Shown one piece after another: positions 1 to 64,000 of a DNA stretch of 64,000 nt. The first letter of the stretch is position 1; each line of letters starts with the position of its first letter. The DNA lies in the NCBI GenBank assembly GCA_030603365.1, contig JAUVXV010000001.1, positions 512,001 to 576,000 on the forward strand, written 5' to 3'. The notes below the pieces were generated by a model. It saw nothing but the letters and a program-made list of their open reading frames with translations, had not been told where the DNA came from and ran no database searches. The position numbers and the translations under genes were made by a program. This DNA comes from Candidatus Heimdallarchaeota archaeon. GTDB lineage: Archaea; Asgardarchaeota; Heimdallarchaeia; Heimdallarchaeales; Heimdallarchaeaceae.

Positions 1-2
1 CA

Positions 3-329
3 AAAATTACTAAGAAATCAGTTGTAACTCAGACAAATGCTGCATTCTTCTACGCTGATGCTGATGCAAGTTTTGAAGATGCCCACAAGTGGCTAGAGTT
101 CTTACTCAAACTACTGATTACTTCCTACAAAATAGAAAAACTAGAGCATCCTTCCTTTACTGAAGGACGATGTGGTAAAATAATAATCAACCAAAAAGAA
201 TGTGGAATAATTGGAGAAATAGCACCAGGAGTGCTAGAGAAAAATCAAATATGGGTTCCTGTGGTTGGTTTTGAAATTGAATTGCCTTTAATACCCATTT
301 TACAATGTAGGATTAAAGAGACATATTAA
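3..329 (+). CDS. pheT: Phenylalanine--tRNA ligase beta subunit, C-terminal part (5' truncated by window edge)
   Basis: Not in the ORF track. Translating frame +3 by hand gives ...LEHPSFTEGRCGKIIINQKECGIIGEIAPGVLEKNQIWVPVVGFEIEL...* (TAA 327-329), which matches the archaeal PheT C-terminal pattern HPSF-x-EGR...GEI-x-P-x-VL...PV-x-x-FEI. Confidence 0.85.
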   Translation, partial: KITKKSVVTQTNAAFFYADADASFEDAHKWLEFLLKLLITSYKIEKLEHPSFTEGRCGKIIINQKECGIIGEIAPGVLEKNQIWVPVVGFEIELPLIPILQCRIKETY

Positions 330-333
330 ATCT

Positions 334-1251
334 CTAATCCTTTCTTTTCTCTTTTAACGTTAAGATTCTATCCCAAATGGTGTCCATCATTTGACTAATG
401 GCTTTTGAACTTTCGGAGGTTTCAACCATTGGTATCTTTGCTTTAGTTGCTTCTTCCACCAGATATGTTTGAATTTTCCTGATTTCCGAAAATGCTTCAA
501 TGTACCTGCTTGATCCTCTTTGTTCAATTTTTGAACCTCTTGATTTGATTCTTCTAGAATGCTCTTCTTCATTTTCTAAATAGAGAAGAATCATTATAAC
601 GTGAGGGTCATTCAATATTTCTGGGTTCAATATATTAGGTGCTAGATGAACTCCTTCTATAATTGTAGTTTCTCTAGAATATAGAGCTGATTGAATAGCG
701 GCTTCAACTCCAACGATAATGTGTCTGCTTTGTTCTTCATATCCCACAATTGATTGTCGTAAGATTGGATTCAAAGTTGGTTTCAAATATTTGTAAGCTT
801 CATAACTACTACTATGAATTTCAGGAATAAGCTTCGTCGAGATTGTTTGTCTAAGAATCTCTCTGATCATATCTGTTCCAATAATATTTGTTATCTCCAA
901 CCTTTCTGAAAGATTTGCGGCTAAGGTACTTTTACCTATGCCTGGAACACCAGCTAGTAAAATGATTATAGGTTTATACTCTTTATTTCTTTCAAAGACC
1001 ACATATCTTTCTGCAAGTTTTTTGTCAACTTTCTCAATCGCTGATGTTATTATCTGCACAAGTTTCTTCTTTGTTTGCGTTTCAGATAATGTACTAACTT
1101 TTTCAGCTACCTTATTTGCTATCTCTTGTGCTTGATTTGTATTCATCCCGATAGAAAAAAGAGATTGAGCTAAAATTCCTTTGGAGAAATATTCATATTT
1201 ATCTTGTTGGGATTTTATACGTAGAAATCTTTCGGAATGATTTTCATTCAT
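334..1251 (-). CDS. 2-phosphoglycerate kinase family P-loop kinase (ATP-cone-like N-terminus), paralogue 1
   Basis: FSKGILAQSL N-terminal motif; Walker A GVPGIGKST; IGTDMIREILR; HSSSYEA; IIEGVHL. Confidence 0.85.
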   Translation of the reverse strand: MNENHSERFLRIKSQQDKYEYFSKGILAQSLFSIGMNTNQAQEIANKVAEKVSTLSETQTKKKLVQIITSAIEKVDKKLAERYVVFERNKEYKPIIILLAGVPGIGKSTLAANLSERLEITNIIGTDMIREILRQTISTKLIPEIHSSSYEAYKYLKPTLNPILRQSIVGYEEQSRHIIVGVEAAIQSALYSRETTIIEGVHLAPNILNPEILNDPHVIMILLYLENEEEHSRRIKSRGSKIEQRGSSRYIEAFSEIRKIQTYLVEEATKAKIPMVETSESSKAISQMMDTIWDRILTLKEKRKD

Positions 1252-1342
1252 TAATTACAATTAGAATTACCCATCTAAAAAGATAACTTTTTTACAGTAT
1301 AATGCATTTTAATATTATAAGCGCTAAATTTGTGGTAATTAA

Positions 1343-2236
1343 ATGGAAAGAGAAGCTCATGTTTTCATTCAGGGAAGAACTAAACAACTATTATCAAGAG
1401 GGATTCTAGCAAAGAAGTTAACCTTACTTGGTTTTTCACCTTCGGAAGGTTATGAGTTTCTTATAGATATTTATGATGATATAATTAATTTGAAGCAAGA
1501 GGTTATTTTAAAGGAGAAAATCGATGAAATTATTTCTTCACATCTAGCTACTTCATACAATGCAACCTTAGCAGATCAGTATTTGAAGGTTGAAGAATGG
1601 AGAGATTCACATATTCCTATATGGATATTAATTGCAGGAGCTATTGGAGCTGGTAAGAGTACACTATCAAGAAGAATTGCAGGAGAGCTTGGGATTCAGC
1701 AAGTTATAGGAACAGATGTGGTTAGAGACATATTAAGGAAAATCCTCTCAAAAGATATTGTTCCAGAATTACACTCCACATCTTATAGCGCATTTAAGAG
1801 TTTAAGACCAATATATAGTTCTAGGTTTGATGAAATTATTCTTGGATTTGAAAACCATTCCAAATTCGTAAATCTTGGTGTAGACGCCGTTCTTTCTAGA
1901 GCTGAAAAAGAAAATGTATCTATCATTATAGAAGGAGAACATCTTTTACCTGCTTTTTTTGATGAAGCAATTCTTTCAAAACCTAATGTTTTATACATCA
2001 CAATTTCTGTTCCTGACTCCGATTTTCATAGGGAAAACTTGAGTTCACAATATACTAAAGAAAAAGAAGAGTTACTAGCTAATTTTGATTATATTAGAAA
2101 AATACAAGAGCATTTGGTGAATGAAACAACAATTAGAAAATTACCTTTAGTTGAAACTATCAAAGGAGAAAGTACCACTAGCAAAGTGAGAAAACTTGTG
2201 ATTGATAAGATAGTATCAATAATTACCTCACAATAG
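1343..2236 (+). CDS. 2-phosphoglycerate kinase family P-loop kinase, paralogue 2
   Basis: LSRGILAKKL; Walker A GAIGAGKST; IGTDVVRDILR; HSTSYSA; IIEGEHL. Aligns throughout with 334..1251. Confidence 0.85.
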   Translation: MEREAHVFIQGRTKQLLSRGILAKKLTLLGFSPSEGYEFLIDIYDDIINLKQEVILKEKIDEIISSHLATSYNATLADQYLKVEEWRDSHIPIWILIAGAIGAGKSTLSRRIAGELGIQQVIGTDVVRDILRKILSKDIVPELHSTSYSAFKSLRPIYSSRFDEIILGFENHSKFVNLGVDAVLSRAEKENVSIIIEGEHLLPAFFDEAILSKPNVLYITISVPDSDFHRENLSSQYTKEKEELLANFDYIRKIQEHLVNETTIRKLPLVETIKGESTTSKVRKLVIDKIVSIITSQ

Positions 2237-2341
2237 GAATTTTTTAAAGTTATAAATTTACTTTGCAATAGCCAATGATGTATTTGCAACGACCTGATAA
2301 TTGATGATCGACTTTTGGCTGAGGCATTAAATGTGATAGAA

Positions 2342-2614
2342 ATGTCAGAAAACTATTGTTATGTTCACAAAGGAAAGATTGCTACAAATGACTGTGAAAG
2401 ATGTGGCTATCCAATTTGTGATGATTGTTCTAATTCATACTGGCAAACTAATGCAATTACATCCATGTTTCAACCTAAGAAAAGTGAAGAAAAAGAAATG
2501 GTTTTATGCAAAACTTGCTTAAAATCAACTCGTATTCGTAATGGAATATTTACAGGTTTTATGTTAATATTAGTTTTGGGAATGATTGCATTTTTCATTA
2601 TATCCGCCGTTTAA
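2342..2614 (+). CDS. Small B-box-like Zn-finger protein with C-terminal transmembrane helix
   Basis: CYVH-x8-CERC-x4-CDDC...CKTC followed by hydrophobic tail GIFTGFMLILVLGMIAFFIISAV. ATG 2342 preferred over TTG 2315. Confidence 0.7.
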   Translation: MSENYCYVHKGKIATNDCERCGYPICDDCSNSYWQTNAITSMFQPKKSEEKEMVLCKTCLKSTRIRNGIFTGFMLILVLGMIAFFIISAV

Positions 2615-2632
2615 ACAACAAATTATGTTGGC

Positions 2633-3565
2633 TTATCCAGTTTTTGTTTCCCTGTCAACATCATTTTCTTTCTCTTTTTCATCTTTAGTTTCTTCGAAGT
2701 TTTCTTCACTTTCCGATTCAATTTCAATAGCTTCAATTTCTTTAATCAAATCGGTATCACAAATGGGGCAAATGGTTAAATCACTTGAAATAATGGAACC
2801 ACAAGAGAAACAAGTTATTGGAAAAACCTCTTCTTCTTCCCAATCAAATGTATAGGGTTTTTTCCCCCATGATTCTTTTCTCCATTTATCCATATCAACT
2901 TCACCATCTTCAGTTAAGAAATCTTTAATATCCACACTTTCAACAATTGTCATTCTTTTCATCACAAATTTATTGTAAAAATATATCAATAGCGGGAAAA
3001 ACACTATGTGTGCTATTAATATTGTTAGAAAAATATAACTTATTGACACTTCAGTGATTTTAAGAGTAACAGGAAGAGTCAATGTAACTATAAGAGAGGA
3101 TATTGCAAAAGTTACTAACTCAAGAAATAAGAAACTAATGATAGAAAGACCTGCAATTTCTAATGTATCCTTTATTACAGTTTTTAGTACAACTTTTTTT
3201 GATTGATTCTTCACATCTAGTCTAAGATATTCAAGATAAGTTTTGAAAAGGCTCAAGTTTGTTTTTGTTATCAATGCAATAAATAGAAATGTTACTAGTA
3301 ACGAAAATAAGAACAAGAGAATACTTATCCACCAATTAAAAACGAGATATCTTAATACAAGTACTGGACCGCTTACAACGCCAAGTAGGTTAATATCTGT
3401 TTGTCTTAGAACTGAATATATTTTTCCTGACACCACAAATACAAATAACAAATAATATAGGAAAATAAAAATCAGAGAAATAATGTTTCCCAAACCTTGG
3501 TTTCTTCTTTTTATTGCCTTTTTTTGTCTATTCCAGGGATAAACTGGTTGAATAAGATTCGACAT
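2633..3565 (-). CDS. Multi-pass membrane protein with C-terminal Zn ribbon and acidic tail
   Basis: About 4 hydrophobic helices; CFSC-x10-CPIC near the C-terminus. ATG 3565 (MSNLIQ) preferred; the ORF is open to 3604. Confidence 0.7.
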   Translation of the reverse strand: MSNLIQPVYPWNRQKKAIKRRNQGLGNIISLIFIFLYYLLFVFVVSGKIYSVLRQTDINLLGVVSGPVLVLRYLVFNWWISILLFLFSLLVTFLFIALITKTNLSLFKTYLEYLRLDVKNQSKKVVLKTVIKDTLEIAGLSIISFLFLELVTFAISSLIVTLTLPVTLKITEVSISYIFLTILIAHIVFFPLLIYFYNKFVMKRMTIVESVDIKDFLTEDGEVDMDKWRKESWGKKPYTFDWEEEEVFPITCFSCGSIISSDLTICPICDTDLIKEIEAIEIESESEENFEETKDEKEKENDVDRETKTG

Positions 3566-3615
3566 TAATACAAAATTCCAGTGCAAGATATTAAATATTA
3601 TCATATTTAGATTAG

Positions 3616-3632
3616 AAAAAAGATTTTATAAA
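3616..3632 (+). promoter_or_regulatory. Probable BRE/TATA box of kae1 operon
   Basis: Purine run AAAAAAGA followed by TTTTATAAA (3624-3632), about 25 nt before ATG 3658. This geometry is typical of leaderless archaeal mRNAs. Confidence 0.4.
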
Positions 3633-3657
3633 CTGTGTTAATCACTTTGTGATACTA

Positions 3658-4653
3658 ATGATCTCTCTAGGAATTGAAAGCTCTGCTGATAAGCTTGGTA
3701 TAGGTCTGATAGATAGTGATGGAAATATTCTGTCAAATATTAGACAGACCTATAAACCACCCTTTGGTAGTGGAATTCATCCTAGAGAAGCTTCCGAATT
3801 TCATTCAACTAATATGCCTGCAGCAATTGAAGAAGCTTTTCAGCAAGCAGGAATAGCTCCTGAAGAAATTGATTTAATCTCATTCACAAAAGGACCAGGT
3901 TTAGGACCATGTTTAAGAATAGGAGTTATTGCAGCTCGAACTTTAGCTTTGTCCTTAAACAAACCATTGATGCCAGTCAACCATCCGATTGCTCATGTGG
4001 AAATTGGTTGTTTGGAAGGAGACCTCAAAGATCCGGTTGTTTTATACGTCTCAGGAGGAAATACTCAAGTTATAGCTTTCTCTGAAGGAAGATATAGGGT
4101 GTTTGGTGAAACTCTTGATATCCCTGTAGGAAATTGCCTTGATGTATTTGGACGAAATGCAGGTTTAAGTGATAAACAGTTACCTATGGGTAGAGTTATT
4201 GAGCTTGAAGCTCTTAAAGGATCAAAGTTTGTCGATATTCCCTATGTTATAAAAGGAATGGATGTGTCATTTTCTGGTATTTTAACTCATACAACTAAAT
4301 TGCTTAGCTCAAACAACTATGATTTAACTGATATAGCTTATAGTCTTCAAGAAACTGTTTTTTCTATGTTAGTAGAAGTAACAGAACGTGCTTTAGCTCA
4401 CACGAGGAAAGAAGAAGTTCTTGTCTGCGGTGGGGTTGCTGCAAATAAAAGATTAAAAGAAATGCTAAATGAGATGTCTCTATCACATAATGCAGTATTC
4501 AAAGGTCTAGATGCAAACCTTGCTCTAGATAATGGGGTTATGATCGCTTGGCTGGGAATTTTGATGCATAATTCAGGAGTTAAAGCTAAACTTGAAGATA
4601 CAATTATTGACCAACATTATAGACCTGAAGACGTTCCAGTGACTTGGAAATAA
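3658..4653 (+). CDS. kae1: KEOPS complex N6-L-threonylcarbamoyladenine synthase Kae1
   Basis: LGIESSAD, GIHPREA, GPGLGPCL, VNHPIAHVEIG, LYVSGGNTQV, FGETLDI, GGVAANKRL, DNGVMIAW. Confidence 0.97.
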   Translation: MISLGIESSADKLGIGLIDSDGNILSNIRQTYKPPFGSGIHPREASEFHSTNMPAAIEEAFQQAGIAPEEIDLISFTKGPGLGPCLRIGVIAARTLALSLNKPLMPVNHPIAHVEIGCLEGDLKDPVVLYVSGGNTQVIAFSEGRYRVFGETLDIPVGNCLDVFGRNAGLSDKQLPMGRVIELEALKGSKFVDIPYVIKGMDVSFSGILTHTTKLLSSNNYDLTDIAYSLQETVFSMLVEVTERALAHTRKEEVLVCGGVAANKRLKEMLNEMSLSHNAVFKGLDANLALDNGVMIAWLGILMHNSGVKAKLEDTIIDQHYRPEDVPVTWK

Positions 4654-4666
4654 ACTAGTGATTATT

Positions 4667-5977
4667 ATGGCGCTTGCAATGGTGTTTGACTTATCAAAGA
4701 AGAACTTCTACAGTCTTACATCACTTATTGCTACTCTTGACTTAGATGATGATTTGAAGGAAATAGATGTATTGACAAATGAAAATATTGATGCCAATGT
4801 GATAAAATCTCTTCTTGTTAAATACACACAACTAGTTGTTGGATTTTCATTTCGAACTGCGCAGTTACCTGAGATTTATGAAAGAATGTCTGTAATCTTC
4901 TCAAACTTAAAACCTTTAGAATTAGAAAAAGTGATTTTTATAGCGGGAGGAAGTCATCCCTCAGGAAGTCCTTTAACAACTCTAAAAACAGGTTTTGATT
5001 TTGTTTTTGTTGGAGAAGCTGAATTTTCCTTGCCTTTCTTCTTAAAACAAATAATCACAAATCAAGACGTTCATAAAACTCCAGGAATAGCATATCTTGA
5101 CGATATTGATACACATAAAACAACAACAAATCCACCTCCAATAAATCTTGATGATTATCCACTTATATCTAAATCCCGAGGTCTTTATCCACCTCTCGAA
5201 ATCACTCGAGGCTGTACTTTTGGCTGTACATTCTGCCAGGTACCAACTTTGTTTGGCCATCGTATAAGACACAGATCAATTGAAATTATAACAGATACTG
5301 TAGAGTGGATGGCTAGAAGAAAATTAAATGATATTCGTTTTATTACTCCAAATTCATTCGGTTATATGTCTTCAAAACCAAGAGATGTAAATCAAGATGC
5401 TATTGTAACATTATTATCTTCAATCCGTAAAACTGAAGGTATTAGAAACCTGTATTTTGGGACTTTTCCAGGAGAAGTTCGTCCTGAAACTGTTTCAAAG
5501 GAACTTATGAAGGAGATTAAACCTTACCTATCAAATACTAGAATCTCTTTAGGATTACAGTCAGGAAGCAATGATGTACTCAAGAATATTCACAGAGGAC
5601 ATTCAGTTGAAGAAGGAATAGATGCAATTAATATCTTGCTAGGTACCGGATTTACTCCTGTTGTTGATATTATAATAGGTCTTCCTAACGCTTCAGAAGA
5701 AGATGAACTAAAGACTATCCAAGTTATTGAAGAATTAACAAAACGAGATATTTTCATTAGAGCTCATATTTTTATGCCCCTACCAGGTACAAAATTGGAA
5801 GATACTCAATTCAAACCAGTCTATCCTAAGATAAGAAAGATGTTAGGAAAATTAAGCTCTAAAGGAAAAATAGAAGGAAATTGGACTAATCAAGAAAAGT
5901 ATGCAAGTAACGCGTGGAAAACAAGTCAGAAATTACTTGAATTTCCTCCAATTATGAAACCAAATAGTGGCTTATAA
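4667..5977 (+). CDS. B12-binding-domain/radical SAM protein (MJ1487/TIGR04013-like)
   Basis: IAGGSHPS and FVGEAE (cobalamin-binding-type N-domain); EITRGCTFGCTFCQVP (CxxxCxxC); YFGTFPGEVRPE; GLQSGS; HIFMPLPGT. Confidence 0.85.
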   Translation: MALAMVFDLSKKNFYSLTSLIATLDLDDDLKEIDVLTNENIDANVIKSLLVKYTQLVVGFSFRTAQLPEIYERMSVIFSNLKPLELEKVIFIAGGSHPSGSPLTTLKTGFDFVFVGEAEFSLPFFLKQIITNQDVHKTPGIAYLDDIDTHKTTTNPPPINLDDYPLISKSRGLYPPLEITRGCTFGCTFCQVPTLFGHRIRHRSIEIITDTVEWMARRKLNDIRFITPNSFGYMSSKPRDVNQDAIVTLLSSIRKTEGIRNLYFGTFPGEVRPETVSKELMKEIKPYLSNTRISLGLQSGSNDVLKNIHRGHSVEEGIDAINILLGTGFTPVVDIIIGLPNASEEDELKTIQVIEELTKRDIFIRAHIFMPLPGTKLEDTQFKPVYPKIRKMLGKLSSKGKIEGNWTNQEKYASNAWKTSQKLLEFPPIMKPNSGL

Positions 5978-6644
5978 CTTGATCTTCTTTTAAATGCCTA
6001 GCTCTTGCTTCTGCTTTTGCAGTTCTTCTAAAAACACTTATAGCTTTATCCATTGTCTTCCTATAACCTTCTTGAAACGCAAAAAAGAATTCTTTATCAG
6101 ATTGTGTATGAGTACTAGTAAAACATTTTTTCATAAGTAAGATATCCACGGCTTTATCTTCAATTGTTTGAGAAAATTTTCCTAAACCAAAATCTATGAA
6201 AATCAACTCATTATCTCGAATTAGTATATTACTTGTTGTTAGATCTCCATGTATAATGTCATTTGTATGCAAGATGCCAACTTTATCACCGATTTGTCTA
6301 ACTAGTTTTAATTTTTCATCAAGCGATTTAGTACTTTTCAACCAGTCCTTTACTAGAATTCCATCTATGTTTTCCATTATTATACTAGTATCATCCAAAT
6401 CAATTTCAAAGACATTAGGTGTTTTAACACCTATTTTTTTTGCAGCTATTAATAATTTTGATTCGGCAATAGTTCTACTTATTCTTAATTCTTCATCAAT
6501 CTCAGAAATTCTATATTTCTTAGGAATTCTGGTTTTTTTGATAACATTAAACCCAAACCAACATTCCTTAAAAAGAAAAGCTTCAGCTCCCCATGAATCA
6601 TATTGATGAAATGAGTTCTTTTGATCTTCCTTGTTATCTTTCAC
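5952..6644 (-). CDS. bud32: KEOPS complex kinase Bud32
   Basis: GAEA, KTRIPKKYR, RTIAESKLL, IIHGDLTTSNIL, FIDFGLG, EDKAVD. Confidence 0.95.
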   Translation of the reverse strand: MKDNKEDQKNSFHQYDSWGAEAFLFKECWFGFNVIKKTRIPKKYRISEIDEELRISRTIAESKLLIAAKKIGVKTPNVFEIDLDDTSIIMENIDGILVKDWLKSTKSLDEKLKLVRQIGDKVGILHTNDIIHGDLTTSNILIRDNELIFIDFGLGKFSQTIEDKAVDILLMKKCFTSTHTQSDKEFFFAFQEGYRKTMDKAISVFRRTAKAEARARHLKEDQVISHYLVS

Positions 6645-7680
6645 TTCTTATCCCTTCTAAATTTCTCAATGCGTTTATTATTTCGTCACCTTTAGGTTTA
6701 TCGAGAATTATTTCTTTAAGTTTTAATGTCTCTTTTTCTGAAGTTACAGTCCCGATAATGGAACAAGGTATTTGATACTCTATTAGAAATTCACGAATCT
6801 GAGTAGCTTTATGGTTGTCTGTAGCTAAGATGATTAAACCTGAAGAAATAAGTCTATATGGATCAAACTGCAGCCATTTAGATAATTTCTCTAATACTGG
6901 GTGTATTGTAGGCTCTTCGTTAAGTAATATTCCCACCTTTCTGTGAGCTAAAATCTCACTCAAAGCTCCATAAACACCACCTTCAGTAGCATCATGGATT
7001 AATACAGGTCTGAATTCTTTGTTGATGATATTCGCAATTTCTGTTAAACTGAGTCTTTCACCTATTCGAATCCCTTCTTCTAATTCTTCTTCATCAAGAA
7101 TTCTTTTAATTGATTCTTTAGCTTCAGATATTATTATCCCCATACCCTCTGCACCTATCTCCCCAACAAGAAGTATTTTGTCCCCAACAGTTAATTTGTT
7201 TGGAACATAGTAATTCTTTGTAACAAAACCTATCATGTGTCCAGAAATAACAATGCTTTGAACTGATTCAGAAATTTCTGTGTGACCACCCAAGATGCTG
7301 ATTCCTAAGTCTAAACATTGTTGATGTATTTGCTTTTGTATTAACTCTATCTTACTAAAAGATGTATCCGGAGGTGCGATAATGGATGCTAAGAAACCAT
7401 AAGGTAATGCTCCTGTGCATGAAATATCATTCGCATTAACTATAACCACATACCTACCAGGTTCAGATGTGGGAAAAGTAACGGGATCTGATTTAATGAC
7501 AAGGAAAATTTCAGAAGAATCTTCATAATACTCTTGAACTTTCTGTTTAGCTAATGAGATATTTAAAGCAGCAGCATCTGTCCCTACCCTACCAGAACTA
7601 ATGATTCCTACGTTTTCATAACCTTTCATTTTTAAGATCTCTTCAAGAAGAGAAATTTCTAGTTTACCTTTGTCCATCAT
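6634..7680 (-). CDS. AIR synthase-related (PurM/HypE/ThiL-fold) protein
   Basis: GKL, GTDAA, KSDPVT, VNANDI, ILGGHTE, HDATEGGVYGAL, DPYRLISSG. Confidence 0.85.
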   Translation of the reverse strand: MMDKGKLEISLLEEILKMKGYENVGIISSGRVGTDAAALNISLAKQKVQEYYEDSSEIFLVIKSDPVTFPTSEPGRYVVIVNANDISCTGALPYGFLASIIAPPDTSFSKIELIQKQIHQQCLDLGISILGGHTEISESVQSIVISGHMIGFVTKNYYVPNKLTVGDKILLVGEIGAEGMGIIISEAKESIKRILDEEELEEGIRIGERLSLTEIANIINKEFRPVLIHDATEGGVYGALSEILAHRKVGILLNEEPTIHPVLEKLSKWLQFDPYRLISSGLIILATDNHKATQIREFLIEYQIPCSIIGTVTSEKETLKLKEIILDKPKGDEIINALRNLEGIRSER

Positions 7681-7744
7681 TATTCCAATAAATTCAGATT
7701 TCTAAAAGTTTTTTACAAATGATAAAAACTATTTTTTTAAATTT

Positions 7745-8713
7745 CTAGAAACCCATTGTGTTTAGAATGTGCTTGATTATCTTAAATTTATAACCTACAT
7801 TAATAACATCATTCACATTTGTTGTCATTCCAACAAGTATCTTACCATCAGTGCTTTCTTCCACTATAATTTGGACTACTTCAGCATTCAATGCCTTAAT
7901 TTCATCTTCAGAATTTATCATTTCATAGATAACTCGTGGAAATTGTGTAATGGTTTCCAGTACATAAATGATCTTCCTTTCTTCTAGATTTCCAGCATAT
8001 AACTCTCCAATAGCACCATCTTTCTTAGCATAGATATAAGCTGCTGCAGATGGAGATTTACATCCTCTTATGGAAGAAAACAACAAAGAAGTTATAGCTC
8101 TTTTGTTTGCTTCATCGAGAATTTCCTGTGTCATTTCACTTGCATGAATTCGTGGTACAGATTCGAAAGGTCGGATTTTCTCGAATTCCTCTGCTTTTGA
8201 TTCAGCTGTTAATTCACTACGTTCTTCTTCATGGGGAATATCTAATGTGAGGGGTTCAACTTCCATTCTTTCAATTCCTAGACGGGAATAGATTCTATCA
8301 ATTTGATTTCTGACACGATCAGGTGATTGATCATATGAATAACCGCAGGTTTTTATGAGTAAATTTTCATTTCCGTGAGTTGTTAGATTTCTAATTATGT
8401 TTTGACTCAAAGTTGTTACATAGTTAAGTATAACAGGTCGAATTTCAGCAGCTATATTTTCTACTCTTGATACAAAAAGAAGTGTTAGATCAATGAAGGT
8501 AATATATGTAGCTCTGAATTTACCTCTGAAAATAGTAATCTCATTATATCTTCTTACCCATTGATAGAATTCTATCGGATGAATGAAATAACTGTGAATT
8601 TCAGTTTTTTCTACTTCACTTTTTGCATTTTCCAGTTCAAAAATGTTATTTCCCTTTAAATCATAGATTATAACAGCTACTAAAGGAGTGATGTTTGTCT
8701 TTGGAAAAGGCAT
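7745..8713 (-). CDS. Putative longin-like N-domain + roadblock-like C-domain protein (paralogue A)
   Basis: N-terminus AVIIYDLKGNNIF has the beta-beta-alpha-beta pattern of longin/sigma-adaptin folds. The C-terminal ~125 aa aligns with 8892..9473 and 10194..11270. Fold assignments are inferred. Confidence 0.55.
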   Translation of the reverse strand: MPFPKTNITPLVAVIIYDLKGNNIFELENAKSEVEKTEIHSYFIHPIEFYQWVRRYNEITIFRGKFRATYITFIDLTLLFVSRVENIAAEIRPVILNYVTTLSQNIIRNLTTHGNENLLIKTCGYSYDQSPDRVRNQIDRIYSRLGIERMEVEPLTLDIPHEEERSELTAESKAEEFEKIRPFESVPRIHASEMTQEILDEANKRAITSLLFSSIRGCKSPSAAAYIYAKKDGAIGELYAGNLEERKIIYVLETITQFPRVIYEMINSEDEIKALNAEVVQIIVEESTDGKILVGMTTNVNDVINVGYKFKIIKHILNTMGF

Positions 8714-8891
8714 AAGACCTCAACTAGAATGTAATATGTGATTATTCGCTAATAAATATATCTCAACTGTCCTATCATAGTACGAAAATTTCTAGTTTCA
8801 TAAGAATCAAGAACAAATTACTATTTTTCCCCTTTAATAGTAAGGAAATATTTTTAGAGTTTTACGATATATTAAATTCTGAGGAAGATTA

Positions 8892-9473
8892 ATGAATACT
8901 AAAAAGACTTCAGATGATTCCCCATCTTCAAAAATATCTTCTCGTAAAAGAAAAGCCTCTAAGAAGGATATTTTTGTTGAGATGGAAGAAGTTGCATACG
9001 AGACTTTGAAAATTCCTAAAAAGAAATTAAAATCTGGACAATACCTCCGAGATTTTCTTACTCAGACATCATCAGTTAGTGAAGTTAAAGAAGCGATACG
9101 AGTTACAATTGATGCATTACTTGATAGCATAGCAAGTGATTTACAATCCTTGTCGGCAGCATCATTAGTACCACACCCAGAAAGTGAAGATATGAGGGTG
9201 ATCGTAAGAGGACCCCTTAGTAAAGATGTGGTAAAGAAAATACTTGTAATTTTTCAAAAATACCCACCAGTTATTAATGATTTACTAGGGTCTGATGAAG
9301 AAATCAAAGTTTTAGATACAGGTATTGGTTTTGTTGTTTTAGAAAATTGTCAAAAGGACAATTATCTGGTCGGAATCACTCAGCAACAAAAAGATGTTGA
9401 TGAACTATCAAGAAAATTAAGACATGTTCAGAATGTGGTCATAAAAAACACACTACTTCTAGAGGACATCTAG
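8892..9473 (+). CDS. Roadblock-like domain protein with basic/Ser-rich disordered N-terminus (paralogue B)
   Basis: Shared motifs FQKYPPVI, DEEIKVLDTG, VVLEN, LVGIT; N-terminal SSKISSRKRKASKK. Confidence 0.55.
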   Translation: MNTKKTSDDSPSSKISSRKRKASKKDIFVEMEEVAYETLKIPKKKLKSGQYLRDFLTQTSSVSEVKEAIRVTIDALLDSIASDLQSLSAASLVPHPESEDMRVIVRGPLSKDVVKKILVIFQKYPPVINDLLGSDEEIKVLDTGIGFVVLENCQKDNYLVGITQQQKDVDELSRKLRHVQNVVIKNTLLLEDI

Positions 9474-9490
9474 TTGAAGAAATAGGCAAA

Positions 9491-10147
9491 TCATAGATTG
9501 GTTCCACAATGTGGGCATTTTTGTATTTCTGCATTTATTTCCTTAAAACAATTCCAGCAAGCTATTTTGTCCTTTATTTCTTCTTTATAAACTTCTATTA
9601 AATCAATTATTTCTTGCGTAAAATCAGTAACTTCATCATATAATTTTTCATTTCTCCCCAGAGATATTCTTGTTGAAAGAAGGTATAGGAGTAAAACTGA
9701 GCCACCTATTGAAACTAGCACAACCCCCCCAATACGAAGGGCATCTTGGGCTTCTTGTGGAATACTTTCCTTAACTGCAAGCAGTATTATCAGTGGAACA
9801 ATAGAAACAGCTATAATTAGTAAAACTACCCATAAACTATATCTTAATCCAAAAATCTGTTTATTTGACCAATTATATATCCCTCCAAAATAACTTTTTC
9901 TTGGCCTGTAAACGTCAATTTCAAGAAGATTTTCACGTTCAGTGTCAGTGATTTCAACGTTAACCCTTCTTCTTCTAATTTTTGTAAAAAGCTTCAATTC
10001 CTTATCATTTATTTCCTCGATTGTTATTTCTCTTTTTTGTAGTTTTTTTTCTAAATATTTGAAAAGAGATAGTGTTTTCTTTACACTACTGCGAATTTCT
10101 CTTAAGAAAAATCTTCTCTTAATTTGGCTTTTGTCCCAAATTTTCAT
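9491..10147 (-). CDS. Two-TM membrane protein with C-terminal Zn ribbon
   Basis: Two hydrophobic helices (LWVVLLIIAVSIVPLIILLAV; GGVVLVSIGGSVLLLYLLS); CWNC-x10-CPHC at the C-terminus. ATG 10147. Confidence 0.7.
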   Translation of the reverse strand: MKIWDKSQIKRRFFLREIRSSVKKTLSLFKYLEKKLQKREITIEEINDKELKLFTKIRRRRVNVEITDTERENLLEIDVYRPRKSYFGGIYNWSNKQIFGLRYSLWVVLLIIAVSIVPLIILLAVKESIPQEAQDALRIGGVVLVSIGGSVLLLYLLSTRISLGRNEKLYDEVTDFTQEIIDLIEVYKEEIKDKIACWNCFKEINAEIQKCPHCGTNL

Positions 10148-10193
10148 CGACCCCACATAACAGATACAATGTGAATTATAAAGGAATATTCGT

Positions 10194-11270
10194 TTAACTT
10201 AAGAAAGATGGTTTAAGAAACTCACCAATCATTGTTTTTACAAGTTTCATTCTTTTAGCAATTTGAGGAATTTCCTCTCTATTTTTTGTGATACTTACTA
10301 ACATTCCACCTTCAGTTTCTTCTAAAATGACTACACCGTCTCCTGCATCAAGAGTTTTTTCTTCTCCTTGAGCTTCAAGTGTTTGTTTAACAACTTCAGG
10401 ATATTTAGATAATATGCCTAAAACAAATTCTGCATGCTTTTCAGACATACCATAAGTTATTGTTTCAAGTAACCCTTTATCTCCAGTAAAAACAAAACAG
10501 ACTCCTGTTTTTGAGGACAGTCCTTTAACCACTGATGATATGACTCGCTCAATTGCACTCCTTTTTGTTTCCTCTAGAAGCTGTTGAGTTAATTCAACCT
10601 TCTTGTCATTTGCTATGAAAGTAGCATGAGAAATTTTTTTTCTTCCTAAATGTTCTAATAAATCTTCTACTTGACCTGAATCTGTAGTGCTTGATTGTTG
10701 AGTAGGTGTGTGTGATTGTGCTGTTGAAGGTGAGGGTGTTGTAGGTGAATAAGATTCTGTTTGTTGTACTGCTGGTTTTTCTTCTTCAACTTTAGTAGGA
10801 GCTATTGGTTCTGATTCGATAACTTGAGGTTTCTTTGCAGGAAAATAGTCATATTTTATTTGACTTGCTGCTCTTTCAGAAATTAGATTTCCCAATCGTT
10901 TTATTAAAGCAGTTTGTGATCTTGGTTCCATTTTTTCAATTGTGCCATAATCTTTAAGCTGTTCGTTTAAGTTATTTTTAATTATCTGAATTATGCTCAT
11001 TGCCATATTTTCATCAGTATCTGGTAAAAACATGCATGCTAAAACAATATTATAATATAAATGATAATCAACTCTAAAAACCTCATTTATCAAAGAAAGT
11101 GTCTGTGATTTTTTTAATTCCTCTCTAGTTTTAGTACTTGTGTCTATAACCTGAAAAACGGTTGAAAAAGCTGTTTTTGTGTTTATAACTTTGTCAAAAA
11201 CCATATCTTCCTCTAGCGTAAAAAGGCTAAATCCAACAAACTTATTCCATGCTAAATCGAAGTCGCTCAT
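10194..11270 (-). CDS. Putative longin-like N-domain + S/T/P-rich linker + roadblock-like C-domain protein (paralogue C)
   Basis: Linker SYSPTTPSPSTAQSHTPTQQSSTT; C-domain LSKYPEVV, GEEKTLDAG, VILEE, MLVSIT matches paralogues A and B. Confidence 0.55.
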   Translation of the reverse strand: MSDFDLAWNKFVGFSLFTLEEDMVFDKVINTKTAFSTVFQVIDTSTKTREELKKSQTLSLINEVFRVDYHLYYNIVLACMFLPDTDENMAMSIIQIIKNNLNEQLKDYGTIEKMEPRSQTALIKRLGNLISERAASQIKYDYFPAKKPQVIESEPIAPTKVEEEKPAVQQTESYSPTTPSPSTAQSHTPTQQSSTTDSGQVEDLLEHLGRKKISHATFIANDKKVELTQQLLEETKRSAIERVISSVVKGLSSKTGVCFVFTGDKGLLETITYGMSEKHAEFVLGILSKYPEVVKQTLEAQGEEKTLDAGDGVVILEETEGGMLVSITKNREEIPQIAKRMKLVKTMIGEFLKPSFLS

Positions 11271-11395
11271 CTTAAGTTCCTCACAGCTTTGTGTGAGATT
11301 AATTATTAATCAATATTCAGTACTTGACCATCAAACTCTATAAATTGTCTAGTATATGAATTTATTGTGGTCAATTTTAATTTAATTCTTGAATT

Positions 11396-12556
11396 TTATT
11401 TCTTCTTCTTTTTTTCTTGACGTAAGCGTCTTTTCTCCCATTTTTTCCATTTTTTGACATTCTTTGAAGATTCATTCCCGAATACAACTGCAGAATAAGA
11501 TCTCCCTTCAGTTTCCCCTAACTCACGAACCTTAAAACCTTCTTGTTCTACTCTTTTCTTTGTTTCTGAAAGCATTTGTTCTATTATGCTTTGACGACGT
11601 TGAGTTGCATCTGCGTCTAATTCTTCTACTTTTTCTTCCGTAACCACTTCTGGTTGAGGGATAATTTCTTCTGCTACTATTTCTTGTTCAGGAGTTATTT
11701 CTTGTTCAGGAACTGCTTCTGGTTCAGAAATAATCTCATCTATTGCGGATTCGTGAATTATTTGATCAAGATCTACTTTTTCAACAATTGGTTCTCCTGC
11801 TATTTCTGATGTTACCTCTACAATATCCTGTTCAGGTTCTTCTGTTGTCGAAATTATAATTTCTTCTTTGGTAATAGGAACACTAGTAGTTTCCTCTTTA
11901 AATATCAGGTTGTGAATATCTATTGGAATATTTTCAGGCTGGATTAATATCTGTTCATTGATGACTGGTTCTTTAACAATGGGAGAGGATAAATCAACTG
12001 ATTCCAGACTTTTAATATCTTTTTCTGGTAGCTCTTTTATCGTTATTTCTTCAAAATCTGTTGATGTTTCAGGAGTTTCTAAAGCTTCATCAAAATGAGT
12101 TTCTACGGTACTTCTTTTACCTTCAGAGGGAAGAGGTATCTGTTCTTTTTCAATAATTTCTTGAATTTCTGTTTTATCACTAGCATCAATTTCCCCTATA
12201 TCTTCACCTGAAACAGCTTTTGCCAAACCAATTGTAACTTCTTGAAGCTCTTTATCCAGCTGAATTTGCTCATCTGTTGGTTGGATTTCTTTATCAACTT
12301 CAGGTTCTTCTAGAATCTCTTCTTTGATTTCTTCTTCAGGTTCTTCTAGAACCTCTTCTTTGATTTCTTCTTCAGGTGCTGTATCCTTTAATTGCATTTC
12401 AGGTTCGATGCTGTTTTCTAATGTGCTTTCATCAGTAATAACTACCTTTTCAGCATGAACTTGTTCTTTAGCTAGGTCATAGAGAAATTGAGCAAATCTA
12501 ACGATATTCTTATTATCCCAATCTAGCAACTCTTTTGAATCTTCTTCATTATTCAT
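11396..12556 (-). CDS. Highly acidic, largely disordered protein with short helical termini and polybasic C-tail
   Basis: E/I/P-rich low complexity over ~290 aa; internal repeats PEEEIKEE(V/I)LE x2 and PEQEI x2; ends KKWKKWEKRRLRQEKKKKK. Confidence 0.75.
   Translation of the reverse strand: MNNEEDSKELLDWDNKNIVRFAQFLYDLAKEQVHAEKVVITDESTLENSIEPEMQLKDTAPEEEIKEEVLEEPEEEIKEEILEEPEVDKEIQPTDEQIQLDKELQEVTIGLAKAVSGEDIGEIDASDKTEIQEIIEKEQIPLPSEGKRSTVETHFDEALETPETSTDFEEITIKELPEKDIKSLESVDLSSPIVKEPVINEQILIQPENIPIDIHNLIFKEETTSVPITKEEIIISTTEEPEQDIVEVTSEIAGEPIVEKVDLDQIIHESAIDEIISEPEAVPEQEITPEQEIVAEEIIPQPEVVTEEKVEELDADATQRRQSIIEQMLSETKKRVEQEGFKVRELGETEGRSYSAVVFGNESSKNVKKWKKWEKRRLRQEKKKKK
12300..12377. repeat. 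36-bp in-frame tandem repeat (2.2 copies) inside the acidic protein gene
   Basis: TCAGGTTCTTCTAGAA(T/C)CTCTTCTTTGATTTCTTCT at 12300-12335 and 12336-12371, plus TCAGGT; one mismatch. Confidence 0.9.
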
Positions 12557-12768
12557 ACAGCAACCACTTTGAGGGTTGAGCTAAAATCTCAATTCTTACT
12601 ACTTTTCATGTTTTATTAACTTTTCTTAAGTTTCCATTATGTTTGATTTTTATTAGTTTCAGAAACTAAAATTAAACCTAATAAAGATGGAAACAATTAT
12701 CTAAAAAGATAAGAGTTCTGCCTACTGCTAAACTAAAATTTAAGAACTCATTTTGTAATTGTTCTATC

Positions 12769-13815
12769 ATGAGTGATTCACTCAAACCGCTATTAATCCA
12801 ACTAGTAGGCTCCTTTTCATATTATCTTATTGATGAAGCTCGTAGAGAGATAGGGAAAGATGTCTTGGAAGTTCAAATTCAAGATATTGAGTATTATAAA
12901 ACTGGAGGACGGTTTGGTGATGTTTATGTTATAGATGTATTATACTCATCCAAATTCGGGAAACACATAACAAAATTAGCTATTAAATTCATGGAAAGTC
13001 CTACAGAAGTTATTACTGAAATAAAAAATTCCTCATTTCTAGAAAAGAAATTTTCTACTCGTTCTGTTGTAAAAATTCCAAGATATGTTTATGTCAATTT
13101 GAAATCACCAACCTTTATAGCTTATGAAGGAGTAACTGGAATTAATTATGAAGATGCGCTTGATGTCAGAGATAAAAGTTTCTGGGCAGGTTATGTATTA
13201 TCAATAATTCATGAAGGTAAACCTCGTTCTGTGATCACTGATATTTATGAAGAACTCTATAGACGTCTCGTTCTTTCAATATTTGGAGGAGAAAACGTAG
13301 AGCAAGAAATTATGGAAAAATCAAAGGTTCTCATAGAAATGATGTCTGTGTCACAAGGGGGAAGTGATGCTTTTGGCGATTTCCATCAAAGTAATCTCAT
13401 GGTAAGAACTTCTCCTCAAAGCGAAGTATTAGGCATTGCTCTTATAGATCCAACTTTTTGGATGCAAGGTTCTTTTGATCGTTTTGAAGATGTAGGTACT
13501 TTTTTTGGAAGACAAGCTTTCTTAGAATTTAGAGTGAATAAACAGCTTGATACCACAATTGATGACATTCAGAAATTTATTCAAGGTTATAATGTTCATC
13601 TCAGAGAAGTTAATTCTATTCCACTTGAAGACCTATATCCCAAAGGTTATCCACTAGATTTCTTCTTAGCAATATGGGCGTTGATGGATATTCTTGATAA
13701 AACTATGAACCAGAATATCCCCTTAAATCATGTAGATATACTTCTTCTTAAAGAACTGGCTTTTCTATTACTAACAGAACATCCAATTAGTAAAGAAATA
13801 AATAATTTTATATGA
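12769..13815 (+). CDS. Protein-kinase-like (APH/choline-kinase-type) phosphotransferase
   Basis: GGRFGDVY Gly-loop; LAIKF lysine; TEI alphaC glutamate; GDFHQSNLMV catalytic loop; LIDP metal-binding Asp. Confidence 0.7.
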   Translation: MSDSLKPLLIQLVGSFSYYLIDEARREIGKDVLEVQIQDIEYYKTGGRFGDVYVIDVLYSSKFGKHITKLAIKFMESPTEVITEIKNSSFLEKKFSTRSVVKIPRYVYVNLKSPTFIAYEGVTGINYEDALDVRDKSFWAGYVLSIIHEGKPRSVITDIYEELYRRLVLSIFGGENVEQEIMEKSKVLIEMMSVSQGGSDAFGDFHQSNLMVRTSPQSEVLGIALIDPTFWMQGSFDRFEDVGTFFGRQAFLEFRVNKQLDTTIDDIQKFIQGYNVHLREVNSIPLEDLYPKGYPLDFFLAIWALMDILDKTMNQNIPLNHVDILLLKELAFLLLTEHPISKEINNFI

Positions 13816-13863
13816 GCCCGATGCAAGAAATATTTTAAAGAAGGAAATACAAGGTTATTTGAG

Positions 13864-14706
13864 ATGATTAACTCTAATCAAGAGATTTTAGTCTCAGCTT
13901 ACGCATTAGCTAAGATACTAGCATTGGATTCTCTGGATCATTCAAAAGAATCAGCAGGAGTATTATTAGGATATGTAGATGAGAATGGAAAAACGTTAGT
14001 TATTACAGATTTTGATACAGGAAAACAGCAACAAACCTCAACTTATGTTGTACTTGATGATGAAGCGTTAGTACAAATTGTTACAGATTTGCAAAAGCGT
14101 GATAAACGAGAAACAATAGTTGGATGGGTTCATACTCACCCTTCATATGGTTGTTTCCTCTCTGGTACAGACAAGAGCACTCAAAGAGTATATCAGAATC
14201 TTTTTTCACAAGCAGTTGCTTTAGTAATTGATCCTTCAAAATATTACAAATCATCTGATCAAAAAGACTTGGAAATTAAATTCTTTAGGTTGATTAATGA
14301 TTTAGATTACAAAGTTATTCCATTTGGAATATTCTATGATGATGTGACTACTCATCTGGCTAATCTCGTCGAATTTGATATTAAGTGGGAATTACCTACA
14401 TTATCGGCAGAAGAAGTAAAAATACTCCATCAGAAAATACATTCAATAAGCACTTCTTCAATGCTTGAGGGAGATAAACAATTATTGCATGGATTTGTTG
14501 ATGTTTTAAGTACGTCTTCAGAAGATTTTGTTTCAACAGATGAAGGTAAAGAAACATTAGAATCTATAGATATGAAACTAAATCATATCATAAGAGATGT
14601 AAACTATATCTATGGAGAAGAAACATCTAATCTTTATGCCATATTAAATGTCATTGCTGTTATTGTAATTGCAATTTCATGGTTACTAGCAGCTTTCATT
14701 GCTTAA
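13864..14706 (+). CDS. JAB1/MPN+ (JAMM) metallo-isopeptidase, Rpn11/CSN5-like, with C-terminal transmembrane helix
   Basis: KESAGVLLG; VGWVHTHPSYGCFLSGTD (intact H-x-H-x7-S-x2-D); AVALVIDP; terminal LYAILNVIAVIVIAISWLLAAFIA. Confidence 0.9.
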   Translation: MINSNQEILVSAYALAKILALDSLDHSKESAGVLLGYVDENGKTLVITDFDTGKQQQTSTYVVLDDEALVQIVTDLQKRDKRETIVGWVHTHPSYGCFLSGTDKSTQRVYQNLFSQAVALVIDPSKYYKSSDQKDLEIKFFRLINDLDYKVIPFGIFYDDVTTHLANLVEFDIKWELPTLSAEEVKILHQKIHSISTSSMLEGDKQLLHGFVDVLSTSSEDFVSTDEGKETLESIDMKLNHIIRDVNYIYGEETSNLYAILNVIAVIVIAISWLLAAFIA

Positions 14707-14771
14707 TCTTCCTACATCGGAAAAAAACATGTGTAGAAGAGTTTTTTTAATGAAAGTTAAACAATTTCTTA

Positions 14772-15554
14772 ATGCCTCAAATACAAATTATACCAGTACC
14801 TTCAGTTAAAATAATTGAAGTAAAGGATGATTTACTTTCTATCTTATTTGATTCTCTAAGTGAAAACAAAATACATTTAGAAAATGATGATATTTTAGTT
14901 ATTGCCAGTAAAGTAGTGGCAGTTGCAGAAGATAATATAGTCCATTATTCAACCGTAACTCCTTCAATTGAAGCCATAGAATTAGCCAAAGAAGCGCACA
15001 TGGATCCAGAATTTGCACAAGTTATTCTTGATGAATCTAATGGTAAATATACAGGAGCTGTTCCGGGTGCTATTACTACTTTGAATGAATATGGTCTTCT
15101 TGCAAATGCAGGAGCTGATCAATCCAATGCTAGAGATAAGCAGATTATTCTTTTACCCAAGAATAGTAAGAAATCTGCAGAACAAATACACAAACAGATA
15201 CTAGAAAAAATCAACTCCTATGTTGGCATTATAATTGCAGATTCTCGAACAACTCCATTAAGACTAGGCACAGTTGGTTGTGCATTAGCAACTTTTGGAT
15301 TTGAATCTCTCCTTGATGAAAGAGGCAATAATGATTTATTTGGAAGAGAAATGCATATTACAGTACGTGCAATAGCTGATCAATTGGCAACAGCTGCAGA
15401 GATTGTAATGGGAGAAACCGATGAAAGAACTCCTTTTGCTATTATCAGAGGATACCCAATCAAAAGAATAATAGAAAATGAAGAGATTAATCTTAATACA
15501 CAAATTTCTGCAGAAGAATGTATGTTCATTGGTCCAATGTTAAAGAAGAAGTGA
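14772..15554 (+). CDS. cofE: CofE-family gamma-glutamyl ligase (F420-0:glutamate ligase-like; possibly folate glutamyl ligase)
   Basis: DDILVIASKVV, LANAGADQSN, IIIADS, PLRLG, DLFGR, ADQLATAAEIVMGE. Confidence 0.85.
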   Translation: MPQIQIIPVPSVKIIEVKDDLLSILFDSLSENKIHLENDDILVIASKVVAVAEDNIVHYSTVTPSIEAIELAKEAHMDPEFAQVILDESNGKYTGAVPGAITTLNEYGLLANAGADQSNARDKQIILLPKNSKKSAEQIHKQILEKINSYVGIIIADSRTTPLRLGTVGCALATFGFESLLDERGNNDLFGREMHITVRAIADQLATAAEIVMGETDERTPFAIIRGYPIKRIIENEEINLNTQISAEECMFIGPMLKKK

Positions 15555-16426
15555 TGAGGGGATTAAGTGTGATCAGAGGATATTTAGGTTCTTTAGAAGT
15601 TGGAGATGAATTACCAGTAAGGATTGTTGGAGTTGTAAATCTATCACCTGCTTCATTTTTCCAAGGTTCAATTGCAGCTTCAAAATTAGAACTTGAGAAA
15701 AAAGTACTAGCAATGATAGATGAAGGCGTAAATTGTATAGATATAGGAGCCCAATCAACTAGACCGATTCAAATTTATGGAGGCAAAGGTCGAGTTGATC
15801 AAGAAATGGAATTGGAACTGGTAAAAACTGCTTTAGAAATTAGCATGGATATATTAAGTAGTTATGATGAAATTGAAATTTCAGTTGATACTCAAAGAAA
15901 AAACGTTGCTGAATATGCATTGAATAAAGGAATCAAAATAATAAATGATATCTCAGGTTTTAAGAAAGAAATAGAGATGGCAAAGATAATCGCTAATTTT
16001 AGCGCATCTGCTGTAGTTATGGCTGCAAGGAAAGAACCAGGGGATATTTTTACTCTTGAGGATATATCTCTAGAATTAGAAAAAAGTGTAGAAATTGGGT
16101 TAAAGTATGGTATTCAAGAAAATAGAATTATTGTTGACCCAGGTATTGGAAGCTGGGAAGCTAGAGATTATAGACATGATTATACTATCATTAAGAATCT
16201 CGAGAAATTTAGGGATCTCAAAAAACCAATTTATATCGGTATAAGCAGGAAAACATCAATCGGTAAAGCTTTAAATGATGCACCAGCAGATCAAAGATTG
16301 TTCGGTTCGATTGGTGCAACAATAATCTCTTTAGTTAAAGGAGTTCATATTGTTCGAACCCACGATGTTAAACCAACTTTAGATGCCATTCGTGTAGGAG
16401 AAGTAATTTTGAATTATGATGAATAA
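15554..16426 (+). CDS. folP: Dihydropteroate synthase
   Basis: IVGVVNLSPASF, IDIGAQSTRP, ISVDT, IINDISG, VDPGIG, GISRKT, IVRTHDV. ATG 15554 overlaps the cofE stop (TGATG). Confidence 0.93.
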   Translation: MRGLSVIRGYLGSLEVGDELPVRIVGVVNLSPASFFQGSIAASKLELEKKVLAMIDEGVNCIDIGAQSTRPIQIYGGKGRVDQEMELELVKTALEISMDILSSYDEIEISVDTQRKNVAEYALNKGIKIINDISGFKKEIEMAKIIANFSASAVVMAARKEPGDIFTLEDISLELEKSVEIGLKYGIQENRIIVDPGIGSWEARDYRHDYTIIKNLEKFRDLKKPIYIGISRKTSIGKALNDAPADQRLFGSIGATIISLVKGVHIVRTHDVKPTLDAIRVGEVILNYDE

Positions 16427-16431
16427 TTCCA

Positions 16432-17517
16432 TTAGATAGACTTGAAATTCACTCCCTCATCTATTTCAACTACCTTAACTGGTAAATTCAAATTTTGCTT
16501 TAAGACTTTTGCAATTTTTTGAGTATTATCTTTTGTCATAATTACTACACTTCCTCCTAATCCTGCTCCTGTTAATTTACCTCCAAGTGCTCCCAATGAT
16601 AAACTCTGTTCTACAATTTTATCTAAAACAGGTAAAGAAACTCCAACTCCATCTTTAAGTGCAGTATGCTGAGATGTCAATAACTCACCCAGTAATTCAA
16701 TATCTGGAGAAGATTTTTTTAGTTCTATTTCCGCTTGTTCAGTGTTTTCTTTAATTGAAATAACAGCTTTAAGAATTTTAAATTCAGATTGAGTTAATTT
16801 ACTCTTTTTGTTTTCTAGTAGATCGGATGATAAATCGCATAATTCTAATTGAGTTAACGATGCAAACCGATTAACTACTCTCTTGATTGTATCTACTTTA
16901 TCTCCATGTACATTACTAGTAAGTTTAGGAGTTTGACTATCGACAACAATTAGATCTATATCAGGTTGTTTTAGTTGTACTAGTTTTGGTGGTTCAGTAC
17001 ATGATAACCTTATAATTTTCCCATAAGAACAAGCATACTGATCCATTCTTCCACAAGGTATTCCTAGAATATTGTGTTCAGCATCATAAGCAAGTTCAGC
17101 AATCTGATCTTTCTTCAGGTTTAAGTTTGTAATCCCTCCAATGTTCTGGATCCAGCTCACTAGAAGAGCTGCAGAACTAGATAATCCACTAGCTATTGGA
17201 ATCTGGCTTTCAATAAATGCATTAAGCGAAGGTATCTCTATATCTGGTTGAAATCTCTTAAGTGCTAACAATCCTGCTTCTAAGTATGCTTCTAAACTCC
17301 CACTCTTAGTAGTTAAAGAGGATATAGATTTGGAGATGGTTGTTTCTTGATGTAAATCCTTGCTGGTGATGTGAATGGAATCACTATTACTTAATTCAGA
17401 GGAAATTGATAATCTGAGGTTGATTGCAGAAGGAATAACGTTGAGTTGGAGATAATCTTGATGTTCTCCATAAAGACAAACTCTTGCTGGTGATGATGAA
17501 TAAAACATTAGTTTCAT
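16432..17517 (-). CDS. GHMP kinase, galactokinase-like
   Basis: PARVCLYGEHQDY, PIASGLSSSAA, CGRMDQ, GGKLTGAGLGG. Confidence 0.85.
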   Translation of the reverse strand: MKLMFYSSSPARVCLYGEHQDYLQLNVIPSAINLRLSISSELSNSDSIHITSKDLHQETTISKSISSLTTKSGSLEAYLEAGLLALKRFQPDIEIPSLNAFIESQIPIASGLSSSAALLVSWIQNIGGITNLNLKKDQIAELAYDAEHNILGIPCGRMDQYACSYGKIIRLSCTEPPKLVQLKQPDIDLIVVDSQTPKLTSNVHGDKVDTIKRVVNRFASLTQLELCDLSSDLLENKKSKLTQSEFKILKAVISIKENTEQAEIELKKSSPDIELLGELLTSQHTALKDGVGVSLPVLDKIVEQSLSLGALGGKLTGAGLGGSVVIMTKDNTQKIAKVLKQNLNLPVKVVEIDEGVNFKSI

Positions 17518-17646
17518 TAAAATCTTATTTAAACAGCTTAATAATTTTTATCGTCTATTAGAAAGAAACGGCTTTAAATCGCTCTTTCCTTTTTCCGACT
17601 TAACAAAGTATATAAAGAAAATCTGTGAATAAAAACTGGGGATACA

Positions 17647-18894
17647 TTGTCAGAAAATTTATTAGATCGAGTATTCAAGATTTCTCAATACATCAAAGAT
17701 GATGACTTTGACGTCCAGAATCAAGAATTCAGACGAGACCCTTGGACAATGGACCCTCTTGCAGAATTATATATTTCTTCTGAAAAACTCAATAGTCAAG
17801 TAGCTCGTTTAGTTCAGATTGTTAGTACTGGTAGCTCCATAAACTCAATTATAGGTGATATAAAATCTGGAAAATCATATTTGATGAATCTCCTGAAAGA
17901 AGGTTTGAAAGAATCTTTATGGAAATATACTGACTTCGATAAGATTCATGTTATATTATTTACCGAAGAAGACTTCAAAGAATACACCTTCACTAAATAT
18001 GTACAAAAAATCTCAGAAAGTGTGTTGAATAAGTTTTTCCCTACTAAAGAATTGAATACATATGAGCTACAAAATCATGTTAAAAATACTAACTCATTAA
18101 TTGTAGTATTATTAGATGATTTTATAGGAGATAAATTACGTGATATCTCCAGTGATACTGCTAAATTACACAAATCACTGAAAGGTAATTTTTCATGTAT
18201 ACTTTCTTTCAACGTAAATGACATGCCCTTGAGCTTATCCGGTTTAAAAGCAAAGGGATGGGATCATTTCACATATACTATAAGAATTCCAGAGCTATCT
18301 TTAATGGAAGCAAAAAATCTCATTCGTTCTAGAATGTGTTATGCTCTGAATAAAACCTCATTTAGAGTCACTGAAGTGTTCTCCGAAAGTGCAATTGAAA
18401 GAGCTTGGAGTACCGCCAAAGGTAACCCGTGGATTTTAATTTCTATCCTCTCAAATGCTTACTCTTACTCTTTAAAGAAAGGATCGAGAACTGTAAGGGA
18501 AATTGATGTATCTGAAGTTATTGATCTCTTTTCACCATCAACTGTTCAAGATGGTCTCGAAGATCATGATAGGTTTATGATACAACAAGCATTAAACAAC
18601 TTTCCTTATAGAGAAAGACAAGTTTGTGAGTTTCTTATGCATCAAAATGCAACAGCTAAAGAGATAACCATTCATCTGTACGGAGAACTTCCCTCATCAG
18701 AATATAGAAGCAAGTACATGGGAACAAAGAGTTTTCTTAAAAGATTAAAAGACAAAAATGTAGTTGTTATTACTGGTGAGAAAGGGAGATCTTTATTATT
18801 TGGATTAAATCCTAAAATGAAAGAAAGGTTGACTCAAGTAACTAGTAAAAGTCAGCAGAGCATTTCTGATGAACAAGAATCTATCGCATTTTAA
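17647..18894 (+). CDS. AAA+ ATPase (AAA_22/ExeA- or Cdc6-like) with C-terminal winged helix
   Basis: GDIKSGKS Walker A; VVLLDD Walker B-like; lid FSESAIERAWSTAKGNPW; C-terminal RERQVCEFL...TAKEI...LKRLKDKNVV wHTH pattern. Confidence 0.65.
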   Translation: MSENLLDRVFKISQYIKDDDFDVQNQEFRRDPWTMDPLAELYISSEKLNSQVARLVQIVSTGSSINSIIGDIKSGKSYLMNLLKEGLKESLWKYTDFDKIHVILFTEEDFKEYTFTKYVQKISESVLNKFFPTKELNTYELQNHVKNTNSLIVVLLDDFIGDKLRDISSDTAKLHKSLKGNFSCILSFNVNDMPLSLSGLKAKGWDHFTYTIRIPELSLMEAKNLIRSRMCYALNKTSFRVTEVFSESAIERAWSTAKGNPWILISILSNAYSYSLKKGSRTVREIDVSEVIDLFSPSTVQDGLEDHDRFMIQQALNNFPYRERQVCEFLMHQNATAKEITIHLYGELPSSEYRSKYMGTKSFLKRLKDKNVVVITGEKGRSLLFGLNPKMKERLTQVTSKSQQSISDEQESIAF

Positions 18895-18917
18895 AATAAA
18901 GAAAAAGAAATGAAAAA

Positions 18918-20078
18918 TCATTTCTTAGAAATTGCTTTGAAAAATGAAATTATTTTTAGGATTATATACGCAACTAGTAAGTTGACTAATAGTAGACTAG
19001 TAAACTCAGTGAAGATTGCAATTACAGTAGGCATTTCCAGGTAGAATAGCGCTTCAGCATTTAGGCCAACAATCACTTGATAACTTAAAAATAGGCTAAC
19101 AAGTAAAGGAGCAAGGTTAAGAATTAAAAATGGTCCTTCAAAATTGAAACTCATAGTATCTGTTGTACCTTGTGCTCTTTTATAAACAATAAATCCTAAT
19201 GCAATTCCAAATACGAACCCTACAATAGGTAAAATGTAAAACACATTTATGTATTTAACAACAGCAAAATTACCAGAGGGTAATTTTGAAAAGATCATGT
19301 TCATGAAATTAGTGTTTGTGGCTCCATAGATTACCGTTGCATCTGCTTGTCCATACTGACCACCTAACATATATGATATTACCATGAAAGCCACTCCTCC
19401 TGCAATTGTCAAGAAGATTAGAATTTGGCCAATAATCTCATGTTTATTTGTGGTAACGGTAGTAGATACTCTCTTACGAGAAATTATGATAAATACTAGC
19501 ATATATATTACAGAAAATATCGCTACTACCGTATCATAAACTGGAAATCCACCAACAGATTCACCAAAAGCTATTCCCAAATTTGCATCATGAAAAGCGA
19601 CGTGAGCGTAATTTAAACTCAGGTACATACTTGTTCCAGCACCTATTAAACCTTGTAAACCGTATATTATACCGATTAGTAAGAGTGCAGTTCTTCCTGT
19701 CATTTCAATGGTTGCAAATAATCCAGCAAACAAAGATGTGACAAGATAGATGATGATGATTGCCCATAATCCTGAATTAAATAAATTGCCTATCTGGGTT
19801 TCATAAGGATTATAGAATGCTAGTATAGCTGCTGTGGCAAAGAAAATTGACGACACTATATTTTTTGCTACTGCAGAACCTATCATTATGACAGCTAGAG
19901 TGAAGACAATTGTTGCAGGAGTAATCCAACTTTGTATAAGAGGTATATTTAGAATCCCTAGCCATGGAAGAACAAATTCAGTAACTGCTATGAGACCTAC
20001 GCCTATAACAGTTGTAAGTAGTGCTCTAAGGCTAAAAAATTGTCCAAGATGAAAGAATTTTGTTTCAGTCATATACAT
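18918..20078 (-). CDS. Polytopic membrane protein (about 10 TM), unknown function
   Basis: Long ORF dominated by hydrophobic helices; start at 20078 or 20072. Confidence 0.75.
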   Translation of the reverse strand: MYMTETKFFHLGQFFSLRALLTTVIGVGLIAVTEFVLPWLGILNIPLIQSWITPATIVFTLAVIMIGSAVAKNIVSSIFFATAAILAFYNPYETQIGNLFNSGLWAIIIIYLVTSLFAGLFATIEMTGRTALLLIGIIYGLQGLIGAGTSMYLSLNYAHVAFHDANLGIAFGESVGGFPVYDTVVAIFSVIYMLVFIIISRKRVSTTVTTNKHEIIGQILIFLTIAGGVAFMVISYMLGGQYGQADATVIYGATNTNFMNMIFSKLPSGNFAVVKYINVFYILPIVGFVFGIALGFIVYKRAQGTTDTMSFNFEGPFLILNLAPLLVSLFLSYQVIVGLNAEALFYLEMPTVIAIFTEFTSLLLVNLLVAYIILKIISFFKAISKK

Positions 20079-20162
20079 CGTTCTCTTTGTTATATTAAAC
20101 GTTCTTAACAAATGTTATAACTTATGTTAAAAAAAAGATTGTGTTGGTATTAATGATAAAAA

Positions 20163-20543
20163 CTATCTTCTAAAGCTGTCTCCAACAGACATCAAAGTTG
20201 CTCCTATGTAGGTTATTAAGCCCGAAAACGCAGCAATAAGGATAACCCATATGCCTGGAATGACTCCATTAAGCGCTTCATAGTCTCTTTGCCAAATTGC
20301 TAGGAAAACAGATAGCAAAATAAGAGCTGCGAGCATAAATCCTGTGAGTGTCAAATAAGCATTCTTTTCTGCATCTTTAAATGAAGCAGAAACTGATCCT
20401 AATGAGAAACCACCAATGATGCCAATACCAAGGTAGAATAGAAACCACCAGTAACCTTCAGTCAATTGTACGATTGAAATAATAACTCCAAAAATACCTA
20501 TAGCTGTTAAAGCTCCTCCTAAAAATGCAGCAGGTCGAGGCAT
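20163..20543 (-). CDS. Small 4-TM membrane protein
   Basis: ATG start, four hydrophobic segments, same strand as neighbours. Confidence 0.75.
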   Translation of the reverse strand: MPRPAAFLGGALTAIGIFGVIISIVQLTEGYWWFLFYLGIGIIGGFSLGSVSASFKDAEKNAYLTLTGFMLAALILLSVFLAIWQRDYEALNGVIPGIWVILIAAFSGLITYIGATLMSVGDSFRR

Positions 20544-20617
20544 AATATCATCTCTATTTTTTTAACACCTTGCTTGCTATATTAATATTTCTAAATTAAT
20601 TGGAGGGACTTCAACTA

Positions 20618-20872
20618 CTAACAAGCAACTGTAACCTTCCATGTTTTTAACCCTAATTCTATCTCAAAGTAGAAGAAAACTAAAGCTCCGAAAGCAACTG
20701 TAAAAAATTCAGCAAGGAACTTACCAACTCCATAAGATGACATTACACCTGTTGAACGTATAGGTGAACCTTCAGAAGTCTCAATTTCAGCAACAATATT
20801 TTTTTGAGAGAGACAGCGTTTAAAAAATCTTCTGCAAAAATTACATCGGCGTTTAATCCTCAAAAACATCAA
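20618..20872 (-). pseudogene. Possible degraded FtsX/MacB-type permease fragment (or spurious ORF)
   Basis: RSTGVMSSYGVGK-FLAEFFTVAFGALVFF resembles the FtsX-domain pattern REIGxMxALGAxK...FLxE followed by a TM helix. It lies directly downstream of a LolD-type ATPase that otherwise has no permease. Confidence 0.3.
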
Positions 20873-20954
20873 TAATTTCAGATAATCACACAGCGATTTA
20901 TGTTTAGAGTAATATCATAAAACTCTGAGTAAAGACCTTTCTGATTGTAAGAGA

Positions 20955-21689
20955 TTAACTACTTAGTATGTCTTCTTCAATAGTACCATCATTCATAATT
21001 AGTTGTCGCTGAGCTAATGATGCAAGATTTATATCATGGGTGACAAAAATGAGGGTTTTCTTATTCTTTTCACTCAAATCAATAAGCAAATGAAGAATCT
21101 TTTTTCCAGTATTCGAATCTAAATTTCCTGTAGGTTCATCAGCTAAAATTATTTCTGGTTCATTTGCAAGAGCTCGAGCAATTGCTACTCGTTGTTGTTC
21201 TCCCCCAGAAAGTTGCTCTGGCTTATGACTTCTTCGTTCTAGTAATTCAACGCTCTCTAATAGTTCATTAACACGATTCAATCTTTCTTCTTTATCCACA
21301 TTTGCGAGGATTAATGGCATCTCAATGTTTCTCTCTGCATTTATTTCCTCTAGTAAATTGAAATTTTGAAAAACATAACCAATTGTATCTCTTCTTAGTA
21401 AACTTAGCTCTTTATCTGACATTGTTGCAAGTTTAGTTCCATTGATGCTAATGGTACCTGAATCAACATAATCAAGTGCACCGATTAGATTTAGTAATGT
21501 AGTTTTACCACTTCCAGAAGGTCCAACAATAGAAACAATTTGACCTTTTCTAATTACTAATGATACATCATTTAGAGCTTGAACTTGAATCTCTCCCATT
21601 TGATACCTCTTAGATACTTTAGTTACAGTAATTATTTTTTTAGCTCTAGAAGATTTAGGTCGCTTACTTCCTTCTTTTGAAGTGGTCAT
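20955..21689 (-). CDS. ABC transporter ATP-binding protein, LolD/MacB(SalX) type
   Basis: [49 protein letters not shown]. Confidence 0.95.
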
Positions 21690-21711
21690 TTATTATCTTA
21701 TAAAATTCAAC

Positions 21712-22038
21712 TTATTTTTGTGTATCGATAGGAAATCGCTCTTTCATTCTTTCAATCTCTTCATGCCAAGCATCTTCCAAATCGATTTTCATGTATATAC
21801 ACAGTTGAAGGAAAAGTGAAAAAGATTGTGCGAACTCTCTTGGTAGTTCCTTTTTTTCTGGTCTTTTATGCCCTACGTCATCTTTGTAGTTTGATTTGAA
21901 AAGTAAGTAATTTCCTATCTCACTTAGTTCCTCATAAAGATGAAGTAAAACATCATTTGCTGAGAACTCTAACCAATTTCGTTTTTCAAGAAAATTATAA
22001 AACCTCTCTTGGATTTCTTTTAGTTCCATTAGTATCAC
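21712..22038 (-). CDS. MazG-like all-alpha NTP pyrophosphohydrolase
   Basis: RNW...LLHLYEELSEI...ELPREFAQ...IDLEDAW pattern. The usual EFAD Asp is Gln here. Confidence 0.7.
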   Translation of the reverse strand: MILMELKEIQERFYNFLEKRNWLEFSANDVLLHLYEELSEIGNYLLFKSNYKDDVGHKRPEKKELPREFAQSFSLFLQLCIYMKIDLEDAWHEEIERMKERFPIDTQK

Positions 22039-22042
22039 TTCT

Positions 22043-24118
22043 TTATGCTTCGTATTCTTTTAACGTTCTTTTTGTTGTTTTTGTTTTACAAACTGGACAC
22101 TCTTGTTTTATCCTCAACCACTGGTTCATATGATCTTTATGTGCAACATTTTCACAAGTAGGACATTCAAGGATGGTGTCACCTCTTTTAACTAGACCTT
22201 GACAAACAGAACACTTTGGAGGTAATTGTTGACAATTGTTACATGGATCGTATGCTGATTTAATTTCATGACCACAATTCAAGCATAGGTTCTTTCTAGA
22301 AGGAAGAAGAAGTTTTCCAATTTTCTCAAAGTAGGATGATGTGAGAGTACCTTTATAGTAACCTTGAGATATTAATTGACATATTAGTTTAAACAAATCT
22401 AATGGATCCATATTTGTCTTATCAGCAAGAGTTGAAATCTTTATTTTCTTCTTACGTATTTTTTCGATTTCATTCACAACTTTAATGTAAAAATCCCCTA
22501 GTTCTTGCAATTCTAAGCTGGGTAGATATTTTTGATGTGTGTTTAAACTCACTAAAGAACCTCTTAGAGAAACATTGAGAATACCAGATCCAACTAACTC
22601 ATAGATTATGTTCTTAACTGCAATCTCAGATTTTTCCCAATATTTCATGATATTCCGAACCGATGTACGGGAATTAGCTATAATGTACCCAAATATTTCT
22701 TGATAATGTATAGGAAGATCAGTTAATTGTACTAATGGGGGGAAAATCGGAATTTCATCAGGTTCTAAACGATTATTTGAGATTGTCCCTTTAATCAAAC
22801 CTTTACCATAGAAACCATACATTTTCTCCTTTGCATTATATTTGTCGATCCCTAAAGATTCTCCTATTTCTTTTGTCGTTATTTGTGTTTTTGCTATAAC
22901 CATCCCAAGTACAATTTTTTCCCATCTCTCCAAAGTTCCCTCTTGTGTTCTACTATATCGTTTTAAACTATCAATATATACAGTATTTCCTCTTAAAGTG
23001 CAAGAAACAAATCCTTCCAGATGTAGTGTTATAATTCCATCCAATACTTCTTCTACACCTCTATTCATTAAAACAGATAATTTTTTCAAAGGCATTCTGT
23101 CTTGTGTAGAAAGTAATCCAAATAATGCTTCATAGTTAAACAATGAAAGAGATGCCATCTCCTCAATTGTTTCAGTTGGTTTAAGGTCAGGGAAAACTAC
23201 TGGAACGACTTTATTGTTCTCATTGAATATGAATTGAAAAGTCCCTCTAGCAGTAAGAAAGGCTAGTATCTGTACAACATCTTTTGATTCTTTGCTGATA
23301 TAAATAGCTAATTCTTTGATACTGACCTCTTTTTTGATTAATGTAAATCCTACTAAATCTCTTTCTTCACCAGTTAATGCACCCATGGGTAAAATTCTAG
23401 GTGCAATAAGATACTTGTTAATATTAATTGATAAACGATCTGAACCTAATAGGGTTTTTGAGTATCTGAATTGAGTTTCTAATTTTCGGTAGTACATCAG
23501 TGTGGTAATTCTTTCTAAAACCTGATTCTCAGTGAACCCAGTAAGTTTGGCAACTCTTGCTAAGTCTGCGTCTCGAAGCATCATACACGTACCAACTATA
23601 AAAGTGTCATCAGAAGAAATTTTTATTTTTTCTGTTGGTTTCCAGACAAAACTTGCTATGAATTCATCATTTTTGAGTACTCCTACTAATACTCCTTTAC
23701 TAATCAAATAAGACAGATTTTCAATAATTTCTGCTTTTGGAATACGAAGTATTTTTGACAATTCACCTATATTTGTTTTTTTGGTCTGGGCTAAAAGACC
23801 AAGAACTGATTTTCTATTAGAGCTTAATCTACCTGGGTTTATAGATGGATATCTATAAATTGATGCAAGAATGAATCTGTTCTTTCTATAATATCCTCTA
23901 ATGATTAATGCTTGAATTAGGAGCTGAATATATTCTTTGATGGATTCTTCTGGAATTTTATAAGAGTCCGAAAACGAGGATAGATTAATTGTTCTGTATG
24001 TGTATAAATGAGAAAGAATCTGAGATTTTTTAGTTTTACTAAGAGAAATCTCAGGAAGTTCAAGTTCCTGAAAATTTAAATTGTAAACATCCTCTCTTTC
24101 AAAACTCAGTTCTTTCAC
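22043..24118 (-). CDS. Tandem winged-helix (PCI-like, ~8 repeats) + Zn ribbon + RING finger protein; putative E3 ligase
   Basis: Eight ~70-aa repeats ending in L-x-x-x-G-x-[LI]-x-G-x-[LI]-like wings; CLNC-x10-CNNC; CSVC-x12-CPTC-x4-H-x2-H-x3-W-x6-CPVC. Confidence 0.75.
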   Translation of the reverse strand: MKELSFEREDVYNLNFQELELPEISLSKTKKSQILSHLYTYRTINLSSFSDSYKIPEESIKEYIQLLIQALIIRGYYRKNRFILASIYRYPSINPGRLSSNRKSVLGLLAQTKKTNIGELSKILRIPKAEIIENLSYLISKGVLVGVLKNDEFIASFVWKPTEKIKISSDDTFIVGTCMMLRDADLARVAKLTGFTENQVLERITTLMYYRKLETQFRYSKTLLGSDRLSININKYLIAPRILPMGALTGEERDLVGFTLIKKEVSIKELAIYISKESKDVVQILAFLTARGTFQFIFNENNKVVPVVFPDLKPTETIEEMASLSLFNYEALFGLLSTQDRMPLKKLSVLMNRGVEEVLDGIITLHLEGFVSCTLRGNTVYIDSLKRYSRTQEGTLERWEKIVLGMVIAKTQITTKEIGESLGIDKYNAKEKMYGFYGKGLIKGTISNNRLEPDEIPIFPPLVQLTDLPIHYQEIFGYIIANSRTSVRNIMKYWEKSEIAVKNIIYELVGSGILNVSLRGSLVSLNTHQKYLPSLELQELGDFYIKVVNEIEKIRKKKIKISTLADKTNMDPLDLFKLICQLISQGYYKGTLTSSYFEKIGKLLLPSRKNLCLNCGHEIKSAYDPCNNCQQLPPKCSVCQGLVKRGDTILECPTCENVAHKDHMNQWLRIKQECPVCKTKTTKRTLKEYEA

Positions 24119-24208
24119 CCCAAGTAGTAATTCTTAATATGATATCGTGACTTATTAAAGTTACTTTATTCAAAATAGAAGATAGATAAAGAGAGGTGTA
24201 GAAAACAT

Positions 24209-25513
24209 CTATGTTCTTTCTAGATACTTCTCGTATTCCCATTCCCACTCTTCAGTTTCTCCCTCATTTTTTGCTACTTCAAATTCTTTACATTCTTTTC
24301 TTTTTACAGAAATGAAAATATTGAGAAGCTCTTTCCCTAGCACTTCTTTAACAAATGCACTTTGCTCTAAAGCATCTAAAGCTTCAGAAAGACTTTCTGG
24401 TAACTTAGTTATACCCATATCTTTTCTTTCTTGCTCTGAGAGTTCTTCAATATTTTTTGTTGTTGGTTCAATGGGTTCTATCTTGTTTTTTATCCCATCC
24501 AATCCCGCTGCTAGAAGCAAAGCTGAAGCTAAATAGATATTTGTTGCTGCATCAGTAGCTCTAAATTCAATTCTAGCGCTCTTTTCATACCCAGGGACAC
24601 GTACCAATGCGGTTCTATTTGCTATCCCCCACGATTTATATACTGGAGCTTCATGCCCTGGAACTAATCGTTTATAGGAATTAGTTATAGGATTAAAGAT
24701 TGCAGTCATTGCATCTACATGCGCCAAAATTCCACCTACAAAATACCTAAGAGTATCACTTATTCCTTTTTCTTCATCCGAAAAAATATTTTTCCCATCT
24801 TTGGCTAGATACTGATGTATATGAAGCCCATTTCCCGCTAGATCTGGAAAAGGTTTGGGCATAAAAGTACCAATAACATCATTAAATAAAGACTCTGCTT
24901 TTATAATGAGTTTTGCAGTTTGAGTATTATCTGCCTGAACTAATGCTTCGAAAACCATAAATTCTATTTCCTGTTGACTATTTCCTACTTCGTGATGAAT
25001 AGTTTTTACTTTAATTCCCATGTCTTGCATATCACAAGCAATATTCCTACGTAAATATCCTAATTCGTCAAAAGGTAATGTGTCCATATATTCTCCTTCC
25101 TCAAAAGGAATAAGATCATAATCTAGAAAATACCATTCAAGCTCTGGTCTAGTTTTATATTCAAAACCTAAATCTTGTGCTTGCTTGATGACTTTTTTCA
25201 GGATGTTTCTAGGATCGGTAGGGTGAGGATTATTATCGTTTCCAAAGATATCACAAATAAGCCTAGCAACTCTTGGTTCCCAGGGAAGAACAGCAATTGT
25301 ATCATAATCTGGAACAATTTTCATGTCACTCTGTTCGGTTAACAAAAATCCAAGAGATGAACCATCTACTCCTGTTCCTTCTTTCATATGTTCCCATATC
25401 TCTGCTGGAAATTCTACAGATTTTAATTCCCCAAGTACTGTTGTGAATTGAAACTGAACAAATTCGATATCATTTTTTTTAAGAAACTCTTCAATATTAC
25501 TCATCACTCTCAT
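24209..25513 (-). CDS. glnA: Glutamine synthetase type I
   Basis: DGSS, PELEW, HHEVG-QQEI, FMPKP...GNGLHIH, NSYKRLVPGHEAP, NRTALVRVP, RIEFR. Confidence 0.93.
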   Translation of the reverse strand: MRVMSNIEEFLKKNDIEFVQFQFTTVLGELKSVEFPAEIWEHMKEGTGVDGSSLGFLLTEQSDMKIVPDYDTIAVLPWEPRVARLICDIFGNDNNPHPTDPRNILKKVIKQAQDLGFEYKTRPELEWYFLDYDLIPFEEGEYMDTLPFDELGYLRRNIACDMQDMGIKVKTIHHEVGNSQQEIEFMVFEALVQADNTQTAKLIIKAESLFNDVIGTFMPKPFPDLAGNGLHIHQYLAKDGKNIFSDEEKGISDTLRYFVGGILAHVDAMTAIFNPITNSYKRLVPGHEAPVYKSWGIANRTALVRVPGYEKSARIEFRATDAATNIYLASALLLAAGLDGIKNKIEPIEPTTKNIEELSEQERKDMGITKLPESLSEALDALEQSAFVKEVLGKELLNIFISVKRKECKEFEVAKNEGETEEWEWEYEKYLERT

Positions 25514-25633
25514 CCATGTAATTTGTTGGTAAGAGATAGGAATTTGGTTGATTTAAATAGTTTTTTGAAAGTCTCTTATGGTATGATTTATTATTAATTC
25601 ATTTTCGACAATTATTTAAATTGAATAGCGGTT

Positions 25634-26203
25634 GTGACAAAGAGGATAATGAAAACTCCAACAAGATATTGGGTGACAACTGGCGTAGGTGAATCAGATG
25701 TGTCAATGCTAACTGCAATTGATAAAGCTTACCTGGATAGTGGTCTTGGATATCAGAATCATGTCTCTGTATCTTCAATTCCACCTGTGAACAAGATTAA
25801 TCCAAGAATAGATAGAGATCAAGGCATTACCTTCGTCCCCTTAAATGATGAATGGAAAAAGATTCCTTTTAGTGAAGTTATTCATGTAGTAAGGGCACAG
25901 AATATAGGTTCCAGAGGAGATAATCTTAACAGTTGCATTTCCTTAGCAAAGATTGATGTTGTCATTAATGGAGAGAATCACCAGAGTTTACTAGCATATG
26001 AAAGTACGGGAGACAATCTAAATGATATCGAACAAGAGTCTCTTGCGGGATTGAAGGCTATGATAAAAGAAAGAGAAGCACAAATTGATGAAACATGGGG
26101 AAACACTGGATATGAAACAATAAGTTCTTCTTTAACAATAAGTAAGAAATATGGCTGTTCTGTAGCCTTTGTGGTATTCGATCCTTTTACCTATAATTGT
26201 TGA
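25634..26203 (+). CDS. pdaD: Pyruvoyl-dependent arginine decarboxylase family protein
   Basis: TPTRYWVTTGVGES...AIDKAYLDSGLG-QNHVSVSSIPP with the Ser-Ser autocleavage site. The C-terminal half is divergent. Confidence 0.7.
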   Translation: MTKRIMKTPTRYWVTTGVGESDVSMLTAIDKAYLDSGLGYQNHVSVSSIPPVNKINPRIDRDQGITFVPLNDEWKKIPFSEVIHVVRAQNIGSRGDNLNSCISLAKIDVVINGENHQSLLAYESTGDNLNDIEQESLAGLKAMIKEREAQIDETWGNTGYETISSSLTISKKYGCSVAFVVFDPFTYNC

Positions 26204-26293
26204 AATTTATCAACAGAAAATATTAAGCAATAGAAATAAAGCTTAAAAATAGTTTTAAATACCACTATCCAAGCAACACTCAAGTGAAGAGAT

Positions 26294-28180
26294 ATGAAGA
26301 ATAAAAAAACATACGCATTTATGCTTGTTCTTCTTGTTACAATAACAATAGGACTAAGACCATTGATTAATTTTAAAGTAAGCGCAGAAAACCCTGCAGA
26401 ACCTATCTTCGAAGGTTTTACTGCTGAAGGATATGAAGATACTAATGCTATTAATTTTAATGAGGAAACAGAAATTACTGTAAAATATTCAGTTGGTCGT
26501 TATGTAGAAGTTGAAGGAATCAATATCTATGGTTCTGGATCAGGATTAAATATAACTCCTACAGAAGGATTAGCTCTCAATTTTTCATATAGTCTTAAAG
26601 AACGTACATATTATGAGGGAAGTTTTACTCTTACAAATTTGACAAGATTCAGAGGATATGCTTGGATAGGTGACATAACGAATGGAACCATTGAAGATCT
26701 GGAAGTATTTAATCACTTGGAAGCTTGGCATTATCTATATGTAAATGAGGATGGCTTACCCCCAGATTTCTCAGATATTTTAAATGCTTCAACTACTTTT
26801 ACTCCCGGAGTTTATAGAGCTACTGCAAATAAAACAGACAAACCAATTCTAGCTGTCTACAGAGTATATGGTGGGACACCTTCTGATCTTATAACTCTGG
26901 TTACATCAGTATATAGAGACAAAATAATTAATGCATCTCTAAATATTTTCAATGGAGATCTCACTGTAGTTAAGATGAATTTCTCTGAAGAAACAGAAAC
27001 ATATGTGGAATTTAATGCAACTGTTGAATTTTCTCACAGAACACTTTACTTCTGTGCAAATAATTCGTTTGGATGGGATTCTTGGGAAAGTAGTCTTAAT
27101 GAACTTCACAAATCTCTGAGCATCAAAGCTTTGTACAATGGTTATGATTTTTACTCACAGCCTACTTTGGAAGATAAATTAACTGATGTCGATAATATCA
27201 GGCTAAACATTACAACATGGAATACTACGGAAATAGAGACTTTTGGAATAAACTATTATGTTGAAGAAAGTGCAGAAAATGACACGATTATTGTTCCTTG
27301 GACCGAAGTGCAAGCTGCATTAAATCAAACATACAATGAAACCAATGAATTTGATAATATTGATATTGTCAGAGAGTACATTATATCGATTGGTAGTTTC
27401 TCAGCTGGAAACATTCTATTCTATGAAGCTTACAATATCTATTATGATGCATATTATAATGAAACTAATGGTAATATGAGAAGACTAACAGTTTACGATT
27501 CTAAACCAAATCTATTTCTGTACCCAATTAATAATACGTACACAAATCAAAATAATATCACATTTTGGTATACTTCTAGTTTAGCTAGAGGTGACATTGT
27601 AGATGTATCATTAGATTTTGGTGATGGGTCGCCTTTTGAAAATTTGACTGGTGTTATTACAAATTCAACATATCACATATATCCTCAAGTAACGGGAGAT
27701 TTCAATGCAACATTAAACATTACATTAAATATAGCAAGAGAAACTGATGTCGATATACTAGTTTTTAACTCTATATATACGATAATCTATCTTGACTTCG
27801 AGGCACCTCTCTTAGATATTCTAGATAGAACGAATAATGAAACAGACATTGTAGATGGGTATGTGGAACTTTACTTTGAGTATTCTGATGCATATTCAGG
27901 AATTCTTAAGGTATGGGTTTTCTGGGGAGATGGGTCAGTGCAAAATGTTACTGATGATGGTTTTGCTTACCACCATTACACTAACAGCTCTTTGTATACT
28001 ATAACTATAATGGCAGAAGATTTAGCAGGTAATCAACATAATATTACAGTAATCTATAATGTTGTTCTAGTTACTCCAACGTCAGTAGTTCCAACACCAC
28101 TTGCAATTATACCAGCAATTATCTCACTTATTTTAGTTGGATACGTTGTAAAAAGGAAGAAAGATCAAAGAAACGTATAA
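26294..28180 (+). CDS. Secreted, C-terminally anchored PKD-domain surface glycoprotein
   Basis: Signal peptide MKNKK + hydrophobic stretch; DFGDGS and WGDGS PKD motifs; EDLAGN; many N-x-S/T sequons; C-terminal TM + KRKK. Confidence 0.8.
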   Translation: MKNKKTYAFMLVLLVTITIGLRPLINFKVSAENPAEPIFEGFTAEGYEDTNAINFNEETEITVKYSVGRYVEVEGINIYGSGSGLNITPTEGLALNFSYSLKERTYYEGSFTLTNLTRFRGYAWIGDITNGTIEDLEVFNHLEAWHYLYVNEDGLPPDFSDILNASTTFTPGVYRATANKTDKPILAVYRVYGGTPSDLITLVTSVYRDKIINASLNIFNGDLTVVKMNFSEETETYVEFNATVEFSHRTLYFCANNSFGWDSWESSLNELHKSLSIKALYNGYDFYSQPTLEDKLTDVDNIRLNITTWNTTEIETFGINYYVEESAENDTIIVPWTEVQAALNQTYNETNEFDNIDIVREYIISIGSFSAGNILFYEAYNIYYDAYYNETNGNMRRLTVYDSKPNLFLYPINNTYTNQNNITFWYTSSLARGDIVDVSLDFGDGSPFENLTGVITNSTYHIYPQVTGDFNATLNITLNIARETDVDILVFNSIYTIIYLDFEAPLLDILDRTNNETDIVDGYVELYFEYSDAYSGILKVWVFWGDGSVQNVTDDGFAYHHYTNSSLYTITIMAEDLAGNQHNITVIYNVVLVTPTSVVPTPLAIIPAIISLILVGYVVKRKKDQRNV

Positions 28181-28227
28181 TACTAATCTTACTTTCTTCT
28201 ATCTAATTTTTCTCTCTACTTTATTTT

Positions 28228-30123
28228 TCATTTTAGAAATATGCTAAATTCAAACTCTTTAGTATCGTTAAATGCTAATACTGGTATTGTCAATTTTAAT
28301 GTTAAATCAAAATCTCGGAAATTCTTGGTTAAGTTATAGCTGATTGAATTAGGAAGTTTGATTATAACTTTAGATGACGTTTGTTTATTTGTCAGAATTA
28401 TTTTCTGATTTTTATTATCTTCAGTACTTGAGGAAAAAAGTAAGTCTTCCTTTGAAAAAACTGGTACTACATAATCTCCTAAATTAAATTTGGACAAACT
28501 ATAAAGAGAGAATTCTTCCTTTTGAACACCTCTATTCTCAAATTTATAACGAACCTTAATCTCATTAGAATTGTAATTTATTGAATAATATTTCTTAAGA
28601 ATTACATCATTAGAAGCATATACAGATAAACAAATTTCAACTCCTTTCTTTATTGTTCTTTCACTAAGTACATATCCTTCATTGAACAGGTTATATTGTC
28701 CACTATATTTTTTCGAGATGATATCATACATCAATCCATATCTTGGTTCTAAAGTTGTTTGATTTATAGCTAATTCATGTGAAGGTGTGGAAACTACAAA
28801 TTCACCATTCTGTAAGTTAATTAAATTACTAATAACTCCTCCTCGATGTTGAAAACTACACAGATAATCCCTATTTGTATATACTAACTCACCACATTCT
28901 ATAGATGCTTGTAAAGAATTGCTTGATGAATCTTCCGTACTTGAATCTAAGATGACATTTGTTGCTATATTAACCAGATTAAGATGATTGATACTTCTCC
29001 AAATCTCTACTGCTTTTAAAAAATCTATTCCTTTGATTGGTTCGCTTAATGAACTGAAACATATATTGTGTTGAGCTGTTGCTAAGAAGTATTTGGAATA
29101 TTTCAATAAATTGTTAATCTTAATTTTCGAAGTTCCATCGATTTTTTCCAAACTACTTTTGAGTAAAGCAATATTCCTCGATGCTTCCTCAAAATTTTTC
29201 TGTAGTTCTTGGCAACATGTGGATGAGTCTTTAGAAACCCCAGATTCAGAAGATATAGCAAGTTCATAAGGTAATGAGTATTTCAGCTCAACTTCCTCTA
29301 TATCAAAAACGTCTATTATTTCAGAAGGTTTTATGAATACACACTTTGCTTTTGAAAGTTGTTTGCTTTCGTTAAAATAATTATCTATATCAAAATCAGA
29401 ACGAAAACGGGGGAACTTAAGGTCATTAAAATCGAAAGTTAAAATACCATAAAGGTCAATTCCCTGTTTTTCTGATATTATTGCACCTTCTTGTATTGTT
29501 TCTAATAAACTGTCAAGTGCTCCTGATTTCAAATACTCTGAATATAGCTCAGGGAACATTCTATATACAGAATGTAAATTGAATGATGGTAGAACATATA
29601 AGTCTCTATCTTTGATTTTAAATGGTTTGGAAAACTTCGGGTCAATACTTCCAATTGGTGTTCTTGAAAGAGCTTTATCTAGTATATACCAATCTAGAAT
29701 AATATATGTTATTTCTTCATCAACTAAATATTTGAACATTCGATTGTCACAGACACTAAATGGAGGATAGAACCCTTTGATATAATTTTCAGGATAAATG
29801 TCTTTCAAAATTCTAATAGCCTCTTGAACCTGAAAAGCTATTGCGTTTTCTTCTTTATCTTCTTCGAATGGAACAAAATTTGAATACATCGATGAAGATA
29901 GCTCTATTTGATCCGTTAAACATAGCTTGGAAATGTCTTTGATAATTGAAGTATTTTCCCAGATAACAGATTGTAGGAAAAGAGAATTTAGTGAAATTGT
30001 ACCTTTGAAATTTGGTTCAGATGTGAACCATTCTACTACTTGTCTATATCTCTCAATATGGTCATTTGTGATTGATCCCGTAAACCGAGATAAATTATAA
30101 TGCGCTGACAAGTAGACAGTCAT
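28228..30123 (-). CDS. GH57-like (4-alpha-glucanotransferase-like) protein with degenerate active site and C-terminal beta-sandwich
   Basis: Order of GH57 regions is recognisable (VYLSAHYN; QIELSSSMY; KGFYPPF; YIILD; LTFDFND; AQHN), and the C-domain has HRGGVISNL. ATG 30123 preferred. Confidence 0.6.
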   Translation of the reverse strand: MTVYLSAHYNLSRFTGSITNDHIERYRQVVEWFTSEPNFKGTISLNSLFLQSVIWENTSIIKDISKLCLTDQIELSSSMYSNFVPFEEDKEENAIAFQVQEAIRILKDIYPENYIKGFYPPFSVCDNRMFKYLVDEEITYIILDWYILDKALSRTPIGSIDPKFSKPFKIKDRDLYVLPSFNLHSVYRMFPELYSEYLKSGALDSLLETIQEGAIISEKQGIDLYGILTFDFNDLKFPRFRSDFDIDNYFNESKQLSKAKCVFIKPSEIIDVFDIEEVELKYSLPYELAISSESGVSKDSSTCCQELQKNFEEASRNIALLKSSLEKIDGTSKIKINNLLKYSKYFLATAQHNICFSSLSEPIKGIDFLKAVEIWRSINHLNLVNIATNVILDSSTEDSSSNSLQASIECGELVYTNRDYLCSFQHRGGVISNLINLQNGEFVVSTPSHELAINQTTLEPRYGLMYDIISKKYSGQYNLFNEGYVLSERTIKKGVEICLSVYASNDVILKKYYSINYNSNEIKVRYKFENRGVQKEEFSLYSLSKFNLGDYVVPVFSKEDLLFSSSTEDNKNQKIILTNKQTSSKVIIKLPNSISYNLTKNFRDFDLTLKLTIPVLAFNDTKEFEFSIFLK

Positions 30124-30314
30124 CGCTATACGATTGGGTAGATTACTTAAAATGTTTTTCTGTAAAATTATGAAATTAATGAAATAAAAAACCAAATAAC
30201 ATATTAAACAAAAGTTTCCTTATATCTAAAATTCTGTGATTAGAGCGCTTCTATCGTAGTTTATTTAGCTAGCTTTAAATAAGCTCATGCTCAAAAGAAA
30301 TTAGAGTGAATATT

Positions 30315-31268
30315 ATGAGTGAAGAACGCTGTCCAAATTGTAACTCCAACGAAATAATCGATGATTATAAACGTGGAGAATCTATCTGTAGCAATTGTGG
30401 GCTAGTGGTCTCTAAATTGATAGATACTTCTCCAGAATGGAGAGCATTCACCGGGGAGGAGAAAGCAAATAGAAGCAGAACAGGTTCTCCTGTTTCAGCA
30501 TTGAAATCTGACTATGGTATTTCATCTCAAATAGGTTTTGGTAACATAGATATCTTTGGGAAGAAACTTGATCCTAATGTAATGGCAAAAATGCGAAGAT
30601 TGCGTTGGTTAAATAGAAGAGATTCTCGATCTCAAATCAGAAACTTGCGTATCGCACTTCGTGAATTAAAAAGGATTGTGAGCCAATTAGAACTAAGTGA
30701 TGAAATAGCTAAAGCAGCAGCAACTACATATAGAAAAGCTCTGAAAGCTGACCTTATCAGAGGAAGAAGTATTGAATCTATGGTAGCTGCAGCAATTTAC
30801 ATAGCTGCAAGACAATATAATAATCCTACTACTTTGAAAGATATAGAGAAGCATATCAAAGCTGATAGAAAAGTAATCGCAAGATGTTTTAGATTATATG
30901 TTCAAGAATTGAACATAAAACCAACTCCAATTGATCCTGCAGTTTTACTGACTAAATTATGTAGTGAACTAGAATTGACTACTGCAACACAGAATGAAGC
31001 ACTTAAAATTCTTGAAGAAAGCAAATCTCGAAGACTAGATATGGGTAAAAACCCTTTGAGTGTAGCAGCAGCTGCAATCTATATAGCAGGTATAAGAACT
31101 GGAGAAAGACGAACACAACAACAAGTAGCTAAAGTAGCAAAGACAACTCCTGTAACACTGAGAAACAGGTTCAGAGAAATTGTTGATTCTTTGGAGTTAG
31201 CAAATGTCATTGTTAAGAGAGGTGCTGCAAGCGCTCCTGTTTATGTTCGTGATCCTTGGAAATTCTAA
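30315..31268 (+). CDS. tfb: Transcription initiation factor IIB
   Basis: CPNC...CSNCG Zn ribbon, IDTSPEWRAF, RGRSIES, two cyclin repeats, TLRNRFRE. TATA-like TTTAAATA at 30274-30281. Confidence 0.97.
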   Translation: MSEERCPNCNSNEIIDDYKRGESICSNCGLVVSKLIDTSPEWRAFTGEEKANRSRTGSPVSALKSDYGISSQIGFGNIDIFGKKLDPNVMAKMRRLRWLNRRDSRSQIRNLRIALRELKRIVSQLELSDEIAKAAATTYRKALKADLIRGRSIESMVAAAIYIAARQYNNPTTLKDIEKHIKADRKVIARCFRLYVQELNIKPTPIDPAVLLTKLCSELELTTATQNEALKILEESKSRRLDMGKNPLSVAAAAIYIAGIRTGERRTQQQVAKVAKTTPVTLRNRFREIVDSLELANVIVKRGAASAPVYVRDPWKF

Positions 31269-31365
31269 CGCCTCTGATTTTTCTTTTTAGTATTACCCTA
31301 ATGTTATTGCTGTATTAATCTGCTTTTAAGAATACTGTACATTTTTGATATTGGGTGTAATACTA

Positions 31366-31719
31366 ATGGGTATTAGGAAAAAGGTTTCACGAAATACCAC
31401 AAATAAAGTAGAGGATACTCCTGAAATAAAGAATACTCCTGGAGTAAAGTTCTATTCCTTAATTGATATTGTAAAAACAGATCGCATAATGTCTGAAGTT
31501 AAAGAAGGAAATTTGATATTCCTTAATCTAAGTAGAATTTCTGCATATCCTGAAAGGAAAAGTGAATTTTTACAGTCATTGAAGGAAACATCTGCTCAAC
31601 TAAATGCAACACTGAAAATGGTTTCAGAAGAAACATTGATGGTTGCTCCACAGTCTGTACCTATTGAGATTCGTTCATTATCTCCATCTATGCTAAAAGG
31701 AAAAAAGATGGAAGACTAA
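31366..31719 (+). CDS. sepF: Cell division protein SepF family
   Basis: IMSEVKEGNLIFLNL...LKETSAQLNATLKMVSEETLMVAPQSV matches the archaeal SepF core. Confidence 0.75.
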   Translation: MGIRKKVSRNTTNKVEDTPEIKNTPGVKFYSLIDIVKTDRIMSEVKEGNLIFLNLSRISAYPERKSEFLQSLKETSAQLNATLKMVSEETLMVAPQSVPIEIRSLSPSMLKGKKMED

Positions 31720-31759
31720 GAGACCAAGACATATTGTGTCGAACATAGGTATATTGATT

Positions 31760-34522
31760 TTAAGATATGTTGGATTCAATAATTTGATGAATATTTGACA
31801 TAACGTCACTTACCTTCTCTAAGTTAGGTCCTCCACCTAAAGCTAAATCACCTTTGCCTCCACCAGATCCTCCAACTATGAGTGATAGTTCTTTTACCAT
31901 TTCAACAATATTTGCCTTTGATTGAGGACTTTTGCAGCCTACTATTGTAACTTTATTGTCATCTGAAGAAATAAGAATGCAAATTCCATCTTCGAAATTC
32001 TTTACTGCTTGTGATGCCCTTACTATCAATTCTTTTTGATTTCCATATGTTTCTTCAACTATTATTTCAGTAGATTTTATTTTCTTTGTCTCTATCTTTG
32101 AAGATGAATACTGAACCTCTGCTATTTTCTTATTCAATGTATCAATAATCTTCTTTTGTTCTTTCCATTCCCTGAAGAATCTATTAACAGTCTTTGGAAG
32201 AATCTTTGGTTCTACGCTCAGAATATTGGATGATTCCTTTAAAATTTGTTCTTGATTTTGAATATAATTTAGCGCAGGTTCTCCAGCTAAGATATCTAAT
32301 CGAACAATCCCATCTTGTATTCTTTCACTTCCCACAAGTTTAATGATACCAATATCTCCTGTGTTATCAAGATGAGTTCCTCCACATGCTTCAATATCCC
32401 AAGAATTGATAGCAATAATGTGAAGAATTTTTCCAGGGACAACTCCTCCTTGATAAATATGAAAACCAAAATCTCGTTCAGCTGCGTCTCGATCACGCTC
32501 ACTCTTTTCAATGGAACGATGCTCAAAAACAACTTGATTTGCTAAAGTTTCTATCTTCTGTAATTCCTCAAATGATACAGATTGATAGTGAGTTATATCT
32601 AATCTTGCTTTTTCTGGGGTTTTGTCAGCTCCTGCCTGCCAAATATGATCCCCAAGAACTTCTTTAGCAGCGTTATTAATGACATGAACTGCAGTATGGT
32701 GCCTCATAATAGCTAGTCTTCTTTTACCATTAATCTCACCATTAATTTTAGTTCCCTTAGCAAAAGTACACTTTTCTCCTAACCTGTGTATGGTGGTTGA
32801 TCCAATTCTGAATACATTAGTAACTTGGTATTCTTTTCCTTCGGAAGAAATCTTACCTGTATCATGAATTTGTCCTCCCCCTGTAGGATAGAAGAGTGTC
32901 TGATCAAGAATTAGGTTATAATCATCAACTACATCCACAACTTTTGCTGTAAATTTTGTTTGATAAACATCAGTATAATATAACGGAAATGTGACATAAT
33001 CTTTGTCTATTTTCAATCCTTTGTATTCTACTATTTCATCTTTCTTATCTGCTTGTTTAGAAAGGAGTTCCTCTATTCTAATGTAAAAATCATCAGGAAC
33101 ATCAACTTCCACGTTTTTCTCTTTAGCTAGTTCTTTTACCATAAGAGGATTAATACCATTATTTTGGTATAAATCAACTAGTGTATTGAATTTTATTTCT
33201 TTACTTTTCTGGAGAAGTTGATTTATTATCCTTCTTCCTGAAACCTTCGTTTCTTCGTATCTTTTAATCTCTAAATCAATTATTTTGTGTATTTGATCCC
33301 TCTGATCTTTCACCCTCGGATAGGAAACTGACAAATGATCAATCTGTAAATCAAATATGTCATTTATAGAGAATTGAAGTTTAAACAGTTCTTTGAGAGC
33401 TATTATCCTGCGGAGAAGAACTCTAAGATTATATCCTCCTCCAACATTTGAAGGGATAGCTCCATCCGCAATAGTCATAGATAATGTTCTAGCATGATCT
33501 GCAATTGCATACATAGATTCAAGAGGTCCAATTGTTTTTATCATTTCATCGTAGGACATCCCTAGTTTCTTGGCAAGCTCAATTCTTTCATCCTTCAAAT
33601 CTTTAACTTCTTCTACTGCTAAGAGACCTGAAAGTCTACTATATTCAAGAAGTAAATCAGGATTGATATCGTAATCATTTTCTTTTTTCAGATACTCTAT
33701 TGCTTTGGGGAAAATAGCTTCATATATAGTGGGTGTTCCTTGACTGAACCAAGATGTTCGTTCCAGACCCCATCCAACATCAATCACCTGCATGTCGAGT
33801 TTCTTTACTTTTCCATTTTCAAAGCCATAAGCTATGAATACATTATTTACTAACTCTGTTCCAAAAGCCATAGCTTCAAGATTTGGCCCGAAATTTCCTC
33901 CACCAGACCATATCCCTTCAACGTAATTGATTTCATCTGATTTAAGTCCTAATTCTTCAGTAAGATATGTGAAATTCAAATCTAGACATTTATTCATCCA
34001 ATATCCGTCTGTTAATGTCTTTGAGTTGAAAGCATGTTGACCAAACATAACGAAACTAGTTAAATGACGAGCAGTTTTTCCAATATTATCAATATCTGAG
34101 AATTCTCCACCAGTTCTAATGCACATCTGAGGAACAACTAGAGGATTTGCAGGCGGGTCGATTACTCCTTCTAGTACCCAAGGTTGAAAATCAGCAATAG
34201 ATGCAATTGTGAAATCCATATCAGCTCTCCATCTTGAAACAACTGGATAATCCTTAATAGCTGTATGTCCGTTTTTGACAAAGAAATCAGTCAGACTTTT
34301 GATAGTTTCATCAAAATTTAGATTTTTACCTTTTTTATTCAGAAATTGATATCCTCCAGCACAACGTGTATCTCCACATGTTTCCTTATCAGGTACAAGA
34401 GTCCAGAAATTATGGTTACAGCTGGGGCAAAGTTTTCGAATATACCCCTTCTCTTTGAATAGCTCAACTTCATAGTTTTCTCTTTTGAAGTTCTTTTTAA
34501 GCTCGTCTTTGGATATTGACAT
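31760..34522 (-). CDS. alaS: Alanine--tRNA ligase (archaeal type)
   Basis: YPVVSRWR, TIASIADFQP, DVGWGLER, IADHART, FYPTGGGQ, HHTAVH, EACGGTH, GGSGGGK. Confidence 0.98.
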   Translation of the reverse strand: MSISKDELKKNFKRENYEVELFKEKGYIRKLCPSCNHNFWTLVPDKETCGDTRCAGGYQFLNKKGKNLNFDETIKSLTDFFVKNGHTAIKDYPVVSRWRADMDFTIASIADFQPWVLEGVIDPPANPLVVPQMCIRTGGEFSDIDNIGKTARHLTSFVMFGQHAFNSKTLTDGYWMNKCLDLNFTYLTEELGLKSDEINYVEGIWSGGGNFGPNLEAMAFGTELVNNVFIAYGFENGKVKKLDMQVIDVGWGLERTSWFSQGTPTIYEAIFPKAIEYLKKENDYDINPDLLLEYSRLSGLLAVEEVKDLKDERIELAKKLGMSYDEMIKTIGPLESMYAIADHARTLSMTIADGAIPSNVGGGYNLRVLLRRIIALKELFKLQFSINDIFDLQIDHLSVSYPRVKDQRDQIHKIIDLEIKRYEETKVSGRRIINQLLQKSKEIKFNTLVDLYQNNGINPLMVKELAKEKNVEVDVPDDFYIRIEELLSKQADKKDEIVEYKGLKIDKDYVTFPLYYTDVYQTKFTAKVVDVVDDYNLILDQTLFYPTGGGQIHDTGKISSEGKEYQVTNVFRIGSTTIHRLGEKCTFAKGTKINGEINGKRRLAIMRHHTAVHVINNAAKEVLGDHIWQAGADKTPEKARLDITHYQSVSFEELQKIETLANQVVFEHRSIEKSERDRDAAERDFGFHIYQGGVVPGKILHIIAINSWDIEACGGTHLDNTGDIGIIKLVGSERIQDGIVRLDILAGEPALNYIQNQEQILKESSNILSVEPKILPKTVNRFFREWKEQKKIIDTLNKKIAEVQYSSSKIETKKIKSTEIIVEETYGNQKELIVRASQAVKNFEDGICILISSDDNKVTIVGCKSPQSKANIVEMVKELSLIVGGSGGGKGDLALGGGPNLEKVSDVMSNIHQIIESNIS

Positions 34523-34625
34523 AGTAACTCTAAAAGCAAATGAAACTATAAAATATAAAAATATGCTTAAGAAAAACTGATTTTCATTGCAATAGTTTTT
34601 TAAGAGTTTAATTTTGCTTTCTGTT

Positions 34626-35810
34626 ATGGATAATATAGAAATAAAGGAGTTCCAAGGGCAAGATGATGAAGCTCTAGAAATGGCTTTCTATGCTTTTTAT
34701 CCAACTCCTGGTGATGTTGAGAAAATCAAAAAAATGGCACCTTACTTCAAGGATGACACATCTTTTGTTCTTTTCGAAAACAATAAACCTGTTTCAGCAT
34801 TAATATGTAAACCAATTCCCCAGAATGTTAGAGGGTTAATTAATCAAATGTGCGGAATCCAAAATGTAGCTACAAATCCAGAAGCTAGAGGAAAAGGATA
34901 TTCAAAAATTTTGATGAAAAAGGCATTTGAACATATGAAAGAGAAAGACTATGTTTTTTCAACTCTTTACCCATTCAAAGAATCCTACTATGAGAAATTT
35001 GGCTACATCAGTTTTCCACAAGTAAGAACAGCTATTTTTTCTCCAAAACAAATTGTAACTCTACTGAAAAAAGACTTGCCTGGTGGTGTTGAAAGATATA
35101 GCTTCAAAGATGGATTTGAGATTTATGAAAAATTCTTGAAAGAAATCCAAAATTCAATTCATGGTATGGGAATAAAACATACAACTGAAATCATCAGGTA
35201 TAAAGACAATTCTAATGAATGGGTGGCTATCGCTCAAAATAATGGCAAGGTTGTAGGAATTATGACCTACAAAATTACAGGATTCTGGAAAGAGATCAAA
35301 GTTCGAGATTTCTTTTATAGCAGTTCTTTGGGTAAATATCTACTATTACAATTTTTAGCTGTACATGCAGATCAAGTCAAAGAAATTCACATAACAATCA
35401 AACCAGATGAATTTCCAGAAACATGGATTAACGATACATTTTGGGGAGATAATGGTAAAATCATTAGTAGGGAGTGGGTGCCATCTTGTATGGGACGAAT
35501 AATACAAATTGAAAAACTTTCTAATTTAAAAGTTGGAGAAGGAAGTATTTCAGTAAGTATATCTGATGATTATTGCGATTGGAATAACAAATCCTTTACT
35601 TTGAAGAGCGATGATGGAGTCTTAGAAATAACTGAAACTGACCATTCTGAATGTGAGTTAACAATTCAAGGATTATCGGCAATTGTCTATGGTTGTTATA
35701 ATTTAGATGATTTTGAGTTCAAAGGATGGGGAAGTCTAACTGACGATTATAAAATAAAAATCGAAAAATTGTTTCCAAAAAAATCACCATTTTTATATGC
35801 AGATTTTTAA
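34626..35810 (+). CDS. Eis-like GNAT acetyltransferase with C-terminal SCP2-like domain
   Basis: GIQNVATNPEARGKG, LYPF-YYEKFGY, tandem GNAT, ISDDYCDWNN, LSAIVYG. Confidence 0.88.
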   Translation: MDNIEIKEFQGQDDEALEMAFYAFYPTPGDVEKIKKMAPYFKDDTSFVLFENNKPVSALICKPIPQNVRGLINQMCGIQNVATNPEARGKGYSKILMKKAFEHMKEKDYVFSTLYPFKESYYEKFGYISFPQVRTAIFSPKQIVTLLKKDLPGGVERYSFKDGFEIYEKFLKEIQNSIHGMGIKHTTEIIRYKDNSNEWVAIAQNNGKVVGIMTYKITGFWKEIKVRDFFYSSSLGKYLLLQFLAVHADQVKEIHITIKPDEFPETWINDTFWGDNGKIISREWVPSCMGRIIQIEKLSNLKVGEGSISVSISDDYCDWNNKSFTLKSDDGVLEITETDHSECELTIQGLSAIVYGCYNLDDFEFKGWGSLTDDYKIKIEKLFPKKSPFLYADF

Positions 35811-35821
35811 TTTCTATCTTT

Positions 35822-36811
35822 TTACATCATTGTATCCCATACTGTTGGAGCTGAATCTGGATAGAAATTATCAATATCTTTTATCACAATTGCTATTTGG
35901 CCTGTTTTACCATGTATGGAATATGGCATCCTACTAACACGTCTAGTATCCATTGTAACTTTTCTATCAATTCTTGGATATCTTTGAAGAATAAATTCGC
36001 TGGAGAGTTTTCTTCTTATTATAGTGTCATTTGGAATGAGGATGTTGTAATCATTATGATCAAAGTTTTCAAAGGTTTTTATTCTAGCAACAATCTCATT
36101 AGCTTTGCGTGTTGAAATTCCTAGTTCTTTCAAGCTTTCTGGAGTCGCTCTATCAAGGTAAGCTTTGGCGACTAAAGCATATATCCGATTACGTAATGGT
36201 TTTGCTTCATTTGGAATCTCTTCAATAGACTGTGATCGTTTTTCATCATGAATAAATGTTAGATAATTAAGTATTGCAACTCTTTGAGCTTGGTCAAAAT
36301 CATGAGTTATCTTATCCATCACCCAACCATGAACCCCTCTTCTACCTGAGAAGAACCAAATGACTTCCTTAAAACCAAAGTCTTCTTTCATAGTTTTATC
36401 TATGAAGCTTGCTGCTTCTTGTACTAGTGACCAACAGTCTTTGCAATATACATCTCCATGACAACCACATGTTCTTACTAAATCATATTCATCAATATCA
36501 ATATCATAAATGAACTCTCTAGCTTTCCATTTTATCCTTTGAATTGGATTTTCTCTAGATGGAGGCTTATCATAAACTGCCCCCACATAAGCATGTTGGA
36601 CACTATTTTGAACCATAAAATCTTTTAGTTTATCAGTATTAGAAAAGGAAATATTTCTCACAAACCTGTTGTCACCAACTACAAAACCAAATTCTCTATT
36701 CTGAAAATTCGATAAACCAACAAATGACATGAAATAATCCATTGGAAATTTCTCAACATAGTATTTAGCTAAGATTTCATCTGTCAATTTTTCATTCATT
36801 TGTTTTATCAC
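35822..36811 (-). CDS. priS: DNA primase catalytic subunit, eukaryote-like
   Basis: REFGF, EFIYDIDIDEYDLVRTC-C...CKDCW, FSGRRGVHGWV, YPRIDRKVT, HGKTG. GTG 36811 overlaps the priL stop; alternative ATG at 36799. Confidence 0.95.
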   Translation of the reverse strand: MIKQMNEKLTDEILAKYYVEKFPMDYFMSFVGLSNFQNREFGFVVGDNRFVRNISFSNTDKLKDFMVQNSVQHAYVGAVYDKPPSRENPIQRIKWKAREFIYDIDIDEYDLVRTCGCHGDVYCKDCWSLVQEAASFIDKTMKEDFGFKEVIWFFSGRRGVHGWVMDKITHDFDQAQRVAILNYLTFIHDEKRSQSIEEIPNEAKPLRNRIYALVAKAYLDRATPESLKELGISTRKANEIVARIKTFENFDHNDYNILIPNDTIIRRKLSSEFILQRYPRIDRKVTMDTRRVSRMPYSIHGKTGQIAIVIKDIDNFYPDSAPTVWDTMM

Positions 36812-38139
36812 TTTTCCTTGTCTTTCTTCTGATCTTTCTTTGTATAGAACCGTTTGTAAGCTTTGGTAGTATAGCTTAACATGTGTAAAACTCTGCGAAT
36901 TTGCCAGCCAGTAAGTAATCTAAAATATCTCCCACATGCTTCCTGAAATCTTTGATTTATTATTAGTCTGGAAATATCCTCAATAGCTCTGTCTACAACC
37001 TTTTGATCTCTATCTTTCATTAGCGTCTTTATGTCTTCAGAAATATCTTCTAATTTCTTATGAGCCCAATAACAGAAATATCCATTTATGCATGTTTTAC
37101 AACTTGGGGGACTGTAATCTATCCCTCCTCCCACTTCACCATAAATGTGTTTTATCTGATAACCAACTCGACGAACAAATTCATCAAAAGACATACCTAC
37201 ATTATCTACGGAATTATTGTACCAAAAACGCTGTTGATCTTCTATTGTCATGCCTGCTTTCTTTAGAAATGTACCTAGTTGCCAATTTTCTACGTGTGAT
37301 AAGTGACCTTTTGATCTTAGAATCCCCAGTAACTCTAGAATACATGGTGGAAATAGTTCAGGTTTAGAAAATATCTCTTCTCCTTCACCAATTCCTAAAG
37401 TTGATAAATCACTAGAAAGCTTAGTTTTTCGAGCAATTTCAGTAATTTTGTCTCTAATTGGTTTTACGGTATTATCCAGACTCTTATTAGCTTCTACTAA
37501 ATCCTTCGATTTTTCAATAATAATCTTAAGTTGTTTTTCAAATTCTCTCTTTACAGCTAATCTGATGTCCGCTAATCTAACAATTCCCCAACCGTTGAAT
37601 AGTAAAACTTTTTTCGCTGATACTACAGAGGGGATTTTGTGAAATTTCACTGCAATTCTGCGATCCAAATCTTTTACTAATGACCCAAATTTACTTTTAG
37701 AATACCTACTTGATTTAAAGGGGACGTCAGCTAAGTTAAAATGTTTGTAAATGTTAATTTTGAAGAGTTTATCGATTTCCTGTATCGTCTTAACATTTTC
37801 CTTCTCATAAAGTTCTTCAAGAACTTTTATCTTTTGATCAAAGCTTGGGCTACTAACAAATCGGAATTCGAATAAATCTCCTTCTACCTCTACTAACCAA
37901 GAAGTCAGACGTGGATCTTTAGATACTGCTAATCTTAATAATAAATGCCCACCCATCTCTTCTACCTTTGTAAGATACCATTCATCATCATCCATCCAGG
38001 AAGGTTTTGAAATACTCCATAAATCTTCATCAATAAAGCGTTGTAATCTAGTGTCTGCAAACCTATTCCAATTGTCAACATCTACAGATATCTCACCTGG
38101 ATCTTTTAACACATACCAATCGGGAATTTCGATAGACAT
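36808..38139 (-). CDS. priL: DNA primase large (Fe-S) subunit, eukaryote-like
   Basis: HLLLRLA, EGDLFEFRF, FPPC, HLSH, YQIKHIYG, YSPPSC, FCYW, QEACGRYF. Confidence 0.92.
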   Translation of the reverse strand: MSIEIPDWYVLKDPGEISVDVDNWNRFADTRLQRFIDEDLWSISKPSWMDDDEWYLTKVEEMGGHLLLRLAVSKDPRLTSWLVEVEGDLFEFRFVSSPSFDQKIKVLEELYEKENVKTIQEIDKLFKINIYKHFNLADVPFKSSRYSKSKFGSLVKDLDRRIAVKFHKIPSVVSAKKVLLFNGWGIVRLADIRLAVKREFEKQLKIIIEKSKDLVEANKSLDNTVKPIRDKITEIARKTKLSSDLSTLGIGEGEEIFSKPELFPPCILELLGILRSKGHLSHVENWQLGTFLKKAGMTIEDQQRFWYNNSVDNVGMSFDEFVRRVGYQIKHIYGEVGGGIDYSPPSCKTCINGYFCYWAHKKLEDISEDIKTLMKDRDQKVVDRAIEDISRLIINQRFQEACGRYFRLLTGWQIRRVLHMLSYTTKAYKRFYTKKDQKKDKEK

Positions 38140-38165
38140 AACAAGTTCCTTTTCTCATTTACTAA

Positions 38166-39308
38166 CTAACCTATATTATTAAAAAATTGTGTTAAAGTTT
38201 TCTGATTATCATCTATTTTCATTAAATTTGAAATTTTTACTCCAATTAATCTTATATCTTCAGGTTTTTTTCCTTCAAACTCTTCTAGAAGTTTCATTAC
38301 AACAACTCTTACATGTTTAGGAGATGTATTGTAACTTGTTAATGAATGAGCTCTTGTATAGGTTTCAAAGTTTTTGAAACGAATTTTCAGAGTAATAGTT
38401 CTGAAACTCATTTTTTTAACTGTCAATCTAGTAACTATCGCATCTATAGAAGAATCTATTCTTATCCAAATCTCTTCCCATGAATTATACTTCTCAAAAA
38501 AAGTACGTTCTTCACTGATAGATTTTCGTTCATGACGAACAAATTTCTCTCCTGTATTTTCAGTATTATAGCCATTTACAAGTTTCCATGTTTTTAGACC
38601 ATATTTACCAAATTTTTGATAAGCAAGTTGATGAGGAAGTTTTGCCAAATCACCACAGAGTTCAACATTCTCTTTGCTGAATACTTCAAAACTTTTCCTT
38701 CCCACGCCTGGAATAATAGTGATATTCAAAGGAGCTAGGAATTCTGATATTTCAAGAGGTTTAACCACAACTAATCCATCAGGTTTATCGGAATCAGAAG
38801 CAATTTTTGCCAAAATTCTATTAGGTGCAATACCTATTGAACAAGTTATTTCTTCACTTGCATAGACGTCATCTTTTAATTCTGTTGCTAATCTTTTTGC
38901 TTCTTCATAATCTGCCACAACATCTGTTAAATCGAGATATGCTTCATCATTTCCTGCAACCTTCATTGTGGGAGAATAATACTCTAATATCTTCATTATA
39001 CTCTTTGATACTTCTCCGTAAAGCTTGAACGACCCACGTACCATTGTTAGATGGGGACATAATTTCAAAGCCTGATTAATTGGCATTCCTGAGTGAATCC
39101 CAAATTTTCTTGCTTCATAGGAACAAGTACTCACAACACCTTGCTTGGTTTTAGGATTGCCACCAACAACCAATGGTAACCCTTCTAATTCAGGATTTTC
39201 TCTAATTTCGACAGATGCAAAAAATGCATCTAAGTCCATATAGAGAATTATTGAATCAAATGTTTGTTCTCTTTCTGAGAAATAAACAATTTGATTAGCA
39301 AGGGTCAT
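38166..39308 (-). CDS. dinB: Y-family DNA polymerase IV (DinB/Dbh)
   Basis: MDLDAFFASVE, STCSYEARKFG, DEAYLD, LAKIASD-DKPDG, IPGVG, KSISEERTF, IRLIGV. Confidence 0.96.
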   Translation of the reverse strand: MTLANQIVYFSEREQTFDSIILYMDLDAFFASVEIRENPELEGLPLVVGGNPKTKQGVVSTCSYEARKFGIHSGMPINQALKLCPHLTMVRGSFKLYGEVSKSIMKILEYYSPTMKVAGNDEAYLDLTDVVADYEEAKRLATELKDDVYASEEITCSIGIAPNRILAKIASDSDKPDGLVVVKPLEISEFLAPLNITIIPGVGRKSFEVFSKENVELCGDLAKLPHQLAYQKFGKYGLKTWKLVNGYNTENTGEKFVRHERKSISEERTFFEKYNSWEEIWIRIDSSIDAIVTRLTVKKMSFRTITLKIRFKNFETYTRAHSLTSYNTSPKHVRVVVMKLLEEFEGKKPEDIRLIGVKISNLMKIDDNQKTLTQFFNNIG

Positions 39309-39361
39309 ATGATATTAAAATGGATTTTTCAATATAAAAATACAAAAAAAGAATGAAGAAG

Positions 39362-41386
39362 CTATCTTCTTCTTCGAATAAAGATAACAACTAAAGCTAC
39401 AACACTCAATATTGGAAGTGCTACTAATGGTAATAACTCAGGAGTTACATCAGGAACAGAACCTGGAGTTGGAGTATCAATTATGAAATCGCTGTTACAA
39501 TCATTAGTATCAACATTACCAAATTCTCTCTGTAATGTCTGATCATCTCCAGTTGTAGCACCACTCCAAGTAGTGACACCAGATACACTTCCAGATCCCC
39601 ATGCTACAGCATCTCTTATTGTACCAGAAGGGTCTTCAAGAATAATCTCGTCTCCAGAATTAGCAAGTTGAATATCTCCTAACCCATAATCTGCAGGTGG
39701 TGCTGAAACAGGTATTGCTGCCATTTCACTCTCATATGTTGAACTATCAGAGTTGAAAATCAAGACTTCATCTGATTCTATTTGTGCATTATTGGGCATG
39801 TTGTATGCCCCCTCATTATCTGTTAATGACCAACCTTCAAGGTAGATTGCAAAATCAAATGCATTAAAAACTTCCACAAATTCACCATTAGGTTCAGAAA
39901 CTGCATCATATCTGACTTCAGTGATTAGTAGATCCCATTCATCAAGGTTGATGATATTAATCTTTGATTCTATTTCAATTGGGTCTCCTACTGTTGGAGT
40001 CCCTACTACTTTGACAATATGAATGCCATCATCATAAGAATCGGTATTAACACTTATGCTAACAATTCCATCAGGATTAGACCATACATGGACTGATAAA
40101 CCATCTATGAATAATTCACCTTCAGTGTATGTATTAACGGCAAAAGAAACTTGGAAATTGTAATCATTTGAAGCTATTCCACCTACCTTTGGAGATACAA
40201 GCGCAATGGGTGCCGCATAACCTACTGGTACTTCACTATTAGCCCAGTCATAATCAAAAACAGTTTTGAAATAAGCTGCAATATTAGAATTCTTAACAAT
40301 TGCTCCTGCTTCTCTGTTATTCTCCATAGAGTTATTTGACCAGTTTATACTTGAAACCTGAACTGTTTCACCATCAACAGAAACATACTTGTTATGATTG
40401 TGACCAAGTCCTTTGAAGAATCTAACTTGTGCTCCATTGTTAATCAGTACTTCTGTAACATTCTCATTTGCCACACCTGGTTCAGGGATAAGTACTCTCA
40501 CAGCAACACCTCTAAGTGCTGCATCAATTACATCATTAAGCAAATCACAATCAAACTTAATGTATTGCAACTCTAAATCTAAACTAATAGTTGCAGATTG
40601 GATGAGATTAGAGAGAAGTTCATAACCGTTATCTGGTGCAAAAATTGGTGTTACTTCAGCAGATTCTACAAAAGTTGTGTAATCAAATGGATGCTCATAT
40701 GTTCCTGTAGTTTCATTGGCTTGTAGAGTACCTGTATGAGCTATTATGGTGTAGGCTGTTGAAATCCCATTATCATCAAAGAATACATCTTCATAGTAAC
40801 CAGCAATGTCAACATCATTAAAGATGAAACCCATTTCTCTATTTGTTCTTGCCCCTTCATATTGAGGGATACTAGAAGGTGCCCAATTTCCGGAATATAC
40901 AAATGCTTGTTGACTATCAACTATCCAGAATTTAGCATGGGTAAAAGTAAAGGAACTGCTTGTCCAAAACACATCAATTCCTGCATCATATAATCTCCAA
41001 GCTGCTTCCTCAGTGTATTCATCTTCATAGCTATTTACTCGATCATCAGAAAGTTGGACTACAACATCTACTCCTCTGTTATGGGCTCTGATCAACTCAC
41101 TTACTAAAGGTTCACTTGAGAGAGTATAAACTTCTAAATAGAATGAGGTTAGAGAATTCTTAATTGAGTTTAAGACTATTTCATAAGCATTGTCAGGACC
41201 TACAAAAGCTGTAATATTAGTAGTACCTGTAAATGTTTCTGGTATTATGGCATTTATCACATATTCATCTATACCAGTAGTAATCTGATTTCCAGCAGTT
41301 ACTTGATTTTCTACATTAATTGCAGAAAAAATAGGTAAAAGTAGCGACAAAATAACCAGTAAACTAAATTGTTTTTTTCTTATCAT
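39362..41386 (-). CDS. Secreted phospholipase D-family (2x HKD) protein with Ig-like and lamin-tail domains and C-terminal anchor
   Basis: Signal peptide; HAKFWIVD...SGNW and HNKYVSVD...SINW; LLITEVRYD...EFVEVFN...LANSGDEIIL (LTD); TM + RRRR. ATG 41386. Confidence 0.88.
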   Translation of the reverse strand: MIRKKQFSLLVILSLLLPIFSAINVENQVTAGNQITTGIDEYVINAIIPETFTGTTNITAFVGPDNAYEIVLNSIKNSLTSFYLEVYTLSSEPLVSELIRAHNRGVDVVVQLSDDRVNSYEDEYTEEAAWRLYDAGIDVFWTSSSFTFTHAKFWIVDSQQAFVYSGNWAPSSIPQYEGARTNREMGFIFNDVDIAGYYEDVFFDDNGISTAYTIIAHTGTLQANETTGTYEHPFDYTTFVESAEVTPIFAPDNGYELLSNLIQSATISLDLELQYIKFDCDLLNDVIDAALRGVAVRVLIPEPGVANENVTEVLINNGAQVRFFKGLGHNHNKYVSVDGETVQVSSINWSNNSMENNREAGAIVKNSNIAAYFKTVFDYDWANSEVPVGYAAPIALVSPKVGGIASNDYNFQVSFAVNTYTEGELFIDGLSVHVWSNPDGIVSISVNTDSYDDGIHIVKVVGTPTVGDPIEIESKINIINLDEWDLLITEVRYDAVSEPNGEFVEVFNAFDFAIYLEGWSLTDNEGAYNMPNNAQIESDEVLIFNSDSSTYESEMAAIPVSAPPADYGLGDIQLANSGDEIILEDPSGTIRDAVAWGSGSVSGVTTWSGATTGDDQTLQREFGNVDTNDCNSDFIIDTPTPGSVPDVTPELLPLVALPILSVVALVVIFIRRRR

Positions 41387-41449
41387 AGGTATACATACAA
41401 AATTTCCCTTAATAAATATGTATCGTCTACGCAAAAAAATCAGTGACCT

Positions 41450-41905
41450 TTATCTTACTTTCTTTAGCAGTTCAGAAGCTTTTTTCAGTTCATTTGAAGC
41501 GTTAGGTCTTCTTGCTGATCTTTGGATGAATCTTTCAAATTGCTGATATTCCTTTTCAGTTATATCAAGTGTTTGAATTATTTCACTAGAGGATAGATTT
41601 TCAATAGCAGGAATCTCTGATAATTCAATAGCAAATTCTATAGGTGTTAATTTGTCTTTGAATACTAGAAAAGGTTCTCCCCAAATTTGCTTAAGAAAGT
41701 TAAGATCTTCTTCATTAGCTCCCCAAACATGAATAGAATGACCATTATCTCTGATTTTTTCTGAGATTTTGATTCTAGATTTAACAAAGATAAAGTGTCC
41801 ATCTCCTGTGTCATGTTGCTTCACTTCAGCATCATACCTTGTTGCAACGTTATGGAGTTGGTTCAATATCTGTTGCTTATCAATGGGTTTGAAAATTATT
41901 TTCAT
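41450..41905 (-). CDS. Hypothetical protein
   Basis: 151-aa ATG ORF filling the gap between co-oriented genes; possible C-terminal HTH-like segment. Confidence 0.7.
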   Translation of the reverse strand: MKIIFKPIDKQQILNQLHNVATRYDAEVKQHDTGDGHFIFVKSRIKISEKIRDNGHSIHVWGANEEDLNFLKQIWGEPFLVFKDKLTPIEFAIELSEIPAIENLSSSEIIQTLDITEKEYQQFERFIQRSARRPNASNELKKASELLKKVR

Positions 41906-41961
41906 ATATTAACTCATGAACCAAAAGCATAAAATTGTTTCTCAAATGCTAAAGAACACAG

Positions 41962-44103
41962 TTAAATTTCATGGTAATCATAAAATTTGGTTATTTTATC
42001 CTCTAGAATTATAGATTCGGCTTGAACAAGATGTAAATTCTCTTTCAACCAGTTTGGTAAATGTTTTTTGTAATAATGTCTTATAAAACGGTAATCTAGA
42101 AGCACTATTACTGCATAATCCTCTAAACTTCTTATAGGTCTTCCAGCTGCTTGAGAAGCTCTTGTTAGTGCAGGAATATTATATCCAAATTCTCTTCCTT
42201 TAGTTGGGAATTGACTCTCTAAATATTCGATCATTGCATTAACAGTTGGACTAGGACGTGCATAGGGTATACCTACAATAATTACACTTTGCATCTCTTT
42301 CCCAGGGTAATCACTTCCTTCGGAAGACCGTCCTCCTAAGACAGAAATCAAAACCGCACCATTTTTTCGAGACTCGTTTTTAAAGTCCTCAATTAACTTA
42401 TCATTTTCTAATGAAGACATACCTTGATAAGCTATGAAAAGAGGTTTTGATAGACTTCTTTCCAAACCTATATCCAGTAGACTCTTCATAATTGAATAAC
42501 TCGCGCAAAAAACACCTGTATTTTTTGGGGTAGATTCAACTACTGTGTTAATAACCTCAACCATTTTTAAAAAAGTCGCAGGGACTCTATCTTCGAGTTT
42601 AGAAGAAATTTTGTCTATAACTAAAGTAATATGATTTTCTTTTTCATAAGGAGAAGGTAGATTTAGACTTACAGTTTTAGCCTCAGGGATACCTACCAGA
42701 GAAATATATGCATCGAATGGATCTAAAGTTCCTGATAATGAAACTGTGAGATAGGTTTTTTCAAAAATCTCTTTTGTGATAGTTCTAGGATCTAGAGAGA
42801 GTGAGATTAATTTGGAATTAGAATCTCCGCTTTTTGTTTCGGTTTTTGATTGGAAGAATGCATAACTCTGTTTTCCTTTATTTTCCAATAATTGATTTAG
42901 GTGTTTAGCAACAGCATTATTGTAAGACAGTGGAGCTTTATTCTGCTTAACTTGAATCTCTTTAACAAAATCACCTAATCTTTCTAGAGCTTGTATGAGT
43001 TTGTTATCAATTTGCTGCTTAGCTCTTTTTTCAACTTTTTCTATGAATTCATTGGGATCTATTCTTACTTCTTCGCCAACACCTAATTCCTTCGTATCAT
43101 CATTTAAAACTGACTGTAACGCTTCTAACAAATCATAAATCTCTCCCATCTTATATTTCATCGCCTCAGATTGAGCTTGATCTATACTATAACTAGTCAA
43201 TATGCTACTGCTGATATCAACAGCTGTAGATGGTAAATTATGGGCTTCATCTATGATTAGAATCAAATCATCAAGTCCTTTTTCAAGATTTTGAAGGAAC
43301 GAATTTCGTATACTTGGATTAAAGATGTACTGATAACTTACTGCAATTACATTAGAATTAGATGTTATTTTCTTCGAAATCTCAAAAGGACACATTTCCA
43401 GAGATTTACCAATATCAAGGATTTCCAAACTATCTAATATTTGATTGTAAGTAATCTTTTTCATATTATCGAGTTTTTGCTTTTTACCCATGTTAAGGAA
43501 ATACTTGCATTTACCTTCTTTCTTCAAATATCTACAAATATCCGCAGCATTAGCGGCATCAAGTGAGAATTTTTGGATAATTGGGTGCAAACATAGCTCC
43601 TTCCTTCCTCTTAAAGCAACTCCAGAAATAGGTTTAAGTTGTTTAATCATCTTGAGCTCTTCAATTACTCTGCTCATTTGTTGATGTGTACGACAACTAT
43701 ATACCACTGTTTTGTTTTTTTCAAGACTAATAGGAAGAACAGCAGTCAAAATCGCTATTGTTTTTCCAACTCCATTTGCAGCTTGAATAATAAAGTGATA
43801 CCCTCTTTTCCCTTTTTTTGTAATAGTTTCTGCAATCTCCTTTTGTAGTGGTCTAATTGATAGATATGGAAAAAAGCTTTCCCAATTTTTTTGTCCAGAT
43901 TTTTGCTTCTTTAATTCTGGATCTATTATTTTAGATGGTTTTGTTTGTTTAGTTTGTGATATCTTTTTTTTAACAACTGTTATCTTCTTGCACTTAGAGC
44001 ATTGCTTTTCACCATAACCATTCGGAAGAATCTTTCCACAATCTGGACAAAAGATGTATGCATCATTTTCTTGTTCTCCCGTATCAAAAGAATGGTTATT
44101 CAT
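41962..44103 (-). CDS. XPD/Rad3-type Fe-S DNA helicase with N-terminal Zn ribbon
   Basis: FPYLSIRPLQ Q-motif, AANGVGKT, four Fe-S Cys (ELC, DIC, KCKYF, MCPF), IIDEAHNL, SGTL, GRSSEGSD, QAAGRPIR; CPDC...CSKC at the N-terminus. ATG 44103. Confidence 0.93.
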   Translation of the reverse strand: MNNHSFDTGEQENDAYIFCPDCGKILPNGYGEKQCSKCKKITVVKKKISQTKQTKPSKIIDPELKKQKSGQKNWESFFPYLSIRPLQKEIAETITKKGKRGYHFIIQAANGVGKTIAILTAVLPISLEKNKTVVYSCRTHQQMSRVIEELKMIKQLKPISGVALRGRKELCLHPIIQKFSLDAANAADICRYLKKEGKCKYFLNMGKKQKLDNMKKITYNQILDSLEILDIGKSLEMCPFEISKKITSNSNVIAVSYQYIFNPSIRNSFLQNLEKGLDDLILIIDEAHNLPSTAVDISSSILTSYSIDQAQSEAMKYKMGEIYDLLEALQSVLNDDTKELGVGEEVRIDPNEFIEKVEKRAKQQIDNKLIQALERLGDFVKEIQVKQNKAPLSYNNAVAKHLNQLLENKGKQSYAFFQSKTETKSGDSNSKLISLSLDPRTITKEIFEKTYLTVSLSGTLDPFDAYISLVGIPEAKTVSLNLPSPYEKENHITLVIDKISSKLEDRVPATFLKMVEVINTVVESTPKNTGVFCASYSIMKSLLDIGLERSLSKPLFIAYQGMSSLENDKLIEDFKNESRKNGAVLISVLGGRSSEGSDYPGKEMQSVIIVGIPYARPSPTVNAMIEYLESQFPTKGREFGYNIPALTRASQAAGRPIRSLEDYAVIVLLDYRFIRHYYKKHLPNWLKENLHLVQAESIILEDKITKFYDYHEI

Positions 44104-44242
44104 AAGCTTCTTTGCTCTGTTCCAAAGAGGTCTTATAAGCTTTGTCAAGGGAGTAAGGTGAAAATAAAAAGTCAAGTAACAATAACTCTGTATTCAAGAG
44201 AATCTTTGGTTTAGTTTACTGGAAAAATAGTTAATTTAATAA

Positions 44243-44268
44243 GTTACTTTGTACATTATATAAGTAAC
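44243..44268. promoter_or_regulatory. Inverted repeat, candidate transcription-factor site in the divergent helicase/TPR intergenic region
   Basis: GTTACTT-N12-AAGTAAC; an extra AAGTAAC half-site at 44174-44180; TATA-like TTTAAATA at 44310-44317. Confidence 0.35.
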
Positions 44269-44340
44269 AGCTTGAAACTAGACTGGAAAATACAAAACAG
44301 CTAGTAATCTTTAAATATAACACAAAGTGAAGAGCTATTT

Positions 44341-44420
44341 CATCACTGGCTCTAGTCTCGAAGACTGACACTTAAGTGGCAATATTGAACTGGGGAAACT
44401 CAAGGTCTGGTTTGGGAAGC
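44341..44420 (+). other. GC-enriched, potentially structured 5' leader of the TPR operon
   Basis: 38/80 G+C versus about 30% background; hairpins AGTCT-CGA-AGACT, CAC-TTAA-GTG, TGGG-GAAA-CTCA. Confidence 0.35.
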
Positions 44421-44421
44421 T

Positions 44422-46197
44422 ATGACTCAAGAAAATATTAGAAATTTAGATGAATTGTTGGAAAATACAGCTATTCTAGTGGAAACTATAGCTTCTGAAA
44501 TTGTACATTCTACGGATAAAATTTATGCAAGTTTTCCTCCTGGTGAAACGGGTTTCAGCCTTTTTGAATTTAAGAACGATAAATTCTTGAGAGAATTTAC
44601 TGAAAATTTTGAAGCAATAAAAACAACAATAGAGAAAGAAATTACCAATTTACCTTTTGAAAAGGAAAATGAGGTTCTAATACTAGCGAACCTTCTAACT
44701 GAATTAAAAGAATACGATTTAGCAATTCAAATTTATCATTATCTAACCCAATATAATCCTGAGAATCGTTTTGCATGGGCGAATTTAATGTCTATTTTCA
44801 TTCTTAAAGGCAAACACGACAAAGCGATGGATTGTTATTTGCACCTTCCACCAGATTTTCTTGAACATGCAAACAACGAAAAGAAAGATGCAACTGCAGA
44901 TGCTTACAGAATCCTTAATATTTCTACTGCATATCCACTACATAAATCACTTAGTTCTATAGGTCGAAGAGCTCAATCCTCAACAGATCTCAAACACCAT
45001 TTTGAGCAAGAATTACGTGATTTGTATACTAACAAGGATTTTGTAAATGGTCAAGAAGCCTTAGCGAATGGTAACACTGATGAAGCATTCATACTTTTTT
45101 CAAGTGTAGTCCTTAAACAACCTGACAGTCATGTTCTTCTCTTCTTTACAGGAAAAGCTGCAATAGAAGGACAACATTACCTTATTGCAGAAGAATATTT
45201 CAAAAAAGCTATTCAAATTAAGAATGATATACCTGAATACTGGAATGAACTTGCTGATTGTTTCTTCTTACAACATAAGAATGAGCAAGCAATAAAGGCA
45301 TTAAAGACAGCTTTAACTCTAGATCCAACATGTTTAGAGTGTTGGAATTTAGCAGGTAAAGCTTTCTCCACTATTGAATCTATGAATGAATATGACTATT
45401 TCATAAAACAAGCACAATTAATGTCTTCAGCTGAAGCGATATTAAGTTTCGTTGATGGTTTAATAACTAAAAAACGTTTTGAAAATGCTCTTGAAGTTTT
45501 ACAAATCGGAGTATCTAAATTCCCAGAAGATGTCCGAATCCTTGAGAATTTAGCTTTAGTTTACGAAAGAATGGGTAAATTTGATGAAGCAATTGGAACC
45601 TATGAAGATTTATTGATGACTGGAAAATCTGTTCATAAATATCTACAGAAGATTACTTCTATACTTACTGTTTTACATGATGATAAAAGACTCGTTAGAA
45701 TTCTCAAGATGGTATCCTCTTACTTACCATGGGATGAAACAACCTTGTGGAATAAAATAGGGGACTTATTGATGAGAGCTAAAGATTACTTAGGTGCAAG
45801 TGAAGCTTTTCGTAAAGTAATTTCTTTTGATCCAAATGATTCTAGAATTCAATTTAATCTTGGTCTTGCTTATCAGGAGCTCTCACTTTTCAAAAAAGCA
45901 GAAGAAACTTATCAAAAAGTGCTTGAGTTAAACCCAGACGATCATGCATGTTTAAACAACCTAGGAAATGTTCTGAAAGAAATGAAAAGATATGATGAGG
46001 CTATAGAATCATATCAAACCGCAATAGAAATTGAACCAGATAAAGCAATTTCTTGGGCAAATCTAGGAATTATATACGAAGAGCTCAAATTAAAAAATGA
46101 AGCAAAAGAATGTTATCAGAAAGCTAAAGATATTTCCATGAAAAATAAAGATTATAAAACAGCTGCAAAATTCGAGGAATGGGAAAATTCAATATGA
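44422..46197 (+). CDS. Tetratricopeptide repeat protein
   Basis: Multiple TPRs, e.g. QFNLGLAYQEL...YQKVLELNP, LNNLGNVLKEM...AIEIEP, WANLGIIY. Confidence 0.92.
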   Translation: MTQENIRNLDELLENTAILVETIASEIVHSTDKIYASFPPGETGFSLFEFKNDKFLREFTENFEAIKTTIEKEITNLPFEKENEVLILANLLTELKEYDLAIQIYHYLTQYNPENRFAWANLMSIFILKGKHDKAMDCYLHLPPDFLEHANNEKKDATADAYRILNISTAYPLHKSLSSIGRRAQSSTDLKHHFEQELRDLYTNKDFVNGQEALANGNTDEAFILFSSVVLKQPDSHVLLFFTGKAAIEGQHYLIAEEYFKKAIQIKNDIPEYWNELADCFFLQHKNEQAIKALKTALTLDPTCLECWNLAGKAFSTIESMNEYDYFIKQAQLMSSAEAILSFVDGLITKKRFENALEVLQIGVSKFPEDVRILENLALVYERMGKFDEAIGTYEDLLMTGKSVHKYLQKITSILTVLHDDKRLVRILKMVSSYLPWDETTLWNKIGDLLMRAKDYLGASEAFRKVISFDPNDSRIQFNLGLAYQELSLFKKAEETYQKVLELNPDDHACLNNLGNVLKEMKRYDEAIESYQTAIEIEPDKAISWANLGIIYEELKLKNEAKECYQKAKDISMKNKDYKTAAKFEEWENSI

Positions 46198-46733
46198 GCT
46201 TTTCGAAAGAGAAAAAACATCTTGAATGGCAAGAAGTACCCCTTAAAATAGCTAGATTTTTAAGAAATAATAGTTTTGAAGTTTGGAACGAAAGATCAAT
46301 TGAAAAGAAAAGAGTTGATATTCTTGCTAAACGGGCCTACAAGAACAAAACTTATTATATTATACTCGAATTCAAGCATTACGAGAAAGTAACAGGTAGT
46401 GCAGAAGATAAATTTCTAGAACAGTTACGAGAGTATCTGAGGATATTTGTTCAACGAGAACTGAAGAGAAAAGGTTTCAGTCACATATCTCGCAATTATG
46501 TTTTTATTGGTTATCTTGTTCTCTCAAAGGATTATGGTATATATAAAAACCGTCGTAAAAACTGGAGAAAAGAAAGATTATTTCCTGAAGATAAGGATTT
46601 AGAATATATTTGGAAACGAAATCTGTATCTCTTCAGTTCAACTGAGGACTATATTCGTTCGAATTTGGAATTAGTTGGATTACCCTTTTACTCCCAGACC
46701 TCTATTCAGGATTTTACTGATAAAGAAATATAA
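46194..46733 (+). CDS. PD-(D/E)XK nuclease superfamily protein
   Basis: EVWNERSI...RVDILA...ILEFKHY...QLREY. ATG 46194 overlaps the TPR stop (ATGA). Confidence 0.65.
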   Translation: MSFSKEKKHLEWQEVPLKIARFLRNNSFEVWNERSIEKKRVDILAKRAYKNKTYYIILEFKHYEKVTGSAEDKFLEQLREYLRIFVQRELKRKGFSHISRNYVFIGYLVLSKDYGIYKNRRKNWRKERLFPEDKDLEYIWKRNLYLFSSTEDYIRSNLELVGLPFYSQTSIQDFTDKEI

Positions 46734-46768
46734 TAACAGTAAAAAACCCTTAGTGTAATTTAGTTTTA

Positions 46769-47683
46769 ATGAGTGTTGACCTATCCAAATTTAAAGATGA
46801 GTTGTATTCGATTCATATTCTTGAAGAAGGTGTGAATCTATTTAGTGAAAAGTTCGAAGATTTTTTAAATGTTGATGATGTTCTTGTATTTGGTTTTATT
46901 TCAGCACTTTATAGCTATACATATGCCATAGGTCATGAAGAAGTCAAATCAATTGATTTCGGAAGTTGTAAGTTTCTTTTCTTGCAATTGTTTGATAATA
47001 GATTATTAGTAGTTATTACTAAAGATGAGATTTCAAGTGAGAATGAAAATATTTTGTTGAAGAATATTGCACTCAGATATGAAATTCTGACTGAAAACAA
47101 ATCTATTGGTCAGATTAAATCTTTACTTGACATAGAAAATACTATTATCCCTCTAGATATTGTTGCTGAGATTAGAAAGAAGAAATACAAGAAACAAGAA
47201 GAAGATGCTATCCCCCTAGACCTTCCAGCAATTCCTGAGATACAAATACCTGAAGTAAAAATTGAGAATTTTTATGTAGAGATGCTCACTGATGAAACAC
47301 AACTCTCTGTGGATAAACTTAATACAATTAAAAAAACTTTAACAAACTTCTTTCTAGGATATAAGACTTTAATATCAAGCCTTTTTGCAATTGCTAAGCA
47401 AGAAAAATTGATTTCATTTGTTTTTAGCAGAAAAACTTTCGATGAGATATATCCTCTTGTTAAATTCATTATCACTAATCCTTCCGAAATTGATGTGAAT
47501 TCAGAGAGTATTCAGAGTCACATTAAAGGAGTAAAAATTGATGATGAGGATTTATACGTCCTGATTTATCTTTCAAAAAAACAGAACACTAAATCTGTCG
47601 TATTTAGCAAATATAAGGACGAACTTGAATCTCTTGCTCCACACCTAAGTAGAATCTCCAAATTTGTTGAAAAGATGATTTGA
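46769..47683 (+). CDS. Longin-domain protein with C-terminal roadblock-like domain (paralogue D)
   Basis: Typical Asgard longin signature (IHILEEGVNLFS...DDVLVFGFISALYSY...VKSIDFG...LLVVIT). The C-domain aligns weakly with paralogues A-C. Confidence 0.7.
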   Translation: MSVDLSKFKDELYSIHILEEGVNLFSEKFEDFLNVDDVLVFGFISALYSYTYAIGHEEVKSIDFGSCKFLFLQLFDNRLLVVITKDEISSENENILLKNIALRYEILTENKSIGQIKSLLDIENTIIPLDIVAEIRKKKYKKQEEDAIPLDLPAIPEIQIPEVKIENFYVEMLTDETQLSVDKLNTIKKTLTNFFLGYKTLISSLFAIAKQEKLISFVFSRKTFDEIYPLVKFIITNPSEIDVNSESIQSHIKGVKIDDEDLYVLIYLSKKQNTKSVVFSKYKDELESLAPHLSRISKFVEKMI

Positions 47684-47823
47684 TGCTTTTTGAAATCTTT
47701 TCCATATTTTATGTTCTTTGGGTTTAAATACCAATTTCAATCTTATCTGGTGAATTCAACGAGAATAAAGATAAGATTGATATACTATTAATTCTATTTT
47801 TACCCAAAGTGTTGGTGAATGTA

Positions 47824-48204
47824 ATGAGTCTCTCTGGACAACAAATCGAACAAACATTGCATGAGTTTGAGGCAAATACTGAAGGAATTTTAGGATGTTC
47901 AATAATCTATGCAAAAGATGCTCTGTTATTAGCAGAATCATCTCAAAAATTCGAAAGGCTCGTGATTCAATGGTTAAGTGAGAAAATGCTCTCATTAGCA
48001 AAAGAGTCGTTACAACAATTGATGAAAGAGTTCACTCTTTTGAGTGTTACAATAGAAGAAAAAGATCATTTCGTTTATCTTCGTCCAATTGGTGATGACT
48101 ATTATGCAGTAATAATAACCACGAAGGAAGAAAACAGAGGATTGTTGGAGCATAATATCAAAAGGTTACTACAAAAATTAACTCCAATGATGTTGCTTAG
48201 TTAA
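47824..48204 (+). CDS. Roadblock/LC7 domain protein
   Basis: IEQTLHEFEANTEGILGCSIIYAKDALLLAES...VTIEEKDHFVYLRPIGDDYYAVIITTKEENRGLL. ATG 47824. Confidence 0.85.
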   Translation: MSLSGQQIEQTLHEFEANTEGILGCSIIYAKDALLLAESSQKFERLVIQWLSEKMLSLAKESLQQLMKEFTLLSVTIEEKDHFVYLRPIGDDYYAVIITTKEENRGLLEHNIKRLLQKLTPMMLLS

Positions 48205-48223
48205 TATATAGAGGTCGAAAACT

Positions 48224-48610
48224 GTGGATCTAACTACTCTGAAAGTACTAGCAAAAATGGCTAGTGGGGAAGAAGGACCTAATGCAAGATTCAACTTTAT
48301 GTCTTCAGATACTAAAGGATTCTTGTGTTCTTGTTCAACTCTGGAGGAATTATATGAATGTGTAACAAGTCTAGAACCAGATATAATACTTGCTCATGTA
48401 TGCTCATGTGAGGAATTTGATCAATCATCAGGAACAAGAGATTTAGCATTTTATATTCACTACGTTTTTGGTGATGTAGAACTTTCTATGAAGATATACA
48501 GCGTAGCTGAGAGGTATGCTGAAGATTCAGACAAATTAAAACTTGAAATTGGTAATCTTTTATTCACTAGGCTATTAAACTACAGCGAAATAGCATTAAT
48601 TCCTGATTAA
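48224..48610 (+). CDS. Hypothetical protein
   Basis: 128-aa GTG ORF preceded by GAGGT; two CSC motifs. Confidence 0.65.
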   Translation: MDLTTLKVLAKMASGEEGPNARFNFMSSDTKGFLCSCSTLEELYECVTSLEPDIILAHVCSCEEFDQSSGTRDLAFYIHYVFGDVELSMKIYSVAERYAEDSDKLKLEIGNLLFTRLLNYSEIALIPD

Positions 48611-48680
48611 CATTTATCAAAATTCTTTTTTATTCAAAGTTACTTCTTCAATTCGTCTCTTAAAAATAGGTGAAATTAAT

Positions 48681-50798
48681 TTGAGCTCAAAATGTCCAAA
48701 GTGTAAAGGTATTGGTAAGATAATAAAAGAGAAAATGACCTGTCCTTCCTGTCTTGGAATAGGAAAAACATCCTTTACTCTAGGTGGGGATGAAGAGGGA
48801 AAGCCTTGCGAAAAATGCGATGGGAAAGGAAAAATAATCCTCCGGGAAAAATGCCCTATTTGTGGTGGGAAAAAAACTGTCAAATACTGCAGTTCATGTA
48901 GAAAAATACTATCAGAACCATCATCTTCTGGATTATGTTCAAAGTGTGAAAAGAGAAAAGTACCATTAGTGTATTCACTTAAACCTCCTATTGATTCTCA
49001 ATTAATCCGAAAAGAAATGCTATTACTTTCAAGAGTTGAAAGCGTAAAAAAAGTAGGTGTTTTTGTTTCTGTTTCACCTAAGCTTAACGTCTTAATTAGA
49101 ACTAAAGATATCACACAAGATTATGCTTGGGATATAGGTGAAGAAGTAATTGTCAAAGTAAATTTCATCAATGACCAAGGAAAGCTTTCTGGTGTTCCTG
49201 TACATCTAGAAGACTATGTATCTGAGTCTTTAAGAGGTAGGGTTCGAAAATTACAGATTAGCAACTTAAACGAAGATATGGAAGGATCATTCATATCCAT
49301 AAATGCTCAAGTGGTTTCTATTCTTCAAACCTCAGGTCCTACTAGATTTACACTAGTTGACCCTTCTGGCACAATCACTGCTGCTGCTTTCATTAAACCA
49401 GGAGAAAGAGCTTTTTCTGAAATTACTGAGGATATGGTTGTTTCTGTTTTCGGTGAAATCAACAAACACCGTGATATTCTTCAAATCGAGATTAAAGATA
49501 TGGAAAAATTAGCGACCTCAGAAACAGCTGGAATTCTAAAAGAAATAGAAAAAGCGATAGACACCAAATCTACACCAAAAGAATTTAACTTTTCCATCAA
49601 AAGTGAATTATTAGAAAAGTTACGACCAGACTTAATAGCTGTTGCTAAAAGAATCAGAAAAGCTGTTTTCACAGGACAACCCATCTTTATTCGAAATCAT
49701 GCAGATGCTGATGGGACAGTTGCAGGTTTCACTGTAAAACGAGCTATTCAAAAAATTATGGAACAAGAAGGATATGATTCTGATACAATTAGAATTCGTT
49801 TAAAACGGCTACCAAATAAACCTCCATTTTTTGATGCCATCGATGTAACTAAAGACTTGGAATTTGCCCTATCCGATCAAGAAAGATTTGGTGACAAATT
49901 ACCTCTATTCCTCTGTATGGATTTTGGATCCAGTACCGAATCTCTATTCCCTTATCTACAAATCAAATCACTAGGTTTAGAAATTCTTGTTGTAGATCAC
50001 CATTTTCCAGATAAAGAAATCAAGGAATTAGTGGATTATCATGTTAATCCATACTTTGTTGGTGGAGGATACGAGCTTTCAGCTGGAATGCTAGGTTATG
50101 AACTAGCAAGAATCATCTGCCCTGATGTAACAGAAGAGATGAAACATCTACCTGCTATTGCTGGTTTAATGGATAGAGTAGAAGGGAAAGAGATACAGGC
50201 CTATATCAAACTTGCAGAAGAGAAGGGATATACTGTTGATGATCTGCGAAATATTGGATTATCTGTTGATTATGAAGTATACAACTTGAGATTCTCTGAA
50301 GGATCTCATATCCTTAGCATTTTATTTGGTGTTAATGTTCCCGTAGAGTGGCACACAAAAATGTTTAATCTAATCGGAAGGGAAACAAAGCAAATGATGG
50401 AGAAGTCCTTTAGGAATGCTCTTCCACATAGTAAAACTAAGATACTAACGAATAATGTTCTATTTGTAACTCTTGATGTTGAATTATTTTCACATAGATT
50501 CACATTTCCCAATCCAGGGAAACTTACAGGGTTAATATTTGACTACTATTGTGAGAAAAACAAAGATAAAGCTGTCGTAACTTTAGGTGAAGGTCCAGAT
50601 TTCATAATATTGCGTTCTAAAGGATTGAAAATAAATTTTCCTGATGCTGTTAAACTTATGCAGAAAAAGTTACCTGAAGCAGATGTTGAGGGTGGAGGGC
50701 ATGAAGTTGTAGGATCAATTAAGTTCTATGAAGGGGAAAGAAAGAAAGTTAAGAAATTCTTCATTGAATATCTTTCAACTCTAGAGATGACTAAGTGA
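48681..50798 (+). CDS. Archaeal RecJ-like DHH exonuclease with DnaJ-type Zn finger and OB/S1 folds (COG1107/HAN-like)
   Basis: CxxCxGxG x4; QTSGPTRFT OB fold; HADADG, DFGS, VDHH, SAGML, GGGHE. Confidence 0.92.
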   Translation: MSSKCPKCKGIGKIIKEKMTCPSCLGIGKTSFTLGGDEEGKPCEKCDGKGKIILREKCPICGGKKTVKYCSSCRKILSEPSSSGLCSKCEKRKVPLVYSLKPPIDSQLIRKEMLLLSRVESVKKVGVFVSVSPKLNVLIRTKDITQDYAWDIGEEVIVKVNFINDQGKLSGVPVHLEDYVSESLRGRVRKLQISNLNEDMEGSFISINAQVVSILQTSGPTRFTLVDPSGTITAAAFIKPGERAFSEITEDMVVSVFGEINKHRDILQIEIKDMEKLATSETAGILKEIEKAIDTKSTPKEFNFSIKSELLEKLRPDLIAVAKRIRKAVFTGQPIFIRNHADADGTVAGFTVKRAIQKIMEQEGYDSDTIRIRLKRLPNKPPFFDAIDVTKDLEFALSDQERFGDKLPLFLCMDFGSSTESLFPYLQIKSLGLEILVVDHHFPDKEIKELVDYHVNPYFVGGGYELSAGMLGYELARIICPDVTEEMKHLPAIAGLMDRVEGKEIQAYIKLAEEKGYTVDDLRNIGLSVDYEVYNLRFSEGSHILSILFGVNVPVEWHTKMFNLIGRETKQMMEKSFRNALPHSKTKILTNNVLFVTLDVELFSHRFTFPNPGKLTGLIFDYYCEKNKDKAVVTLGEGPDFIILRSKGLKINFPDAVKLMQKKLPEADVEGGGHEVVGSIKFYEGERKKVKKFFIEYLSTLEMTK

Positions 50799-50803
50799 CG
50801 AAG

Positions 50804-52303
50804 CTAATTCTCGTCTTCAATTTCTTCATTGCTATCTTTATCTTTTTTTCTTCTGAAAACCTTTCCAATTCCACTTTTAGTTTTAGAATAGGCTCCTCCT
50901 ATTGCACCTGCTACTTTCTTAGTAGGAGAAATGAAAACTTTCACTGCAGCTGATTTTACACCGTATTTCATACCTTCTTTAAGTACCATATTTGCATATT
51001 GTTTCCATGAATCCTCCCCTCTCTTTACTCTGTCAATTCTTTCTACGAGCTCATCAAATGGTGGTAAGAACTCAAATCTATATAATTCAGGTGATGCATA
51101 GTTTCTGAATCTCTTAGATGCTCGATAGTTCAAAATGAAGAATATCATCAAACATGGAATAGCGATCAATGCTATTTTATCTTTGATATAAACTAAATCA
51201 ATATTAGCGAAAAATTGAGTGAAAATTCCACCAAATAGATCATTTTTTGTCACTATATGAAGGAATGTGATATGATAACTGAGAACCAAACCCATTACAG
51301 TAATCAAAACACCTAATGGTGACATAAATCTAGGAATCTTGAGTAAGAACCATGGTTTTTCTTCTTCAGTTTCTATTATTTCTTTCTTTTTCTTCTTCTT
51401 CTTTGATCTCTCTTCTTCAATTAGGATAACTTCTTTCTCTATTCCCTTCTCAATGCGTTTAACTTTTCTAGCATAAGTTGAGACAGAGTAAAATATCAAA
51501 AACAATGCAGTAAGTATGCTACCAACATTGTCACTAGGATCATTTTCTGTAACAGTATAGATAGTTAATTTCCACAATGTAAATGAAGAAAAGACATAAA
51601 AAAATGCAAGTATTGTATAGAATACATCATCCTTCTTTCCTAGTACGAATATTATTACATTAGTCAATATAACAGCAAGAATAACAAAAGATGCTGAGAT
51701 TAATAGAAATAGCTGAAAATCCACGAAAATAGAGTAATATATCAAATAACCTCCCATCGCTGCATTTACAAAAGATAAAATAAAAACTACTAAGCTGAAT
51801 ATTACTGTTCCTTCATTTGCTTGTTTACCTAAGAACATGATGCTGCCTAGAACTTTATTTCCCCAAAAGTTTCTAGATATAGAGAAAGTTAAGAAAATTG
51901 AAACTCCTATCCAGCCTAGATACCCTATAGCAGCTATAAAAGGGGAAATGTTCTTGATTTCCTCTACGAAATATAATAGTGCAGTTCCTCCCCCAGCTGT
52001 GAGAATAGCAGGCCCTGCCCAGTATTTTAATGGATATTTAGCAATGAAAAGACCAAAAATGATGTATGTAACAGCAACTGATAACTCGATTAGGATAAGA
52101 ATCCTTGCTGTCTCAGCTAAAGCGGTATAATAGGGCTCTGACCCTTGTAATTGATTCTCAATTAGATAAAATATCGTTGAAGTTACTGAAATGAGTATAA
52201 ACGCTATTGTGTAGAAAATGTACCTTTTACTAAAAAGAACTCTTATTCCACTTGTAAAAATGTTCTTGATGAATTTGTAAAAAGCTTTCTCAACATATGA
52301 CAT
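50804..52303 (-). CDS. Polytopic membrane protein (about 10 TM), unknown function
   Basis: Hydrophobic helices with a charged cytoplasmic loop (RSKKKKKKKE) and an amphipathic C-terminus. Confidence 0.75.
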   Translation of the reverse strand: MSYVEKAFYKFIKNIFTSGIRVLFSKRYIFYTIAFILISVTSTIFYLIENQLQGSEPYYTALAETARILILIELSVAVTYIIFGLFIAKYPLKYWAGPAILTAGGGTALLYFVEEIKNISPFIAAIGYLGWIGVSIFLTFSISRNFWGNKVLGSIMFLGKQANEGTVIFSLVVFILSFVNAAMGGYLIYYSIFVDFQLFLLISASFVILAVILTNVIIFVLGKKDDVFYTILAFFYVFSSFTLWKLTIYTVTENDPSDNVGSILTALFLIFYSVSTYARKVKRIEKGIEKEVILIEEERSKKKKKKKEIIETEEEKPWFLLKIPRFMSPLGVLITVMGLVLSYHITFLHIVTKNDLFGGIFTQFFANIDLVYIKDKIALIAIPCLMIFFILNYRASKRFRNYASPELYRFEFLPPFDELVERIDRVKRGEDSWKQYANMVLKEGMKYGVKSAAVKVFISPTKKVAGAIGGAYSKTKSGIGKVFRRKKDKDSNEEIEDEN

Positions 52304-52413
52304 GTTTATTCAATATAGACAATATATAATAAAAGTTTGGAAACAGTTTGATAAAGTAATTGAGAGTTTGTTTTTTCTGTTTCATAATCGTTAAATAACT
52401 CAATCAAAATTAT

Positions 52414-53268
52414 ATGTTGATAGATATGTTCGATGTCTTTGATACTTTTCTCTTTGACGGTGATGGTGTATTGTATAAGGAATCTAATCCACTTCCAGGA
52501 TCTATTGAATTTTTAAATTTCCTTGAAAAGCAAGGAAAGAAAGTATACATTTTAACCAACAATAGTACAAAAACGAGAAAAGAATTTCAAACCAAACTTA
52601 CAACTTTGGGAATTACTTTACCAATTAAAAACATATTAACCTCTTCTTATCTAACAGCAAAATATATTGAAAAACAGTCACCAAAAGCAACCATCTACGT
52701 AATTGGAGAAGATGGTCTTAGAAGTGAATTAAAAGCTGTTGGATTAGTTGTACTGAATGATTGGCAAGAAAACAATGAGGAAGATATTTTCGAATTCGAT
52801 TTTGATAAGGTTGATTATGTTATTACTGGAATGGACAGATTGCTTAATTACACAAAAATCTCCAGAGCAACCCATATTCTCCAAAACCATGACCATGTAA
52901 AATTCATAGCCACTAATGGTGATTTTACATTCCCCACAGTTAAAGGGTTAATTCCAGGGGGTGGAGCTATGATAAAAATATTAGAAGTATTGTCTGATAG
53001 AAATATAGAATTAGTTATAGGAAAACCCGAACCTGAAATGTATGAAACAGCTGTGGAATTATCTAAATCATCTATAGAAAAAACAATTATGTTTGGTGAT
53101 AGAATCGAAACTGATATCCTCGGAGCCAATCAAGTAGGAATGAGTTCTTGTTTAGTTTTAACAGGAGTTACTCAAATGCGAGACTTAGAGAATCTCACTG
53201 AAGAAAATGCTCCCACAATAATAATGAGTGACCTTCGAGATGCTCTTAACAATTTTAATTCTTCTTAA
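52414..53268 (+). CDS. HAD-IIA family hydrolase (NagD/phosphoglycolate phosphatase-like)
   Basis: FDGDGVL, LTNNS, IATNGD, IGKPEP, MFGDRIETDILG, LVLTGVT. Confidence 0.93.
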   Translation: MLIDMFDVFDTFLFDGDGVLYKESNPLPGSIEFLNFLEKQGKKVYILTNNSTKTRKEFQTKLTTLGITLPIKNILTSSYLTAKYIEKQSPKATIYVIGEDGLRSELKAVGLVVLNDWQENNEEDIFEFDFDKVDYVITGMDRLLNYTKISRATHILQNHDHVKFIATNGDFTFPTVKGLIPGGGAMIKILEVLSDRNIELVIGKPEPEMYETAVELSKSSIEKTIMFGDRIETDILGANQVGMSSCLVLTGVTQMRDLENLTEENAPTIIMSDLRDALNNFNSS

Positions 53269-53317
53269 TCAATCTAGATGTGATTAGATTTTTATATGAA
53301 AATGAATTAATTTTCTT

Positions 53318-56140
53318 GTGGTAAATATAACTAGATTCAAGAAATTTTCTTGCGTTTTTATGATAATGTGCTGTATATTCACTTATTCATCGTATGCTCA
53401 GAAAAAAGAATATTTACCTCCACTTATTGCCAAGAATACGATTCAATTAGAAGATGTGATAAAAAACAAGCGATTCTTGAATGAGTTTATAGATTCCAAT
53501 TTTAATGAGGAATTCAGAGTCTTTGTAAAAACTAATGATCAACGAACACTATCTGCTCTGAACCAAATGGGAAAGAATGTTAATACTTTTCGAAGTTATT
53601 CAGGTTTAGCAGTAACACTTACAAAAACTAACTTAGTAGATTTAATACAGGAAGGGGGTATTTCTGGTGTTTGGGAAAACTCACGACTTTACTCTGTTGA
53701 TGGAGAGTATAGTTTTTCATCATTGAACTACACTCAAGATATTGCTAATTTCACAGAAATGGTTTCTACAACCCCAATTTGGGCCGTAGGTTTCTATGGT
53801 AGTGATACTAAAGTTGCGATACTTGATACTGGAATAAAGACTGATCACCTTGCTTTAAACGTTACAATGAGTGGAAATGATAGAATAGTTGATTCTTGGA
53901 ATTTTATAAGTGATAATTCAAATGTAGAGGATGATAATGGTCATGGCACAGAAGTTGCAGGAATCATTGGAAGCAATGGACTTTATGGTTATCATTTTGG
54001 AGTAGCTCCAAATTGTAGTTTTATGATTGGAAAAATACTAGATTATAATGGGATGGGAACACTAGAACTGCTAATCCAGGGTATTGATTGGGCAATAGAA
54101 AACGATGCTGATATTATTAATCTCTCCCTTGGATCAATTGTAACAGATAGAAATTCTCCCGACATTGAAGCTGTAAATAATGCTGTTAGTAATGGTACAA
54201 TGGTCTGTGTTGCTGCTGGTAATATGAGGGGGATAGAAGAATTAGGTTACAATGATATGTTTACAATATTAACTCCAGGAATAGCTAAACAAGCTATTAC
54301 AGTTGGAGCAATTGATAACAATTATATGCTATACGAAACAAGTAGTGCTGGTCCAGTTGCTATTCAATATAATGAGGCTTCAGATTCATTTGTTTATGAT
54401 GATATTAATCTAGATAAGACATGGTTAAAACCTGATGTTGTTGCACCAGGTGTTATGCTTAATACAACAGCATTTGGAGGGCAAACAACTAAATTAGTGT
54501 CTGGAACAAGCTATGCTACAGCTGTTGTTTCTGGAGTGTGTTCTTTGTTAAAACAGATCTTTCCAGATAATAAACCTTCAACTTTTAAAGCATCATTATT
54601 AGAAACATCAATTGACATATCACCAGAAATCATGTCTCCTCTGGGTGATAAAGTAGAAATTTCGATTCCTTCCATCTATCAAGGTGCAGGTCTTGTTAAT
54701 GTTTCTAAAGCAGGACCCTTCCTAATTAATCCACCTTCTATAACTTTCTGGCCTAAACGAATACCATTTACACAAGAAGTTTATTTTCTTAATGAGTATG
54801 ATTCCTTCTACCTCAGTATCTTCATCAATAAGCAGATTTCGTCGTTGTCATACAAATATTATGAATTATATAGACCTTATTTTGAATTCTCATACTTTCC
54901 TAGAAATCCCAAAATTGGGCAACATGATATCCTTGTTAATTTTTCTACAAAAGAAAAATACTACGGATTAGTCAATTTTCCAATACATTTTAATGATGGA
55001 TTTATAGATTATGACTTGAATGTTTCCTTCTATCTAACGAGGGGAAAAGGAAGAATTTTATATGATGTAAATGAAATTGGAGATGAAAATCGATTCTCTC
55101 TATATGGTAACCTAAATGGTTTTTTTGATATATCTAAATACTTCGGATTGATTACAAAGGTTCTCCCTAGGGCAGATAATTCCCAACAAATTTCATCTCT
55201 TGATTTGAGAGATTATGAAGTAATTGCACTTCTCAATCATAATAGTTCAAGTTTACATGAATTTACGAGTGCTGATGAAGAAGCTATTCTTGATTATCTC
55301 CTGCCAGGAGGAGATTATCATGGTGGAACCGTGATATTTTTCCCAACAAGAAGTAGTGATTTCAATAGTCTAAACTCAATATTGGAACATTATGATATAA
55401 CCTATAGTGTTTTGATGAGTGATAATGAAACATTAGATTTATCATCAATTATTCATCCTCTTACATCAAATTACAACACAATAGGTATATTGTCATTAAT
55501 TTTACCACTTGAAGTATTGAAAGTAAATGATACTTACAACTCAATTGCAGATAGGTTTGTCTATAATGATACTAGACAAAATAGTGGATCATTGGTTCTA
55601 GCTTGCAATAACCTTGAGATGTTCTTAAATTCACCATATTTGTACAATAGTCTAACATCTAATTATGAAGAAAAACAGTCTTCACTTCAGTTTGGTGATA
55701 ACTATCAAATGTTGGAGAATATAATGGTGGCTTCTACAGTATCAGATATCTCAATGAATTACTCAATCAGTTCAACTGAATCACAATTAAACTCAGAAAT
55801 TCAAGTTACAATTTCAGCTTTAAACAACTATGAACCACTTACTGGTTGGGATTTCTTTCTTTCTTTAGAAACTTTACAAAATGTAGCTCAAAAAATAGAA
55901 ATTAAATATTATGATTTTATAGATTTCAAAAATGGTACATACATTTTTCATTTCACTCCAGGAATTTTTCCAATCCCAGGGGGTTCGTATTTCCTTTCGG
56001 TTCGTTCTTCTTATGATACAATGACCTGGACTGTGTATTTAATGACCGATTATTCGTGGGGACCAACACTCATCACTATATCGATTGCTGCTTGTATGTT
56101 ATTATTTGTTATTTTTAGAAAAAAACAGACTAAGCTGTAA
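53318..56140 (+). CDS. Membrane-anchored S8 subtilase, Site-1-protease (MBTPS1/SKI-1)-like architecture
   Basis: Signal/pro region; ILDTG, HGTEVAG, AAGN, KPDVVAPG, SGTSYA catalytic triad; long C-terminal region; TM + RKK. Confidence 0.88.
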   Translation: MVNITRFKKFSCVFMIMCCIFTYSSYAQKKEYLPPLIAKNTIQLEDVIKNKRFLNEFIDSNFNEEFRVFVKTNDQRTLSALNQMGKNVNTFRSYSGLAVTLTKTNLVDLIQEGGISGVWENSRLYSVDGEYSFSSLNYTQDIANFTEMVSTTPIWAVGFYGSDTKVAILDTGIKTDHLALNVTMSGNDRIVDSWNFISDNSNVEDDNGHGTEVAGIIGSNGLYGYHFGVAPNCSFMIGKILDYNGMGTLELLIQGIDWAIENDADIINLSLGSIVTDRNSPDIEAVNNAVSNGTMVCVAAGNMRGIEELGYNDMFTILTPGIAKQAITVGAIDNNYMLYETSSAGPVAIQYNEASDSFVYDDINLDKTWLKPDVVAPGVMLNTTAFGGQTTKLVSGTSYATAVVSGVCSLLKQIFPDNKPSTFKASLLETSIDISPEIMSPLGDKVEISIPSIYQGAGLVNVSKAGPFLINPPSITFWPKRIPFTQEVYFLNEYDSFYLSIFINKQISSLSYKYYELYRPYFEFSYFPRNPKIGQHDILVNFSTKEKYYGLVNFPIHFNDGFIDYDLNVSFYLTRGKGRILYDVNEIGDENRFSLYGNLNGFFDISKYFGLITKVLPRADNSQQISSLDLRDYEVIALLNHNSSSLHEFTSADEEAILDYLLPGGDYHGGTVIFFPTRSSDFNSLNSILEHYDITYSVLMSDNETLDLSSIIHPLTSNYNTIGILSLILPLEVLKVNDTYNSIADRFVYNDTRQNSGSLVLACNNLEMFLNSPYLYNSLTSNYEEKQSSLQFGDNYQMLENIMVASTVSDISMNYSISSTESQLNSEIQVTISALNNYEPLTGWDFFLSLETLQNVAQKIEIKYYDFIDFKNGTYIFHFTPGIFPIPGGSYFLSVRSSYDTMTWTVYLMTDYSWGPTLITISIAACMLLFVIFRKKQTKL

Positions 56141-56513
56141 GAATTTGATATACATTCTTACCATATTTTGTTAGTATAGTCATTCCTAGAGCTAAACTAT
56201 AAATGTCCTTTGAAGCAGCCAAAACAATGAATTGGTCTAGATTTAGTAGAATAACAAAACCCTCTGTCCCCTTTATAATAACTTGATCCAGATTTCCACA
56301 TTTAATTTGATTTACAGTTTGTTGTCCTGCTGAATTGAGAGCAGAAGCTAAGGCTGACATTATAACTTGATCTGTGCTTTTTTCAGCAAAAAAAGCAAGC
56401 TCTTGACCTTCTGAACTCACAACAGCAATAGCACTTAAACTACATTCCTTTGAAATATCTCTAAGAATTCCTAGTAGTTTCGATTTCTTTTCAGGTGGCA
56501 AATCATTTAACAT
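56130..56513 (-). CDS. Roadblock/LC7 domain protein
   Basis: AIAVVSSEGQEL...MSALASAL...GNLDQVIIKGTEGFVIL...LAAS...LALG. ATG 56513. Confidence 0.88.
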   Translation of the reverse strand: MLNDLPPEKKSKLLGILRDISKECSLSAIAVVSSEGQELAFFAEKSTDQVIMSALASALNSAGQQTVNQIKCGNLDQVIIKGTEGFVILLNLDQFIVLAASKDIYSLALGMTILTKYGKNVYQILTA

Positions 56514-56560
56514 TAAGCTAGAACATCTATGCAAAATTATAAGTTTTCTTATACATTAAG

Positions 56561-57196
56561 CTAAATTAATCTATCTCGATGTGTTTTACATACCGGAGTG
56601 TAGACCTCTAAATCTTTGTCCTTGCTCTTATAGATCCAGACATTTAAAGCAAAAGCAGGTTTTCCACAGATAAAACAAGCTTTCTCATCATATATTGGCT
56701 TCTTTTTCCTAGGCATACGATTCCAGTGGTCCTTAAAATCCTCAAAATTATCTAGATACTTTTTATGTAGTATCTGGGCTTCTTCGTCTTCACTTGGTTT
56801 CTTTCCAGTTGAAAATACTATATAGCTCCAAATTGTAATTGAAAGCATATTTCCAAATGACTTTAGTGGAATAAAATGATATCCTGTAATATTTATTTGT
56901 TGAAAACTTTTGTCCATAATAAAATCTATCATGATATCTTTTTTGTGTGAAGTCTGACCTATGTCTAGTTGGTACTTTCTAGAAACTCTAACTAATCTCT
57001 TAGAAAGTTCTTCAAACAACCAATCTACAGTTTTTTGACTACCTTTTCTTCTGATGTTCAGAAATTTAATTTCCAGAATAGGAAAAGATATTGTTATGAA
57101 TATCTCACCCAAAGCTGCATTTGCCTTTCTAACTAGATAGTTATATAAACCAGATGGAAAAGTATATTTTTTTCTGTTAGGTTCCACTTCTTTCAC
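56561..57196 (-). CDS. Hypothetical protein with C-terminal C3H Zn finger
   Basis: CFICGK...PVCKTH. Confidence 0.65.
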   Translation of the reverse strand: MKEVEPNRKKYTFPSGLYNYLVRKANAALGEIFITISFPILEIKFLNIRRKGSQKTVDWLFEELSKRLVRVSRKYQLDIGQTSHKKDIMIDFIMDKSFQQINITGYHFIPLKSFGNMLSITIWSYIVFSTGKKPSEDEEAQILHKKYLDNFEDFKDHWNRMPRKKKPIYDEKACFICGKPAFALNVWIYKSKDKDLEVYTPVCKTHRDRLI

Positions 57197-57256
57197 GTTT
57201 AGATTAATAATTCAATAAAATAGGTGGAATACTAGCCTAAAAATTTAACGTAAGAA

Positions 57257-57586
57257 TTAGCTATCTTTTGCCGCTTTTTCAACAAGAGCTTTCAATTTAT
57301 CTCGCTTTGCACCAATTAGTGAATTGAAAGGTTTCCCCTCTTTGAAAACAACAAATGTTGGAAGACTTGCAATCATATGTTTTTGAGCAAAAGCTGATTC
57401 TGTATCCATGTTCATACGTACAAATCTTATCTTACTGGAATATTGCTCTGATAATTGTTCAAAATATGGTTCAATTCCCCTACAAGGACCACACCAAGGT
57501 GCCCATGTATCTACAATGATTGGCCTGGTTTCTGATTGTAATATTGCTTCGAATTCATCAAAAGTCACGTCAGGTACTTTTCCCAT
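57257..57586 (-). CDS. trxA: Thioredoxin
   Basis: WAPWCGPC, IASLPTF. Confidence 0.95.
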   Translation of the reverse strand: MGKVPDVTFDEFEAILQSETRPIIVDTWAPWCGPCRGIEPYFEQLSEQYSSKIRFVRMNMDTESAFAQKHMIASLPTFVVFKEGKPFNSLIGAKRDKLKALVEKAAKDS

Positions 57587-57800
57587 TTTTTTATCACTCT
57601 GCTAAATTTTCTGCTATTTCATTTGCTTTTTAAAGCACTAGTATATAATTATTAGTTTCATGAGAATTTTATTAGAAATAAAAGTTTATGTAAAACGACC
57701 AAAAGAAGCAAAGTTTAAGTATATACTTTTGAAGTCTAAATAAGTAAATTTGTGATAAAAGAATACATGGAATCACGAGAATAAAAGGTGTTTAGTTTTT

Positions 57801-59822
57801 ATGGTCTCCCGAATATTCGATGATATTAAGGAAGAAATAACTAAGGTTCTGAAAACCGAATATAAAACTGATTTAGAGTTAATTTGGACATTTCCACGTT
57901 CCTCTGAATTAGGAGATATCAGTTTTCCTTTGTTCAATCTCTCTAAAAAATTACAAAAATCTCCCCAGGAAATTAGTAATTTTATACTAAAGAATTTCTC
58001 TTATCTTGACATAATCGAAGATATATCTCTACAAGGTGGTTTTCTTAACGTTTTTCTAAAGAAAGATAAGTTTACATCAAAAATCATTCAAAACTTGTTA
58101 AAACAGGATCAATATGGAACTAGCACCTTAAAATCACAAGAAAGAATAATAGTTGAGCATACATCTGCAAATCCTACAGGACCATTACATGTAGGTAATG
58201 TTCGAAGCTCAATAATCGGAGATGTAATTGGACGATTATACAGATTCTTAGGAGCTAAAATTAATTTCAGGTATTATGTTAATGATTTAGGAAGACAAAT
58301 AGCTCCTCTAGTTATAGGATATCAGCTGGTGAAAGATAAAATACAACCGGATGCGAAAATAGACCTTTGGGTAGGAAAATTATATGCGGTAATGAATACT
58401 ATCTTGGAAATAAACCAAATAAAGGATTTACTGAAATCCAAAGGCTTCAATTTGAATAATAAGTATTCAAAATACGAGCTTAAAGAAGAGGAAATTGCCG
58501 ATTATATTCAGCAGATAAAGAATACAGACGATTTAGAAGAGCAAAAAGAGAAAATTATTGTTCAATTACAAAAATTACTAAGAATTCAATCCTCTCTTCT
58601 AGAGAGAATCCCTGATCTATACGATATTTTGTATACGCTGACTTTAGAGAATATTGAGGATTTGAGTTCACAAACAACTCTTTACGTTAAGAAGTACCAA
58701 GAGGGTAAAGATCAAGAAATTATACCTCAATTTAGAAACTTGACTAAAAAGGTTTTATCTGGTCATATTGAAACACTTCAAATGTTGAATATCTTCCTAG
58801 ACGATTATGACTGGGAATCTGAATATGCTTGGTCAGGAGAAGTGCCCTTAATTCTAGATGAATTAAGTAAGAAAGAATACCTTAAACATGACAATAAAGC
58901 TAGATTACTCATATGTGATAAAATAGCAAATGAGACATCTTACAAAAAGAAGTACAATATAAACTATGAAATACCTGATTTGATAATCGTAAATTCTGAA
59001 GGAATCTCACTTTATCCATGCCGTGATATCGTTTATCATTTGCACAAATTGGATGCGTTTGATGCGACCTACTGTTATAATGTAATTAGCAAGCAACAAC
59101 AATTAGCACAACAAGGTGTAAAATTAGCTCTCTATGGTTTAGGTAAGCCTGAAATTGCAGATAAAATCGAACACTTCGATTATGAATACGTGTCTCTTGT
59201 TGGTAGAAAAATGGCTGGACGAGAATTTGAATATGTTACTCCCGATGAACTTTATGAATTAACTCAAACGGAGATATACGAAATTCTCAAGAATCGTGAG
59301 TATTCTCAGAGCCAAATGGATGAGATAGCTCAAAAGGTGTCATCGAGTAGCATTAAATATCACATTCTTAAAATGGATCCACAAAAAGCAATAACATTTG
59401 ATGTTAAAAAAGCAGTAGACCCTAATGAAAATTCTGGGCCTTTTCTTCAATATTCATATGCAAGGGCGCTTAACATCTTACTAAAAGCTCCTGAAAAAGG
59501 AATAAATGTTCAAGAAATCCTTGATAATATTGATAAAATCGAAATGAAAATTGAGAAGGAAGCTGAATGGAATATTGTTAAGTTGATTGAAGAATTACCT
59601 CATATGTTGATTAAATCTTTAAAGACTCTAAAACCTGATTCAGTTGCGAACTTCTCATATTCATTAGCTTCAGCATTCCACAAATTTTATGATGCATGTC
59701 CTGTACTTGTTGTAAAGGATGAAGCAGTTAAACAAACAAGAATTCTTATCGTATATTCTATAGTGAAATGTTTAGAAAGTTTATTTGAAGTAATGGGAAT
59801 TGATGTTTTAGAAAAAATGTAA
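57801..59822 (+). CDS. argS: Arginine--tRNA ligase
   Basis: VEHTSANPTGPLHVGNVR, YVNDLGRQ, KMAGR, GPFLQYSYAR, FHKFYDACPVL. Confidence 0.97.
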   Translation: MVSRIFDDIKEEITKVLKTEYKTDLELIWTFPRSSELGDISFPLFNLSKKLQKSPQEISNFILKNFSYLDIIEDISLQGGFLNVFLKKDKFTSKIIQNLLKQDQYGTSTLKSQERIIVEHTSANPTGPLHVGNVRSSIIGDVIGRLYRFLGAKINFRYYVNDLGRQIAPLVIGYQLVKDKIQPDAKIDLWVGKLYAVMNTILEINQIKDLLKSKGFNLNNKYSKYELKEEEIADYIQQIKNTDDLEEQKEKIIVQLQKLLRIQSSLLERIPDLYDILYTLTLENIEDLSSQTTLYVKKYQEGKDQEIIPQFRNLTKKVLSGHIETLQMLNIFLDDYDWESEYAWSGEVPLILDELSKKEYLKHDNKARLLICDKIANETSYKKKYNINYEIPDLIIVNSEGISLYPCRDIVYHLHKLDAFDATYCYNVISKQQQLAQQGVKLALYGLGKPEIADKIEHFDYEYVSLVGRKMAGREFEYVTPDELYELTQTEIYEILKNREYSQSQMDEIAQKVSSSSIKYHILKMDPQKAITFDVKKAVDPNENSGPFLQYSYARALNILLKAPEKGINVQEILDNIDKIEMKIEKEAEWNIVKLIEELPHMLIKSLKTLKPDSVANFSYSLASAFHKFYDACPVLVVKDEAVKQTRILIVYSIVKCLESLFEVMGIDVLEKM

Positions 59823-59834
59823 AGGTTTGATTGA

Positions 59835-60845
59835 ATGCCAAATAAAGATATGATTTATGGTGGATTTGACCCGTCATTTATTGACATTGATATTCAACCC
59901 ATTGACTCTAAAACAGATAAGCTAATAGCTAAATTACCAGCGTTAGGCTCACATCACACATCAACTGATATCATTTTTCGACCAGGGGGTAATGGTTTCA
60001 ATCTATGTAGAACACTAGCTACTTTAGGAAGACCAGTCACTTATGTGGGGCCATCTTCACAGTTATTTGAAAATCTTTTAAGAGAAAAAAATATCCCAGT
60101 GCAAGTTAAAGCAATAGAGAATTCTGAAGTAAACTTCACTGGAATACTCAATCTTCTAGACGGAGAAATTCAGTTCAATTCTGTCAAGGGAAAATTATCT
60201 GTTGATTCATTATCGGAAGAACTGGTTAAACTTTACAGAAAAAGTCCCTTGAAATCAATAAGTAATGTGTCTTTGAACCCCTCTTCAATCGAATGGATTA
60301 GTTCTCTTGTGTTAAGTTTGTGGTCTAGTGATATTTTAGAAATTCTTCATGAAGGAGTACCTCCCTTAGACCTACTACAAAAGAGTGGTGAAACATCATT
60401 TGAAGGTGTAATGTTTATAGATCCATCAGATATCACCAATTTTAAACAAAAAGAGGAGTTTAGATTATTTCTTCTAGAATTAAAGAAATTGGAAGGAGAA
60501 AAATATCTTTCCGTAAATGAAAATGAATTAAGATGTCTTTCTGAAATTTTCTCAAACTCACCACAACAATTATTTGAGCTTCTTGAATTACCCATAATAT
60601 CTCATTCTGCAGAGGAAGTAATTTACTATGGGAAAGAAAATATCCGATTAATTTCAAAGCAATTAGAAACACAGAAAACCTTTGTGGGTGCAGGAGATTG
60701 CTTCAATGGTTCCTTCCTACATTCAATTTTTGATGACAATTCTACTGAAGATTCTTTGGAGTATGCGATCGAAGCCGCTTCATATCTGATTGAAACTGGA
60801 GATTATCCTTCAGCATTACATATCTCAAAAAGAATAAATACGTGA
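59835..60845 (+). CDS. PfkB/ribokinase-family carbohydrate kinase
   Basis: PGGNGFN, VGAGDCFNG. Confidence 0.8.
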   Translation: MPNKDMIYGGFDPSFIDIDIQPIDSKTDKLIAKLPALGSHHTSTDIIFRPGGNGFNLCRTLATLGRPVTYVGPSSQLFENLLREKNIPVQVKAIENSEVNFTGILNLLDGEIQFNSVKGKLSVDSLSEELVKLYRKSPLKSISNVSLNPSSIEWISSLVLSLWSSDILEILHEGVPPLDLLQKSGETSFEGVMFIDPSDITNFKQKEEFRLFLLELKKLEGEKYLSVNENELRCLSEIFSNSPQQLFELLELPIISHSAEEVIYYGKENIRLISKQLETQKTFVGAGDCFNGSFLHSIFDDNSTEDSLEYAIEAASYLIETGDYPSALHISKRINT

Positions 60846-60902
60846 ATACAAGTACTTACTAAAACAGTTCTCGTAGCAAAATTAATGGAAGAATGCTAAA
60901 CA

Positions 60903-61937
60903 ATGTCACTTAAAGTTGAAGATTCGAAAGAATACAAGGAAATTCAGAAACGGATTGATCTACTACAACTTCTCAAATTGTACTATGGTTCTGGAGCAAA
61001 TTTCTATGATTTTGATACAGGAGATATTCCTCTGAGAGAACTGATTGCTTTTATGTCTGATGAAGGCTATCCAAGAAGACTTCCTGAAGCTGATCATGTT
61101 CTTAAAAGAATGGATGAAGAAATAATAGCTTTAGAAAATGAAAAGAAAAAGATGAGACTCCAAGAAATGGAGTCAAGGAACCTGAATTCACTTCTGATAA
61201 TAACTTCTTGGACAAAATTGATTAATACACCAAACAAAGGAGTTTTTCTAGATAAACCAGTGGTGGATCTTCGAAGAGATACTATTGTAATGCTCACTGA
61301 TGAAACTCAAACCTTCAAAGAACTTACAGATGAAAGAATTGCTGTGATATTTGGACCAGGGTTATATTTCTCTGAATTTGCTGTAGATAGAGGAAATTAT
61401 TTAGAAGATTCCCTTGAAATAAACGGTGTATGTTTACCATTAGACTTGTTAGGTAAGATTTATACTGCAGACAAAATTTACCATTCTGATAAGATTGATG
61501 CTACTATTACAGAAGTATCAACAATTCTACCATTTCATATACTAGAACAAACTGAATCTGTTCAAACATATGTAAAAGGAATCATAAGTCGTAATGTATT
61601 TCTTCCCAATAAAACTGCAATAGAGAAATTTAATCAACATATTATGGACCCAGTTTCCTATGCTATTTCTGAGGGGTTTAAAATTATGTCTGCTCATCCT
61701 TTATGGTACAACAAATTACTTGTAGAACCAGATTATGAATTTAGGACTGGTAGTGGTAAGAAAGCATATAGTACGGCAGGTATAGGATCACTTTCAGGAA
61801 TGGTTCATAAAATCAAACCAATTATTTTTTCTTCTCCAGCTAAAGAAAGAGAACAATTAGAAAGAATTTCAGAAATTGTTAAACAATATAGAGAAATGGG
61901 ATACCCTCTTCTGAAAGCATGGATACCCTCTTACTGA
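60903..61937 (+). CDS. Hypothetical soluble protein
   Basis: 344-aa ATG ORF; no motif recognised. Confidence 0.75.
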   Translation: MSLKVEDSKEYKEIQKRIDLLQLLKLYYGSGANFYDFDTGDIPLRELIAFMSDEGYPRRLPEADHVLKRMDEEIIALENEKKKMRLQEMESRNLNSLLIITSWTKLINTPNKGVFLDKPVVDLRRDTIVMLTDETQTFKELTDERIAVIFGPGLYFSEFAVDRGNYLEDSLEINGVCLPLDLLGKIYTADKIYHSDKIDATITEVSTILPFHILEQTESVQTYVKGIISRNVFLPNKTAIEKFNQHIMDPVSYAISEGFKIMSAHPLWYNKLLVEPDYEFRTGSGKKAYSTAGIGSLSGMVHKIKPIIFSSPAKEREQLERISEIVKQYREMGYPLLKAWIPSY

Positions 61938-61940
61938 TTG

Positions 61941-62465
61941 TTAGAGTATAGTTGATGAAGCTATTTCCTCTAATACTCTTTTTTCAATTACTAGAATATC
62001 CTCTTCACATTGATATTTCAAACTTAAATCTTTGATGCTAAGAATTGGGAATTTGATCTCAATTAATTTGTCGTCAGAAAGATTCAGTTGCTGCATGAAG
62101 TTTTCAACTTCTTCTTTGTTTTCTTCTTTCTCTCCTCCGAAGGCTATTATCATAACCATCTCACTAGTTTCATTTATACCATATATTTCAAGAGCACTCG
62201 ATATCTGCTTTTGTCCTGAGATTCTCAATAAGAACTCTGTCCCAATATCTCGAGCCTTATTTCGATTCTGTTTGAAAGCTTTCAAAGTATGATAAATTGA
62301 AACTAAAATTTGTTTTTCGCTTACAATGAATTTTGGATTAATAATCTGTAAATGAATCTCCTTATTTTGTTTTAATTTTATCTTCTTCAGATAATTATCA
62401 ACATCAATAGGGTGAGAAGGATAAAAGGTTTGATAATGAAAGTTATATTGCTCTTCATTATTCAT
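61941..62465 (-). CDS. cgi121: KEOPS complex subunit Cgi121
   Basis: QIINP...HTLKAF...NKARDIGTEFLLRISGQKQISSAL-YGI. Confidence 0.85.
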   Translation of the reverse strand: MNNEEQYNFHYQTFYPSHPIDVDNYLKKIKLKQNKEIHLQIINPKFIVSEKQILVSIYHTLKAFKQNRNKARDIGTEFLLRISGQKQISSALEIYGINETSEMVMIIAFGGEKEENKEEVENFMQQLNLSDDKLIEIKFPILSIKDLSLKYQCEEDILVIEKRVLEEIASSTIL

Positions 62466-62473
62466 TCGAAATA

Positions 62474-63997
62474 TTACAGCTCCTTAGGACCACGTATGAT
62501 ATCTAAAATCATCTTTTCCATATCTATTGGTTGAAAATCAGAAGCTGCAAGTTTGGCCGCTGAAGAAAGTCTACCTTCAGAAGATGAATGTATCTCAAAA
62601 AGGGTATCACCTTTCTTAAATCGGTCTCCTCTTTTTACCTTCAGATGAACTCCTGCTGTTTTATCTGTGGGAGCTCCTGCTTGTCTAGCTAGAGTGGAAA
62701 TAGCAGCACTATCTACGGCATAAACTACACCATCAGTGTTTGCTGTTATACTTTCAACATAATCTGCTCTTGGTAAATCATCTATTGCAATATTTTCATT
62801 GCCCCCCTGAGCTACAACAATTTCTTTGAATTTAGTAAAAGCTTTTCCACTTCTTAATATCTCTTCAGAGAATTCGAATCCATACCCTCTTGGACACCAA
62901 TTATGGGCTTCAAATATTATGCCTGTGAGTGAAAGAGCTTTTCTCATTAAATCAGCACTACCGGTTTGATCTGTTAATATTTGAAGAACATCTCTTGCTT
63001 CCAAAGCTGGTCCTATCATACTTCCTATAGGTCTATCACCAGGACTTATGATGCAGTCAAGTTTGATTTTCAAAGCATATCCGATAGAGATAAAGAGACT
63101 TCCAAGTTCTTGAGCGTTTTCTCTGTGAACTACCTTTGCTCCTTTGCCGGTAGGAAGATCAATAAGTACGTAGTCAGATCCCGCTGCTATTTTTTTAGAC
63201 AATATGCTTGCAACCATAAACTCCTTAGGATCAATTTTTATTGTTTCTAAAACTGATATGATTTTATCAGAAACATCTGCTAATCCTACAGTTTCACCAC
63301 TTACTATACACCCTCCAGTGGTATCAACAACATTAATCATTTCTTCGAGTTTAAGTTCACATGGCATTAACAGTTCTACAGTATCAATTGTTCCTGCTGG
63401 TGATGTTATAGCTCTTGTTGAAACCTTAGGAACTGTTAAACCTGCAGCTGCTAAAATGGGGACCATAATAGGTGTAATTCTATTCCCTGCAATACCACCA
63501 ATACTGTGTTTATCAACAACTGGTTTTTTCTTTAGATCAATAATAGTAGAATTATTTATAATCGCTTTAGCTACAGATGTAGTTTCTTCAAGAGTCAATC
63601 CTTGAACTTGAAAAAGTGACATTAAAACTGCAATTTGTGTAGGATGCATAAGATTCTTATCTATAGATTCAAAAATTGAATTGATATCGGGTTCCTTTAA
63701 TTGTTCTCCTCTCATTTTCTTATGAATTAAATGAATGATATGTTCATTTGTTAAATCTTTAAGAACAATTTCATCTCCTTTATGCATTCCGTGCTCTTCT
63801 GCTACGATACTTGATATCCCAATAGTATTTTCAGGATATTTATCACTAGTATATACTTTTAAACCAAAATTGAATGGTGAAATTTCTATTAATTGACCTG
63901 GTAGAATTTCATATTTTTGTGCTAAATCATTATTAATAAACATGTATTCTGGCTCTGAGTCTAACATTTTTTCTATTTTTACAACTAATTTTATCAT
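62474..63997 (-). CDS. AMP phosphorylase (archaeal thymidine-phosphorylase family)
   Basis: N-terminal beta-barrel extension; DKHSIGGIAGN, PKVSTRAITSPAGT, ASILSKK, IGPALEARD, ARQAGAP. Confidence 0.9.
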   Translation of the reverse strand: MIKLVVKIEKMLDSEPEYMFINNDLAQKYEILPGQLIEISPFNFGLKVYTSDKYPENTIGISSIVAEEHGMHKGDEIVLKDLTNEHIIHLIHKKMRGEQLKEPDINSIFESIDKNLMHPTQIAVLMSLFQVQGLTLEETTSVAKAIINNSTIIDLKKKPVVDKHSIGGIAGNRITPIMVPILAAAGLTVPKVSTRAITSPAGTIDTVELLMPCELKLEEMINVVDTTGGCIVSGETVGLADVSDKIISVLETIKIDPKEFMVASILSKKIAAGSDYVLIDLPTGKGAKVVHRENAQELGSLFISIGYALKIKLDCIISPGDRPIGSMIGPALEARDVLQILTDQTGSADLMRKALSLTGIIFEAHNWCPRGYGFEFSEEILRSGKAFTKFKEIVVAQGGNENIAIDDLPRADYVESITANTDGVVYAVDSAAISTLARQAGAPTDKTAGVHLKVKRGDRFKKGDTLFEIHSSSEGRLSSAAKLAASDFQPIDMEKMILDIIRGPKEL

Positions 63998-64000
63998 ATA

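Follow-up and report, generated by a model that had tools for sequence, protein, structure and literature searches.

Three divergent paralogous genes, A, B and C, and a gene for an acidic disordered protein form what appears, on comparison of sequences, to be a conserved, lineage-specific module of the Heimdallarchaeaceae. They lie within a cluster of seven genes at positions 7745–14706 of the stretch of DNA analysed here (the window, 64 kb), and all seven open reading frames were confirmed at the coordinates and on the strands given in Table 1. The cluster described in the earlier note is real; its interpretation there, as one membrane-tethered platform, is partly supported, in that part of it holds and part fails. 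In each genus of the family that was examined, the acidic gene and the three paralogues have remained adjacent. Five genera preserve acid–C–(Zn)–B–A as the core arrangement, with flanks that vary.

Table 1. Features of the cluster (positions in the window; domain limits approximate)
Feature	Position	Strand	Basis
Gene A, 322 aa: predicted longin, disordered linker, roadblock	7745..8713	-	ORF; AlphaFold2; orthologues
A, C-terminal roadblock-fold domain, ~aa 193-322	7748..8137	-	DSSP, VIA
A, N-terminal longin-fold domain, ~aa 10-145	8279..8686	-	DSSP, VIA, Foldseek
Gene B, 193 aa: basic N-terminal tail and roadblock-type domain, ~aa 55-190	8892..9473	+	BLASTP to A, C
2-TM protein, C-terminal CxxC...CxxC Zn ribbon; putative variable accessory	9491..10156	-	Pfam, hydrophobicity
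Gene C, 358 aa: predicted longin, S/T/P-rich disordered linker, roadblock	10194..11270	-	ORF; AlphaFold2; orthologues
C, C-terminal roadblock domain, ~aa 222-353	10212..10607	-	VIA, Foldseek
C, N-terminal longin domain, ~aa 8-143	10842..11249	-	VIA, atlas
Acidic disordered protein, 386 aa	11396..12556	-	Composition, conserved motifs, position
APH/protein-kinase-like-fold enzyme, 348 aa; neighbour	12769..13815	+	Atlas look-alikes, motifs
Tail-anchored Rpn11-like JAMM/MPN+ metalloprotease, 280 aa	13864..14706	+	PF01398, 6fjv, motif

For both A and C, AlphaFold2 (pLDDT 83.6 and 80.9, respectively, and above 90 across most of both domains) predicts a longin–linker–roadblock architecture, with pLDDT below 50 in the linkers (residues 155–188 of A and 158–221 of C). 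The N-terminal domains (N-domains) are modelled as beta-beta-alpha-beta-beta-beta-alpha-alpha, by DSSP in the case of A. DSSP of the C-terminal domains (C-domains; residues 196–320 of A and 224–352 of C) gives alpha-beta-beta-alpha-beta-beta-beta-alpha, which agrees with the pattern that had been read by eye from the sequence. VIA matches of the A N-domain are MP1 (Z 8.8), AP-3 sigma (8.7) and the VAMP7 longin (8.0), and its Foldseek matches include VAMP7 longin and zeta-COP. The C N-domain matches the longin of delta-COP (Z 11.3), the AP-2 mu N-domain (10.9), AP-3 mu (10.6), the VAMP7 longin (10.1), synbindin (9.5) and Sec22 (9.1), and has an atlas match to AP sigma (TM 0.63 by target). The A C-domain scores with Mon1 LD3 (Z 11.0), MglC (10.5), Roadblock/LC7 (9.5) and MglB (9.3), and that of C with MglB (9.5), Roadblock/LC7 (9.4) and a Loki Rag-like CTD (9.0); Foldseek matches of the latter are LAMTOR, MglB and Asgard roadblocks. 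Models, Foldseek and VIA together uphold the earlier assignment of roadblock C-domains and longin N-domains.

B has no longin domain; from its sequence it is best described as a roadblock domain preceded by a basic tail that is conserved across genera, in which alignment shows an SRKRK motif and another conserved segment. The earlier statement that the three proteins share a C-terminal domain, here put at about 130 aa, is borne out by pairwise BLASTP (E 5e-15 for A and C, with 25% identity over 126 aa; 1e-11 for B and C; 3e-9 for A and B), and orthologue profiles of A and C align with an hhalign probability of 98.2% (E 3.4e-14). By these comparisons the likeness is well above chance. A, B and C have no matches among Pfam and NCBIfam families, and none whatever to PF03259; a C-domain profile run against 1.84 billion representatives did not find canonical roadblocks. 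In profile searches of PDB sequences the N-domain came closest to AP-2 sigma and the C-domain to a Streptomyces Roadblock/LC7 protein, both matches being non-significant. The A N-domain is the sole copy in the genome by profile search, and hhalign among the N-domains of A, C and a further paralogue, D, gives E 0.035–0.14, at which homology is not demonstrable by sequence.

Paralogue D has two domains, is encoded on another contig and is found order-wide. In the tree, D branches apart from the other three with support of 100/100, and A and B are sisters (92/98); A, B and C descend from a single duplication lineage, apart from the older D. The A/B/C/D family is very small, comprising 27 clusters among the 1.84 billion representatives and is limited to one order among sampled Asgard genomes. 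In family f1 all 28 sampled genomes have matches, mostly four copies corresponding to A, B, C and D, and A, B and C appear to be an expansion restricted to the Heimdallarchaeaceae. The 66 orthologues of C are without exception from Heimdallarchaeaceae or Heimdallarchaeota, in agreement with the earlier placing in Heimdallarchaeia, and none is annotated. B is the best conserved of the three across genera (59–84% identity), and A orthologues in five genera are 35–87% identical; within a genus, conservation of A, B and C equals that of housekeeping neighbours. Metatranscriptome contigs from two libraries of two studies, at least 99% identical, cover portions of A, of C and of the acidic gene, a hint that these genes are expressed, DNA carry-over being possible.

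The acidic gene has the same direction as C and lies immediately upstream of it, a placement seen in all genera examined at this locus. The product was earlier called acidic and disordered, and its composition agrees (D+E 27.5%, pI 4.3); it also has a polybasic W/K-rich tail, KKWKKWEKRRLRQEKKKKK. Alignment reveals islands of conservation, consisting of short motifs and a C-terminal block, and the C-terminal motif is present in 25 of 30 family f1 genomes vs none of 16 from elsewhere in the order. A scaffold or tether role is suggested by composition, motifs and position. The 2-TM Zn-ribbon protein has the two hydrophobic windows and the CWNC...CPHC motif expected from its earlier description, and sub-threshold Pfam Zn-ribbon matches at residues 197–221. 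It is only 26–52% identical within a genus, and its earlier inclusion in the system is not supported: of the genera examined, g1 and g9 alone have the gene between C and B.

Longin and roadblock folds serve as small-GTPase platforms in eukaryotes. The tri-longin-domain Rab GEFs (Mon1–Ccz1, Fuzzy–Inturned/CPLANE, HPS1–HPS4/BLOC-3) have longin then roadblock-like domains, as do A and C, and act as heterodimers of paralogues, as A and C may. Chains of Mon1, Ccz1, HPS and Fuzzy/Inturned are the top Foldseek matches of A (330–350 columns, E 2e-6 to 7e-5), by VIA its C-domain is closest to Mon1 LD3, and D-type relatives have sub-threshold Pfam matches to Intu_longin_1 and Fuz_longin_1. However, A and C have two domains in about 320–360 aa, whereas these GEFs have three in 400–700 aa; there is no significant sequence match, and the overall rmsd is 18–20 Å, because superposition works for single domains alone. 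Unlike the GEFs, A and C are not known to have a Rab partner. Given the restriction of the family to a single archaeal order, the likeness does not show it to be ancestral to its eukaryotic counterparts.

Several paralogous roadblocks beside a long, largely disordered scaffold with a membrane-binding end are also found in Ragulator (LAMTOR1-5) together with the C-terminal roadblock domains of the Rag GTPases, and structural matches of A and C include LAMTOR2/3 and Rag or Gtr CTDs. LAMTOR proteins, however, are single-domain, LAMTOR1 is anchored by lipidation where the acidic protein has a polybasic tail, no similarity between the acidic protein and LAMTOR1 was detectable, and no Rag-like gene adjoins the cluster. 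MglB/MglC and the Asgard Roadblock/LC7 proteins (PF03259) share the fold of the C-domains (Z 9–10.5, near-complete coverage), but A and C carry an extra longin domain and linker, and A, B and C are unmatched by PF03259. Asgard archaea combine longin and roadblock domains mutually and with GTPase domains (Tran et al. 2024, PMC10933270); those fusions are mostly to GTPase domains, which A and C do not have. A Lokiarchaeota 'Roadblock-Longin protein' (PDB 8yqk) has, by its name, the reverse order to A and C. By sequence A/B/C is a family separate from the described fusions.

We give an even chance to A, B and C being paralogous subunits of a Heimdallarchaeaceae-specific longin/roadblock complex. 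By analogy, this would be a hetero-oligomeric platform resembling Mon1–Ccz1 or Ragulator, assembled by domain-with-domain pairing as in Mon1–Ccz1, Ragulator–Rag CTDs, MglB/MglC and TRAPP. A and C would pair longin with longin and roadblock with roadblock, B contributing one more roadblock unit. The acidic protein has conserved short motifs and a polybasic tail, and may be an extended scaffold or membrane tether, LAMTOR1-like, and the Zn-ribbon protein an accessory varying by genus; the kinase-like and JAMM genes would stand outside as an independent pair. The platform might bind and regulate, or localise, at least one of the genome's small GTPases.

The hetero-oligomer proposed earlier is supported weakly by complex prediction. 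A+C scored ipSAE 0.59 (runs 0.55, 0.61 and 0.59) against 0.00 for the best control; at least 25% of contacts are common to the runs, with partner pLDDT of at least 66, and no interface was given. Among solved complexes 58 of 80 attained this mark, as did 2 of 110 mismatched pairs, but only 7 of these 80, along with both mismatched pairs, did so at 0.60 or less, hence the grading of the A–C heterodimer as weakly supported. Longin and roadblock heterodimers have already been solved, so the pass may reflect likeness and not binding. An alternative is that A, B and C, having arisen by tandem duplication, are each homodimers with separate roles, their adjacency being a matter of history, which alone can keep tandem paralogues neighbours. 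The differing strands (A and C on the minus, B on the plus) and the weak A+C prediction suit that reading, and solved Asgard roadblocks are deposited as homodimers (PDB titles; PMC10933270). Yet the three genes and the acidic gene stay together in five genera despite rearrangement of the flanks, the A+C controls were at 0.00, and the paralogues are only about 25% identical with strong constraint on each. Such divergence under constraint is usual in obligate hetero-oligomer subunits, e.g. LAMTOR2/3 and Mon1/Ccz1, and independent homodimers are considered unlikely.

Neither the window nor the immediate flanks of the cluster in the other genera surveyed hold a small GTPase gene, and the argument for a GTPase platform is therefore purely one of fold analogy. 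Genome-wide, there are about 40 small GTPases and 7 canonical Robl_LC7 genes. It should be pointed out that Asgard GTPase genes are generally away from their longin/roadblock genes (PMC10933270), so absent synteny says little. A role that does not involve GTPases, as small-molecule or peptide sensors of GAF/IclR type or as cytoskeletal or SNARE-like fusion adaptors, would fit the missing gene neighbours, the scores of GAF and IclR effector domains against the A C-domain (Z 8–9.7, close to those of roadblocks, but with lower target coverage) and the GTPase-independent work of longin and roadblock domains in SNAREs and dynein light chains (PMC10933270). It appears quite improbable: the roadblock and longin matches span nearly whole domains with the right topology, whereas GAF/IclR matches cover part of larger domains, and the best multi-domain matches are Rab-GEF subunits.

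The analysis does not support the claim that the kinase-like and JAMM genes belong to the system, making a seven-gene membrane platform in which A/B/C, the acidic scaffold and a Zn-ribbon anchor are controlled by phosphorylation and deubiquitination. The JAMM protein itself is as described, with PF01398 (E 8e-15), an intact HxHx7Sx2D motif at residue 90 (HTHPSYGCFLSGTD) and a hydrophobic C-terminal segment (253–280); its nearest solved relative is 6fjv (1.7e-25), deposited as a 26S proteasome regulatory subunit N11-like protein. The assignment of the kinase-like enzyme is weaker than the others: it has protein-language-model look-alikes in APH clusters of the atlas (score 0.99) and the motif pair DxHxxN / [ILV]D (GDFHQSN, LIDP), but no match in Pfam or NCBIfam. 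APH-type enzymes act mostly as small-molecule kinases, which tells against the seven-gene platform. In genera g1, g10 and g11 both genes adjoin the acidic gene, in g12 the kinase gene directly follows C after a rearrangement, and the S/T/P-rich linker of C would suit phosphorylation control. Of the seven-gene synteny, however, A, B, C and the acidic gene hold together, while in g9 about 40 kb separate acid–C–Zn–B–A from the kinase–JAMM pair, which is still accompanied by folP and cofE-like genes. The kinase-like family is class-wide (70 of 83 genomes), far wider than A/B/C, and in family f3 genomes lacking A/B/C, homologues of the kinase and the tail-anchored JAMM are one or two genes apart. 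A seven-gene platform is therefore very improbable. The kinase-like gene probably lies outside the A/B/C–acid module, and it and the JAMM gene seem to be an independent, older neighbouring pair.

The earlier note had grouped seven genes into one system: three neighbouring paralogues (A, B and C), an acidic protein, a Zn-ribbon protein, a kinase-like enzyme and a JAMM protease. All seven open reading frames are present where that note placed them (see table). The genes for the acidic protein, C and the Zn-ribbon protein run in the same direction, separated by 125 and 37 nt. A and B are transcribed away from each other on either side of a 178-nt spacer, and the kinase-like and JAMM genes are likewise divergent relative to the acidic protein gene.

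Locations of the genes and other features discussed. Plain positions are those of the window; G000 is the window's own genome, and handles beginning with L are loci
Feature	Location	Strand	Length
Gene A	7745-8713	-	322 aa
Gene B	8892-9473	+	193 aa
N-terminal tail of B (aa 1-55)	8892-9056		
2-TM Zn-ribbon protein	9491-10156	-	
Gene C	10194-11270	-	358 aa
Acidic protein	11396-12556	-	386 aa
Kinase-like protein	12769-13815	+	
JAMM protein	13864-14706	+	
Kinase–JAMM pair	12769-14706; also L038, L039		
DNA matched in cold-seep metagenomes	5900-14800		
Canonical Robl_LC7 (PF03259) gene	56217-56435 (G000:C1:568217-568435)	-	~140 codons
Frame of D, the fourth paralogue	G000:C14:318960-319976 (L004:853-1869)	+	338 codons
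PCI–RING protein, genus g11	L033:12350-14410	-	687 aa
Genes near the D-type gene of genome G019	L025:4353-5729		

Within the window's genus the entire region is collinear, housekeeping genes included, and synteny there is therefore uninformative. It was judged instead in four other genera of the Heimdallarchaeaceae (g9 to g12). The order JAMM–kinase–acid–C–B–A is found in g10, which has no Zn-ribbon gene, and in g11, where the right-hand flanks are different and the acidic protein gene was located by a motif search. In g12 the order is B–acid–C–kinase. In g9 it is acid–C–Zn–B–A, with the kinase and JAMM genes together some 40 kb away, still beside folP and cofE-like genes. The acidic protein gene is directly upstream of C in every genus examined for this locus, and the conserved C-terminal block of its product is found in 25 of 30 genomes of the family and in none of 16 genomes from the rest of the order. 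Members of the kinase-like family occur in 70 of 83 genomes of the class, as two or three paralogues per genome, and in genomes of another family (f3) that lack A, B and C, an orthologue of the kinase gene lies one or two genes from the gene of a tail-anchored JAMM homologue. The conserved module is thus acid–C–B–A, into which the Zn-ribbon gene is variably inserted, and the kinase–JAMM pair is an older, separate unit. The proposed system stands for the three paralogues and the acidic protein, which are kept together across genera of the family, and optionally for the Zn-ribbon protein. The kinase-like and JAMM proteins drop out of it on account of their separation in g9 and their pairing in f3 genomes without A, B and C, and their genes are best regarded as a separate neighbouring pair.

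The paralogy on which the module is built is real. BLASTP aligns the C-terminal domains in all three pairs (E 5e-15 for A and C, 1e-11 for B and C, 3e-9 for A and B) with about 25% identity over 119–126 residues, and profiles of A and C orthologues align with a probability of 98.2%, which bears out the shared domain noticed earlier. The orthologues are labelled Candidatus Heimdallarchaeaceae in their source records. A, B and C have no Pfam or NCBIfam match, and PF03259 (Roadblock/LC7) does not match any of them even at E values up to 1. A phmmer search of A against the PDB found no chain.

The fold was approached through AlphaFold2 models of A and C, whose input alignments pooled the paralogue groups; mean pLDDT is 83.6 for A and 80.9 for C. 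The C-terminal 125–130 residues of both models follow the order alpha-beta-beta-alpha-beta-beta-beta-alpha, which is that of the roadblock fold, and DSSP places this topology at residues 196–320 of A and 224–352 of C. In VIA-align superpositions on 48,161 PDB representatives, the C-terminal domain of A matches Mon1 LD3 (Z 11.0), MglC (Z 10.5, 112 of 120 residues), a Lokiarchaeal Rag-like CTD (Z 9.6), the Roadblock/LC7 structure 3leq (Z 9.5, 101 of 102 residues), and MglB and MP1–p14 (both Z 9.3). That of C matches MglB (Z 9.5) and 3leq (Z 9.4). GAF and IclR effector domains have Z values nearly equal to those of roadblock structures, but their matches cover only part of larger targets, and roadblock is therefore the better assignment. 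The roadblock fold that had been predicted is thus upheld for A and C by topology and superposition, and B is assigned to the roadblock type through its homology to them.

The N-terminal 140–145 residues of the A and C models are joined to the roadblock domain by a linker with pLDDT below 50. They show beta-beta-alpha-beta-beta-beta-alpha-alpha, the longin order without the N-terminal helix (by DSSP, residues 13–145 of A and 11–142 of C). For C, the VIA matches are the longin of delta-COP (Z 11.3), AP-2 mu (10.9), AP-3 mu (10.6), the VAMP7 longin (10.1) and Sec22 (9.1), and synbindin and sedlin are also matched. The domain of A gives weaker values and a tie with a roadblock protein (MP1 8.8, AP-3 sigma 8.7, VAMP7 8.0). 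Topology and these matches to solved longins agree with the longin fold expected for both proteins. In the PDB, the best profile match of the N-domain is AP-2 sigma and that of the C-domain is a Streptomyces roadblock protein (E 0.045); both are non-significant but agree with the longin and roadblock assignments. For A, Foldseek places Mon1, Ccz1, HPS and Fuzzy/Inturned chains on top (E 2e-6 to 7e-5 over 330–350 columns), all proteins with roadblock-like domains after a longin domain. C gives matches to these classes too, but at E values of 1.4e-3 or higher; with no Foldseek match at E ≤0.001, the fold call for C is based on VIA and the Atlas.

The family is small and narrowly distributed. A HMMER search of 1.84 billion cluster representatives with the C-domain profile gives 27 clusters at E ≤0.001. 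Nearly all are two-domain proteins of 300–377 aa, the exceptions being B-type proteins and fragments; the longest member among the representatives has 377 aa, and the search returned no canonical roadblock proteins or longer fusions. In 300 sampled genomes of the phylum, many of them incomplete and the window's own excluded, matches are confined to one order. All 28 sampled Heimdallarchaeaceae genomes have them, mostly in four copies, and in two other families (f2 and f3) 7 of 12 genomes have one copy only, of D type; no match was found in the remaining ~260, many of which are incomplete. D is the fourth, more distant copy in the window's genome, located on another contig. In a maximum-likelihood tree of C-domains, the D-type sequences split from A, B and C at 100/100, A and B are joined at 92/98, and C is slowly evolving and lies near the base. 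Tree and range indicate that A, B and C are a family-level expansion in which B lost its longin domain. By profile search, the N-domains of A and of C are each single in their own genome. Profile–profile tests among the N-domains of A, C and D are non-significant (E 0.035–0.18), and sequence thus does not demonstrate their common ancestry.

Among the paralogues, B shows the strongest conservation. Its N-terminal tail is basic and conserved in all five genera, with an invariant I-x-x-x-KR (I15, K19, R20), mostly RKRK, after which comes another conserved stretch that includes invariably kept acidic positions (FVEMEE-AYE). This peptide may bind a membrane or a partner. The acidic protein (D+E 27.5%) has short conserved islands as well as the conserved C-terminal block, and its end is polybasic and W/K-rich.

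The JAMM protein matches PF01398 (E 8e-15, 55.1 bits against a cut-off of 22.5), has the metal site HxHx7Sx2D at residue 90 with the upstream ESAG Glu at residue 29, and ends in a hydrophobic tail anchor. Its best solved relative is 6fjv, a 26S proteasome regulatory subunit N11-like protein (1.7e-25). By these sequence features it is an intact Rpn11-type MPN+ enzyme. The kinase-like protein has no Pfam, NCBIfam or PDB sequence match; its look-alikes in the protein atlas are APH clusters (score 0.99), and it contains GDFHQSN and LIDP, a DxHxxN / [ILV]D pair. An APH or protein-kinase-like phosphotransferase is a lead here, not a membership. Across the order the two genes are never far apart, one or two genes at most, and look like a conserved unit by themselves, possibly a membrane-resident deubiquitinase module. 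In g11, a protein with PCI, HTH-like and RING-finger Pfam matches is encoded three genes from A.

The genome has 42 Ras-superfamily matches, none of them in the window, and seven canonical Robl_LC7 genes, one of which lies in the window, 40 kb from the cluster. The unlabelled open reading frames that flank the cluster in other genera of the family include no GTPases; they encode a PvlArgDC-like protein, a PKD-domain protein, an ABC ATPase, the PCI–RING protein and AAA-like proteins. In a cultured Lokiarchaeon, GTPase genes are generally outside operons with roadblock or longin genes (Tran et al., PMC10933270), so that the absence of GTPase neighbours is weak evidence. With no such neighbour, a GTPase-platform function is proposed by analogy of fold.

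The A–C pairing was modelled from the full-length chains, each with its own alignment. ipSAE is 0.55, 0.61 and 0.59 (median 0.59), compared with 0.00 in all three controls; the runs share at least 25% of contacts, with partner pLDDT of at least 66. Roadblock domains pair through their central helix and edge strand; for A–C the output gave a score and no interface. Of 80 solved complexes 58 pass the tool's mark, as do 2 of 110 mismatched pairs. Scores above the mark and up to 0.60 include only seven of those 80 complexes but both mismatches, and the A–C prediction is graded as weak support for this reason. Structures of longin and roadblock heterodimers have been solved, and the score may therefore partly reflect likeness to them.

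Longin and roadblock domains build eukaryotic GTPase regulators such as TRAPP, Mon1–Ccz1, Ragulator and GATOR1/FLCN. The most likely mechanism, by analogy with these, is a hetero-oligomeric longin/roadblock platform whose target would be one of the numerous small GTPases of the organism. It would be Mon1–Ccz1-like in architecture and Ragulator-like through a disordered partner with a basic end. Folds, paralogy, narrow range and co-retention are established; that the proteins assemble, are tethered to a membrane and are linked to a GTPase is inferred. It should be pointed out that tri-longin Rab GEFs have three consecutive longin/roadblock-type domains per subunit, whereas A and C have two domains, a disordered linker and no third, and that PF19031/PF19036, which describe the first longin domains of such GEFs, are unmatched by A, B and C; three D-type relatives match them only below cut-off (E 0.0026–0.046). 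The putative likeness to Ragulator, in which an extended membrane-anchored scaffold wraps roadblock dimers, lies in the acidic disordered protein with conserved motifs and a polybasic tail, co-inherited with C. The window has no Rag or Ras-family gene. A more specific reading, which we consider improbable, makes A–C a minimal two-domain heterodimeric exchange factor, the counterpart of the tri-longin Rab GEFs (Mon1–Ccz1, BLOC-3, CPLANE). B would then contribute the third roadblock, the acidic protein with its polybasic tail would keep the assembly at a membrane as LAMTOR1 does for Ragulator, and the whole would switch a specific Heimdallarchaeal Rab/Arf/Rag-like GTPase.

Longin and roadblock expansions are already known in Asgard archaea. 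The Asgard longin/roadblock literature searched has no description of this sequence family, of the GTPase-free longin–linker–roadblock architecture or of the gene cluster, and no paper linking 'tri-longin' with archaea was found in the literature searched. How multi-subunit, multi-domain versions originated from single archaeal domains is a question of eukaryogenesis, and the locus offers a compact, experimentally tractable case in a lineage close to eukaryotes. The four paralogues display duplication, domain loss (in B) and a co-inherited disordered partner. If a hetero-oligomer acting on a GTPase is indeed formed, such complexes evolved independently within Asgard archaea; the narrow range (one order, with the triplet in one family) argues against direct ancestry of the eukaryotic complexes.

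Two metatranscriptome libraries, each from a different study, yield contigs that are at least 99% identical over parts of A (8250–8516), C (10766–11144) and the acidic protein gene (12030–12208), and may be DNA carry-over. All runs are available as contigs, which give no depth, strand or transcript ends, and stretches without RNA-library cover are therefore meaningless. Two cold-seep metagenome runs cover much of the stretch, and DNA at least 99% identical to the cluster region is found in cold-seep sediment metagenomes of more than one study, which suggests that such sediment is the habitat of the lineage.

The frame of D lacks an ATG, GTG or TTG at the position that corresponds to the start of its orthologues. 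It begins ATA GAG GAG ATT directly after a TAA, so that translation starts at a rare ATA/ATT or the start codon has undergone a point change. A radical-SAM gene adjoins D, and relatives add a ~650-aa gene there; these two look like the archaeosine ArcS/RaSEA pair. A match in G019, a genome of family f2, was considered as a C orthologue and rejected, since it is D-type by the tree and has the same radical-SAM neighbour. Near this D-type gene are genes for a 132-aa protein that by eye is like canonical roadblock/MglB-type proteins and a 302-aa protein whose N-terminus, also by eye, resembles a gelsolin-type repeat.
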